From Octopus bimaculoides (Eukaryota), in contig NC_068989.1 of the NCBI RefSeq assembly GCF_001194135.2, positions 48,733,139 through 48,797,138 on the forward strand: DNA of 64,000 nucleotides. Reading direction: 5' to 3'. The notes under the pieces are model-generated. The model was not told the DNA's origin. It did no database searches and saw nothing but the letters and a program-made list of their open reading frames with translations. The position numbers and the translations under genes are program-made. Positions 1 to 64,000 of the stretch are shown piece after piece (positions within the stretch are counted from its first letter, which is position 1; each line of letters opens with the position of its first letter).

Positions 1-764
1 ATACACGAAGAAAACAAATACCTATTAATTAATGGATATTCCTGAGGTGGAATGAACAAGTACAAAATCTAATTTTAATACAAAACTGACGGCATTTTAA
101 CTGCTGGAAGTTTTTAATTTTCTCCTTTACATTTCCTCATATTTTGTTTTATTGTTTCTTTTATTTTTATTCTAAAAGAAAATTTTCTTTAATTTTCTCT
201 CTCTCTCTCTTGCAAAACTGTGCAAACATTCAACATTTTCAGTTGAGATTGGAATCAATGTCTCACAAAAATTAGAACAATATTAACAGCAGACATATTG
301 GCAACTCTTTTCCTGAGATCGGTTTGGCTGCTCCAGGATGCAGGCAACATGACATTTTAATAATCATATGGAGATATGCTGAGGAACTCTAAGACTGCTG
401 CCTCAACTTTCCCCTCAACAGCATGCATTCATCCTTGTATTGTTCTCTTAGATTATGTCTTCAACAATTCTTTTTATTCTTAATTAAAATAATGAGCATT
501 AAGGAACTCATTTCTTCAATTATACCAGGGAATTCTTCTCTATTCTCAGGAAATAGTAAGAGCCCATTGAAAACCATTATTCTAAATGAAACAGTGAAAT
601 GGGAATTGATTTCTAACTAAAGTAGAGTTCTGATTATTTGACCATATCATCCATTGCTCTAGTTTAACCAAAAAAAAAAACCCAGTTATAATGAAATCTC
701 ACATTACTCAATACTGTTCCAGGTACATTCTTTCATATGCTTACCTCCATACAGAAATGTATGT

Positions 765-1345
765 ACATGGAGGTGAAAACTCGGCTGTGTGGTTAAGCAG
801 TTTGCTTCCCAACCACATGATTTCAAGTTCAGTCCCATTGCATGGCACCCTAGGCAAGTGTCTTCTATTACAGGAGCCCCAAATCGACAAAAGCTTTGTG
901 AGTGAATTTAGCTGCATCTGTATGTGTGTGTGTCTTCTCGTTTAAACTTCCACACATCTGCAATATATCTCTGTTGATACATTTACAACCCCACCACACA
1001 TATTTGCATGTACAAACAGAAAAGAAAGTACCCATACATGTAGAAATTATCTATTTGAAGTTGATAAACCCTATAGCTTCTCAGAGCTTCTCATTCACCT
1101 GGATATGTGTGTGAGTGCATGGTATCTGTGTTGCTTTGTCTTGACATCACATGATAGTTGTAGGTGAGTGTCACTGTTATATAAGCAGTATCAATATTCT
1201 GCAAGAACATGCCTGGTTATGGGGAAATATCACCTTGCTTGAAAACAAGGGAGGGTTGGCAACAGGAAGGGGATCCAGCTGTAGAAAGTCTGCCTCAAAT
1301 ATATTCCTTCATACTCATGTGGTTGTTAATAGATGATGATGATGA
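765..1345 (+). mobile_element. tRNA-derived SINE head (family A) joined to an RTE-type (GAT)n tail, interrupted by unique sequence at about 930-1100
   Basis: Box A/B-like head (ggctgtgtggttaag...ttcagtcc) and CORE-like ccctaggcaagtgtctt at about 780-870. The tail gttggcaacaggaaggggatccagctgtagaaa...gatgatgatgatga at about 1254-1345 resembles the RTE 3' end at about 33.4 kb. Confidence 0.65.
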
Positions 1346-1386
1346 ATCTTATAAATGAAATTCTTTGCTTTATAGTCTTTTTCTAG

Positions 1387-1442
1387 GTTGAACTTGAATG
1401 TTGGAAATATCAGGTTGTGATATCTATTGACATCTACATCAG
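1387..1442 (+). other. Candidate 56-nt internal exon of an unidentified transcript
   Basis: Acceptor tctttttctag, donor CAG|GTAAGT. Only frame 0 is open (VELECWKYQVVISIDIYI). No homology recognised. Confidence 0.3.
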
Positions 1443-1633
1443 GTAAGTTTCTGCTCTTGGCTCTATTAACAATGGACTTAGACTTTTGTGGTGTGAGGAT
1501 AAAATTGATCCCACCATTAGCTTTATATCACAATATTCTCTGGAGGTCTTGAGTGGGAACAGTGTGTTGGCTAGGGGAAGCTTGTGACTGCTAGTAAATT
1601 CTAAAAGACGCAGGCTATAATCTACCTTTCTAA

Positions 1634-1636
<3 letters not shown>

Positions 1637-1672
<36 letters not shown>
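1637..1672. repeat. (ATT)n microsatellite
   Basis: Direct reading of the sequence. Confidence 0.95.
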
Positions 1673-1673
<1 letters not shown>

Positions 1674-1811
1674 TAAAACATTTTGATTCAATCCCATGTG
1701 GCTTAAAGTTTCAGAGGCTTATCACCTAGCTCATTGGGCCTGATGAGCTAGGCTCTTTTAGGGAGCCTAAAAAATTTAAACTGTACAGGACCAAATCAAA
1801 ATGCTTTAGAC

Positions 1812-2219
1812 AGGCATGGCTAGTAAGAAGCTTGCCTCTCAACCACATGGTTCCAGGTTCAGTCCCAGTGCGTGACACCTAGGGCAAGTGTCTTCTACTA
1901 CAGCCTCAGGCCAACAAAAGCCTTGTGAGTGAATTTAGTGGACAGAAACTGAAACAAGCCTGTCATATACGTATATATACATATATGTGTGTGTGTGTGT
2001 GTCTTTGTGTCTGTCCTCTAGTTTGGCTTAACAACTGCTGTTGGTGTCATTATGCCCCTGTAACTTAGCAGTTTGGCAAAAGGGACTGATAGAATAAGTA
2101 CCAAGTACCATGCTTAACAAAAATAAGTACTGGCGCTGATTCATTCAACTAAAAATTCTTCAAAGCAGTGCACCAGCATGACCACAGTCTGATGACTGAA
2201 ACAAGTAAAAGACAAAAGA
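1812..2219 (+). mobile_element. Family A tRNA/CORE-like SINE (about 400 bp, central TA/GT microsatellite, GTAAAAGA-type tail)
   Basis: Collinear with the reverse complement of 7453-7852: head ccacatggttccaggttcagtccc, CORE-like cctagggcaagtgtctt, tail gactgaaacaagtaaaagacaaaaga. Resembles described octopus OR-type SINEs; family name not verified. Confidence 0.85.
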
Positions 2220-2316
2220 TGTAACTCCTTTTAAATGTATTGAGTGCTTTCTTTTGTTTGTCCGTTCACTTATGTGTGTGTGAGAGATCATCATCATCAC
2301 TTAACATCCGTTTTCG

Positions 2317-2364
<48 letters not shown>

Positions 2365-2512
2365 CAGAGAGAGATAGAGAGAGTGTGTGTGTGTGAGAGA
2401 GAAGTAGACAGAGATAGGCTGGTAGACAGATTGTGTTAGTTTGTTTGGTTGAAATTGTCAAGACAGAGCTGATATTTGTTACTTGTTTGATAGATACATT
2501 TAGAAATCATTT

Positions 2513-2990
2513 TCAAGGAAAATTTAGTCTTGTTGATTTTAAATTGTTGTGACAGTTTGCTCTGAGTGTTTGATTGTAGAATTGAAATATTTTAAGGAGA
2601 AAGCTGAACCGATGTCTCATCCTTGGCTGGGTTTTCAACTTGATACCATTTTGATGACATTCAATATCGATAAAATGGTCTCTGTGACACACATTGCACA
2701 TAATGTAAATGCTAATTCATTCATGCTTCCTGAAGAAAGAAATAAAATCCAGCAACTTGTAAGTGATTCTGGTAGCCAAGACCAATCATACTGTTTATTT
2801 TTAGCACAATTGATCTTTGCAAGGCTTCAATTTCGATAATATCTTCTTTGATATAAGATGGACTGTAAATAGCATCAATGTTTCAAGTAGGATCGAACCA
2901 AATGTAGACAAAAAGGTTGATGATAACATCTTTCTCTACTGATGGAAATGGCTTTAATCTCCCCAGCAGCACATTGTCTGCAAAACTTCA
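2513..2990 (-). mobile_element. Decayed CR1/Jockey-group LINE ORF2 C-terminal fragment
   Basis: Minus-strand translation across frameshifts gives LVRSYL.H..., then YSPSYIKEDIIEIEALQRSIVLKINSMIGLGYQNHL. This resembles the LVRxxLEY..WSP..K.DI..LE.VQR motif of CR1-like ORF2. Confidence 0.6.
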
Positions 2991-3007
2991 ATATAATTTT
3001 TTATTAG

Positions 3008-3125
3008 AGGGGAGAGAGAGAGAGGGAGGGAGAGAGAGAGAGGGAGGGAGNNNNNNNNNNGAGAGATTGAGTGAGAGAGAGAGAGGGAGGGAGAGAGAGA
3101 GATTGAGTGAGAGAGAGAGAGAGAG
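3008..3125. repeat. (GA)n/(GGGA)n microsatellite spanning a 10-N gap (3051-3060)
   Basis: Direct reading of the sequence. Confidence 0.95.
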
Positions 3126-3562
3126 CAGAGTTGTTTTCTTTGGTCACAGTTTCTAAATTAGATATGACTATTTTTGTTTTAATTCAATTACACTCACACA
3201 CATTGTTGAAGTTAAGATATTGTTTACTTTTCTAATATCTATCTCAATGTAAGAAATGAGTTGATATCATTTCAGAAAGGTTTCTCTGCATGTACATGTA
3301 CGTAGCCATACATATATGCACACAAATATAAACACTTTCTCTCACATATAAACACACACCATCTCTCTCTCTCTTTCTCCTCCTCTCTCTCATACACACA
3401 CACACACCACATAAGATTACAGTATATTTTGTTCCACTCATTTCAAATTTTAGCAACAAGATACATCCTCAGTTGCAGGTATCTTTTCACCACAATATAT
3501 TCAATTGAAAACTATTCATCAAGTATTGATTCTTTTTCTAATATTTCGTTAGAAAATAGAAT

Positions 3563-3628
3563 ACATCATCATCATAACCATCATTCTTCTTCTTCTTCTT
3601 CTTCTTCTTCTTATTATTATTATTATTA
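3563..3628. repeat. Compound (CAT)n(TCT)n(TAT)n microsatellite
   Basis: Direct reading of the sequence. Confidence 0.9.
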
Positions 3629-5012
3629 TAAGCACAATGTTTATTTTATATTTCATAAAAAAAAAATAATTTATAAAAACTAACTTTAAAAAAATGATGA
3701 AGTGTAATCAAAATTGTTTGACCTTTACTATAATGAGAAAATATAAAAATTTAGAATATCAAACTCTACAACCACAGCAATAAACCGGAATCACCAACCC
3801 AAGAATTTCTTTCAGTTAATCAAAAAGCTAATAAAGTTTTTATATTGAGGGCTTAATACAGTGAATTAGAGATCATTGTATGAAAATAAATTTTACCAAA
3901 AAATTTCTTCAAATTTCTTTTGATATTTGAGGAGGACAATGATGATGATGATGATGACGATAATAATAATAATAATAATAATGAAGAAATAAATGAAGAA
4001 AAATATTGTAAAAATGAAATGAGTTTAAAATATATCTGTATGAAAATAATGTCGAAAGGAAACTGAATGTAGTAGTAGTTGTAGCAGTGGAGGTGGTGGT
4101 GATAGTAGTAGTAGTGTTATGGTGGCTATTGTTGTGGGTGTAGCATTTGCAGTTTGTCAATGTTGGCTGCAATGGCTTGCTATAGTGACTGATTTGTTGG
4201 GGTTGTTGTTGTTCAGCTCCATGTCAACCCTGCAAATTTTATTATCAAAGGCATTGATTATTAGCCCTGTCTTTCTTTAGGCATAATATACCAAGGATTG
4301 CATAATTCAATGGTTTTAAAATGGTAGCATGAGATTTGATGAACGGTTAGGTGATATATAAAGCATGTCAAGCAACCACTCTGAGGACTCCCACATTATC
4401 TCATTGTTACTGTTTATTAGGCAGTGTAATAGTGGTTAGCTGTGGAAATGGCATGAGAATTAATGGTAATGTTAGTAGCAGCTAGGTGTAATGATGTTGA
4501 TGGTAGCAGTGACAATGGTCGTTAACAGTTAGTTATATAACCAGAGATGGTAACTGAGGGTAGATAGCTGATATTTGTGGCAGTAATAATGTAGTTTAGT
4601 ATAAGTTAGTTAGTTAGTTAGCAGGGTTAATGTTTGTGATAGTTGTAGTAATTATTATTGAAGAGAAAATGTCTTTACAGTGTGTTGTCATCTAATTTTC
4701 CTTCTGTACCAATTCTCATGTGTGCAAGCATCTCAATTTGTATAGAAGCAATAAAAACAGTATGAATGGCCAGTTCAACTTCCAATTTCTTATTCCTTAT
4801 AAATCTGAAGCTTCATGGTGTTGTAACAAATATTGTACCATTATTAAGATTAACAATGAAACTGAGCCTATAAAGATTAAAGTTTAATGTTTATGTATGC
4901 GTACACATTTCAAGTTAGCTTCATTATTCTTACCTGAAAAATTGGCTTATAACATATTCTATAGTAATATCCAGCTTTGTAATGTCATATACTAATTTTT
5001 CTATTTAGATCA

Positions 5013-5045
<33 letters not shown>

Positions 5046-5246
5046 CGTTTCTACTACAGGCACAAGGCCTGACAATTTTTAGGGGAGGGAACTAGTTGAT
5101 TATATTGAACCCTGTGTTTTACTGGTACTTAATTTATTGACCTTGAAAGGATGAAAGGCAAAGTTGACCTCAGTGGAATTTGAACTCAGAACATAGCGAC
5201 AGATGAAATAGCACTAAGCTTTTTGCCCAGCGTGCTAACAACTCTG
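5046..5246 (-). mobile_element. Family B tRNA-derived SINE with Nin-like domain
   Basis: Reverse complement of gagttcaaattcc...ctttgcctttcatcctttc.aggtcaataaattaagtaccag (Nin-domain-like), ending in ...gtagtagaaacg(ATT)n. Confidence 0.8.
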
Positions 5247-6642
5247 TTTCTATATGAAGCCTATTAATTAATAACTTAATCCTTATGTTATATTACTAAT
5301 TATTGTAGGTGATTTAGTTATTAATTTGGCGTATGAAATGATCTAACTAAATGACAGGTATATTGGTGTAGATAACTGACTGGACAGCATATCAGATAAC
5401 TAGTTGAAAGACTGGCAGTTTGTATCTTGTGTCTATAGTCAAGACTCTTAATTCTGAAAGTCTCAGTTCAGCTATCTGAAAATAGGCATTCTATAATAGA
5501 AACAGTTTTTTTTTTTACCCAAAGCAGAGGAATCACCACAAAACTGACAAGTAATTTGTAAGCTTGCATTGCAGAGTTCATCTTCAGCTGTATGAGTGTA
5601 GAGAAACCACTCCAATATCAAACACAGTCGAGAGTCCCCAAAGGAACATCACAACCCATTTTACCATTAACTTTTAAACTAGGGTCTTCATTATGAGCTA
5701 TGATTGATTGGTGCTATCTTAAAACATGAATACATTGGGCAGTTGCCCAAGGGCTCCATGGGTCAGGTCTAGGGGCCCAACACTAACCTATGGATGCTGT
5801 GGTGGCATATGAAAGGGCTCCAGTGCATTACTTTGTCAGTAGATTAGAGGGGTCTATAATTGGAGGGTACTAAGTTTTGGTTCTTCTTTTGTGTGAATAT
5901 TAGTCTTCAATATATACAAACATTTTCTAAGATCTAGAGGGTACATCTTACTTACTAGACCTTTAAAAAAGCAACTTCAAAATTTGCCTGAAATGTAAAA
6001 AAGAAAAAAATCTAAAATATAAGTATTTCATAAATTTTATGACATAAATATCTGTAATGTACTTATAAGGTACTTACTGAAGAAAGTTGGGTTAATGAAG
6101 AATTTTTTCTTATATTACCGCACAATAATAATAATAGTTATAACTCTTGTAAGTTAAGATGTACTAAAGAACAGTGGTTTCTGGATGGTTGCACTTCCTT
6201 GGGGCCATCATGAGCAAACAAGAGGAAAGAAATTATCAAAGTAGAACTACAGGGGCTCTGGATGTGAAGAAGATAAGGAGGTATCATGATTTTTTAGATA
6301 TAAAATATTTAAACCACATATAACACTTATATTTTAAACACTTTTATAAACAAATTAAAAAGCCCATCTTTGGAAGGAAGTTGCTGTTGTTAGCATTTCA
6401 TTCCTTATACCTGGTGGAGAAAGTGGTCCGTTAACAATCACTAGCTAAACAGGAAAGTAGATTACAACTATGTAAAAGGATAGACTTAAGATTCATTTAA
6501 ATCAAACTTAATGCATTTAAATTAGTAAAATCTCATCAAGCTCATGACAGCCATTAGTTTTCAATTATTAAATATTGATTTTGGAATATAATGATTTGTT
6601 GCATATCTCAAATTATCTTCCATGTTTATTTTTAATTTTATC

Positions 6643-6890
6643 TTAACCCTTTAACTGTGAAATTAAATTTCATGGTTATTCCAGCAGTGATGTTAAATAT
6701 CTACCAAAAATTAGAATCAGTATTTTCTGCAAGTCATGTTGCCTCAATAAACTTGACATATTTCAACAAAAAGTAGTTTCAAGTGTGACATTTCTCAACA
6801 AAAGATAGATTGATACATAAAACTGCTTTCTGCAGTTAAGGGTAATGAAATTTTGAGTAGATATATCTGATTTCTGCAGTAAAGGGGTAT
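6643..6890. mobile_element. Degenerate TTAA-type (piggyBac-like) MITE with a duplicated right end
   Basis: Left end TTAAccctttaactg. Right ends ctgcagttaagggtaa (about 6830-6845) and ctgcagtaaaggggta (about 6874-6889). Confidence 0.4.
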
Positions 6891-7010
6891 TGAATACAAA
6901 ATACTAATATATATATCTGTTGGATATGTTAACATCAGTGATAAAGCTAAAGAACATAAATTGTACTGTTTATTCTAAACCATATGCATTGTTATTTATA
7001 AATTTAATTT

Positions 7011-7417
7011 TTTATCTTTTACTTGTTTCAGTCAACAGACTGCGGCCATGCTGGGGCACCACCTTGAAGAATTTTTATTAAATGAGCTGACCCCAGTGCT
7101 TACGTTTTGAAAGCCAGGTACTTATTCCATTGATCTCTTTTGCTGAACTACTAGGTTACTGGGACATAAACACACCAACACCACTTGTCAAGCAGTGATG
7201 GATGACAAAGACAGACAGACACACACACACACACACATGTATGTATGTATATATGACAGGCTTCTTTCAGTTTTTGCCTAGTGAATTTACTCACACATCT
7301 TTGGTTGGCCTGAGGTTATAATAGAAGGTGCTTGCTCAAAATGCAGTGCAGAGGGACCGAACCTGGAACCATATGCTTGGGGAAGCAAACTTTTTTACCA
7401 CACAGCCACACCTGCAC
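7011..7417 (-). mobile_element. Family A SINE, older copy
   Basis: Collinear with 7453-7852 but more diverged, with many CpG-to-TpG/CpA changes. Confidence 0.85.
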
Positions 7418-7452
7418 CTAAAAATTGAACTCAGCAAGATTTGAAGACAGAA

Positions 7453-7852
7453 TACTCTTTTACTTGTTTCAGTCATTTGACTGCGGCCATGCTGGAGCAC
7501 CGCCTTTTAGCCGAGCAGATCGACCCCAGCACTTATTCTTTGGAAGCCTAGTACTTATTCTATCGGTCTCTTTTGCCGAACCGCTAAGTTACGGGGACGT
7601 AAACACACAGCATTGGTTGTCAAGCGATGTTGAGGGGACAAACACAGACACACAAACATACACACACACATATATATATACATATATACGACGGGCTTCT
7701 TTCAGTTTCTGTCTACCAAATCCACCCACAAGGCTTTGGTCGGCCCCGAGGCTATAGTAGAAGACACTTGCCCAAGGTGCCACGCAGTGGGACTGAACCC
7801 GGAGCCATGTGGCTGGTAAGCAAGCTACTTACCACACAGCCACTGCTATGCC
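7453..7852 (-). mobile_element. Family A SINE, young copy
   Basis: Full head, CORE-like segment, (CA/TA)n spacer and tail. CpGs retained. Near-identical to 9294-9684 and 47389-47810. Confidence 0.9.
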
Positions 7853-8815
7853 TAGAATGTAAAGAATTGGAATAAATATTACAATGTATTTTCCTGACAC
7901 TCTATTGTATTTCCCTGCCAACATTGCTTACTACAAATCTAAATACATTTTAATTATATAAATTCTTACCTTCTGTAATTTCCATAAAAATTTAACATAA
8001 GGGACACTAGTTCAGACATACATCTAAATGAGACATATGCTGAATAGGATACTATATAACACTATAGCTAATAAATCACTGCACAAAATTAGATTCAGTT
8101 TGATAGAAATAAAAATTTTTACTTGCATATTATGATTGTGTTGGGGTATTTGTGCAGCACCATTTAGTGGAACATGAGTTCTGAGCTACAAAAAGGTAAC
8201 AACTACTGCTATAGGGCAAGAAAGAAAGGTGATATTGTGAAATGATTAATTTTGTTTTGGTCAAACCACTTCAATTCTGCTGCTATTAACTTTCAGAAAG
8301 AAAGTAACATTACTTTGCTAATCGCTGATTTTTTCCCCTCTTCCCTAATGTATATAGCATGACTTAGATTTTAATTGCATGACATATAGCCAGTATTTAG
8401 AACTCCATGTGCATCCTTATACAATCAAAGTAAAAAAACATGCAAAGAGAACTTATGCAATATAGTTCAAGTTTCCTTTCACTGGTCTCTATAGTTAGAA
8501 AGATCACAGAGTACATAAAAAAAAAACAGACCTAGAGAGGTTCATAAATTATATAATTACGTCGTCTTACATATATTAGTCAGAGAATACAGCTGGGAAA
8601 GAGCACTTATATTTGGTACTCAATGTAATTTGGGGTTGGTAATTTTCCTTGATTGGTTCTATGTGGCAGTCTCTTGGGACTTTAAAATATATGTATGTAT
8701 TGTGTGTACTGTCACTTTGCATTCATTTAATTTTTATGTAATCTCTGACACTTTTTGTAATCTGCCCCTGTAATGACCCCTTAGTCTGTCATCCCTCATC
8801 TGTCACTCTTGAAGC

Positions 8816-8872
<57 letters not shown>
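8816..8872. repeat. (AAT)n microsatellite
   Basis: Direct reading of the sequence. Confidence 0.95.
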
Positions 8873-8877
<5 letters not shown>

Positions 8878-9082
8878 TTGTTATATTGGTGGTTTTGGCT
8901 GAAATAGTAAAGCAGCAGATGCAATGCTTTGAGTTCAAATCCTGTTGATATTGACTCTGTCTTTTGTCTTCTTGGGGGTCAATAAAATAAGTAGCGGTTA
9001 AGTACCAGGTTGATTAAATTAATTATATTTCACCAATTTAAATGTAGTCTACCATCAATATTAGAAATTACTATTATAAGAT

Positions 9083-9293
9083 GATGAGCTGGCAGAATCA
9101 TTAGCATGTTGGATCAAATAGTGGTATTTCCTCTCTTTTCTATCATATGCTCTGAGTTCAAATTCCACTGAGGTTGACTTTGCCTTTCATCCTTTTGGGT
9201 TTGATAAAATTAGTATCAGTTGAACACTTGAGCCAATGTAATCAACTCACAACTGAAACTGCTGGCCTTGTGCCAAAATTTGAAACCCTTATT
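9083..9293 (+). mobile_element. Family B (Nin-like) SINE
   Basis: gagctggcagaatcattagc...gagttcaaattccactgaggttgactttgcctttcatcc...ggccttgtgccaaaatttgaaacc. Confidence 0.85.
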
Positions 9294-9684
9294 ACTCTTT
9301 TACTCTTTTATTTGTTTCAGTCATTTGACTGCGGCCATGCTGGAGCACCGCCTTTAGTCGAGCAAATCGACTCCGGGACTTATTCTTTGTAAGCCTAGTA
9401 CTTATTCTATCGGTTTCTTTTGCCGAACCGCTAAGTGACGGGGACATAAACACACCAGCATCGGTTGTCAAGCAATGCTAGGGGGACAAACACACACACA
9501 TATACATACATATATATACATATATACGACGGGCTTCTTTCAGTTTCCATCTACCAAATCCACTCACAAGGCTTTGGTCGGCCCGAGGCTATAGAAGAAG
9601 ACACTTGCCCAAGGTGCCACGCAGTGGGACTGAACCCGGAACCATGTGGTTGGTAGGCAAGCTACTTACCACACAGCCACTCCT
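9294..9684 (-). mobile_element. Family A SINE, young copy
   Basis: Near-identical to 7453-7852, with a (tactcttt)n tail on the plus strand. Confidence 0.9.
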
Positions 9685-9693
9685 TATTATTAT

Positions 9694-9853
9694 TGAGGTG
9701 ACAGAATCATTAGCACGCCAGGCAAAATGCTTAGCAGTATTTCATCCGTTTTTACGTTCTGAGTTCAAATTTTGCCAAGGTCAATTTTACCTTTCATCCT
9801 TCCAGGGTCAATAAAAAAAGTACCAGTCAAGTACTGGGGTTGATCTAATCGAC
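9694..9853 (+). mobile_element. Family B SINE, truncated at a MITE insertion
   Basis: Head and Nin-like domain present. Similarity stops at gttgatctaatcgac|TA. Confidence 0.8.
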
Positions 9854-10102
9854 TATAATGAACGGTGAGAATTTACCCTATATTTTCCGAAGGTGGCGAG
9901 ATAAACGTTTGTCAATGACCGTTTGGCAGAAATGAAATAATGTTGGTATGGATAACCAAATATATATATAGGAAATTAGCATAGTACGAGACAGGTAACC
10001 TCGTTCACTTCCTGTTAACGAGCAAGGCAGGTAATCTCGTTGACAAACGTTTATCTAGGCCACCTTCGGAAAATATAGGGTAAGTTCTCACCCTTCATTA
10101 TA
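9854..10102. mobile_element. Tc1/mariner-type MITE with about 64-bp TIRs and TA target duplication
   Basis: TAtaatgaacggtgagaatttaccctatattttccgaaggtggcgagataaacgtttgtcaa at 9854-9915 is an inverted repeat of ttgacaaacgtttatctaggccaccttcggaaaatatagggtaagttctcacccttcattaTA at 10040-10102. Confidence 0.8.
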
Positions 10103-10440
10103 TTATAGGTATACATAACACAGTATTTTCTCATGGCCAATTATATGTCACATTTTCAAGAGCATGAGCTATGAACAATATCAAAGAGTCATGACACTCA
10201 ATTGGGATAACAGACAAGGCCAAAAACGTGGTGTGACATACACACAAAATATTGTCTACCATAAAATACTGTGAGGAAGACCACCGCACCAGCTAGCATC
10301 ACCACCACACTAGCTGCTCCATCATTACACATCCACATTACATCTTTAAGATCAGGGAACCAGCTGAATCTCTCTCGGCATACCGGCAAACCACAAAATT
10401 GCACCAGCTAGCATCACCACTACCTCCAAGCCCGTCATAT

Positions 10441-10682
10441 GTATGTATGTATGTATATGTGCATGTGTTTGTGTCTGTCCCACCACCACCACCACCACCA
10501 TTGCTTGACAACCGATGTTGGTGCTTTTACGTCCCTGTAATTTAGCTGTTCAGCAGAAGAGACTGATAGAATAAGCACCAGACTTACAGGGAATAAGTCC
10601 AGGGTCAATTTCTTCGACTAAATGGTGGTGCTCCAGCATGGCCACCGTCATATGACTGAAACTAGTAAAAGAATAAAAGAAT
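10441..10682 (+). mobile_element. Family A SINE, 3' half
   Basis: ttgcttgacaaccgatgttggtg...ggtgctccagcatggcc...gactgaaactagtaaaagaataaaaga. Confidence 0.8.
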
Positions 10683-10854
10683 ACCAGGAAAACGTTCCGT
10701 ACCACTAAACCAAGAAGGTTCTTTGAATATGTACGATGTATTCTAAGGTTAAATAGTAATTCCGTTTACGTTCGTGTAACCGAGATATTTTGCTTGTATT
10801 ATATAGTCATTGGTGTTACATTACTTTCTATATTCTGTAACTGTCACAATATAC

Positions 10855-11000
10855 TTTTCTAGGCCTGAAATTCTTGTGGGGAGGGGGTCAATTGATTAGA
10901 TCGACATCAGTACACAACTGGTACTTAATTTATCTACTCGGAAAGGACGAAAGGTAAAGTTGACCTTGGTAGAATTTGAACTCAGAACGTAAAGACAGAC
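10855..11000 (-). mobile_element. Family B SINE, partial
   Basis: Nin-like domain in reverse orientation. Confidence 0.7.
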
Positions 11001-11114
11001 AATCATAATATACAAACATTTCTCATGGAACCAGCACACTGTTTACAGATGCTTACATTTTTTATGTTTTCCATGAATTTTTTACAGGTCCAGCTAGTTA
11101 TTATTATTATTATT

Positions 11115-11663
11115 GAGTGAGAGAGCAGGGCATGCCATCAAAGTGACACTGGGGTAAAATATACGAAGCCCAGTATACCCATCATGACTACCCGCCTGAT
11201 AAGGGTACACCAGGCACATGCATCACAACCATATGTGCGCAACATAGTGGTCTCATATCAAGATAAACATCGCATAACCTTGCAGGTGGGGCCCAGTTAG
11301 AATTTTCTTCAGGTCAAGTAGCCCATCCCGCTCAAAAGGTTCTAGAATAAAGGTTGTTTGAGGATGTCGAACGAAATACCCATGCTTCCAAAGGTGAATT
11401 ATCCAAACCCCAAAGAATTCCTCTCAACACATGGCTATGATGCTCCCCCACTACTTCTGCTCGTGATCAGAGATGCACATATTGTCAGCCACTAAGGGAC
11501 ATGCTCAACTGGTTAAGGTCAAGCAACTGACAAACAAATCTGTGGTATGGAGCAGAATATTAGCTGCAGCCCATCTTTTATACCAAGACAAAACAATGTA
11601 CATGATAACACTTCCAATCAGTTAAGATGAGAAGCCATGAAAGCCACTGCCTGGTGCTGCATC
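11115..11663 (-). mobile_element. About 550-bp non-coding interspersed element flanked on both sides by (TTA)n; possible 3' UTR or non-autonomous derivative of a TAA-targeting non-LTR element
   Basis: Complex, GC-richer block bounded by ttattattattatt (11101-11114) and attattattatt (11664 onward). No TIRs and no ORF. Strand is inferred from a presumed (AAT)n tail. Confidence 0.5.
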
Positions 11664-11686
11664 ATTATTATTATTATCATTATTAT

Positions 11687-11900
11687 AAGTGGCAAACTGG
11701 TAGAATCATTAACACACCAGGTAAAATGCTAAGCAGCATTTCATCTGTCCTTATGTTATGAGTTCAAATTCCACCAAGGTTGACTTTGCCTTTCATCGTT
11801 TCGGAGTCAATGAAATAAGTACCAGTTATGTACAGGTGTCAATGCAATTGACTAATTCCCTCTCCACAAAATTTCAGGCCTTGTGCCTTTAGTAGAAAAG
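11687..11900 (+). mobile_element. Family B SINE
   Basis: Full length, with (ATT)n on both flanks. Confidence 0.85.
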
Positions 11901-13584
11901 ATTATTATTATCATTATTATTTATGATTTCTGTATGACAAGGATTTAGGCCCACTTTGTATGTTATTTATATAAATATGATATATCTGGTAATATATATA
12001 TTATATTCATGTATTAATTTCATTCATTAGACTATGACCATGTTTAGGCACAACCTACAAGAGTTTGGAGTTATGGTTAGGATTAAAAAATCTTATATTG
12101 TAATAAAATAATAATAATAATAATAGAAATATCATTAGTAATAAGAAATTAGTTAAACTAAGCATTTTTCATGACAACATAACCCTGTATTATAATCATT
12201 ATATTCATAATTTTGAAAAATATTCCCTGTTGGTAACACTGAAAAGAGACAAATTCTATTTTTCAAGATAAATATACAAACTGTAAGTTTTGAAAATAAC
12301 ATTGGGAGGGATCACCACAAAACTCTGATAGTCTTTGCTATCTCTATCGAGTGTATAAATGTGTTTATGTGTGTGTGTGTGTGTGTGTGCCTTGCATTTG
12401 TGCATGAATGTAAGCTAATGCACATATGAAGTTTTAAATCTCCTCAGTTCTAGGATGAATATGTTGGCTTAAATATCATAATACATAGAATTCTTAACAA
12501 TACAGATTAGAAAAGTTTAACAGAAATATTATTTATTCCTTCCATGACACTTCTTAACAATAATAACAACAATAAAAAAAAAACAATAATAATATTATTT
12601 TGATGACAAGAATGATCCATTATTTTCAATAACAATAACAACAACAGACTGCAAAATAATAGCTGCTGCCCACCACTAAAACACAAATACCATTACTATA
12701 CCAACAGCATCATCACCATTACATCTTATCACCACTATTATTTATCATTGCAACTACAGCTAGCTACCTCAACTATGACTTTTTCATGTCTTTATCAAAG
12801 ATTTACAAATGACAACAATGAAATAATCACACAAAGGAACACAATATACAGCAACATTTTAGTAACCAATAACAACAACAATGATAATGATAACAAACTG
12901 TACAATGAAAAGAAAAGAAAATAATTGTAGAAGATAAACTCATAAAGAAGCAAATACACTTTTATTTTGACATTGCAATATTAACAATTCACTAATCCTT
13001 CAGGGAGCACATGACTCTGGCAAAGAAATAGAAAAAAAAAAGGGTCAAAATACTACATTCAGAAAAATCAGACATTTGTAAAGGAAACAATACTAAAGAA
13101 AGTAAAAATAAATAAATAAAACATGAGATATGAACCACGAAATAGTCAAACATGTAACCTATATGAAAAAGGACAACAACAATGAAACCCACAATCATAT
13201 ACCACTCTAACACTATACATGAATTATATTCACAGCACATGCACATATACACACATGAAAATTTGCACATATTCATATGCTTCTAATAAAAATCAACTCA
13301 CATATTAAACAATGGATTTCTAAGGCAAACACGCACAGACAAATACATGCACAATACACCTTGTACAAAGCCATAAAATTTATTATTGCAGAAGAAATTG
13401 TGAAAATTCTAAAGTTAGCTGAGGTATAGTACCTTGTTTAATACCAATGATTTCTGGGTTCAAATTATGCCAAGATCAATGCTGCATTTCATTTTTAGAA
13501 GCTCAAATGAAATCTTCTATTTTCTCCTCAATGTAAAAATGTTAAAACAGTAAAGGGTGCAGATCCCTTTATGAGACTGTACTT

Positions 13585-13845
13585 AGAAAGTTCCCCTCTG
13601 AGGCACAAGTCTGGGCAAGGCAGTTTATGGAAGGCCAGCAGTCACCCATACATACCAGCCTCCCCTCACCACACCACTGATGTTATCCAAGGGAAAGGCA
13701 AAGGCTGATACAGCTTGGCAACAGTAACATCACCACTCATTTCTATAGCTGAGTGAACTGGAGCAACATGAAATAAAGTGTCTTGGTCAAGAACACAGTC
13801 TGGGAATTGAACTCACTACCTCATGATTCTGAGCCCAACACCTTC
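13585..13845 (-). mobile_element. tRNA-derived SINE with family C head/core and a different 3' tail
   Basis: Shares agctgagtgaactggagcaacatgaaataaagtgtcttg.tcaagaacaca with 42748-42912, but continues into an unrelated tail (tccaagggaaaggcaaaggctgatac). Confidence 0.65.
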
Positions 13846-14010
13846 ACTGAGTAGTAAATAATACTCATTTATCAGATTAATTTCATTGTAATATTTAACC
13901 TCCATTTTCTTCCTTCATAGTTTAAGTCAATTTTTTTTCTACAAGTTGGATTTGAAGGGGTAGTACATATGGCCTTTACAAGCCCTCCAAAATCATTGAG
14001 ATTGATATCA

Positions 14011-14236
14011 TTAATCCTTTTAATACCAACCTGTAGGAGACCACTCTTATGTCTGTGGTATAAATATTGTTTTAAAGTGATCTAAGTTAAAGCTTCCATC
14101 AAAATTTTACATTAACTTATGTTCCAAACACCAGTTTAATAATGAAAGTTGTTTTCTTAAATACTTCATTATTTTCAAAATTAATTCAATCAACAACAGT
14201 ATATTTCAACAGAAATATAGTAATAAAAAGGCTGAT
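14011..14236. mobile_element. Degenerate TTAA-type MITE
   Basis: Left ttaatccttttaatacc, right tagtaataaaaaggctga. Internal similarity to 50275-50470 (ttattttcaaaat.aatt...atttcaa.agaaatat.gta). Confidence 0.5.
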
Positions 14237-14269
14237 CAGTTTAACTTGTTGCAAATTAACACCTGCAGG

Positions 14270-14570
14270 AAAGACATGAGCAAAGAGAAGATTTCTGAAG
14301 GAAAAAAAGGACAGGACTTAGTGTGGGGCCTGGGAGAGGTAGATACAACAAAGGTGGTAGGAGAATGATGGATGAGTGGATCAAGAATACCTGAGTAGAG
14401 GAGGTACAAGAGCAGCCAACTCCAAGAAACTGAGGAAATTACAGTAACGGTAAAAAAAAGGTAGAGAGAGGAAACAGCACATGCACATCAGTTGATTGGC
14501 CCTTCACTAGATGTGGTCCAAGATGTTCATGTGCATAGCAGCAGCACTGTCTCAGATGTAAGAACAATGT
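14270..14570 (-). mobile_element. Decayed CR1/Jockey-group LINE 3' fragment
   Basis: Minus translation YI*DSAAAMHMNILDHI**RANQLM...SLPFFYRYCNFLSFLELAALVPPLLR resembles the HIW....LLDRVQ.RA...LFYRY....ELA.LVPP motif. Confidence 0.55.
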
Positions 14571-15690
14571 TCTTTATTCTTTCAAGATGAATAAGCACAA
14601 GTATAATAGCAATGTTGATTCTATAGAATGCATCAAAAACTCGTCAACTTTTGAAGTGTTGTACAGTTTGAGTGGTATAGTTCATTGAGGGAAATTCTAC
14701 ATGATCACTTAATCTGCCAAAAATAGCAGCTAAATCTCTCTCAAATACAAGTCCTAACATCTTGAAATAAGGATACATTAGATAACGTAGTTTTAGATGC
14801 ACCTTAGTTGATAAAAGATAGGATGGGAACAAATTGAACATTATTGATCACAGGTGTGTTCAATTAGGGTTGATATGAAGCTAATAGACAACAACAACAA
14901 CAATTACAAACCATCATAATTCAAATTATTATGGCAACTGTTGAAATATGTGTTGGGAAAATCTCATTGGACTAAGACAATAACCTGGTTATTGTAGAAT
15001 TTAAGAACAGCAAACATTCTCGAATTTTCCAAGAGTTGGAAATCAATACCATGTATCTATACATGAAATATATATGTTTTGCAGAAATCATATACATTTC
15101 GCAACCCAAATGAAGCATATTAAATATAAATCCACATGCTATTTACAGAAAGTCAGAAATACTTCTTCAAAGTAAGTAAGAATTTGTAAATGTCAAAGCT
15201 CTAGGCAATAAACCATTTACACAGTGACTGATTTCCACACATTAAACTTGGTGTGATCACAGTATCATAACAATGATAACAATAATGATGATGATGACGA
15301 TCTAATTATTAACTGAGCTATCACAATTATTACTGATGGAGAAAAAAAAAAAAAGAAAGAAAGAAAACTTGGAGAGACCACTTTCCTCAAAGAAGAAAAA
15401 AATGTCACAAAATTATAACTATCTGGCTATCGAACTACATAGCAAGAAACGTATCTATCATTTGTGTGGTTGGTAATTGAAGCAAGTGGAAAGTATATAC
15501 AATTATTTCTTTAGACACACTTCATCAGAAGCAAATTACCATTGACAATAGATATGGTGGGGGTTCATGGTCTATCATTATGTTCCTCTCTTTAGAGTAT
15601 TTTTCACTAAGTAGTCAATCAATCATTAATAAACACCTGCATATAAATTCTAATGTCTAATTCTTTGTAGTAGTAGTAGTAGTAGTAGTA

Positions 15691-15900
15691 ATGATTTCAA
15701 GTTTTGGCACAAGTCCAACAAGTTCAGGGGAGGGAGTAAGTCAAATACATCAACCCCAGTGTTCAACTGGTATTTATATTATTGACTCCGTAAAGATGAA
15801 AGGCAAAGTCAATTTCAGCAGAATTTGAACTTAGAACATAAAGAGGGACAAACTACAGCTAAGCATTTTTCTGGTATGGTAACAATTCTTCCAGCTTGCT
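15691..15900 (-). mobile_element. Family B SINE
   Basis: Reverse Nin-like domain, bounded by (GTA)n and (TAA)n. Confidence 0.8.
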
Positions 15901-15936
15901 ATTTTGATAATAATAATAATATTAATAATAATAATA

Positions 15937-16780
15937 ACTGAAAGAATATACACTTTCCTTGAACAGAACTCTATCCTTTCACAAGCTCAAAAAGGTTGTA
16001 AAAGGAAGTTTTATGGATGCAAAGATCAATTACTCATAAATAAAATGATTGTAGAAAATTGCTAGAGCAAAAAGAACATAAGTATGGCATGGATAGACTA
16101 CAGGAAAGCTTTTAATAGTGTCCCACATAATTGGCTGCTAAGGGCCCTTGAGATATATAAGATCTCTCCTGTCATCTCCTAATTCTTACAAGGTAGCATA
16201 GCCAAGTGGAAGACACGTCTCCTTCTACACCCAAGTAATGGGATGAGCTAATGTAACAACATCAACATCAAACAAGGCATCTTTTAAGGTGACTCCCTCT
16301 CCTCATTACTCTTTTGAATGGCACTGGTCCCACTCTCAAATGAACTGAGTAACATCAGGTATGGGTTCAAAGTGTATAATATTATAGCAAACCATCTGTT
16401 TTATATGGACGATCTGAAGCTGTTTGCAACAAATGATGAAGAGCCAGTAGGGTTGTTAACAACTGTTAAAGAGTTCAGCAATGACATTGGGTTGGATTTT
16501 GGCCTTGATAAGTGTTCAAAAGTAACTTTTGTAAGAGGCAAGCTTAAGCAAACAGCTTCCATTAAATTAGATAGTGACACTACCATCAAGGCACTTGACC
16601 CACAAGAAAGCTATAAATATCTGGGGATAAACGAGGGAGAAGGTATGCAATATGCTACTAAAAAGGAAAAAATAAGAAAGGAGTATTACAAGAGAGTAAG
16701 ACTCCTACTAAAAACTGAATTCAACTCCCAAAATCACACTGAAGCCATTAACATCCGGGCACTTCCAGCAGTCCAATATA
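15937..16780 (+). pseudogene. Reverse transcriptase fragment of an R4/Dong-like (restriction-like endonuclease clade) non-LTR retrotransposon
   Basis: QKGCKRKFYGCKDQLLINK...AWIDYRKAFNSVPHNWL...NHLFYMDDLKLFA...DIGLDFGLDKCS...SYKYLGI...EYYKRVRLLLKTEFNSQN. Contains internal stops. These motifs are characteristic of R4/Dong RTs. Confidence 0.8.
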
Positions 16781-16910
16781 TTGGAGCTCTGTAAGAGCTC
16801 CAATGCCTCGAGTGCACATGGTTCTACCAGCTCACCACTTTACAAATATTACAAGTAATTTTTCTCAGAATATACCAACCTTATTGTTTCTAATAAAGGT
16901 ACAAAGCAAA

Positions 16911-17127
16911 GGGGCAAGCTGGCAGAATTGTTAGCATGCTGGGCAAAATGTTTCAAGGTATTTCGTCCATCTTCATGTTTTGAGTTGAGTTCAAATTTTG
17001 GTGAGGTAAACTTTGCCTTTCATCCTTTTGGAGTCAACAAACTAAGTACCATCTGAATACTGGAGTCAATGTAATTGACTTACCCACTTCCCTTGAAGTT
17101 GCTGGCCTAGTACAAAAATTTGAAATC
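16911..17127 (+). mobile_element. Family B SINE
   Basis: Full-length copy. Confidence 0.85.
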
Positions 17128-17258
17128 AGTATAGGTACAAAGCCACAGATTTGTGGGATGCATAAGTTGATTAAATCAACCAGATGTGTTAGACAAATAC
17201 CACATGACATTTCCCTCAAAGCTAATGATTCTGTCAATCTACTGTCATAATAATAATA

Positions 17259-17470
17259 GTTTCAAATTTTGCCACAAGGGCAGCAATTCTGGGAGAGGGG
17301 ATAAGTTAATTTCATCAACCTCAGTGTTCAACTGGTACTTATTTTATCAACCCTGAAAAGATGACAAGCAAAGTCGACCTTGATGAAATTTGAACTCAGA
17401 ATGTAAGGATGGACAAAATGCCACTAAACATTTTGCTCAGTGTGCTAACGATTCTGCCAGCTCACCACCT
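17259..17470 (-). mobile_element. Family B SINE
   Basis: Full-length copy with (AAT)n on both sides. Confidence 0.85.
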
Positions 17471-17488
17471 AATAATAATAATAATAAT

Positions 17489-17702
17489 GGTTTCAAATTT
17501 TGCCACAAGGGCAGCAATTTTGGAGGAATGGATGAATCGATTACATTGACCCCCAGTATTCAACTGGTACTTATTTTATCGACCCCGAAAGGATGAAAGG
17601 CAAAGTCAACCTCGGCAGAATTTGAACTCAGACTGTAGCAATGGACAAAATACTGCTAAGCATTTCACCCAGTGCGCTAACAATTCTGCCAGCTCGCCAC
17701 CT
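17489..17702 (-). mobile_element. Family B SINE, young copy
   Basis: Full length, retains CpGs (cgaccccgaaaggatgaaaggcaaagtcaacctcggcag). Joined to the previous copy by (AAT)6. Confidence 0.9.
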
Positions 17703-18269
17703 AATAATAACAGTAGTAATAATAACTGTTTCTAACAGGCATAAGGCCAATAATTTGGGCAGGGAGGGTTTGTCAGTTATATCAACCCTTACTTGATTAT
17801 TTCTTATTTTACTGACTCTGCAGAGATTAAAAGCAAGGTAGCAGGATTGGTTAAGCACTCGGCAATTCCTAGTGGTATGTAGTTATGATTTTTGTTCTAA
17901 GTTCCTATCACATTGGTGTCCATGATACCCTTTCACCATTCTGGCATTGCATTTAAATTACTGGGGTTGATTTAATCCATGGTACCTTCCTGCAAAATGT
18001 GAGGTTCTATGTCATTGTTACAAAGCAATACTGGTCCTTATGTGATTTAAGAGCACTGCTAACACAGTGGTACATGATAGTGACTTATAAAAAACATTTA
18101 ATATACATTATGGTTGCATAACAAAATATCGTGCTCCTACAAGTCATTAATAATGGTTAAAGGAAATTGATCTACAGATGGAGTTCCCTATAAGCCAGGC
18201 TTCATAATTTATATGGTTAATTCTACAAGGAGAAAAGAAAAAACATGATTATCACATCTTGTTCAAGAT

Positions 18270-18530
18270 ATGATAATCTATTTTCCCATGGGTTGGATGG
18301 GTCTTCTCTGCCACAGAGTCTTCCCATGTGTTGCAGTCCTCAGTCATCTCTGTTGTATGGTTCTGCCCCCTGATATGTTTTGATCACTTCTTTGGTCTTC
18401 TTTTTACACAGCTTCCTTCGATTTGGATTGCCTGGTGCTTCTTTATCTTATTGTCTTTCCCCATTTACTTTACAATTTGCACCAAACTGTCTGCTCTCTT
18501 GCACACTAAATCTAATTCCCTTTATACTCA
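18270..18530 (-). mobile_element. Decayed RTE LINE ORF 3' end
   Basis: Minus translation ...KKHQAIQIEGSCVKRRPKK...TTEMTEDCNTWEDSVAEKTHPTHGK parallels the end of the 33.8-34.1 kb RTE ORF. Confidence 0.55.
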
Positions 18531-18709
18531 TTTAAATCAATAATAAAAATATGGATAATTGTATTCCTGCGAATTAGGATTTTATTTAATGCTAGATTGT
18601 CTCTATGCAGTTTAGTCTTCCTAATTCTACACTGCAGAAGATACACTTCATAATTCTATAGCCTGTAAAATTTATGCTTTATTATTTTACTTACTGCAAA
18701 TGATCATTT

Positions 18710-19085
18710 TCCTATGCTACACCCACCAAAGGATTTTCTTTAATGCGACTCTCAATAACATAGGTTTTTTATTTGTTCACCCACCAAGATACTCTAACAT
18801 TACTCCCACCAAAATATATTTAATGTCATTCCCACCAAAATCCTCTTCCTAATGCTATTCTCACCAAGGACTCTTCATGCTGTTACTCTCACCATCATAC
18901 TTCTAAAGCTACTGCCACCAACATTACTACTGCTTCCTAACATTACTCCCACCAAGATACTCTTCCTAGTGTTACTGTCACCAATATACTCTTCCTAGTG
19001 TTACTGTCACCAATATACTCTTCCTAATATTACTCTCACCAAAGTATTCTTCTTAACACTACACCCACCAAGATAATCTTCTTAA
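18710..19085. repeat. Degenerate minisatellite, about 29-bp unit (tactcccaccaagatactcttcctaatgt), about 12 copies
   Basis: Near-exact 29-bp period at 18971-19028 (gttactgtcaccaatatactcttccta twice). The ccacca core recurs throughout. Confidence 0.75.
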
Positions 19086-21113
19086 TAATAAAAACAAAAA
19101 CAAAACTCTTGTTAGAGCATGTTACAATTTCGTTTGTCATGAAGACTAGAAAATCAGCAAGTCAATGCCTACGCACCTCTAAATGTCTGCCTTTTTATTT
19201 TCATTTATATTTGAATTGAGAAACTTTAAAATATACTGTCTTTGCAAGGAATATCAAATATGATAGAATTGATAGATTAAAATGCATTAACACACATTTC
19301 ACTATCATTTTTTTTATGCAGCAGGCATCACTAGGTATTTTCATTCTTTTAAGTTACGTTGCCACTCAGTGGTTATTCACTAAAATCCTATTTATATTTT
19401 CTGAATCATCCTAGGCCTGGTGGTAATGGTAAGACTATATTTTGTTGACAAGGTTTAATAAGACTAAAACAGAACTGGAGTTGTCACTGTATTGTCAAAG
19501 ATCAGATACACTTCATATTGCATTCCATTTTTAATTAATTTAAATTTTGAACTTGTATTCCTTACCTTTCTTGATCCAAATTAATCATTAAGATCATAAT
19601 TTTTATTCCACAACACTTGTGTAAATTTCTGGATTCTTTATATTATGTATTTTAGTGCCCACATTATCAACTGATGATGTGGTGGGTCATATCTTATTAA
19701 TAGCTCTGTCTTATGTATATGTCCTAGATATGTAGCATTCTATGGGACAGCCAAGTAGCTCTAAGTAAGTTACCACCAGGTAGTACAATTTACCTTTGTG
19801 AGTAATGATAGTGCAAATATACAAAGTAAGTCTCCTTGGCTGTCAATGTTTGAATCAACTCAAGTGAGATAGTTGCTTGCAGTAAACTAGTGTTCTTACC
19901 CAAGGGTCTCTTACAAAAACTAACATTAATAGCTGATTCAATGAAGCATTGTAGTTTATGAAAGGATTAAAATTTAACTGTATAACTCACAAATTACAGA
20001 TGAAGTATAATATCCCCAAAGGAAATCAGACCCCACTCCCCAACCTGGTCCCTGAACTAACCACTATGCTCACTATTCTCTCTACAGAACATCAACTTTC
20101 TGGGACCTTCTCTCTGGTCATGTCTTTCTAGCAAGACTTGGCTTGCAATAGTTTGAATGCAACATTAGTGACATCCAGCTAACCTATCTAGGAGGGCTTG
20201 TGAAGGTCAAGAGCACTGTCCCTTCCTTTAGACTCAACAAATAAAAATAAGAAATCTAAGGTCATTACTAACACACATTGCTTGCACTTCTTCATACTAA
20301 TACCCCAATATATCATCTCTAGTACCAGTATATCAACCATGAGTCTCTTTAATTAAATACTAATCTACATTGATGTTAGTATCTTCAATTCAGTATAGCT
20401 TAGCACCTTCATAACATTCCAGTTAGTAGACTAATCATTTGTGCATGAATAATAGCATGGTAATGAATCATAATACTCAATATCTATAATATACAACAGT
20501 AATTCAAATTCTCTAACAATAATTATTCTAATCAATTACTGTAGTTATATTAGCACATAAAGCCCTGAACCTTATAAAACTATTTCCTTACAACCAAATC
20601 ACAAACCAAACTCAACTTTAAAAAGTTTTTTAACTAAAGTGTGAATCACTCATTTTGCTACATAATGCAAGTTTACTCACCTTTGCATTGATTAGCTTCA
20701 CATATAACAAAAGAACTGCAACTCATGCACTATGTACAAGTGCTGCCACTACTAACATGATCATAAAGGAATTAACTGATAGATTGATAAACTACCCTCA
20801 GTTCCACTGTAGCCTAAATGCTGGTTGATTATTGTTCATCACCAATGACATTTCTATTGAGGAATTTAACCTTTATTTGATCATTCTTCTTGTATCATTT
20901 TTCAGCCTGCCTCCAGGGGAATATTGTTTTAGGGGAAATTCCAATCATGAACATTGAAGAATATAAAGACTAACATATTTTTAAAAGTTAAATGGAATTT
21001 CAGTGAAATGTCAGCGTATGATATATTCCTATATGAATATAGCAGCGTGTGTTTCTAAATACGTGCCTTAGATATGTAAACTCCCTCCCCCCTATAAGTG
21101 TGTATGTATGTAT

Positions 21114-21384
21114 NNNNNNNNNNNNNNNNNNNNNNNNNNNNNNNNNNNNNNNNNNNNNNNNNNNNNNNNNNNNNNNNNNNNNNNNNNNNNNNNNNNNNNN
21201 NNNNNNNNNNNNNNNNNNNNNNNNNNNNNNNNNNNNNNNNNNNNNNNNNNNNNNNNNNNNNNNNNNNNNNNNNNNNNNNNNNNNNNNNNNNNNNNNNNNN
21301 NNNNNNNNNNNNNNNNNNNNNNNNNNNNNNNNNNNNNNNNNNNNNNNNNNNNNNNNNNNNNNNNNNNNNNNNNNNNNNNNNNNN
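21114..21384. other. Assembly gap (N) flanked by (TA)n/(TATG)n
   Basis: Run of N. Confidence 1.
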
Positions 21385-21433
<49 letters not shown>

Positions 21434-22615
21434 GTTTTATATTCCATGTAAATAGATGCTTTAAAACTATTTATGTGTTTCTGCCTTTCCTCTCTCTCTC
21501 TCTCTATATATATGTATTTGTAAACAGTGTTGCATTTTAAAATGTATTATGAGAAAGTTAAGGATATATATTTGTATACCTGTTTATACATTGCCAGAAC
21601 TGATTAAATTAATACCAATTTCTTAACAAGAAATTCTGTGAAAACATCTGTGGAGCATATATATTTTGATATATGTCTGTACATTTGTTATATGGATATG
21701 TATTTATGTTCTTATACAAACATGTCAGTCAGTAGGACTATGTAAGTTTGTAAATGGATGTGTGAGTTTGTATATGGATGTGCATGTGTATGTATGCATA
21801 TACAGACACATACACTCTGTGTGTATGCAATATTGTGTAAGATTACAGATGTGCAGTTAGAAGTGTATATGCAGTAATCTTTAAGGTATTTGTAAATAGG
21901 TAAATAAATATGTTATGTAATTGTATATGGTTGTATATGTAAGTGAACTAAAATTTTGTTTCTGTCAATTCTCTGGAGACACGGCGGCTAAGGTAGTGAG
22001 TTAAAATCCATTGTAAGAGTTTCACAGAATTTCTAGGGAAGAAATTGATATTAATTTACACAGTTCTGGGAATATATAGCAAGCTGTCTGAAGAAAGCTT
22101 TTTTTTTTTTTTTAGTGAGACTAGCTTGACAAATTATAAATACAGAAAAAACATAATCTAACTGAATATCCTAAACATATACAGCAACAGTGACCAAGCA
22201 GTAGGTCAGAGGTTGCATACAGCCCTTGAAGATACTATATTTGACTTCTAAGATTATATAGGGCTCAGTTGTATTTTTTCTAAAACAATATATAGTCAAG
22301 AGGCAGAGATGAAACACTTTACGATGATATTGAAAGCAAGCCTGGGAAACCAATGAAACCAAAACTATGAATTCTTTTCTGATTAATGCCATTATAATAA
22401 ATGTCCTGCATTTGCACCTTTTGCTTTAGATGCTGCTTCAATAGTAACAGAATTTATCAAGCTACAGCAGAATGTGGGTTTGAAGTTATTACATTAAAGC
22501 CCATTTCTTAAAAAAAAAAAAGGGGGAAGGGGGTACTTCTGGCACTTATTTTGTGAATCTACCTTCTCTGTAATGAAATTTGTCAAATCAAAATAATCCA
22601 CTATCCTCAGTAATA

Positions 22616-22657
<42 letters not shown>

Positions 22658-22658
<1 letters not shown>

Positions 22659-22965
22659 CCTGACTGGCTCCTGTGCCAGTGGCATGTAAAAAGCACCATC
22701 CGAACATGACTGATGCCAGTACCCACTGACTGGCCCCCATGCTAGTGACACATAAAAAAGCACTATCTGAATGTGACTGGTGGCACATAAAAAGCACCCA
22801 CTACACTCTTGGAGTGGTTAGCAGTAGGAAGGGCATCCAGCTGTAGAAACATTGTCAGATCAGATTGGAGCCCAGTGCAGCCGCTGGCTCTCCAGGCCTC
22901 AGTCAAACCGTCCTACCCATGCCAACATGGAAAACAGATGTTAAACAATGATGATGATGATGATG
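22658..22965 (+). mobile_element. RTE 3' UTR fragment or RTE-tail SINE with about 2.5 subrepeats and (GAT)n tail
   Basis: taaaaagcacccactacactc..ggagtggtt...ggaagggcatccagctgtagaaac...catggaaaacagatgttaaac(aatg)atgatgatg, homologous to the reverse complement of 33375-33720. Confidence 0.8.
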
Positions 22966-24233
22966 CATATATATTTCAACCACATAACAACACATTTACC
23001 TTTCTTTGGACTATCTGCTCTTTCCTCTTTTTCCTCCTCTCTGAACTATTCCTACTTTTCCAATAAAGAACCACGCTTGAAACATTATTTCCACTCCTAG
23101 TTTTCCATCTAAAACTTTCACAGAGCATCAATTTAATATATTCACTATGTATGTCTAATTGACTTCTGTTGTTTTTACCCGTTTATCTTTCTGTCTGTCT
23201 GTTTATCTATCTGTATACTGTTATATTTGGGGATGGTCATTTTTGTTTCTTTTTTGCCAATAAACCACAGACACTCTATACTTCTTCACTTCTGCTTTAT
23301 CATTATTCGTATCCTAGTATCCTTTGTCTGAAATCTTTCATCATACATCTTGTGACCGCTGTAGCAATTTCTCACTCCAACATGTCTCCTCTTGTTCTGT
23401 TTAGCTCATTGACTTTCTGTAGTGTGTCACAGAAAGAGGTCACGAGATGTGTGATGAAAGATTTCGGACAAAGGACACTAAAATAAGAATAATAATAAAG
23501 CTGAAATGAAGACCAAGTATATAGTGCATGTGGTTAATTGGTGAAAATATGACCATCCCCAAGAATAACAATATCTGTTTCAACTTGATTTCACATCAGG
23601 AGTCTTGCAAAACAAATACATAAATATGTATATGAACATACACACACACACACACATATGTATGTAGGTGTAGGTATTGTGGTGTGGTTAAGAAGTTTGC
23701 TTTGAAACACATGATTAGGGTTTCAGTCCCACTGCATGGTCACTTTTGGCTGGTGTCCTCTACTGTAATTGTGGGATAACTGTGGCTATAATAGAGGAGT
23801 GCATGAACAACCAATGAAATAGTTCATCAGGAAACTCCCCTCCTCTTTTCCCCCTAACATCAATAGAACAGAAAAGACATGTTTACATTCTTATGTAATC
23901 CATAGTGAGGCTTTATGGTATTTAAATTTATTTCTGTTCCTTTGATTTACACTCTGTTGAGCATAATTAGATGTTATTCAATTAATGCTAAACTTTCAGA
24001 AGCCCAAATACACAAATTAGGTTATCCATTATGACTATAAACAGTTGATTGTTGTTACTAAGGGTAAGGAAGCTGGGGACATCTCTGCTGTGAAGTGGTT
24101 GACAAACTATGAAATAGTCAGCCAGAAAACTCAACTCCTTCCTTCTTTTTCAACACATTAATAGAGTAGAAAGAATATGCTTACATTCTTATTTAAGCCA
24201 TAATGAGGTTTCACAATATTTAAATTTATTTGA

Positions 24234-24289
<56 letters not shown>

Positions 24290-25329
24290 CGCACACAGAG
24301 AGAAAGAAAAATACAGCATGCATGCATGAATATCTAACCATCTAAACATATAGATTTTAGCTTGGTAGAATGATAAATACATATTTAATAAAATATTAAA
24401 TAGGTCAATAGATATATGGATGCAACATAGATAAGCAGTAGGACAGGCAGACACAGAGCTATGTAGAAGATAGAGAAAGAGAAGGAAAATAAGATATCTA
24501 CATTGCATGAATTAGTGACTGTTTATGCAAAATTAAGTTGAAGCAATGTAATGTGGAAACTAGAGGCATTTTGCTCAATATGACTTGTAGACTGTAATGG
24601 ACACTTCAGCTAAGTGGAGAAATATATAAAAATAGATTTCTTAAGTCCAAATCTGTTATGGCCAATGCAGGCTTTAACATACTTCACTTCAGCAGTAAGT
24701 CATACATTTTTTGGTTGGTGGCCAAACATAGTTTGTCCATGGCATTCCAAGCTAGACATTTTCATTTCAATTTGCTGTTAACGCTAATCTTGATGAATCC
24801 AATAAATCTCTTTTTGCCTTTTCTCTCCGCTAAACACTTCCATTACACGTCAGGATTCTCTATTTATGGATGAGAACTAAGCTCTCTGAATTTCAAACAA
24901 ATCCAGAAAACCTGATAAAATTCTCACTACCAATAAGTAAGACACGCTTGTAAAACATACTTTCAATGTAAGTGATTATTTGTTTTGTTATTAAAGAAAA
25001 TACACACATATATTATGCATACACATATAGACAAAAGGCAGGCATAGCTATTGAGTAGAGACGTTTGCTTGGCAGCTGTGTGGATACAGTTGGATTCCAT
25101 CGCATGGCACATTGATCAAATGGCCTGTGGTTGCCCAATGCGCTTTTAGTGGGATTTAGTAAATGAAAACTGTGTAGAAACTCATCGTAGGGACAGTTCT
25201 TACTCTTGGGTGGTAGATTTAATCTCTCACCCTGCTTTAACACATAAGCCTTGGTTGCAGTCCCTGGATTTCACTGTTGTAGGCATTCTGGCCATGCCTG
25301 AGAATTATTTTCTTTCTTCCTTTCACCAG

Positions 25330-25386
25330 TGACAGAGGATCTGAGAAAGGGTTATGTGTGTTGCATCTCTTCCACTATGTCATTAG
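25330..25386 (+). other. Weak candidate 57-nt exon
   Basis: Strong polypyrimidine acceptor (tttctttcttcctttcaccag), weak donor TAG|GTACAG, two open frames. Frame-compatible with 1387-1442, but no homology recognised. Confidence 0.15.
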
Positions 25387-25420
25387 GTACAGAAATATAT
25401 TAAGGCATATGTAAACGATA

Positions 25421-25676
25421 GTGGAGGTGCGTGGCTTAGTGGTTAGGGTATCAGCATCATGATCGTAAAATTGTGGTTTCGATTCCTGAACCAGACGAGG
25501 CGTTGTGTTCTTGAGCAAAACACTTCATTTCATGTTGCTCCAATCCACTCAGCTGGCAAAAATGAGTAACGCTGCGATGGACTGGCATCCTGTCCAGCTG
25601 GGGAACACATACACCATTAAAACCGGGAAACCAGGCCCATGAGCCTGGCTAGGCTTTAAAAGGACGCATTTATTTA
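25421..25676 (+). mobile_element. Family C tRNA-derived SINE with CORE-like and Meta/V-like segments
   Basis: tRNA-like head (gtggcttagtggttagg...gtttcgattcc), gtgttcttgagcaaaacactt, then gcgatggactggcatcctgtccag and aaaccggga. Domain names are from memory of SINE superfamily consensus motifs and are not verified. Confidence 0.7.
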
Positions 25677-25727
25677 TCTTATATGTAAACGATAATAATC
25701 AGATATTATTATCATTAATATTATGAA

Positions 25728-25946
25728 GGCAGAAAGCTGGCATGATCATTAGCATGCCAGACAAAATGCTTAGCAATATTTCATTTGTCTTCATGTTCTG
25801 AGTTCAAAATCTGCTCAGGTCGACTTTGTTTTTCATCCTTTTCGGCTTAGTGAAATAATTACCAGTCATGCAGTGATGGTGATGTATCAACTAATCCAAG
25901 CCCCGCAAATTTCTGGCCTTATGCCTAGAGAAGAAAGGATTATTAT
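25728..25946 (+). mobile_element. Family B SINE
   Basis: Full length, with (ATT)n flanks. Confidence 0.8.
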
Positions 25947-26585
25947 TATTATAATTATTACTAGCAGAAAGACTGCCCTCCAGGAAGTTTTCTGCTAGTT
26001 GCTGAATAATATTTACATCTAATTCCCAATTAGTGTAATATTTCTGAAATGGTACATCTAATTTTCCTTTCTATCCTTTATTCATCTAAGAGTACTCACT
26101 CACACAGTAAATATTTCTTTCATTATTTTGTTGCAGTCTTAATCTCTCCTTTATTTTAAACAAACTCAAACGTAGTTTATCTTTTATGTGGTCACTTATT
26201 ATGCTAGAAAAAGCAGGCAACACACAGGTATTTATTGTACAATGTATAGCATATCAAACAGCCATACCAACAAATTTACCTGCGATTATTTTTTTCAAAT
26301 TATGCTAGTGTAGCAATTTCAAATTAACTCTACTAACCCTTCTTTTGACCTCCCAGTAACTTGGTGTTGTCATCAGATCAAAGATGTGAAAGCATTGAAC
26401 CCCCTATGATTTCAAATTACCCCTTCAAATCCTGCCCCAAATGTTCATTGGCTTGATGGCAAATAATGTGTGTTTTCTGCATGTGAATTGTGTTAGGCAC
26501 ACATGTGTAAATTACTGAGAAAGAGTTTTGAGCATCCACTTTGTTGGTGAAAGTAGAAAATGTTGCATTTAAAGTCTATATACTT

Positions 26586-26905
26586 TTACCCTGCATGTGT
26601 AAGCATGGTATTGTAGTTGCTTGTCTTTGTGTGTTTGCAAAATTACTGGAAAATGACTGAATGGATTTTCATCAAATTTGGCAGAAATACTAATTGGGTG
26701 AGTAGCTCAAACTCATTAAATTTTGGTGGATGGGTGAATCAAAATGTTTCATTTTCTTTGTTGCAAATACACAAACGATAAGCAGGGAAGTAACTCTTGA
26801 TGTCATTTTGTTGAAATATGAATTCGTTCGAGAATATATTTATCAAATTAAATTTTATTTTATCCTTGTCTGTGGGCAGGGTATGCATTGCACCTCTGAT
26901 GCCTT
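26586..26905 (+). mobile_element. Helentron-associated (HINE/DINE-1-like) non-autonomous element
   Basis: Subterminal inverted repeats taccctgc (26587-26594) and gcagggta (26876-26883), a short 3' hairpin gcat..atgc, T-rich flanks, and internal gaatggattttcatcaaatttgg typical of HINEs. Confidence 0.6.
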
Positions 26906-29752
26906 ATTTTTTTCTGTGTATTATAATTGTGTGTGAATGTAATTTGTTATGTATATAAGTATATTTCGTTTGCATTTGAAGCATGTAGGTATTAATATAT
27001 TTTGTTTTGTGTATATACATATTTTGATCATTAGTTTGTTATTAAAAGAGGTTTTTAATAAAAAAAATTGCAAATGCAGAATCTCTGATGTTTGTTCTTT
27101 TAAAGGTATCATAAAAATGTTAAGGGATATTCTCGAAAAAAAAAAAAAACCTATTGGAAAACATACTGTTGCTTCTAACACATATGATTGTATAAATAAT
27201 TTATTATCTGTTGATATATATATAAGTTGTACATTTTAGTATTTAATAACCTTGTATAAACACACAACTACAAATGTACAAAGATGGGAAATGATTTTTT
27301 TTTTATTCCTGTTCATCATATAAACTATAACACAAACAGTGTAGATTTCAGCAAAAGAATTTACAATGACAAATATACACACAAAAAAGAGAGAGAGGTA
27401 GAAGAGAGTAAGACATTAAAACAACACTATCTTGCAGTTAGATTTTTCAAAACTGCTTGCAGCTAATTTAAATCTTTCCATAGAAAAGAAAACCTTAAAG
27501 ACCACATTTTGAAATTAAAGAAAAAAAATGAAAATTTTAATTTTTAAAGATTTTCTAAGCTATGGAGACTTTAATACTTTATTTTAACTAATTAATAAGC
27601 CTTCTCCATTTAGTATAAATTATTATTATCATTATCATTATTATTAGGGTGGTGAACTGGCAGAATTGTTAGTGTGCCAGACAAAATGCTTAGCAGTATT
27701 TCTTATAGTTTTACATTCTCACTGTTGTTTTTCATTCTTTTGGCTCAATGAAATAAATACCTTGTGCTAATAATAATAATAATTATTATTATTTCTATGA
27801 TATGATGTGAAAATGCATGGTATAGAGGTTAGGATTTAGGGTTTCCTAACGTAAGGTTGTGGGTTTGACTTCTTGAGCAAGGCACTTCATGTCATGTGAC
27901 TATCAGTCACATCTAGTGGCCACTCAAGGGTGGGAGGGCCAAGAGACTCTATGTTTGTTTACGATTACATAATCATCTAAAACAATTAGTGAGAGTATGA
28001 TGAATGCTATCAGATTCTATCTTTTACTTGTTTATGAGGGGGGGGGGGAGAATGCTTAAATAATTATCAATCATGCACTTAGGTTAATTTAATTGACAAA
28101 CTTGTAAGAGATAGTTTCTTAGATTTATAGTCAAGAATTGAAACTTTAACCTAGATTTTCTTAAGACTTTTTTGTTTTTGTTTTGGCATTAGTGCTCAGA
28201 AATTGATGAGGTCACTTAGTTACCCTTGTTTGAGTAAAATTCTATGGTCATTTTGAGGCTATGATAAATAATGCATATACACTCTTTTGTTCTCAAACAT
28301 ACATTGAGTTTTCTCCATAGGTATAAGTAGGAACTCTGAGAGAATATCAGCAATCAGTATATTTTTGTTTTCACATGCTATAGCAAGCAGCTTTTCCTAT
28401 TAGACACACTCCTAAGGATGCTCAAGCTTCATTTCTACTGTACCACTAAAATGCTGACTACTACTATAGTCTTGATTACTGACTGTACGTGTGAATAAAA
28501 ACTAAACAATAGTTTTCTCGTCCATGTTGATTATTATGCTGTCTCGCAGACTTTGAACATTTAATTGTAATATAACCCACTACATTTGGTTCTGTTACAA
28601 CCTCTTCAAAATTACAAACCTTGTGTCTAAATTAAAAACAGTCATGATGATGATAATGATGATAGCATATTGTGGCAAAAATGCCTTGTTAGATTTGTCT
28701 TCTTATTCACCAAATGAACCCACTCTTAATTTAGCCCAGATTGCTTTCAATTTTGGTGTATCAATGCAACTCTGAATTTTGATTACAATCAACTAATTAC
28801 TTTATCTCGTAAATTTAAGAATCTGATGTTATTTGGCATTAAAGTTGGGAAATTTGAGTAATCTTAGCCAATCAACAGATAGCATGGCATTAGCAGCTTT
28901 TTACCATGACAACCACATGCTGTGTTGTGGTTCACTGTTGTCTGTGCTGCTGTTGCCTATGTTGATTTTTCACACTTAATTCTTCACACCATGAGATTCT
29001 TTTCACCTGTGTGTTTTGTTTTAAACTTCCTGTGTTAGTATATTACATATTTTTTAATGCTTCTGTGTGTTAGTATTTTTCTGTGTTTTTTTCTGTGCCT
29101 TTTCTGTGTTACTATTTTTTACATATGTTTTATTTCATATATTTTTGAGACTCATTGACTCAGATAGCTGGATTTATGATTTCACTAGGTCAATTCTGTT
29201 CATAAAAATTTAAATTAGGAGTATTTCTTAAACTGTTAGCTTCACTTTTCAACAGCTTAACTCAAATTTAGCCCACGTAACAGGAACTGAGAGGGATATT
29301 GTGGAACAGATAATTTGATATTATTTTTGAATTCTGCATGCAAAAACATATAAGATACTGGTATTCATTTCCTTGGGACAAATTCTTTGTTGACCAGTGT
29401 TATTCTTATCGTAGTTTACAAATCCAAGCATGAAAACGTTACTCAACTTTGGAGTTTGATGACAGACGTCCCCTTCATACACACACAAACATGACTGCAT
29501 AAATGCATACATAAACTTATATATGAATACCTATATTCATGTATACATAATACTGAAATGCACATTAAGTAAACACATGCAGACATATATTAATATAACA
29601 AATTTTAAAAAAATAATAAAACCATACAATCAATGAAGATACAAAAGAAACAGTAAGATGATACATGTTGATTTTATTAGGTATTTCTGTTTATTTAGAA
29701 ACCTACAATGAACAGGTCAGATGCTAAACTCTAAATTTCACAGGGTACAACC

Positions 29753-30006
29753 TTAAAGTTGACACCACTCCACTAAATGTAAAAAATTTGTCTTGCTATA
29801 GGCTAAAAATATACAGTTTTTTCGATTTTTAAACTTCTGTAACGCTTTTCTCCAGTTTTTTTTTCTCCGCAACATCATACCTTCAAAGCAATGAGACTGG
29901 ATGGCTACATTATTATAGCTAATTTTCAGATTTTTTACTGTCTTTTAAAAATTGCAAATTTTGTGAATGAAAAAAACTACATCTTTAGATTTGGTCTCAG
30001 AGTTAA
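29753..30006. mobile_element. Possible degenerate TTAA-flanked (Kolobok-like) MITE
   Basis: Left TTAAagttgacaccac, right gatttggtctcagagTTAA. TIRs are imperfect. Confidence 0.3.
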
Positions 30007-30030
30007 AGATAAATTTGCTCTTCATTTCAT

Positions 30031-30404
30031 TATCTTTTACTTGTTTCAGTTTTCAGACTATTGCCATGCTGAAGCACTGCCTTCAAGAATTTTAGTTAAA
30101 TGAATTGACCCTCGAACTTTTTTTTTTTTTTTAAAACCAGGTACTTATTCTATTGGTCTCCTTTGCCAAGCCACTAAGTTACAAGGGTACAAAGGAGCCA
30201 ACACCAGTTGTCAAGCAATGGTGAGGGATAGACACAAAGACACACACACACACACATAGATATATGTATATATATAACAGGGTTCTTTGTTTCTATCCAC
30301 TAAATCCATTCACAATGCTTTGATTAGCCTAAAGGTGCCACACTGTGGGACTGAACCCAGAACCATGTGGTTGGGAAGCGAACTTCTTACTACACAACAA
30401 TGCT
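30031..30404 (-). mobile_element. Family A SINE, diverged
   Basis: Collinear with 7453-7852. Confidence 0.8.
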
Positions 30405-30897
30405 GGGACCTATACTCAATAATCTACTGTACTGATTCAGAAATTGATACTGATCCTTCATTAACTTCATCAGTCTTGTTTATGCTTGATTTTTCCCAAA
30501 TATTTTGGGCTAGATGGATCTTCTCAAGCACAGGTTCTCTCTAGTCTAGCATGGCATTTCAAATTTTTGTATATCCAGACATACATTATCCAATGTGTCC
30601 TTTTTTTTTCTCCCTTAAATATGGTATAATATGATTTGGATTCTCTTCTATAATACAAAGCTTAACCCACTGAATGGCTTTGAGGTCAGGTGGTTTCACA
30701 AGAGATACTAGACTCAATAGTTCAAGTTCTTATTACAGACAGTGTATTGGAACCTTATTCAAGGCACATACCGTTGCTTGGCTGTGTACCTACTTGATAA
30801 GTTCCATTTTTATTCGAGTAGTCAATGGCAAAGACATTCAATTCTAAAATCAATTGCTCTAACAACACAACGAAACAACAAAAACCATAATACTCAC

Positions 30898-30974
30898 ATT
30901 AGCATCGACAAAATTGATGTGAAATACCCCGAAAGGTGGGGATGGAAGCTTTCATTACTGAATGTCAATATGAC
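30898..30974 (-). other. Candidate 77-nt exon
   Basis: Acceptor ctacagcctttacctcag, donor AAT|GTGAGT. One open frame (VILTFSNESFHPHLSGYFTSILSML). Confidence 0.2.
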
Positions 30975-32292
30975 CTGAGGTAAAGGCTGTAGACTCAATA
31001 CAATTATCTAAGCATAGATTCACACACACACACACACACAGAGCTACAACAGAAAGAAAGGAAAAAAAAGAAAGTAATGCTGCTTACAATTTCTTCTATC
31101 AACTGACTACCATCTTACATATTCTTTATAGCTCCAAAGCTAGAATATAACCCGATCTAAGGCAGAAAGTATTATAGACAAATAATTGAGAACCGATCAT
31201 AAGTGGATGATGGCAGATAAATGGAACCATCCAACTAAGTTTTTCTCCCCCAAATTACCTTATTCGAAGCAATATTTTTGTTTCCTTTACGATTTTTTAA
31301 AACTTTTTCTTAGCATTTCTCATTATAAATCCCTAATGTGCTGTCAGACAGCTTAGAACATTACCTTTATGATTGCTCTTTCTATAGTAATGCCTTAATA
31401 TTTGTGTGCAACTTGAGATTATCCTTTAACACCTTTACAGCATTATTTTTAGTTTTCTTCCCTTTGCAACACCAACTGTACAACACACAAGAAAATTATG
31501 CAGCACTACCTTTTATAGTGAACTCATCAAAGTAAAAATGTGATATTGCAATTGTAATATGCATTGCATGTATATCATCAATAGTGAAATAAAATATCTG
31601 TTAATCTACCTATCTAAATATTTAGCTATTCTGTTTTATACCAAATTACTGAGGATTAATGTCTGCTTAAGAAGAAATGGAAAGAAAATTACAAAGAACA
31701 AGCAAAAATATTTTCAAATCTGGTTGGTGCTAGGCTTAATCAACAGAGCATTAGACAAAATATCTTGTAAAATCTGGTTATGTCCCTTCACATTCTGAAT
31801 TCAAATCTTCCTCAAGTCAGCCATTCTAAGGTTGATTGAATATGTACCAATCTAAGTACTGACTGTACCCTTAAAAGTGGTGCTTCTGCATGACTACAGT
31901 CTAAAGACTGAAAACCAGTGAAAGAACAGTAAGAGAACAGGATGTATTCTAAGGAAAGTTTATGATTAGAAATGAAAGACATGTTTTCTTCCATGAGTCT
32001 TAGTGCAAAGTCTTAGCTTGCCAACATGTACCCTCACCAACATGGTGATGGTTTGAGTGATGTTGGAAACTTACTCTGCATATAATTTTCAGGAAAATGT
32101 TCCATGTGACTTGACACTGAAACCGAGGTGACCCATCTAAACTAGACCTGGCCACTGCAGCGATATCCTGTTCCAATAAAGATAGGCAGAATACGGTATG
32201 TTACAGGTTACCTTCTACATTAAAACAAATGACTGCTGAATAACTGAAAGGTACTTGTTGATAAAAATTAAAAAATAGAAATCACAACTTAC

Positions 32293-32439
32293 CAATTTGG
32301 ATAAGAAAGCTGTACGTTGTACTTCTTCAAATGAACGGCATTCATTCCTGGGACTTCAAATTTCCAGATTGATCGAACATATAGGATTAGTCTATTTGTG
32401 CCACCAACCCCAGATAGAAAGATCTTGCTGGTAATATCC
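32293..32439 (-). other. Candidate 147-nt internal exon of an unidentified transcript
   Basis: Acceptor tatgtttatttttctcttcag, donor TTG|GTAAGT. Length is a multiple of 3 with one open frame (DITSKIFLSGVGGTNRLILYVRSIWKFEVPGMNAVHLKKYNVQLSYPN). GC and CpG content are above the flanks. Confidence 0.45.
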
Positions 32440-33374
32440 CTGAAGAGAAAAATAAACATACAAAAATAAATAAATGTATACAAATGTATGTGTATGTTTA
32501 ATGTGTAGATATTGGAGATATTTTTTATAAGTTTCATACAAGTCTATGGTTGAAAATATAGAATTGGTTAAGATTCTATGTGTGTGTGTGTGCATGTGCA
32601 CACATATGCTGTTGGCAATTTGTTGGAACAGTGTATATGCTGAGTTTGAAAGAAAGTCAAGACTGAAATTCAAGGCTCAGTTATTTATCACTGCATGCAT
32701 GTGTGTGTGTGTGTGTGTAACAATAAATAAATGTATGCATTTATCATTTGTAAATGCAGATGCTCTTACACATATTTTACAATATAATAAAAATAAGAGG
32801 AGAAACTGCCATTTCACCAATAATTTTTTTTTTCCTATTTCATTTGATGAAAATTCAAAGAACTAAAATAATAGCTACTTGCTGCAGTCTAGTTTAGTGC
32901 AAATTGCTTGAAGTTCAAAGAAAATTTTACTTTCAAAAATCTATGCTAAGTTTTTTGGCACATGAGTAGGTTTTCTTTTAGGTAATAACTCTCTTTTCTA
33001 TTTTCTCTTTTCTTTTATTTTTTCTCCAGCAAACTTGGTGTAATTTTGATTCATCTTCTAGCCTCTTGGGAATGGGAAGCTTAAGAGAAAAGATAAGCCT
33101 AAACTAGTAAGCAGAGAGATTTAATTACACTGAGATGAAAATTCAAAACTGTATTACGTAATGGTTTCAAATCAGAAAACACCAGTAATGCAGACATGAG
33201 AAGGATGATGAGGACTGAATAAAGAAGTGCTATAGACTGTTGGAAATTGATAGCTAATGAAAATGTGAGACAGGGGACAAACTTAGGATTGGTTAGATTA
33301 AATTAAAGGAAATATGAAAAAAATTGATGTATCATCTAATGAAGATAATGATAATGAAATAGCACTAAGTTTTT

Positions 33375-34945
33375 CTTATCATCATCATCATTTAACGTCT
33401 GTTTTCCATTCTGGCATGGGTTGGACGGTTTGACTGAGGTCTGGAGAGCTAGCGGCTGCACCAGGCTTCAATCTGATCTGGCAATGTTTCTACAGCTGGA
33501 TGCCAACCACTCTGAGAGTGTAGTGGGTGCTTTTTACATGCCACCAGCACAGGATCCAGTCAGGCAGGCCTAGAAACAATCATGTTCAGATGGTGCTTTT
33601 TACATGTCACTGGCACAGGAGCCAGTCTTGGGGGTACTGGCATCAGCCACATTTGGTTGGTGCTTTTTACATGCTACCAGCATGGGAGCCAGTCAGGGAC
33701 ACTGGCCCTGGCTATGATATTGGTTTTACTCGACTCAACAGGTCTTCTTAAGCATATCATATCACCCAACACATCAGGGGTATTCTTAGCAAGGCCGGAC
33801 ATGCGTGGCTGCGATCTTACTTTAGTTGCCAGGTCTTCTCAATCACAGCATATCTCCAAAAGTCCCGGTCTCCTGTCATTGTTTCTGTGAGGCCCAATGT
33901 TCGAAGGTCATGCTTCTCCACCTCATCCCATGTCTTCCTGGGTCTACCTCTTCTACAGGTTCCTTCTACAGTTAGGGAGTGGTACTTCCTCACACAGTTG
34001 TCTTCATTCATACGTAACACATGGCCATACCAGTGCAGTCGCCTCTCTTCCACACCACATTTGATGCTTCCTATGCCCAACTTTTCTCTCAGGGCGCTTT
34101 ACACTCTGTTGTGTATGCACACTGACATTACACATCCAGCAGATCATACTAGCTTCATTTATTTCAAGCCTACGCATGTCTTCAGCATTCATGGCCCATG
34201 TTTCCCTACTGTGTAGCATCGCAGTTCGCACACATGCACCATACAGTCTACCTTTCACCCTGAGCGAGAGGCCCTTAGTTGCCAGCAGAGGTAGGAGCTC
34301 CCTGCACTTTGCCCAAGCTATTTTTACCCTAGTCGTTACACTCTCAGAGCAAGTGCCCCCACTACAGACTTGGTTGCCTAGGTAGCAGAAGCTATTAACT
34401 ACTTCTAGTTTCTCCCCCTGGCATGTGATGGAATCTGTTTTCTGTTCATCTTCTGTATTTATTGCCCTAGTGCAGCTGCCACACACAAAAACTATTTTCC
34501 CAGTTAACCTTCCTTTGATATTGCTGCACCTTTTATGTGTCCATAGGTTACATCAGATATATCGTATGGAGTTGTTATCCATGCCTTTTCTACAGATCGA
34601 ACAGGGTCATCTACCTGAAGAGGGTTGTGATTTGACAGCCTTCCTACTTACTAAGGCTTTGGTTTTTGCTAGTTTAACCCTAAGGTCCTTCAATTCTAGA
34701 CCTTGCTTCCACACCCTAAACTTTGTCCCCAATTCTGGCAGTGACTCAGCTATTAGAGCAAGGTCATCAGCATAGAGGAGCTCCTAGGGGCAGCCTGTCT
34801 TGAATTCCACTATTATTGCCTGGAGGACTATAATGAATAAGAGGAGGCTGAGGATTGATCCTTGATGAACCCCTACTTCTACTTGGAATTCTTCACTATA
34901 CTCGTTGCCAACCCTCGCCTTACTGACAGCATCCCTGTAATGAAA
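33375..34945 (-). mobile_element. 5'-truncated RTE-clade LINE: RT C-terminal half, 3' UTR with subrepeats, (GAT)n tail
   Basis: EEFQVEVGVHQGSILSLLLFIIVLQ...GCP*ELLYADDL...LEVVNSFCYLG...KGRLYGACVRTAMLH..ETW...RRLHWYGHVLRM...RRGRPRKTW. Several stops and frameshifts. Confidence 0.9.
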
Positions 34946-35761
34946 TCCGATTTCAGCTGAATGGGAGGGAAAGTAAGAAGTTGTGATATTCATGCTTTCA
35001 TAAAGTAAATTGGTTACAAATGAGAATTAGTAATTGCATCACACAGTTGGTTTGCAGTAAACTTACTGCAATATGAAAGCATCCAACACAAATATGTTAA
35101 TAATGATATTATCATCAGCCTGGGCTACAGTAGAAGACACTTGCCTAAAGTGCCACACAGTGGGACTGAGCCCCAAAACCTGAAATCATGTGGTTGGGAA
35201 GCAAGCGTCTTAACTACATAGCAATACTTTCATACACATACATACATACATAGACACACACTTATATATATATAACTGTATACCCACACAGAATATTTAT
35301 TAATATTGGCTATTTTCTTTGAAGTTTTACCAATACTGGCTTTTCAAAACACTGCTAAGCTGAAAATTTCCTTATATACAGTAGTAATATATGTAGTCAG
35401 TTGATATAGTAAGCAAAACCACAAAAGTGGTGTGGGCAGGAAGGAGAAGTCAGTGATGTAGTGGGTTTGTATATTTTACACAGAATGAAAGGAAGCTTTT
35501 CCATTCATAGAAGATCTACAGTGAAATGATGGATTGCTGTTAATAAGAAACATGAACCCTAAATCTAGATACACATTCCAGAAAGATCTCTGCCATTTCT
35601 CCCAACAATAAGGATTCAACATCACAGTAGAACAGTGAAGAAAATGAGTGAACTTTTTAGATATATATCATTGCACTTAGCTGATACCATAATTAGTATT
35701 GAGTCTTTTATTCAGTGCAAAGTGTACATAACTGCACAAATATATAAAAAACAAGCAAAAT

Positions 35762-36117
35762 ATTCTTTTATATTTTACTTGTTTCAATCATTAAACTGTG
35801 GCCATACTGGGGCACCACCTTGATGGGTTTACTTGAACAAATTAACCCCAGCATTTATTATTTCTTTTTAAAGTTTAATACATATTCTATTAGTCTCTTT
35901 TTACCAAACTGCTAAGTTATAGATGTAAACAAACCAATACCAGTTGTGAAGTTTTGGTGGTGAACAAACATAACACACACACACACACACACACAGCTTC
36001 CATCTATCAAACCCATCCACAAGGCTTTAGTCAGTCTAAAGCTACAAGGTGCCAGGCGGTGGGACTGAATCCAGAACCATGTGGTCGGAAAGCAAACTTC
36101 TTACCACACAGCCATGC
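35762..36117 (-). mobile_element. Family A SINE, diverged
   Basis: Collinear with the other family A copies. Confidence 0.8.
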
Positions 36118-38324
36118 ATTGTGTGTGCGTGCGTGTGTGTGTGTGTGTGTGTTTGTATGCATCTATTTGACAGATTTGTTAATAATTTGTGGCATTTATC
36201 TCAGCTCTCTGCACTCTCAGTTCAAATCTAGTTGGGGTCAACATTGCATTTCAGCCTTTCAAAGTTGATAAAAACATATCAAATCAATCACCAGTCTAAG
36301 ACAGCACATTGGTGGAACTGCTACATGGAACTGCATGCTTTGTAATACTTGTGCTGGCTCTTTGTGTTCTGAGTTTCAAATTTCACCCTACTCTACTTGG
36401 GTGGTGGACTTTCACTCAGTTTAATACTCTCCATTTGCACTTTAGGTGTCTTTAGTCAAGTTCACTCTGTTGCAAAAATGTGGGCCAGATTTCCTGTTTG
36501 AGGATACTTTTCTACCTCCTTCTCACCAGCCTCAAAGGCCCTGAAATGGGTTACAGCATTGGCTACCCTTCTGACTAGCACACACACATGCACACACACA
36601 CACTCATCCTTGCAGGTTCAGTTGTATTTTATAGCTGGGAAAATTTTTGAGATGAGTAAATACTATCAACTATAGGGCTGGTTGAAATTCAACTTTAGAA
36701 GAGCAAAACCAACCAGCCGCTCACTATGTGTGGGATTCAGCATTTGGTATTTAATCATTTGCCAGATTTGTTTGTGGAAAACAAGTTGTGAGAATATAAG
36801 CTAAGAATTTACAAAAGATAGTGATAATCATGATGCAACATTAGCAATAACAGTAAAAAAAAAGAAGCCCAAAACAAGAAACAAAAACAAAGAAGTTTAA
36901 GGTAAAAACAAAATTAAAGCAAAAATAAACTTTGAAGATAAAGATATCTAGGTAGAGAAACCGCTTCAGAAAGTGTATCTCCAGAGAGTAGATGAAGAGG
37001 ATATTGATGCAGGCACCACGGACTTGTGTTTGTGATATTTGTGGGAGGGAAGAAAGAAAGAAAGGAGATGAAATAATCAAGTAAAGAAGAAAAGATGAAA
37101 GGAAAAAGTTTAAAAGAGCTGATAGCCTATACATGGTTCAAAGACAAGTGATTGATAATGTGCTGCCTTTCATTAGACACTAAACATGTTTTACACCAGG
37201 GATATCATCTCTGTTTAATATATTTTACTTCAAACTAAATCGAAGATAATAGAAAATGGAATAAAAATGGAGTTATTTTGGATGTTAAACTTTATAACTT
37301 TTCATATCAGTGCTATAAAAAATAAACTGATACATAGTCAAAGAACTGAAAAAAGAAATTGATTTTCATTATACACATATGAGTGTACATTTGCATTCTA
37401 TAAAAAATTGCTATTTGTGAGTAAATCATAATTAAATTTATTATTTTCCTTTTTTACACATTCATTTTGCTTTAGTTGCATGGGTGGAAAGGACATTTTG
37501 TTGCTGAAGTAATCATTTTTATAGATGGATGCTCTTCCTACAGCTAATATTTCAAACTACAAGTGAGGAATCTAGTAGTATTGTTCAGACAAACTGGAGC
37601 AAACAGTATTATATGCCTATTATGCCAGGGGTGTAAACTAAGTATTGTTAAATATTTTCTCTTTTTACGGAAATGGAAATGATCTTCAAGAAAACATCAT
37701 ACATTAAACATATCTACACAGGACCATCTAAATGTTTGGCATTTGTAACCAACTTTCCAGTTGCATCCCTTAAGTGATTAGTGTATTTTATGCTGTCGAC
37801 AATAATAATAGCATTCATAATCAAATCAAATTTTTTTCAGTGTTGCTGGTTATATTGATACGAATTTTATTATTGGTAATAAATATAAAGAAAAAATATT
37901 AGGAGCCTCTGAATTAATGTCTCAAAAAGAAAAGAAAAAGAAAGGAAAAATTGCAAATGATATTGCAAACAAAAATAATGTTGATTAGGAAAATGTAAGG
38001 GATAATAAGGAAATGAAAATAAACCACCAGTTTTCATTGTTTCTATAAACTGCTGCTATAAGGGAAATGCCTAAGTGAAAAGAAAATAAACTAACTACTT
38101 TGGGTATCTTTGTCATATATTAATTTGCTGCTGTTGAGTGCATGATCAATAACTAACAATTTATTGATTCAGATAAGTTTTAAGTAACCCATGAAAAATA
38201 TAAGGAGAAAGATGTGCAATTTTTATTTTGAAATGAGGATCTATGGCACTTAGCATCTGTAAGGGTATCTTGGTTATCATTAAAAGTGTTAATATTAAAA
38301 ATGTCATTAAAAGTGTTAATAATA

Positions 38325-38530
38325 ATGCTTAGCAGCATTTTGTTCATCTTTGTGTCCTGAGCTTAAATTTGACTGAGGTTGACTCTGCCTTTCATCCTAT
38401 TGGATGATAAGATAAGTGTGAATCAAGATAAGATAAGATAAGTGTGAATCAAGTACCGGGGCTAATGTAATTGACTTACCCCTCCCCTCAAAAAGCACTG
38501 GCCTTGTGCTAAAATTTGAAACCATTATTA
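38325..38530 (+). mobile_element. Family B SINE with an internal tandem duplication (ataagataagtgtgaatcaag x2)
   Basis: Nin-like domain and tail ggccttgtgctaaaatttgaaaccattatta. Confidence 0.7.
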
Positions 38531-38639
38531 AAAAAATGTTAAAACACTAAAACTGAAACTGAGAAATTTCTTACATTCTGGAGGAATGTAAATTGTAAGA
38601 GAAACGTTTAACAATTATTGCATTACCAAAGATTTATCT

Positions 38640-39180
38640 ACATATTCTTAATATAAAATAGAGTACATTTAAACACAAGAGAAAACTGCCTTCAACAGGC
38701 AGTTTTTACATGTTAGAAGAAGTAGTCAAAACGACCAAAACCACGTTTAAGAGCAATCTTCAAAAGGAATGAAAAATAAAAACTTTTACCTTGTTATTTT
38801 AATCCAGTCAGACCTAGGTTTCAAATTTTTTTAGCAAATAAAATAACTGAAACTGCACTTGCGCAGTGAATTTTAAAAATTATAATGTATAATGATGAGA
38901 CATGTGTTATTCGTCTCTTAATTATATGTTAGTGTTATGGCGCGGTCATTGATGAGAAATTTTGCCTAGCAAATTATTTTATTTGCTAAAAAATTTTGAA
39001 ACCTAGGTCTGACTGGATTAAAATAACAAGGTAAAAGTTTTTATTTTTCATTCCTTTTGAAGATTGCTCTTAAACGTGGTTTTGGTCGTTTTGACTACTT
39101 CTTCTAGCATGTAAAAACTGCCTGCTGAAGGCAGTTTTCTCTTGTGTTTAAATGTACACTATTTTATATTAAGAATATGT
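38640..39180. mobile_element. Foldback element / long-TIR MITE: 207-bp inverted arms around a 127-bp spacer
   Basis: 38640-38846 is the reverse complement of 38974-39180, with 4 mismatches counted by eye. Confidence 0.9.
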
Positions 39181-39722
39181 TGTCTATTTACTTTTTATAC
39201 ATGCTAGGCCACTGGTAGTGAAATTTCTAAAATGACTCACTACCCTATATTTTACGTAGATTTATCTACACATGCATATTTATAAAAAATTAAAATTGAT
39301 GAAGTAGTACAAATGGTAAGCTTCATTGTATCAAATCTGCTTAAATAAAGATTATTTCATATCTTCTGTGAAGAAATGGTTGTTATGCCCAGAAACTTAA
39401 AGATTATTCTGAGGCAAAATATTTGTAAGGTTTTGTGAGATTCTTAAACTCAAATACTCCATAATAAATGTTATTTCTATGGCAATTAACCCATGGCTGG
39501 TGAAACTGGTATATCATGGTGATAAAACTTTTCAAATTAGATTAAATACAGCTTTTGCTACAATAAATATAATTGTTTTATAATACGAAAAAAATTTCAT
39601 GATTCAAGAAAAGAAAAAATTGAGAAATTTGATACTCTATAAAACAAAAAAAAAAAAAAAATTTAATCAATGGAGGAGGGCAAAATAACATTGGTTTTTG
39701 TAGCAATTCCAGAGAAATGAGA

Positions 39723-39946
39723 TTAACACTTTAGCATTTAAACCAGCCATATCTGGTTCAAATATTCTACCTGTTTATATTCAAACTGATTAGATCTGAC
39801 TTCTCACATCTACCCTACAATGCCATTCTAAAAAATAAAAACATTGCCATAATTTTGAAGCAATGAGACAATGCTTGATTAATTCAAAATAATGTGAATA
39901 AATAAGCATTGCATTTGTCAGAATAATCTGAATGCTAAGGGGTTAA
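39723..39946. mobile_element. piggyBac-type MITE with TTAA target duplication
   Basis: TTAAcactttagcatt...aatgctaaggggTTAA. Confidence 0.75.
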
Positions 39947-40175
39947 AGCAGTAGGCTCAAAGTTGACATCTGTAGAATAATTCTCGGAGTAATAATTGGA
40001 GGAAATATTTAGTAGAACCAGGTGATTAGACACAGTAGTGATGAGGAAGAGAAGGATTAATGTTTTTGTACAAGCTCCAGAAGAAGCAGATAGAGAAAAC
40101 AACCAGTGTCTATTGCATATTTGGTAAATGAAACCTTCGCAATCAAATGAATAGTCCTGCAATGACGGATTTATT

Positions 40176-40370
40176 TGTTTTTAATTGTTTCAGTTATTGG
40201 ACTGCAGCCATGCTGTAGCACCACCTTGAAGGGTCCCAGTACTTATTTTTTTATATTTTTAAGCTTGGTGCTTATTCTATTGGTCTCTTCTGTTGATGTT
40301 ACGTCCTAAGTTACAGGCATGTAAACAAACCAGCACTGGTTGTGAAGTGATGTTGAAGAACAAACACACA
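40176..40370 (-). mobile_element. Family A SINE, 3' half (split by Tc1)
   Basis: Tail half ends at caaacacaca|TA. Confidence 0.8.
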
Positions 40371-40372
40371 TA

Positions 40373-42008
40373 CACTGGCCAAAATAAGTTTAAGACCAAT
40401 GACGACAGTTCTATTCCTTCATTAATATATTTTTAACAAAACTATATAAAATTATTTTACTTTTTACAGTTTATGTAAATTTTTTCCTTTTTTGAATGAT
40501 ATAGGCATCATATATCTTTCTACAATTTGAATAATTTTAATGCGCAATTAATTCAAATGATTAGAAATTGTCGGCAAAATAAGCTTAAGATCATACCTAA
40601 ATTATGCAAATTGATAAACCAAATGGGTGGTCATATGGTTGGTTGTACTGCACGGTTTTGTTTAATAATCGAGCATTGTTACACATTAATTCACTAAGGG
40701 AAAGTATCATAGCATCAGCTGAGTTACTAGATCAAAGATCATGTTGCTTCTTCAGCAAAATGTGTTCTTCATGAACATTAGGAAGCAATTAGGATGCAGC
40801 AAAACGGCTTGTGTTCAAGCATGGAAGCTTTACCAAGCCACTGGCCAATACAAAGATCAGCAAAGAACAGGCGCTCCGAGAAAAAGAAACAATAGAGGTG
40901 GATCAGCAAATTCATAGGCTCTCTAAAGGTAATCGAATGCTAACAGAAGTGGACATTTGCAAGCAATTATCTGATGAAACTGACATCAGCTTTACATCAC
41001 AAACTGTCGCAAACCACCTGAAAGAAATTGAACTGCTTGGCCGGATCGCTCGAAAGAGCCGATAATTTCTGAGATGAACTGGTGGAAGTGGATCAAGTTT
41101 ACTAAAAGCCATATTGAATGGACGGCTGAAGACTGGTCAAAAGTTCTTTGGAGTGACAAATCCTGCTTCTGCATCTTTGGATCAGACGGAAAGACTTATG
41201 TTAGATGCCATCCAGCTGAAGAATTCCATCCTAAGTATGTCAAGAAAATGGTGCAAGCAGGATGTGTGTGTGTGTGTGTGTGGGGGGGGTTACTGGTGTG
41301 GGCCACATTCAGCAGCTTAGGCGTTGTTCCAATTATTAAGGTTGATGGCAGACTGAACAGTGTAGGCTATCTGCAATTAGTAATTGAAAATGTGCTGGCA
41401 TATTTAAATAATCTATTTTCCAGCAGGAAAATTGCCCCATTCATAAGGCTGGGAAAAATTTGCCATGTTTTGAGCACAATAATACGGTGGTTATTAAGTG
41501 ACCTCTGCAGACCCCGGATTTGAATCCAATAGAAAATATATGACATTATATTTCTAAAAGAGTTCATGCTAAAAAAAAACACAACAAATTCGTCTCAATT
41601 ATATAATTTTATTGAAGAAATATGGCAGAACATTCCAAGTGATTTTTGTGCTCATTTGTCAAATTCCTTGTCCTGCTGTTGTAAGGCCGTAATTGAAAAT
41701 AATGGCTATGGAACTAGATACTAATAATACATTTTTGTTCATTGATCATTTGTACCGTAAATTTTCAATTTAAACAAAATAATGTTGGTACTTTCTAAAA
41801 CTTATTTTGCCAACAATTTTTAATCATTTGAATTAATTGTGCATTAAATTCAAATTATAGAAAGATATATAATGCCTATATCATTCGAAAGAGTAAAAAA
41901 TTCTACATAAAATGTAAAAAGTAAAATAATTTTATACAGTACTGTTCAAAATAAATTAATGAAGGAATAGAAATGTCATCATCAGTCTTAAACTTCTTTT
42001 GGCCAGTG
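40373..42008 (+). mobile_element. Full-length decayed Tc1-family DNA transposon of IR/DR type (about 220-bp TIRs, TA duplication)
   Basis: TA|CACTGGCCAAAATAAGTTTAAGACC ... GTCTTAAACTTCTTTTGGCCAGTG|TA. TIRs at about 40373-40592 and 41792-42008, each with an inner direct repeat of the outer motif (ggcaaaataagcttaaga). Confidence 0.92.
40741..41724 (+). pseudogene. Tc1 DDE transposase pseudogene
   Basis: MLLLQQ...IRKQLGCSKTAC...TGAPRK (paired-like HTH plus GRPR-like motif); WTAEDWSKVLWSDKSCF; GGLLVWATFS; PDLNPIENI* (about 41508-41543); AVIENNGYGTRY*. Multiple frameshifts and stops. Confidence 0.88.
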
Positions 42009-42010
42009 TA

Positions 42011-42168
42011 GATATAAGTATATATATCAAATCTACCAAATCTGCTCATAAGGTTTTGGTTGACCCAGGGCTATAGTAGAAGACACTTCCCCAAGGTACC
42101 AAGCAGTAGGACTGAACCCAGAACCATATTGGTTGGGAAGCAAATTTCTTACCAGACAATCATACCAG
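42011..42168 (-). mobile_element. Family A SINE, 5' half (split by Tc1)
   Basis: aggttttggttgacccagggctatagtagaagacactt...ggactgaacccagaacc continues the SINE interrupted at 40370. Confidence 0.8.
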
Positions 42169-42747
42169 TAGGCAATGTAAAATTGTAAGAGATTGTGAGA
42201 CTTTATATTTGTAGTTGAGTATTTTAGCTGTCTTACGCAAAAGTAATATTGTATACATATATCTTTAATAGCTACACTGATTATGTTTTGGTGCTTTTGA
42301 TGGAGTTCAGGTGGTGATGTTTTACTTAGAGGATATTTTGAGATCTTTGTTTATGAAGACAGAGAATGTAGTGGAATGTATAGAATGTTTATAAGGAGTG
42401 AAGGGTGCTATGATCTTCACAAGACTGTGTGTGGTTAAAAGATGTTACACATAAGGAGGAAAGGCTAATAATTAGCAAGTTCAGAAGTATTGATCTTTGG
42501 AATAAGATATATCATGGTACATACTATATCCTATATTGTTGCAGGAAATTGAATTAACTTTGACATATGGTGTTTGAGAATAATAAAAAAGAAACACACC
42601 AATAGAACTGATAACCTTACTCAGGTGTGCCAAATCCAATTAAAAATTGACTCCCAACTTTTAATGAATTTGTAATTCTAATAAAGTCCAGTAAGTTGGC
42701 ATTAGTATTTCAATGAAAAAAACAGTGGGCCTTCCTAAGTCACATGC

Positions 42748-42912
42748 TCATAAGGCTGGTTTCCTGGATTACTCACTTCTTGCCAGCTGAGTGGACTAGA
42801 GCAACGTGAAATGAAGTGTTTTGCTCAAGAACACAATGCATCACTTGGTCCAGGAATTGAAACCACAATCTTATGATCATGAGTAGAATACTCTAACCAC
42901 TAAGCTACACAC
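42748..42912 (-). mobile_element. Family C SINE
   Basis: Reverse complement of the 25421-25570 head and core. Confidence 0.75.
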
Positions 42913-43103
42913 ATGCACAGTACCAGTATTTACCAATATTTAAATACACCATAACCATTCTCCAGCTTCAACCCAAGCTCTAACCAATTTAAAATGTTTT
43001 CTGTACTTTGGACCTCTTTGAATATTCATAGCAGAATGGTACATCATGAATTTGTGATTCAATGATATGAAATCTGTGAACCCCATTGTCAGCATGACAT
43101 CAG

Positions 43104-43292
43104 CAGTGCTGGACTTAGGACAAATGAGGACCTGTGCTAGTTAAGTTATGAGGCTCCTTATTTGGACAGCCAGGCATACATGCTTGAGAAATTCATTGTA
43201 AAAAATATTTTGGGCAGGAAGATGGCCCCACCCACTGGTCAATGGGGACCTGTGCTTAAGCACACCAAAGCACAATAGTAAATCTGGCACTG
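43104..43292. mobile_element. hAT-superfamily MITE with a perfect 8-bp TSD (GACATCAG)
   Basis: gacatcag|CAGTGCTGGACTTA ... TAAATCTGGCACTG|gacatcag. Confidence 0.85.
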
Positions 43293-44438
43293 GACATCAG
43301 TTTTTATCTACCTGTCTTATTTGGTCTGTTATTGGCCTGCATATCTCAAACCGTCTACCCATAGCACAACATCATTTTAACCTCTATTTTTCCATGTTTG
43401 CATAAGTCAAATGAGAGTATGTTGGAGCAGTTTCTAACAATTAAGTACTCTTCCTGTTTTCAAGTGAGATAATAATCTCCCAGTCTATCAAACAACAAAA
43501 AGCCTGGACATGTTTATGCAGAGAAATGGAAACAAATACTATATGAATGAGCCTTTTACTTACAAAGGATGCACAACATATGAAGACATGTGAAAGAAGC
43601 TTGGACATGCTTTGCAGTAGACTGCAAACAAACAGCATCATCTTCAAGTCCATTGTTTACAACCAACAAAAACGTAAGGATGAGAGAAACACATACGCAC
43701 TCACACACACACATACACATGTACACTCGCATACACATTCACATACAAAGTCGCGTGCATACTCACATATATATGTACAGTCCAGTCAAACGACACTCAC
43801 ATACACATGATGGGTAAATGATTCTCTTCACTAATTCCACTCACAAAGCTTTTATCAGCCCAGGGTTATAGTAGAATATATTTGCCCAAGGTGCAATGCT
43901 GTGGAACTGAACCTCAAACCATGAGGTTGGGAAGCTAACTCCTGAACCACTGAGCCATACCTCTGCCTGGAACTTTTGCGTTTTCATCTAGCAAATGGTA
44001 ATACCAGAGAAGCTAATTATGAAACATGAAGTAAAATACATTAATTGTTACAAACAAAGCTAATTGATTTTGATGGGGGAAAAGACTATGTGGTAATAGC
44101 TAACTTATTTCCTAATTTTCATCAAAAACAGGAATCTACAAAATCTTCTTGGAAAAAGTCTTTGACTGAAGTTTGGGTCAAAATACTCTCATCAAGTTAA
44201 ATAAATAATGTGAGTACTGTTTCCACTTTAAACAATTTATTACTGCAAGAGTGGCTTTTCATATGATGTAGCATACAAGAAAGAAATTCTGAAATTCAAA
44301 CTCATTGCATGATTTGAAGATTCAGTTTTAAATGTTTCCCTAGATATTAATTTTTTTTCCAACAAGTGAGTTATCACTTACAAGATAAATAAATAAATAT
44401 ATATACATGTATACATAAACACAAAGATAACAATATAT

Positions 44439-44483
<45 letters not shown>

Positions 44484-44923
44484 NNNNNNNNNNNNNNNNN
44501 NNNNNNNNNNNNNNNNNNNNNNNNNNNNNNNNNNNNNNNNNNNNNNNNNNNNNNNNNNNNNNNNNNNNNNNNNNNNNNNNNNNNNNNNNNNNNNNNNNNN
44601 NNNNNNNNNNNNNNNNNNNNNNNNNNNNNNNNNNNNNNNNNNNNNNNNNNNNNNNNNNNNNNNNNNNNNNNNNNNNNNNNNNNNNNNNNNNNNNNNNNNN
44701 NNNNNNNNNNNNNNNNNNNNNNNNNNNNNNNNNNNNNNNNNNNNNNNNNNNNNNNNNNNNNNNNNNNNNNNNNNNNNNNNNNNNNNNNNNNNNNNNNNNN
44801 NNNNNNNNNNNNNNNNNNNNNNNNNNNNNNNNNNNNNNNNNNNNNNNNNNNNNNNNNNNNNNNNNNNNNNNNNNNNNNNNNNNNNNNNNNNNNNNNNNNN
44901 NNNNNNNNNNNNNNNNNNNNNNN
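44484..44923. other. Assembly gap (N) next to (TA)n
   Basis: Run of N. Confidence 1.
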
Positions 44924-44988
44924 GATCAGATCTGTGATCAAAAATGATTCTATCTGTGACCATTCAATAGTTTTAGGGTTATCTAGGA

Positions 44989-45263
44989 CAGGGATTTTCA
45001 AACTTTTTGACTTGCGGACCCCTTTATATTTCAGGCTTTACCTTAGGGACCCCTTTATAAATGCTTATGAAATTTATATATAAATATTTGCTTAAAATAA
45101 CATATATTTTTACATTTATTTATTTAACAGTATTTAACAAACAGGTTTATTGTCAATTAAAAGATTTCGATTAAAAAACATATATAAAATCAAATTGCCC
45201 ATAAAAAGTATTTGCTGTCCACGGACCCCCTATGGTCCGCGGACCACAGTTTGAAAACCCCTG
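44989..45263. mobile_element. hAT Charlie-type MITE
   Basis: atctagga|CAGGGATTTTCAAACT ... AGTTTGAAAACCCCTG|atctagaa. The TSD matches at 7 of 8 positions and fits the Charlie NTCTAGAN preference. Confidence 0.85.
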
Positions 45264-45291
45264 ATCTAGAATATATTATTCAATTTTATCA

Positions 45292-45495
45292 TTTCATCTT
45301 TTATCTTGTTTCAGTCGTTAGACTGTGGTGATGCTGGGGCACCACCATGAAGAAATTTTTGTCAGATGAATCAACCCCAGTATATTTTTAAAACTTGGTA
45401 CTTACTCTATTGATTCTTTTGCCAAACTGCTAAGTTACAGGGTTGTAAACACAACAACAATGGTTTTCAAGTGGTGGTTAGAGGACAGACACACT

Positions 45496-45555
<60 letters not shown>

Positions 45556-45739
45556 CATGCATGTGTGTATACACATGATGGGCTATTTTCATTTTCTGTC
45601 TACCAAATCCACTCACAAGGCTTTGGTCAGCCTGAAGTTATAGTAGAAGACACTTGCAAAAGGTGACACGCAGTTGGAATGAGCCCAGAACCATGTGGTT
45701 GGGAAGCAAGCTTCTTACCCCACACCCATACCTGTGCCT
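45292..45739 (-). mobile_element. Family A SINE with a long (GT)n spacer
   Basis: Collinear with the other family A copies. Confidence 0.85.
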
Positions 45740-47388
45740 GTTGTCCTTTTTTCCTTTAAAGATTGAAGAGGTTGATGACTGCAATTTCTGGCATGGTAAG
45801 TGACCATGTAGAGGCTTCCCTTGTTGGAAAAGAAAAGGTGGAGAGTGCTGAGAGATGAATGAACCAAAGGAAATATTTAGTAAATTATATCTTTATATTA
45901 GTAAAGAAGGTATATGTTTATCCACATTTAAATGTTGCTCAATATCCCTTCAAGAGAGACATTGTTCATATCTACAAGAAGCAATGTATATTTCTGTTTA
46001 TATGCCAATATTACTAGCATTTCACTCTTCTACTGACAACCTCCAGGCAAAATACAAAGACATGGTATAGTATTATTTATGTACAAATAGCTTAGCTATT
46101 ATGTAAAAAGTTAGACATCTGCTGGTAAGTTATTAAAAGAAAATATTTTCTTTTTGCTTATGGATGGATGGTTTATTGAACACATACTTTGTGCTCAATA
46201 AATATCCTTAAAGTAACTTAATTTTCAGCAAGGATATATTGAAGTAAGAGTAATAATGTACTTTATCAAGAAAGCAGAGCATTAATGGTACTAAAGTAGT
46301 GTTATCACAGCTTTGGAATCACTACAGCTTTGACTTTATTCAATGTACTTTAACTTTTAATTTACCTAAATTGAAAGTCATACACACACACTCATGATGA
46401 AAGTTATTTGATGGACATTTCCATTGGAATAAATTATATAATCAATTTCATGATTTGTGTTGATTCAGAAACCAATTTAGGAGATTATACAGATCAAGAA
46501 AAAATATATATATTAAAAAAGAAAAACAAATCTGTACCAGAAAACCTTAAAATGAAAATCATTCATAAACTGATTGTTGCTTTTCAATCAGAACCAATTT
46601 ATAATGATTTCAGCCATAGGGTTGATGTTCAAACTACAGTATGTGCACTACAGTGAACTAAAAAGAATCAGAACCTAGATTTGTAAGATAAAATGAAAAA
46701 AAAAAAAGTTTCTATACATTTCCTGAAACAAGATTTGAGATGATTATTTCATCATTTAATAAGGTAATGTTTCCCTAACTCCTGTGGTCAGACCTTCAAA
46801 AGGGTAGTGAAGTAGTTAATAATAGTACATTAGAGTTGAAGAAAATGGAAGACATAAAAAAAAATGTAGAACTAAGTTGATGTAAGATTTACATGCATTC
46901 AAAGAGAGTTTAAGACTAATAAGGTAATTTGCCAAAATTACAGAGAGCTGGGAGAATTGATCCTCAAAAACTGTCTAATCCACAGTGTTGAAGAATAAAA
47001 GAATCAAAGACTTGTACTATTGTGGATCAAGAGAAATAACTATAACCTCAAGATTAAATAATGATAATATTAATAAACCATAAAGAAAAAGAAAGAAAAT
47101 ATTAAAAAAAACTTTGAAATTCTTTTTTCTTTATAATGTTCTATTTGAACAGTATGTATTTCCCCAAGAGATAAATGTACTGGGGGATGAGGTTAAAGAA
47201 AATTATGTGTGTGCATGTATATAAGTGTGAATTTTGTTTCAGAGGAAGCCATACTACTTTACATCTTGTGAGGAAAAGCAAATAATTCATGGGCCATACA
47301 TGTTGTTGTTTAGTTACGAGATAAGACCTAGTCAAGTAGACTGATCATCAAGTATATTTTTTCAGATACAATGTATCTATGACTATGA

Positions 47389-47604
47389 TACTCTTTTACT
47401 CTTTTACTTCTTTCAGTTATTTGACTGTGGCCATGCAGGAGCACCACCTTTAGTTGAGCAAATCGACACCAGGACTTATTCTTTGTAAGCCTAGAACTTA
47501 TTCTATCGGTCTCTTTTGCTGAACCGCTAAGTTACGGGGACGTAAACATACCAGCATCGGTTATCAAGCGATGTTGGGGGGTACAAACACAGACACAAAC
47601 ATAT

Positions 47605-47669
<65 letters not shown>

Positions 47670-47810
47670 CATATATACGACGGGCTTCTTTCAGTTTCCA
47701 TCTACCAAATCCACTCATAAGGCTTTGGTCGGCCCAAGGTTATAGTAGAAGACACTTGCCCAAGGTGCCATGCAGTGGGAATGAACCCGGAACCATGTGG
47801 TTGGTAGCAA
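47389..47810 (-). mobile_element. Family A SINE, young copy
   Basis: Near-identical to 7453-7852 and 9294-9684. Confidence 0.9.
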
Positions 47811-48540
47811 CATTGTTCTTTCTTCAAGGTAGTTTGAGAGAAATTTGGCTACTATTTCTGTCAGGTTGCATGGCTGCATTGAGTTGACTTCAAATACTTT
47901 GCAGGCATAACTTAATTTACCAATTTATGAAAGGCAGATGATGATGATGATGCTGCCACCAATGCCACTGTTTCAATGTCTACATTTCTACATTCAGCTT
48001 TGTTGCAGTAGATATTACAGCAAAAACTGTTAAACCATTACATGTCAAGTGTTAACACTGTCAATAAAGAATAGGCATATGGATTTACTTGTCCTATTTT
48101 CTTGCTCATACACATGTGTATATATTCCCATCAGACCTGCCTTTATTTTGGCTATTTTTCTCATCTCCTTTAGGATGCAGTTGAACATTGTTGATTGACA
48201 GAGTAAAAACTGAATTCAGCTTTCTCTTTTTTTTCCAGTATGAAGCATAAATTGTTAAGACAAATTGACAATGTCTTAGCCGAGTATTATATAAATATTG
48301 CAATTCATAACTCAACTTGGTTCTTGTAAAAAAATAATATATAAGGTATGGTAGAGGTAGGGGGAACAGAATATAAGAAAGTCAAAGTAAGACATTTTGA
48401 TTTCTTTGGTATAAGAAATTCTTTAACTGTCACTTTACCCTTCCCGCTCACCATCTTCTATCCTTTGCATACCCTATTTGATGTTTTCTAGGAGCTACCT
48501 AACACCTAATTCTAGGTGCTTGGGTTATGACATCATATTC

Positions 48541-49081
48541 ACGACACATGAAATCTTTCGAGCGGGATCGTGCCAGAGCCCCTGGACCGGCTCATGTGAG
48601 GGCGACACGATATCTTTCGAGTGAGATCGTTACCAGTGCCCCTGGACTGACTCTTGTGCGGGTGACACATGAAATGTTTTGAGCGGGTTCGTTGCCAGTG
48701 CCCCTGGACTGGCTCATGTGCGGGCGACACATGAAATCTTTTGAGCGAGATCATTGCCGGTGCCCCTGGGCCGGCTCTTGTGCGGGTGACACATGAGGTT
48801 TATCGAGCGAGATCGTTGCCGGTGCCCCTGGGCTGACTCTTGTGCACGTGACACATGAAATGTTTTGAGCGGGTTCGTTGCCAGTGCCCCTGGACTGGCT
48901 CATGCGCGGGCGACGCCCATGGGCCGGCTCTTGTGCGGGTGACACATGAGGTTTTTCGAGCGAGATCGTTGCCGGTGCCCCTGGACTGGCTCATGTGCGG
49001 GCGACACATGAAATCTTTCGAGCGAGATCGTTGCCAGTGACCCTGGACTGGCTCTTGTGCGGGTGACACATGAAATGTTTT
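48541..49081 (+). repeat. 62-bp GC/CpG-rich minisatellite running into a gap
   Basis: Units start at 48543, 48604, 48664, 48726, 48788, 48850, 48912 (shortened), 48941, 49003 and 49065. Consensus gacacatgaaatctttcgagcgagatcgttgccagtgcccctggactggctcttgtgcgggt. Confidence 0.95.
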
Positions 49082-49947
49082 NNNNNNNNNNNNNNNNNNN
49101 NNNNNNNNNNNNNNNNNNNNNNNNNNNNNNNNNNNNNNNNNNNNNNNNNNNNNNNNNNNNNNNNNNNNNNNNNNNNNNNNNNNNNNNNNNNNNNNNNNNN
49201 NNNNNNNNNNNNNNNNNNNNNNNNNNNNNNNNNNNNNNNNNNNNNNNNNNNNNNNNNNNNNNNNNNNNNNNNNNNNNNNNNNNNNNNNNNNNNNNNNNNN
49301 NNNNNNNNNNNNNNNNNNNNNNNNNNNNNNNNNNNNNNNNNNNNNNNNNNNNNNNNNNNNNNNNNNNNNNNNNNNNNNNNNNNNNNNNNNNNNNNNNNNN
49401 NNNNNNNNNNNNNNNNNNNNNNNNNNNNNNNNNNNNNNNNNNNNNNNNNNNNNNNNNNNNNNNNNNNNNNNNNNNNNNNNNNNNNNNNNNNNNNNNNNNN
49501 NNNNNNNNNNNNNNNNNNNNNNNNNNNNNNNNNNNNNNNNNNNNNNNNNNNNNNNNNNNNNNNNNNNNNNNNNNNNNNNNNNNNNNNNNNNNNNNNNNNN
49601 NNNNNNNNNNNNNNNNNNNNNNNNNNNNNNNNNNNNNNNNNNNNNNNNNNNNNNNNNNNNNNNNNNNNNNNNNNNNNNNNNNNNNNNNNNNNNNNNNNNN
49701 NNNNNNNNNNNNNNNNNNNNNNNNNNNNNNNNNNNNNNNNNNNNNNNNNNNNNNNNNNNNNNNNNNNNNNNNNNNNNNNNNNNNNNNNNNNNNNNNNNNN
49801 NNNNNNNNNNNNNNNNNNNNNNNNNNNNNNNNNNNNNNNNNNNNNNNNNNNNNNNNNNNNNNNNNNNNNNNNNNNNNNNNNNNNNNNNNNNNNNNNNNNN
49901 NNNNNNNNNNNNNNNNNNNNNNNNNNNNNNNNNNNNNNNNNNNNNNN
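49082..49947. other. Assembly gap (N) inside the minisatellite
   Basis: Run of N. Confidence 1.
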
Positions 49948-49989
49948 TATATATATATATATATACCGCCTGACTGGCCTTTGTAGGGT

Positions 49990-50272
49990 TTTCGAGTGAG
50001 ATCGTTGCCAGTGCCCCTGGACTGGCTCTTGTGCGGGTGGCACATAAAAGACACCATTTCGAGCGTGGCCGTTTTCGTGCGGGTGACACGTAAAAGCACC
50101 CACTACACTCTCTGAGTGGTTGGCGTTAGGAAGGGCATCCAGCTGTAGAAACTCTGCCAAATTAGATTGGAGCCTGGTGTTGCCATCCGGTTTCACCAGT
50201 CCTCAGTCAAATCGTCCAACCCATGCTAGCATGGAAAGCGGACGTTAAATGATGATGATGATGATGATGATG
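49990..50272 (+). mobile_element. Last minisatellite unit(s) running into an RTE 3' tail ending in (GAT)n
   Basis: gccagtgcccctggactggctcttgtgcgggtggcacataaaag...gtaaaagcacccactacactctctgagtggttggcgttaggaagggcatccagc...ggacgttaaatgatgatgat. Confidence 0.85.
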
Positions 50273-50274
50273 CA

Positions 50275-50470
50275 TTAATCCTTTAGAAACCAAGTGGATT
50301 CAGGATGCCCTTGGTTCTACAGTACAGATATCTTAAAGATAAGATATCTACATTAAAACTTTGCAATTAAAATTTCGTTTAAGTTATTTTACAACATTAA
50401 ACATTATTTTCAAAATCAATTGAAAAGAATTAAGTTTATTTCAATAGAAATATGGTAACAAAAGTTTTAA
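50275..50470. mobile_element. Degenerate TTAA-type MITE (same family as 14011-14236)
   Basis: ttaatcctttagaaacc...ggtaacaaaagttttaa. Confidence 0.5.
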
Positions 50471-52655
50471 GCTGTATCCCAAAGTTGTGTACTTAACTGT
50501 TGTTGATAAAGGTATTATACAACTAGTAATAGTTTCATTTCCCCTCATATGAATCTATATGTTCCATTCTATGTGAAGGCATGTAGTCTAATAGTGTTTG
50601 GCTTATGATTAAGGTTGAAGGTTCGATCCTGAACTGACTGGTGTCCTGTGTCTAGGAGCAAGGCATATAATTTTATATTGGTCTAGTCTACTTAGCAGAA
50701 AACGAATACAAGCCTGGAGTTCAAACAACCTTCTGTCTTCTCCAGCTGTTCCTTTCTTGATGTTCTGCAAGGTCAAGTGTCAGAGAGCTCAGAGAGTTTC
50801 TATTCATGCCCACTTAAACATGAATAGTGCTTCTGTTGCTAATATATACATATATATTTTTAGAGAACTCCTGTTTGCCCACAACCACATATGCATTTAA
50901 AGCAATCAACAAAAGTGTGGTGTAAGCTACCAGATCATACTTGCTTGTGAGTAATAGTTAAGCTCTTTTTTATATGTTATATATCCCATTCTACACTCTG
51001 ACTCGCCAATAGCAACAGAAAATCTACTGAACAAGCTAGATGTCAGTAACCATTATATCTTGCAGATGCATGAGCCTGTTGACTTGGAAATAGTTCAGTT
51101 TGAGAGTGTGGACAGAGAGTGAGAAATACAACATCCATTCAGTTGTTATTTACGTGTCTGTCTCATATAACAAATAAACAAGTAACTAAATCAAGTACTC
51201 CAGCATGGCCATAGTCAGTTGACTGAAACTTGCAAGACAGTAAAACAGCAATAGCAAATTTAGTATTTCTTCATATTCCAGTATGGTAAATAAACTATTC
51301 CATGTCATTATTAACTGCAATCTATATTTGTCTGTTGGACATAATGTAACATACTGGCCTTGTTAGAGATATTACTGCAGGAAACTACACACATAGTCAA
51401 TGAAATGTCATATTGAGAATTTCTGACATTTCCACTGTCTCCTTTGTATTTATCTGTTTATTTACTCTTTTTTTTTTCTTCTTTTTCTTTATTTTACTAA
51501 TTACATCGTTGCTTTCTGTGTAAACCAATACTGACGAGACCTAGTGGTGACTGAAGTCAATAAATTTGCCAGGACGATTTGTCATGCACGCTCTGAAGAC
51601 ATATATTGCTTCAAAATTACAGAACAAATTGCTTTTCCTCTTAACTGAGCAATCAAGTAATTATTGCTACATAAGATGAGAGATATATTAATTAATAAGC
51701 AAAGGAAATACTCCAAAGTAAAAAAATTAAAAAAAAAGGAAAAGAAAAACACAAGAAAAAGAAATGAAAAACAAGCAGAAAAAGATGGGTAACTTAACAG
51801 AAATGTTATTAAAGAGGAATGAAAAGATCTGACGTAATATTAGAGTAACACTGAAATTGGCTGGTTGCATCAGAACGTGAAGAACTAAAAGGAATAAGAA
51901 CTGACAACCAATTGTTATTAGAAGCTATCAATACATATGTATAACACAGTTACATACATAGACACAGAAAGACATACATAGACGCACACGTGCATGCATG
52001 CACACACACATCACAAGAGAAGGGAAAGAAACAGCATGTTCTTTCTTTCAGAGAGGTCTGTCTATTTGGTAGATCTAGGAAGTCAATATTGGATATTTTA
52101 ATTTTATGCTTCTCTTATTTACTTCTACTGTTCTGTTATTAGAATTAAGTTTCATGATTGTGCAGTTATTTTTAGAGGAGGTATGATGTTGGTGCTAGTG
52201 GTGGTGGTGAGCTTGCAAGTGGTACTGGCATTGGTGGAGTGGCATTGATGGTAATTGTGGTATTGGTGGGTGAGTGGTACTGGTGACAACAAGGTGGCAG
52301 AGTGGTGTTGGAGGCAGCAATGGTAGTGAATGATGTTATGAGATATGGCTATCAATAGACACATGCTTGTACTGGTTGTGTTATTATTAAATTTACAGAG
52401 AGTCTGTGATTGATTACTTTGAAAGATGGGTATAAATAACGTTATACGGTTTATCGTTTGAGATCTTACACTTCTAAGTTCAAATTTCACTAAAATCAAC
52501 AACAGTTTACGAGTACAAACCAGTCATGTATTGGTATCAAATCAAATGTACTTTGCTATTTTATGAATAGAATAAAAACCAAAAAAAAAAAACAGCAAAA
52601 AAAAAAGAAGTAACTTGTGACCAAAGCAATAATAATAATTCTTTCTCATTATTAG

Positions 52656-52872
52656 TAAGGTGGCGAGCTGGCAGAATTGTTAGCATGCTGGGCAAAATGC
52701 TCGGCATTTCATCAGTCTTTATGTTCTGAGTTCAAATTCCACTGAGGTTAACTTTGTCTTTCATCCTTTTGGAGGTTGATAAAAAATGTACCAGTTGAGC
52801 ACTGAGGTTGATGTCTTTGGCTTAGCCCCTCCTCCAAAATTGCTGGTCTTATGCCAAAATATGTAACCATTA
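52656..52872 (+). mobile_element. Family B SINE
   Basis: Full-length copy. Confidence 0.85.
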
Positions 52873-53789
52873 TTAGTAAACTATTTTATGGTAGGGATCT
52901 TTGTGGTTTTTGTCACTGCTTACAATTTTCTTCCAATTGTTTTCAAATTTGATATATGGGTTAAGTTTTGTATACTAATTATGAAAATGAAATTCATTTT
53001 TTCCTATAAATTCATAATTAAGAAGTTATTAGTCTTTAAAATTTGCAAAATTTGGGTATTTAGCCCATCAGAAGCAAGTATTTTACACATAACCGTGGCG
53101 AAAAACTATGCTTTCATAGTAACCAAAGATGCTGCGCATGTGCACAAGGAGGAGAAAGAGATATGAGAAAGATAATCTACTATAGTAATACTTGTGTTTT
53201 TCTCTGTCACAACATATGAATGAGAAAGGAAGGGGTGATAGATAAATAAGGAAGAAAAGGGTGATGACTAACTGGTAGTAGGAGGGTTTCAGTTCTGTGT
53301 GATTATATGTGAGTAAATAAAAGGGAAGTATGTGTGTGATGGTCAATTTTTTTTAACTAATACATGTTTATTTTAAACAATGCTTTAACTGTTATTTCTA
53401 GCAACTCTTGTTGGTTTGTTTGTTCATAGCTTTTATATAGCTAATTTGCTCGTGAATGTTTTAATGTTAACTTCATTCATGTATATTTTAATGTTTTGAC
53501 TGTTATTTCTAGCAATGTTTTGACATGTCGATGCCCAACTCGCCTGATGATGGAAGAGGTACTGAATGTGCTGTTTTTTGATTGGCTGAAAATTATCAAA
53601 CTTTCAACACCTGTAACATTTTTGCAAAATTTTTCTGGAATAAGCGAATAACAAATTTGGATTCAGCATCAGACATTACATCTATATGATACATTAAGAC
53701 ATTTTTTGAAAGATAATTCTAAACACTGATGAAAACCACAAAGGTCCTATAGTAGTGATTAAGAGTCTGTAGCCTAACACCTAAAGTTC

Positions 53790-54230
53790 TACTGCCTTTC
53801 TCTCAGAGCCAGATCTACTTAAAAAGGGAATGCTATTCACATATTTGGATATGTTCTTCCAAATAAATACTGTCCACTCTTGATAACAGAATCACATTAG
53901 GCAGGTGATGTCACTTCAACTGCTTTATCATCAATAGAAAGTTGCAAGTCTGACTTTTTTCTGTTATTATTTCCATGGAAAGTGCTTAGATAAGCTTCAT
54001 TCCCTGGTCCCACTAGTTTAGGAATTTTCCCATCAGAACTCAGTTTGCTAAATTTAGCAAACTGCATCTCTACTGCTCCCTGGATGCTTTATGATCTTGT
54101 TGCAAGGTCAATGCACAAAGCATCTTTTTCTTTAGAACAGCTGAATTGTGGAATAAACTCACATTCTATTATTTTTCTGATGAATATGACCTTGATCTCA
54201 TTAAATTTATGGTTAACAAGTACTTTGCTT
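53790..54230 (+). mobile_element. Decayed CR1/Jockey-group LINE 3' end
   Basis: ECYSHIW...FFCYYFHGKCLDKLHSLVP...FFRTAELWNKLTFYYFSDEYDLDLIKFMVNKYF resembles the CR1-like C-terminus (SFFPRT..LWN.LP...FP..Y.L..FK..VN). Confidence 0.7.
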
Positions 54231-57200
54231 AAAATGGGTTCCCTTTATTTTAATATTTATATTGTATTTTTGATAACCATTTTATTTCCTCCTTTATTGT
54301 TATCCCATTTATTTTTAATGTCACTAGTTCTTTTGTCAGTTTTTTTTATCACCATCTCGTCCCATTGCATCTAAATCTTTTATGAATTATTTTACTGCCA
54401 TCTTTTATCTGTTATTTAAAGTTGTATAGAGTTTTCATGGCATTAATCTACTCTCCAGCTTCTCCATAACCCTCAGCCTAGAAGGTGTCTGTGGCCCATG
54501 CTTGGGATGGTTTCATGTACAGAAAAAAGATCTGCATCTAGAACAGCCTTTATCTGTAGACTGAACTGGCTCTAGCTAACCCTTGAACAGAGTGTATTTG
54601 ATACATAATTGTCCTTTTCTAACAGTCTTTATCCATACTTTCAATAGTTTCTTTAATTTTTTTTTATTTATAGCCTGAAATGTCTTTAGTTGAAGCTATA
54701 ACACTCAGCATCTGCAGCTGTGGCTTTCCTCTATAGCTAGAATGGTTTTTATCTGTATCTTGAACAAAGTCTGAAGCTAGAATAGTCTATGTCCATAGCT
54801 AGAACAGTTAGTATCTATATCTTGAACAAGCTTCATCAGTGGGCTGAATATTCTTTGTCACAAGCACAAACAGAACACAGCAAAGATATATTTTTAAGGT
54901 TGATTCCTCATTAGATTCCTTTAACTCAATACCTTTTAGAAAGCATCCAAGTCACACCTTTCTATTCCACCAGCCATCTGTATCTGAAGGGGATGTGTAC
55001 TTCAGTAAACAATAGGAATTTAGAAAGTAAATGGATCTAGTTACTATGTTAGTGTGCAGGTGTAATTTGAATATAAATCTATTTGCAAAAAAGTGTGCAA
55101 TACCTACAAGCAGACTTTCACTCACTAATACAATGCAATCAGTAGCACACTATATTTTACACCTGTCTTATATACTGTTACTATAATGTGATACCTGCTT
55201 CTCAGATCTAGATATCTGTGTATAAACCTATATTATGTACCTATTTTCTTTCACTCAACACCCCTATTGTCTCATTCTCCAGATCCCATCCATAACAACT
55301 TTGTTATTCTTTATACTAAAAGCTTCATCTCCAAGCAACTTTCCTATTACATACATCTCCTTTTTAAATACCAATCTACAGAACTTAATATGAATACCAA
55401 CCAAATTAACTACATAAGTTAGGGAAGAGCAAAGCCTAAAGACCTTGCTCTTAGCTTTAAACTAAAAAGCTCTCCACATCATCTGTCATGAGTATGGTTT
55501 TCTTATGTAATTTCAGGTCAATTTCACATTCTGCAGATTTTATTCATAATTATATTACCATTTCAGTTGGGAGTCTTTTTGATGTCTTATATTTCCTTTG
55601 AAATTAAATCGACACCTTTCAGTAAGTTGTCACTTTTTATCCCATCTTCCCTTCTTCCCAAAGTTTCACTATTCTTACACTTGGACCACTCCTCTAGTTC
55701 CTTCACTCATCGTCCTTGTATAATTTTACAATTGTTTATATAATCAAAGCAACATGGTTGTTCATTTTTGTTAAAGTTACAGTAAGACTATTCATAAGAA
55801 AATATTATTTTGATATACATACACACACACACATATATATAAGCATTTATGTGTGTATGTGTCATATATATATATATATATATATATCAACTGATAGACC
55901 TAACTGAATTTCAGTTAAAAGATGGAAATCTCCCCTTGCTGTTTTGGACAATATTGAGTAAACACAGAAGACTTTAAAAAACACTCCCTAGTTGTGAGTT
56001 TGTTTAGAGTGTGTGGAGCAAAATGTCAGGAGAGGCCTGAAGTGATATGAAATATTTAGACTTCCCAATGTGAAAAGAGATAGTAGGAGAGAAACACAAC
56101 AATAATTCTTTGCATAAAATAAATTATTTAAACCACATCCAAGCAGCAGACCATTCAGGCAACACTTGCTTTAGTGTTGACAGAGACTAACAAAAATATT
56201 CCTTTTCTTTTGCTTTCTTTTTTCATTTATCTATTTATTTATTTATAGTTTCGATGTTTTTTAAGTTCTTCAAAGTTCTTTAAGAATTTGGTATCTTCTA
56301 AATGGAATTAATATATTTTTTTATATCCATTTGCTTTTTGTTGCCATCATTTTAAACATACATACATACATACATATACATATTATTTTTCAGTGTGGCA
56401 GTTGCAACAACAGTTTTTCGTGTAGTTTATTTGTTTACTTGAATAGAAGGTAAAGAAAAGAAAGAAAAGAAACAAAAAGAAAAGATAAAAAAATAAAAAC
56501 ACATTGCCCTGAACAGAATACTAATATAGCTAATACTAGCAATTCAGGTGGTGGCTGTTACAAATGGAAAGGCTCAGATTAGCTATGAATTTCATAAGTC
56601 TTGCCAAAAACTTATGACAACAGTTACATTGATTTAAAAAAATACAGAATAAATATAAAAAAGAAAAGAAAAGAAAAATATATCTACATTGTTTATAATG
56701 AAGAGTAGAAAAGTACTCAACACGAAGTGCTGAATATAATTAAATTTGATCATTTGATTCCTTATGTTGATTTTTAAAATTCCATGATTTTATGCGTGTG
56801 TGTGTGGGGGGGAGAGAGAGAGAGAGACCTTTAAAACATTCAAGACCGTACCATGACCTCACTGTTTTATTATATAGTCCACTTTTGTGAGTCATATATG
56901 AAGATACACTAGGTAAAGTGGTAATTCACACAACTGTACAATTTCTTATCAAGAAAGTGATGGATTTTTTTCTTTTTTTTTTCAGGAAGGGAAGGAACTC
57001 TACTTCACTTAATAAAGGTAATTCATATCTGAAACCAAATCATGGCTCAAATTTCTTGCTACACAAGTTCACAATTCTAAAACAGGCACTGGAATATGCT
57101 TGTATTTCTATATGAAAGCAGAAACATTTCTTCTATTTACAGCACACAGCCAAGTCTAGTATGGGTCTTAAGTTTCTTGATAGAACTTGGGTGAGGGTAG

Positions 57201-57289
57201 CTATGGCAGCCATTGTAAGCCTTTGCAATAATAGTTTATTTCATTGTAAGATTGCATTGAATTGGATTCTTCACTGAGCTCTCCTCACT

Positions 57290-57569
57290 TGTAAGTTTCT
57301 CACTAAAAACAACATAGCACCTGCAGACCTCCATCTCTTCCCCAAGATGAAAATGCAGCTCAAAGGTTGCCGTTTTAACATTGTTGCCAAGAGTGGATTG
57401 CAGAAGGTCCTTGATTTGCTTGTGGAAAACAACTTCCAGGCCAGATTCCAAAAGTGGTAGGAATGCTGGGAACCGGTGTATTTCAAACAAGGTGATGTTG
57501 AAACTTAGCTAAATAAGTTATTTCTTATCAAACATATCTAGTCCGGTAACCTTTTGATATCACCTTGTA
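57290..57569 (+). mobile_element. mariner remnant: transposase C-terminus plus right TIR
   Basis: FLTKNNIAPADLHLFPKMKMQLKGCRF...QKW*ECW...QGD..E, followed by TIR agtccggtaaccttttgatatcaccttg|TA. Confidence 0.8.
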
Positions 57570-59720
57570 TATATACAGATATATATATATATTTAGAATG
57601 GGCTTCTTTTAGTTTCCTTCAACCACATCCACTCACAAGGCTTTGGTTGGCCTGAGTTTACAGTAGAAGACGCTTGCCCAAAGTGCTCCACACTGGGACT
57701 GAACACAAGGCCACATTATTGTGCCTATAGGCCATGCCTGTACCTATATATGCATAACACACACATACATATATGTGTGTGGGTGTCTTTTTACATTTCC
57801 TTTGTTAACAACTCATCTACTGGCTTTGTCCCTTTGAAGAAGTGTGGAATAAGGACTGTATGAATGTATGTATAATGTATGTATGTATGTATGTATGTAT
57901 GTATGTATGTATGCATGCGTGTATGTATGTATATGTGCAGATTGGTATGTTTTGTTTCATGTATGTCTTCTAATGCATATACTTGCATATCTAGACATGC
58001 TAATAAATACTTAAATGAGGAACTTCTGTAAAGTTTTACAGACTTCTATAGTTCCAGCTTTCTCATTTCTGGTTTTGAGAAGCCTAATTTCTTAAGATTG
58101 GTATGTAAATAAGTATGCATGCATGTATGTATGTCTCAACTCTCAGTATTGAGCCCTCCTTCAACATTAAATGATTCATTGTTATTCTTAAACTTAAATC
58201 ACACACACACACACAATACTGTTGTTAAAAATGTAGTTGTTTAAAAGATAAGAATATTTTAACAATAAAATAGACAGAAATGTCATAAGTCTATGAAAAC
58301 TAAAATATTTTCAATACTGGAAATGGATATGTTATCAAATTTTAATGTAAATGCAAAGATAACTTTTTTCACAAATCAACAAATAAACATTTACATAAGC
58401 ACACAAACACAAGTGTATGCATTTATGGTGTGTATGTGTATTTGTATGTATGCATGATTTTGTGTTATAGGATGAGGATGGTGATTTGCAAAGATTTAAT
58501 TCACTTTTAAGAAATTAGTAGTTCTGGGAGTATTCCAAACATTCAGTTTCTTTTAATTAAGCAGAAGGTCAATTTATTTGGGTAGCAAAGGTTTAGTTTT
58601 ATAGGTAGCCCACAGTATATTACTGTTACTTATTACTTATTTGATTGACACTGTAGGTATAAGCATTAAAATTGATCTTATCAAAGCTGAGGTCTGGTTT
58701 ACCATTATCTCTTTAAAGTCTATGTCACTAAATCTTGAATTTTGTGTGTTTCAATAATCTACAGAACTCTTCTTTTCTGGCACATTTTAGTAGGTTAGTG
58801 TAATTTATATTTCACTTGATAAAAGCTTGTTACTATATATCATCTTGTATCTAGTTTACTAGTAATATTTTGTAATCTTTTATAAGTGCTCACTTCATTT
58901 TGTATATACTTTTTTCCTCCCTACTCTAAGATGGAATTATAGCAAGATCATACGAAAACTGCAAATTAGAAAATTTGTAGTTTCCTATAATCTTGCTATA
59001 ATTTCTCAAATAATCATATTCTGTAATATATGACTTTGATCTTAGATAGTAAGCATTTGTCCGTCTTATGTTATCAGCAGAGTAATCATTAATCTGTCAT
59101 CTTGCAAGAATAACACTCCTTCATCACTCTATTTGCTAATTAGTTTCTGTGATAGCTCTTCTTCTGAGATCTGAAATCAGTCAGTAACTGGTTTATAAGC
59201 TAATATGTACAAATCAACTAAAAGGTTCTGAACTTCACAGAATCTTTATCTCCTATACCTATAAAGTATAATGACACATATTTATTTATTTCTCCAGTGC
59301 ACTGATGTAACAAAGTTAATTTCTTGACCATCAATGATCAGAAATATCCCTCCATGGGTGATGAACCCAGTTGCTGTCAGTGAGTTGAGAATGGGAGTTG
59401 CGAGAGGGAAGAATTTTTCAAGAGCCTTAATGGAATATAGACCATGATAAATACTATTTTAACCTAGGTTGCAAATTTCAGTAACAATGAAGCTTACTAA
59501 CAACACTATGGCACTCTCCACATGAGAACATACTTAAATTTATGTTCTGTTCTTATTGAATTCAAGGTAATGATGGAAAGCATAGCCCAAAGGGAATAGA
59601 ATGCAGTTGATAGAACTGAGAAAAGGAAAGAACTTGTACTTTAGATTAATTAAAAATTACAGTTTATGCACCATTTCACAGTAATTGGTTGTATGATGCA
59701 ATTACTAACCACTGTACACT

Positions 59721-59927
59721 ATTCTTTTATTCTTGTACTTGTTTCAGTCATTTGACTATTTGACTGCAGTTATGCTGGAATGCTGGAGCAGCACCTTGAA
59801 GAACTTTAGTTGAAGAAATTGACCTCAGGACTTATTCTATCAGTATCTTTTGGTGAACTGTTAAGTTACAGGGACATAAACACACCAGCATTGGTGGGCA
59901 AGTGATGGCAGTGGAACAAACACACAT

Positions 59928-59982
<55 letters not shown>

Positions 59983-60148
59983 TAAAATGGGCTTTTTTCA
60001 GTTTCCATCTGCCAAATCCACTCACAAGGCTTTGGTTGGGCTGAGGTTATAGTAGAAGACACTTGCTCAAGATACCATGCAGTGGCACTGAACCCAGAAC
60101 CATGTGGTTGGGAAGCAAGCTTCTTACCACACAGCCACACCTGCACCT
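59721..60148 (-). mobile_element. Family A SINE
   Basis: Collinear with the other family A copies. Confidence 0.85.
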
Positions 60149-60663
60149 ATGTCTATATTTCTACCTGAACTTTTTATATACATATAAATGGAAGTAGTTT
60201 AAGAGCAAACATTATCTGTGCTGTTTATTAATGCAGAAAAATTGTTATATATTTACAAGGGCTTTGATAGTGATTCAAGTTAAAATAGACAAATCTGTTT
60301 CGGTTGCTGATCAGTACTCCTAATTTTCAAGGATTTCAAGCCTCAGCTACAGTTAATGCTGCCACTATGTTGGTTGAATATGTGTATTTTGTATCATTCT
60401 GGAGAAAACTAAAATGATAATAAATAAATACCCACCCTATTTCATCCAGGCCTAAGCAGTGACATTGTTTTAGGTGACAATGATTTTTGTATTTACTGCC
60501 AAGTAATACAGTTTCTCTCTATTGCATGACTTGGCAACTCAGCATGATAAGTAGGCATGTTATACCCACGGAAATAAAAGTAGAAGTGTATGGTATGGGA
60601 CATGTTGCAAACACTGATTGGTAGAAGTAAGTAGAAGGACAGGTGGTAGACATAGTGGGTATG

Positions 60664-60715
<52 letters not shown>

Positions 60716-61044
60716 CAGTGCTTTAATGAGGTAGATAAGAAGATAGAAAGTTGGCATATTAGAAATACATGTCAGTGGTGGTCTAAAGAGATACATAAGG
60801 CAATCTGAGAGCTGATAAGAAGATAGGCTGAAAGGTAGAAATGTATGTAGAAAGTGGTATATATTAAGATAGATAAGATAGACATAGGAAACATTCTTAC
60901 ATGCAGATGCACAAGTACATTGATACAGGGATGTATATAAGATGGACAGAGAAAAGACACAAGATTTATATAGAGAAAGATGAAAAAGGCAGCTGCAAAG
61001 AGAGGCTATACAATAATAATGAAAGCATGATAAAGAGTAAGTAG

Positions 61045-61072
61045 AGAGAGAGATAGATAGAGAGAGAGAGAG

Positions 61073-61122
<50 letters not shown>
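61045..61122. repeat. (GA)n/(GATA)n compound microsatellite
   Basis: Direct reading of the sequence. Confidence 0.95.
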
Positions 61123-61126
<4 letters not shown>

Positions 61127-61734
61127 TTCAAAATTGCTGTTTCTAAAAGGAATTACTTCTCTTTTATTCTGCTTTTTGAAGCTGAAGATTTTGATTCACA
61201 CCAAACTGAGTGAATAACCACAATAAAAGGAAGCAAAAACTGTTTCTAATCTATGACCACATCGATGAAATATTCCTGTAGATCTGTTGATATTCACATA
61301 TAGACTGAATTATTCATTATTCTTTTGCCATGATTGTGAAGAAAGAAAGTGAAAGAGAAACAAGAAGAAATCAGAGCATAAGAGGAAGTGAGAGAGAGAG
61401 AGAGAATAATAGATGAAAAGAGAGTGACGGAAATTAAAAGGAAAAAAAGAAACTGAGTGATAGAAAGTATAGTAAATGAGAAAATGAATGAGAGAGAAGA
61501 AAGAAGGAAAGAGGATGAAGGAAATGACAAGATGAGAAATTAAAGTAAAATAAATGAATCAATGAAAATAAAATGTGAAAGGAAAGAACAAAACAGTTCA
61601 TAGAATTAATATATCTTTCAAAAGCAACAACAATAAATTAATTCAGAAATTTTCCGAAACATTGAGAATTTTTAAATGGGAAAAACATATAAAATAAATA
61701 CATCTATAAAAATATGTGGGTGTATCTATTCATA

Positions 61735-61737
61735 CTT

Positions 61738-61782
<45 letters not shown>

Positions 61783-62150
61783 TTTTAAATCATTCATATA
61801 TGCATGTGCACACGTGGGTGTGCAAGAATATGTGCATATATATATATATATGCATGTGTGTATGTATNNNNNNNNNNATATATATGTATATATATGCAAG
61901 TGTGTATGTACGTATGTGTATGTATATATATAAATATATATATATGCATGTGTGCATGTATGCATGTATATATATACATATATATATGCATATATATACA
62001 TATATATCATCATCATCATCATCGTTGTTTAACGTCCACTTTCCATGCTAGCATGGGTTATATATGTATAATATATATATATGTATGTATAATATATATA
62101 TATATATATATGTATNNNNNNNNNNNNNNNNNNNNNNNNNNTATATATAC
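61735..62150. repeat. (TA)n/(TATG)n tract with two small N gaps
   Basis: Direct reading; gaps at 61868-61877 and 62116-62141. Confidence 0.9.
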
Positions 62151-62154
62151 ACAT

Positions 62155-62345
62155 AATCACCATCATTTAACATCCATTTTTCCATGCTGATGCAAATTGG
62201 CCAGTTAGACAGGTTCTGGTGTGCTACAGGGATGAGCTGAGTTCAGTGTCAGATTTGGCTTGGTTTCTATGGCTGGATGCTTTGCCGAATGCCAAAACTT
62301 TACAGTATATATTGGATGTTTTCATCATGCTGCTGGCACTAGTGA
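62155..62345 (-). mobile_element. Diverged RTE-type 3' tail
   Basis: catcatttaacatccatttttccatgctg...gtttctatggctggatgc. Confidence 0.6.
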
Positions 62346-63049
62346 GGTTACCAAGTAACACAAGGGAAAAAGAAAAAGATTCTACTAAGTGGTGGGAGTG
62401 TATCTGAGAGGAAGAGGTGGGTTTATGACAAGTATTGAAAGGCTAAGGTAATATAGAGGGACAAGCATAGATGTCTTGCAATAAAGGAAGTCCATGTTTA
62501 CCCCTCATTACATAAGGGTGGGTGGGTGTAGATGGAAAGGGATAAAGATGGTAGTGATGGGGTGCGATAGCAAACTCTCAAGGTACAAGAGGGTGTGCAT
62601 GAGATGATACAGACAATGGATCAGAGGGAGGTGGTAGTTTCATAAGAGAAGGGAGAGTAACAGATGGTTAGAGATAAGGGTAGAGATGATATTTCCATCA
62701 ACTACACCACCACCACCATTGTTCATTACTAGGGTTGAGGTGTGGTTGATGGGAAATCTCAGTATGGAGAGCGAGTGAGGTGAGCATAATAGAAGTGGCT
62801 CAGGTAGGAGGACAGAACAGAAAGGAGATGGATGATGTGCAATGTGTAAGAGCGATGGGGAGGAGATGTAAGGGTACATAAGAGTGGCTATGCAAAAAGG
62901 GACATGATGGCAGCTATGAGAGAGTGTTGAGATAACTGAATGCACAGAAAGGAAGTGTTCCTTAATAAATTCATTTCAAGGCCCTTCTACTCCAAGTTTT
63001 GCTTCTACACCTGGCATTTCTATTCTAATTCTACAACAAATTCTACTTT

Positions 63050-63190
63050 CAGAATGAGTTTATCAACATATAGTACACCCCAAGGTCTAAAATTCCTCTG
63101 TTAAGGCTTGGATGATAATGAAGAATAGAAAGGGACTGAGAACCAAGCTCTGGTGAACTCCTACCTGTATCCTAGTCATTGCTGTACTCA
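63050..63190 (-). mobile_element. Decayed RTE RT fragment
   Basis: Minus translation EYSND*.IQVGVHQSLVLSPFLFFIIIQALTEEF parallels VGVHQGSILS.LLFIIVLQAI at about 34.85 kb. Confidence 0.65.
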
Positions 63191-63866
63191 TGGCTATCTC
63201 TCACTTTTATGACAGTATTCATCTACATGACTTGTATGGCCTCCACAAGCAATTCATCTTCCCCTAACTTTCTCAGAGGCCACCAGATTACAGAGCAAGA
63301 GATCCTGTTAAATATGATATGTCCTACACACATACACACAAAATCATTGTTGTCATTGCTTAAATGTCTATTTTTCCATACTGGCATGGGTTGGATGAAG
63401 TTCATATAGGCAGACAGTTTATGGCTGGGTGCTCTTCCTGTAGTCAACCTTCACCAATTTCCAAGCAAAGTAATAGAAAACTCTCTTCATTTTGATAATT
63501 CTAAATTTTTAATGAAATCACATAAATTCTGTAACAGACAAGATATCTGAATGCTAAACTTATCAGGTGCAGGATCTTGAAATCTTAACCAAGCATGCTT
63601 AAATGACAGCTACAAGCATTTACATACGATCATGTCTGTCTGTCTGTCTTTCTATATGTACTTATGTATTCTTCCTCACATTTGGATTTTTTATGTATTC
63701 TCTCTCCCACTTGGATTTGAAATGTTTTTCTGCATTTTTCGTGCAGCTGAAGATTGCTCTTCATATTGCATTTAAGGTAATGCTCGCATTACTTAAATAA
63801 ATTGAAGTAGCATGAAACGTGCGTACTGCAATCACCTTTGAAATCCGTGTTGCTTATTTTTTGATG

Positions 63867-63898
<32 letters not shown>

Positions 63899-64000
63899 AG
63901 CAATGTTAATTCTCTAAATGAAGTATTAACAGTAACTGCACGATAAAGTGTAGTATATTGCCACTTAAGTGTGGCTGACCCCTAGGGGTGGATGTTACTG

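What the first reader, a model, noticed from the sequence alone, without database searches (positions are those of the whole stretch)
48541..50272. Minisatellite born from an RTE LINE 3' UTR subrepeat, with incipient higher-order structure
Seen in sequence: a 62-bp array runs across an 866-N gap and a (TA)n tract directly into the RTE tail. Its core (tgccagtgcccctggactggctcttgtgcgggtgacac.t.aaa) is homologous to the UTR subrepeats at 22.7 and 33.6 kb. Unit variants follow b-a-c, b-(a with 33-bp deletion)-c, a, b, suggesting a three-unit higher-order duplication. The array is CpG-dense in a CpG-poor background. Inference: a mobile VNTR in which a retroelement spreads a satellite seed that then amplifies.
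Basis: partly seen in the sequence, partly recalled or inferred. Interest (0 to 1): 0.7.

Follow-up and report, generated by a model that had tools for sequence, protein, structure and literature searches.

The report
Octopus LINE-tail repeat expanded into minisatellite
A 62-bp repeat that normally occurs two to five times in the tail of an octopus jumping gene (an RTE-type LINE) has expanded here to at least nine copies; this is a real example of a well-known way that mobile elements seed tandem repeats, but the gap hides whether the array joins the visible element tail.

Summary
The 62-bp array at 48542-49081 is real, with 9.3 units and TRF scores of 466-579. It contains one 186-bp three-unit duplication carrying a 33-bp deletion. 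It is CpG-rich (observed/expected 0.92, against 0.24 for the window).

An HMM built from its units hits only the 3' UTR subrepeat zones of an RTE-type LINE, in this window and in an Octopus vulgaris locus. That LINE normally carries about 2.3-4.5 such subrepeats. The array is therefore an expansion derived from the LINE UTR, not the reverse.

- **Continuity with the tail.** What lies right of the gap is the ordinary UTR of the young subfamily, not more array. The (TA)9 sits where TA tracts flank the 5' ends of three other copies in the window. The visible tail may be a separate insertion, and no sequence covering the gap was available.
- **Higher-order structure.** There is a single block duplication, and the periodicity breaks after unit 8.
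- **CpG density.** It matches the CpG retention of other young copies (80-100%), so it most simply marks youth.

The genome-wide "mobile VNTR" idea could not be tested. TE-derived minisatellites are well documented, so this is a new member of a known kind and of low to moderate interest.

The parts
48542..49081 (+). 62-bp minisatellite, 9.3 units (U1-U10), cut off by the assembly gap. The unit is roughly GACACATGAAATCTTTCGAGCGAGATCGTTGCCAGTGCCCCTGGACTGGCTCTTGTGCGGGT.
   Evidence: TRF, unit dissection, nhmmer.
48648..48986 (+). One 186-bp (three-unit) block duplication: first copy about 48648-48833, second copy about 48834-48986. The second copy lost 33 bp at 48914/48915.
   Evidence: Private variants shared at lag 3 in four consecutive unit pairs; U3/U6 are 98% identical. 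TRF period 186 at 87% and period 153 at 89%, against period 62 at 81%.
49082..49947 (.). Assembly gap (866 N, estimated length). Its content is unknown.
49948..49965 (.). (TA)9 tract at the left edge of the right-hand contig. It is probably target-site DNA flanking the 5' end of the truncated LINE copy.
   Evidence: The copy at 22654 is also preceded by (TA)13 at the same position in the subrepeat (GCCAG|TA|C) and followed by ATATATAT. Fragments at 62006-62062(-) and about 2287-2316(-) also abut TA tracts at their 5' ends. TA tracts cover 0.77% of the window. An unexpanded copy (P0122) departs from the window copy exactly here.
49966..50095 (+). Native 3' UTR subrepeats of the young copy: unit Y (49966-50006; 5'-cut and internally shortened), unit Z (50007-50073; 67 bp) and a last partial unit (50074-50095).
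   Evidence: nhmmer 49989-50073, E 4e-18. The same Y-Z order occurs in P0122.
50096..50272 (+). Conserved 3' tail of the LINE, ending in (ATG)8 at 50249-50272. CpG retention is 4 of 5 sites, which marks a young copy.
   Evidence: BLAST to copies at 22779-22965 (82%), 33378-33550(-) (80%) and L001 16532-16820 (83%). CpG retention.
22654..22965 (+). Old, CpG-decayed, 5'-truncated copy of the same LINE tail with 2.5 subrepeats. It is preceded by (TA)13 at 22628-22653.
33378..34960 (-). Old 5'-truncated LINE copy: a decayed C-terminal reverse-transcriptase region, about 100 bp of UTR leader, 3 subrepeats and the tail.
   Evidence: Best named homologues are Octopus bimaculoides (68%) and O. vulgaris (70%) reverse-transcriptase proteins.

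Best explanation
The array is a young, locus-specific tandem expansion of the 60-67-bp subrepeat that an octopus RTE-type LINE family carries natively in its 3' UTR.

Shown:
- The LINE family has a reverse transcriptase with a PHD finger and an (ATG)n tail, and normally carries about 2.3-4.5 subrepeats.
- The array unit is a hybrid of two neighbouring native units of the young, CpG-rich subfamily. Its first half matches unit Z (GCCAGTGCCCCTGGACTGGCTCTTGTGCGGGTG). Its second half matches unit Y (TTTCGAG(C/T)GAGATCGTT, lacking the GCACCA core).
- After the units had diversified, one 186-bp block of three units was duplicated and then lost 33 bp.

Inferred:
- A hybrid unit of this kind is the product expected from out-of-register exchange or replication slippage between adjacent subrepeats, repeated several times.
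- The array belongs to the UTR of a 5'-truncated retrocopy.
- It is undecided whether that retrocopy is the visible tail at 49966-50272 or a second copy whose tail lies in the gap upstream of a TA-tract target. I lean slightly to the second.
- The array has no function of its own. Its CpG richness reflects recent origin.
For: - Array reality and period: TRF scores 466-579.
- Derivation from the LINE UTR: all nhmmer hits of the array-unit HMM in window + L001 + L002 (about 88 kb, both strands) fall in RTE UTR subrepeat zones. None falls elsewhere.
- Hybrid unit: alignment A1 shows the Z-like first half and the Y / L16_2-like second half. The first half is 91% identical to w50_Z and 83% to O. 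vulgaris L16_3. Array units form a single clade.
- Subrepeats predate the array: they occur in CpG-decayed and CpG-rich copies, in O. vulgaris and in a third source.
- The expansion is exceptional: P0122 shows an unexpanded copy of the same subfamily, running from the ORF end through X, Y and Z. The five O. vulgaris tails have at most 4.5 units.
- Block duplication: private variants are shared at lag 3.
- Youth: CpG retention is 80-100% in young tails and 20-50% in old ones. The array keeps about three quarters of its consensus CpG sites (counted by hand from the alignment).
- No function of its own: no unusual structure (fold z = -0.55) and no Rfam match.
Against: - The gap hides the junction, so membership of the array in any particular retrocopy is inferred.
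- No target-site duplication links 48542 with 50272, and the left flank has no LINE-body similarity.
- Units differ by 10-23% although CpGs are largely intact. Only 9 of 26 variable columns are CpG-context transitions. Simple in-situ decay does not explain this. Part of the diversity may have been inherited from already different UTR units, or the locus may be hypomethylated.
- Only one array was seen, so whether this recurs is unknown.
- The clade name 'RTE' rests on literature and on tail features, not on a phylogeny done here.
Confidence: 0.8

Rival explanations
1. One reading: one continuous 5'-truncated element in which the array runs through the gap and the (TA)n tract straight into the visible tail. 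The TA tract would be an internal microsatellite.
For: - The array and the tail have the same orientation and lie less than 1 kb apart.
- The tail is the only young copy of this subfamily in 64 kb, so adjacency by chance is unlikely (roughly 1-2% by my estimate).
- Both the array and the tail are CpG-rich.
- The array would sit upstream of unit Y, where unit X lies in the unexpanded copy P0122.
Against: - The (TA)9 replaces the 5' arm of unit Y exactly at GCCAG|TA|C. This is the same place where the old copy at 22654 begins after a genomic (TG)n(TA)13 tract with no LINE sequence upstream.
- Two further tail fragments also abut TA tracts at their 5' ends. TA tracts cover only 0.77% of the window.
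- Growing (TA)9 from a single internal TA is unlikely.
- No target-site duplication pairs 48542 with 50272.
- The array-like unit right of the gap is the subfamily's normal Y2-Z1 junction, not evidence that the array continues.
Confidence: 0.35
2. Two insertions at one TA-rich hotspot. The array belongs to an upstream retrocopy whose tail and (ATG)n lie inside the gap. The visible tail (49966-50272) is a second, independently 5'-truncated copy that landed in the remaining TA tract.
For: - TA tracts or TA-rich sequence flank four of the 5'-truncated copies or fragments in the window.
- 3' flanks are AT-rich in the window, L001 and L002.
- The estimated gap of 866 bp is large enough for the rest of an array plus about 300 bp of UTR and tail.
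Against: - It requires two young insertions of the same subfamily within 1 kb.
- Nothing inside the gap can be seen.
- None of the O. vulgaris L001 copies shows a TA tract at its 5' junction.
Confidence: 0.4
3. Assembly artefact. The array contig and the tail contig are wrongly scaffolded (or are haplotype variants), or the array length is distorted by repeat collapse.
For: - The left contig ends inside the array and the right contig begins inside a TA tract.
- Every gap in the window is flanked by a microsatellite, a hallmark of a short-read scaffold.
Against: - 540 bp of array with distinct, ordered unit variants and a clean unique 5' flank were assembled. Collapse would more likely produce near-identical units.
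- Orientation and subfamily agree on both sides of the gap.
Confidence: 0.1
4. Reverse direction: a pre-existing satellite was captured by the LINE, and the UTR subrepeats derive from the array.
For: None specific. Array and UTR units are homologous, which by itself has no direction.
Against: - Subrepeats are present in all copies examined, including CpG-decayed ones and copies from other species.
- Array units are a single derived clade. They lack the conserved GCACCA core of the UTR units and match only the young subfamily closely.
Confidence: 0.03
5. The array is a functional CpG island, regulatory element or coding repeat. The minus strand is open for more than 93 codons.
For: - It meets the numerical CpG-island criteria (GC 58%, o/e 0.92, at least 540 bp).
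- Long antisense ORFs run through it.
- CpG loss is not strongly elevated over other changes.
Against: - Young copies of the LINE tail have the same CpG retention.
- An exhaustive protein search finds only three relatives, all translations of antisense LINE UTR or tail.
- The 62-bp period shifts the reading frame at every unit.
- No Rfam match and no unusual structure.
Confidence: 0.03

Closest known systems
TE-derived minisatellites and satellites that grow from internal or UTR tandem repeats of retroelements: Ogre 3' UTR giving PisTR-A, HeT-A/TART 3' UTR giving 18HT, L1 3' end giving the common cetacean satellite, CR1 3' UTR giving HinfI. About 23% of human tandem arrays are TE-derived (review PMC9659126).
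   Same: A short repeat in the non-coding 3' part of a retroelement is amplified into a longer tandem array. The units are recognisably homologous to the element.
   Different: The donor here is an octopus RTE-type LINE, which is not listed among the reviewed cases. The array is small (at least 9 units at one locus), not a chromosomal satellite. Spread to other loci is not shown.
Human SVA and its internal VNTR (from my own knowledge).
   Same: A variable-number tandem repeat inside a non-LTR retroelement could in principle be carried to new loci and change length there.
   Different: In SVA the VNTR is a constant, defining part of every copy. Here normal copies have 2.3-4.5 subrepeats and only this locus is expanded. 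Mobility of the expanded form is unproven.
Microsatellite families generated by RTE retrotransposons in Lepidoptera (PMC2887409).
   Same: RTE-type elements are mostly 5'-truncated 3' ends carrying simple repeats in or after the 3' UTR, and they disperse repeat-flanking families through the genome. Here (ATG)n ends every copy.
   Different: Those are di- and tri-nucleotide repeats in a very short UTR. Here the unit is 62 bp within a UTR of about 450 bp. That paper reports no target specificity, whereas copies in this window cluster at TA tracts.
Satellite-like arrays carried by mobile elements in molluscs: Helentron- and MITE-borne arrays in oysters and clams (PMC7492417; table in PMC9659126).
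   Same: Same phylum, and the same idea of short dispersed arrays linked to a mobile element.
   Different: Those carriers are DNA transposons (Helentron, pearl/CvA MITEs). This carrier is a LINE, and dispersal of arrays is not shown.
RTE-2_OV and the RTE element of O. bimaculoides (PMC9115989).
   Same: Octopus RTE-clade LINEs with recent activity. The authors note that a repeat makes up most of the 3' UTR.
   Different: That element is described with a C2H2 finger and a 'microsatellite' UTR. The element here has a PHD finger in its C-terminal region and 60-67-bp subrepeats, so it may be another family.

Membership tests
TE-derived minisatellite (expansion of a retroelement's internal repeat) | Head-to-tail array of several units with a period of 10-100 bp | tested here: met
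   9.3 units of 62 bp; TRF scores 466-579.
TE-derived minisatellite (expansion of a retroelement's internal repeat) | Unit homologous to a defined segment of a transposable element | tested here: met
   Array-unit HMM hits only LINE 3' UTR subrepeat zones (E 4e-18 to 0.0085 in the window, 2e-19 in L001). Alignment A1.
TE-derived minisatellite (expansion of a retroelement's internal repeat) | The element's segment is ancestral and the array is derived | tested here: met
   Subrepeats are present in old and young copies and in other species. Array units form one derived clade closest to the young subfamily. An unexpanded same-subfamily copy exists (P0122).
TE-derived minisatellite (expansion of a retroelement's internal repeat) | Array physically attached to the element copy it grew from | tested here: inconclusive
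   A gap and a (TA)9 tract separate the array from the visible tail. No TSD. TA tracts mark the 5' ends of other copies.
Mobile VNTR / dispersed satellite seed (SVA-like behaviour) | Expanded arrays at several loci, each linked to the element | not testable with these tools
   No octopus genome collection was searchable by DNA. Proxies were negative: translated-array searches gave 2 and 3 hits, none from an array; 0 hits in metagenome and viral scans; no expansion among 5 tails in L001.
Mobile VNTR / dispersed satellite seed (SVA-like behaviour) | Copy number of the internal repeat varies among copies or alleles | tested here: inconclusive
   Between copies and subfamilies there are 2.3-4.5 units, against at least 9.3 here. 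Part of that range reflects 5' truncation. Allelic variation is not testable.
Higher-order repeat (HOR) satellite | Multi-unit blocks more alike than neighbouring units | tested here: met
   Lag-3 pairs share private variants. U3/U6 are 98% identical against 75-89% between neighbouring units.
Higher-order repeat (HOR) satellite | Sustained periodicity over three or more blocks | tested here: not met
   Only two block copies are present. U9 and U10 do not follow the lag-3 pattern. The rest of the array is unread.
RTE-clade LINE | Reverse-transcriptase ORF of non-LTR type | tested here: met
   The decayed fragment at 33.8-34.96 kb(-) has a weak RVT_1 match. It has 524 homologues with RVT_1 (+PHD), the best named being Octopus RT proteins at 68-70%.
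RTE-clade LINE | Single ORF with an N-terminal AP-type endonuclease; RT placed in the RTE clade by phylogeny | not tested
   No full-length copy exists in the window or in L001, and no reference set of LINE clades was available. The label rests on the literature for octopus RTEs (PMC9115989) and on the RLHWYGHV...GRPRKTW C-terminal motif, which I recall as typical of RTE elements.
RTE-clade LINE | 3' end made of a short simple repeat instead of poly(A); many 5'-truncated copies | tested here: met
   (ATG)n or (GAT)n ends every copy in the window, L001 and L002. All copies seen are 5'-truncated.
CpG island | Length over 200 bp, GC over 50%, CpG o/e over 0.6 | tested here: met
   541 bp, GC 58%, o/e 0.92.
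CpG island | Kept CpG-rich by lack of germline methylation, typically at a promoter | not testable with these tools
   No methylation data. Young LINE tails keep 80-100% of their CpGs anyway, so youth is sufficient to explain the density.

The most novel reading that the evidence does not exclude
The young subfamily of this octopus RTE-type LINE may behave as a true mobile VNTR. Master copies with expanded 62-bp UTR arrays would be retrotransposed, preferentially into (TA)n microsatellites, seeding CpG-rich minisatellites at many loci that then grow by block duplication. That would be an SVA-like system in a cephalopod, combined with a microsatellite target preference not described for RTE elements.
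Probability: 0.15. Interest if true: 0.5.

Novelty: new member of a known kind. Interest (0 to 1): 0.25.

Why it matters
The finding adds a LINE-borne case in a cephalopod to the catalogue of tandem repeats born from transposable elements. It catches the process at an early stage: the native subrepeats, a hybrid unit, one block duplication and one deletion are all still readable.

On the practical side, arrays like this and the TA tracts next to them are the places where short-read octopus assemblies break. Antisense translations of the LINE tail have also entered protein databases as "uncharacterized proteins".

It does not change how LINEs or satellites are understood.

Tried and rejected
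**Closing the gap or finding other arrays**
- Look-ups of encoding contigs for P0121, P0072 and P0217 found nothing on record.
- Exact-pattern scans for the array unit found nothing in metagenome or viral contigs. A scan for the conserved tail found nothing in metagenome contigs.
- The word-indexed search and the exhaustive search with the translated array returned only antisense translations of ordinary LINE UTRs or tails.
- A second homologue search seeded with the O. vulgaris RT returned almost no further octopus proteins. Only one 20.9-kb O. vulgaris locus (L001) and one 2.7-kb contig (L002) could be used as outside samples.

**Target-site duplications**
- No shared word of 6 bp or more links 48542 with 50272, or the TA junction with 50272. 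About 30% of random 40-mer pairs share a 6-mer, and other copies also lack clear TSDs, so this test is uninformative.

**RNA or DNA structure**
- The small hairpins GCCAGT...ACTGGC and ATGTG...CACAT exist, but the fold is no better than shuffles (z = -0.55).
- I did not run a covariation test. In these palindromic CpG-containing stems, CpG decay on both arms mimics compensatory change, so I would not count apparent covariation as evidence.

**Other checks**
- The Rfam scan gave only sub-threshold hits on a TA repeat.
- ARAGORN found no tRNA.
- I rejected the idea that the array grew between units Y and Z of the visible copy. The array lies upstream of Y, and Y in that copy is shortened where the array units are not.
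Full report
**1. What is in the sequence**

Positions 48542-49081 hold a head-to-tail array of a 62-bp unit. TRF reports:
- period 62: 6.1 + 2.7 copies, 81-87% matches, scores 466 and 255;
- period 186: 87% matches, score 579;
- period 153: 89% matches, score 500.

Cutting the array at GACAC gives ten units, U1-U10. U7 is 29 bp long because of a 33-bp deletion. U10 is cut after 17 bp by the N run at 49082-49947.

The window has GC 34.4% and CpG observed/expected 0.24. The array has GC 58% and o/e 0.92.

Right of the gap the sequence reads as follows:
- (TA)9 at 49948-49965;
- a 41-bp partial subrepeat, unit Y, at 49966-50006;
- a 67-bp subrepeat, unit Z, at 50007-50073;
- a 22-bp partial subrepeat at 50074-50095;
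- a conserved tail of about 150 bp;
- (ATG)8 at 50249-50272.

**2. The gap, tested first**

The letters on the two sides cannot be shown to be continuous. The left contig stops inside the array and the right contig starts inside a TA tract. All six N runs in the window are flanked by microsatellites, four of them by (TA)n. This is the usual failure mode of a short-read scaffold, and the 866-bp length is only an estimate.

I could not obtain any other sequence of this locus. Contig look-ups for related proteins failed. Pattern scans of the metagenome and viral collections found nothing.

What lies right of the gap is not a continuation of the array. The one array-like stretch (49990-50049, 92-96% identical to the array consensus) is the native junction between units Y and Z of this subfamily. 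The same Y-Z arrangement, including Y's internal shortening, is encoded on the antisense strand in the UniRef protein P0122 from Octopus bimaculoides. P0122 runs from the LINE ORF end through units X, Y and Z without any array. It is 93% identical to the window's antisense translation up to the exact point where the (TA)9 begins.

**3. What the element is**

The tail recurs in the window at 22654-22965 (+, 82%) and at 33378-33550 (-, 80%). Short fragments lie near 1.25, 2.3, 3.9 and 62.0 kb.

The 33-kb copy continues upstream into a decayed C-terminal reverse-transcriptase region. Its conceptual translation finds 524 homologues. The best named ones are O. bimaculoides (68%) and O. vulgaris (70%) RT proteins. 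Most carry RVT_1 plus a PHD finger. The host is therefore an octopod.

A 20.9-kb O. vulgaris locus (L001, OX597814.1) contains five copies of the tail. Every copy has, between the ORF end and the tail, 2.3-4.5 subrepeats of 60-67 bp. The consensus is GCCAGTGCCGCCTGACTGGCTCC.GTGCCGGTGGCACGTAAAAAGCACCATCCGAACGTGGCCGTT. A 2.7-kb contig from another source (L002) shows the same design.

All copies end in (ATG)n or (GAT)n and all are 5'-truncated. These features fit RTE-type LINEs as described for Lepidoptera (PMC2887409) and octopus (PMC9115989). I did not test the clade assignment by phylogeny, and no full-length copy with the endonuclease was at hand.

**4. Relation of the array to the UTR subrepeats**

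An HMM built from the eight full-length array units was run with nhmmer against the window, L001 and L002. Outside the array it hit:
- 49989-50073, E 4e-18;
- L001 16403-16656, E down to 2e-19;
- 33544-33645(-), E 4e-7;
- 22705-22756, E 0.0085;
- weaker matches.

Every hit, down to E of about 3, lies in a LINE UTR subrepeat zone. None lies anywhere else.

In the alignment of 20 units:
- The first half of the array units (GCCAGTGCCCCTGGACTGGCTCTTGTGCGGGTG) is 91% identical to unit Z of the adjacent young copy. It is 83% identical to the equivalent O. vulgaris unit and 51-75% identical to all others.
- The second half (ACACATGAAATCTTTCGAGCGAGATCGTT) lacks the conserved GCACCA core. It matches the second half of unit Y (TTTTCGAGTGAGATCGTT) and of O. 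vulgaris unit L16_2.

A unit made of 'second half of one native unit plus first half of the next' is what out-of-register exchange or slippage between adjacent subrepeats produces. This step is inference.

The array units form a single clade. The subrepeats occur in old, CpG-decayed copies and in other species. The direction is therefore LINE UTR to array, not the reverse.

**5. The 'higher-order structure'**

Private variants are shared at a lag of three units in four consecutive pairs:
- U2/U5: A49;
- U3/U6: G13, T17, G23, T25 (98% identical);
- U4/U7: G45, C47;
- U5/U8: G10, G11, T13, G34.

This defines one duplication of a 186-bp block, about 48648-48833 copied to 48834-48986, followed by a 33-bp deletion. 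U9 and U10 do not follow the pattern. What can be read is a single segmental duplication, not a sustained higher-order repeat. 'Incipient' is a fair word, but no more than that.

The 'AGG' variant of units U5 and U8 resembles native unit Y (AGGGTTTTCGAG). Part of the diversity among units may therefore have been inherited from already different UTR units rather than arising in place.

**6. CpG density**

I scored ancestral CpG sites in the aligned tails of eight copies.
- Young copies keep 80-100% of them: the 50-kb copy and L001 copies at 16.4, 11.4 and 3.7 kb.
- Old copies keep 20-50%: the 22-kb and 33-kb copies and L001 copies at 2.9 and 14.8 kb.

The array keeps about three quarters of its consensus CpG sites (counted by hand from the alignment). 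CpG richness is therefore the normal state of recent copies of this element in a CpG-poor genome.

One point stays open. Units differ by 10-23%, yet only 9 of 26 variable columns are CpG-context transitions. Simple decay under methylation would not give this. Inherited unit diversity or local hypomethylation could, and I cannot separate the two.

**7. The TA tract and continuity**

- The old copy at 22654 starts right after a genomic (TG)n(TA)13 tract. The start is at the same place within a subrepeat (GCCAG|TA|C) as the 50-kb copy. It is followed by ATATATAT, a plausible target-site duplication.
- Tail fragments at 62006-62062(-) and about 2287-2316(-) also abut TA-rich tracts at their 5' ends.
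- Perfect (TA) tracts of six or more units cover 0.77% of the window. The chance that a random junction falls within 6 bp of one is about 1%.
- 3' flanks are AT-rich in all three sources.

The simplest reading is an AT/TA-rich target preference, with 5' joining at the TA of GCCAGTAC. That makes the (TA)9 flanking DNA of a separately truncated copy. This argues against the array running 'directly into' the visible tail.

Against that reading: the array and the only young tail in 64 kb lie within 1 kb in the same orientation, and the O. vulgaris copies in L001 show no TA tract at their 5' ends.

My estimates for the arrangement are:

| Arrangement | Probability |
|---|---|
| Two insertions at a TA hotspot, with the array's own tail hidden in the gap | about 0.40 |
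| One continuous element with an internal TA tract | about 0.35 |
| Misjoin or other assembly artefact | about 0.10 |
| An orphan array unconnected to any adjacent tail | the remainder |

No TSD links 48542 with 50272, and the left flank has no LINE similarity.

**8. Function**

- The antisense strand is open through the array. However, the 62-bp period shifts the reading frame at every unit.
- An exhaustive phmmer search of 1.84 billion representative proteins returned only three relatives. All are antisense translations of ordinary LINE UTRs or tails, and one is exonised in a 478-aa gene model.
- Folding is unremarkable and Rfam has nothing.
- The array units have lost the most conserved core of the native subrepeat.

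I conclude that the array has no function of its own.

**9. Comparison with what is known**

Retroelement UTR repeats growing into minisatellites or satellites is well documented. Reviewed cases include Ogre/PisTR-A, HeT-A-TART/18HT, the L1 3' end giving the cetacean satellite, and CR1/HinfI. About 23% of human tandem arrays are TE-derived (review PMC9659126). RTE elements are known generators of simple-repeat families (PMC2887409). In molluscs, the known carriers of satellite-like arrays are DNA transposons (PMC7492417).

I found no report of this octopus case. It is a new member of a known kind.

The broader claim of a retroelement that spreads satellite seeds genome-wide could not be tested here, and the few proxies were negative.

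**10. Verdict**

- The core interpretation, a minisatellite derived from the LINE UTR subrepeat, is well supported.
- The continuity, higher-order-repeat and 'mobile VNTR' extensions are unproven or weaker than stated.
- Interest is low to moderate.

Noticed in passing
window 22628-22653, 49948-49965, 2317-2364, 62059-62115; L002 about 2028-2036: 5'-truncated copies of the LINE tail sit immediately 3' of (TA)n or TA-rich tracts in 4 cases in this window. Two of them start at the same GCCAG|TA|C position of a subrepeat. 3' flanks are AT-rich or TA repeats. This suggests a TA-microsatellite target preference, or capture at TA-tract breaks. The Lepidoptera RTE paper (PMC2887409) reports no target specificity for RTE elements. 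None of the O. vulgaris L001 copies shows the TA tract.
   Followed up: partly
window gaps 3051-3060, 21114-21384, 44484-44923, 49082-49947, 61868-61877, 62116-62141: Every N run is flanked by a microsatellite: (GA)n once, and TA/TG-type tracts five times. Gaps in this scaffold mark simple-repeat assembly failures, and their lengths should not be trusted.
   Followed up: yes
window 48539-50196 minus strand; proteins P0121, P0122, P0217: The antisense strand of the LINE UTR, tail and array is open for long stretches. UniRef 'uncharacterized proteins' of O. bimaculoides (A0A0L8HVX5, A0A0L8FUL9) are such translations. A 478-aa gene model (P0217) contains an exonised antisense LINE tail. These are probably annotation artefacts or exonisation.
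   Followed up: partly
window 33817-34993 (-); homologues: The C-terminal part of the LINE ORF carries a PHD finger in most homologues. Relatives at 45-58% identity occur in Hydractinia, Mercenaria, Branchiostoma and many marine metagenome contigs. The lineage is widespread in marine animals, and its clade placement was not checked.
   Followed up: no
subrepeat stems GCCAGT...ACTGGC and CGTGCC...GGCACG, e.g. window 48756-48775 and L001 16600-16640: The small palindromic stems contain CpGs on both arms. Independent CpG decay (CG to CA on one arm, CG to TG on the other) keeps base pairing and mimics compensatory change. Apparent covariation here is not evidence of a selected RNA structure.
   Followed up: partly
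window 17247-17721: A 232-bp unit is present in 2.1 tandem copies (81% matches, TRF score 640). It looks like two adjacent copies of an interspersed repeat.
   Followed up: no
window 18800-19086: A separate 29-bp minisatellite (10 copies, 72% matches) unrelated to the LINE.
   Followed up: no
window 50570-50690 (+) and 35110-35225 (-): Sequences with a box-B-like GGTTCGATCC motif that look like heads of tRNA-derived SINEs. ARAGORN calls no tRNA.
   Followed up: no
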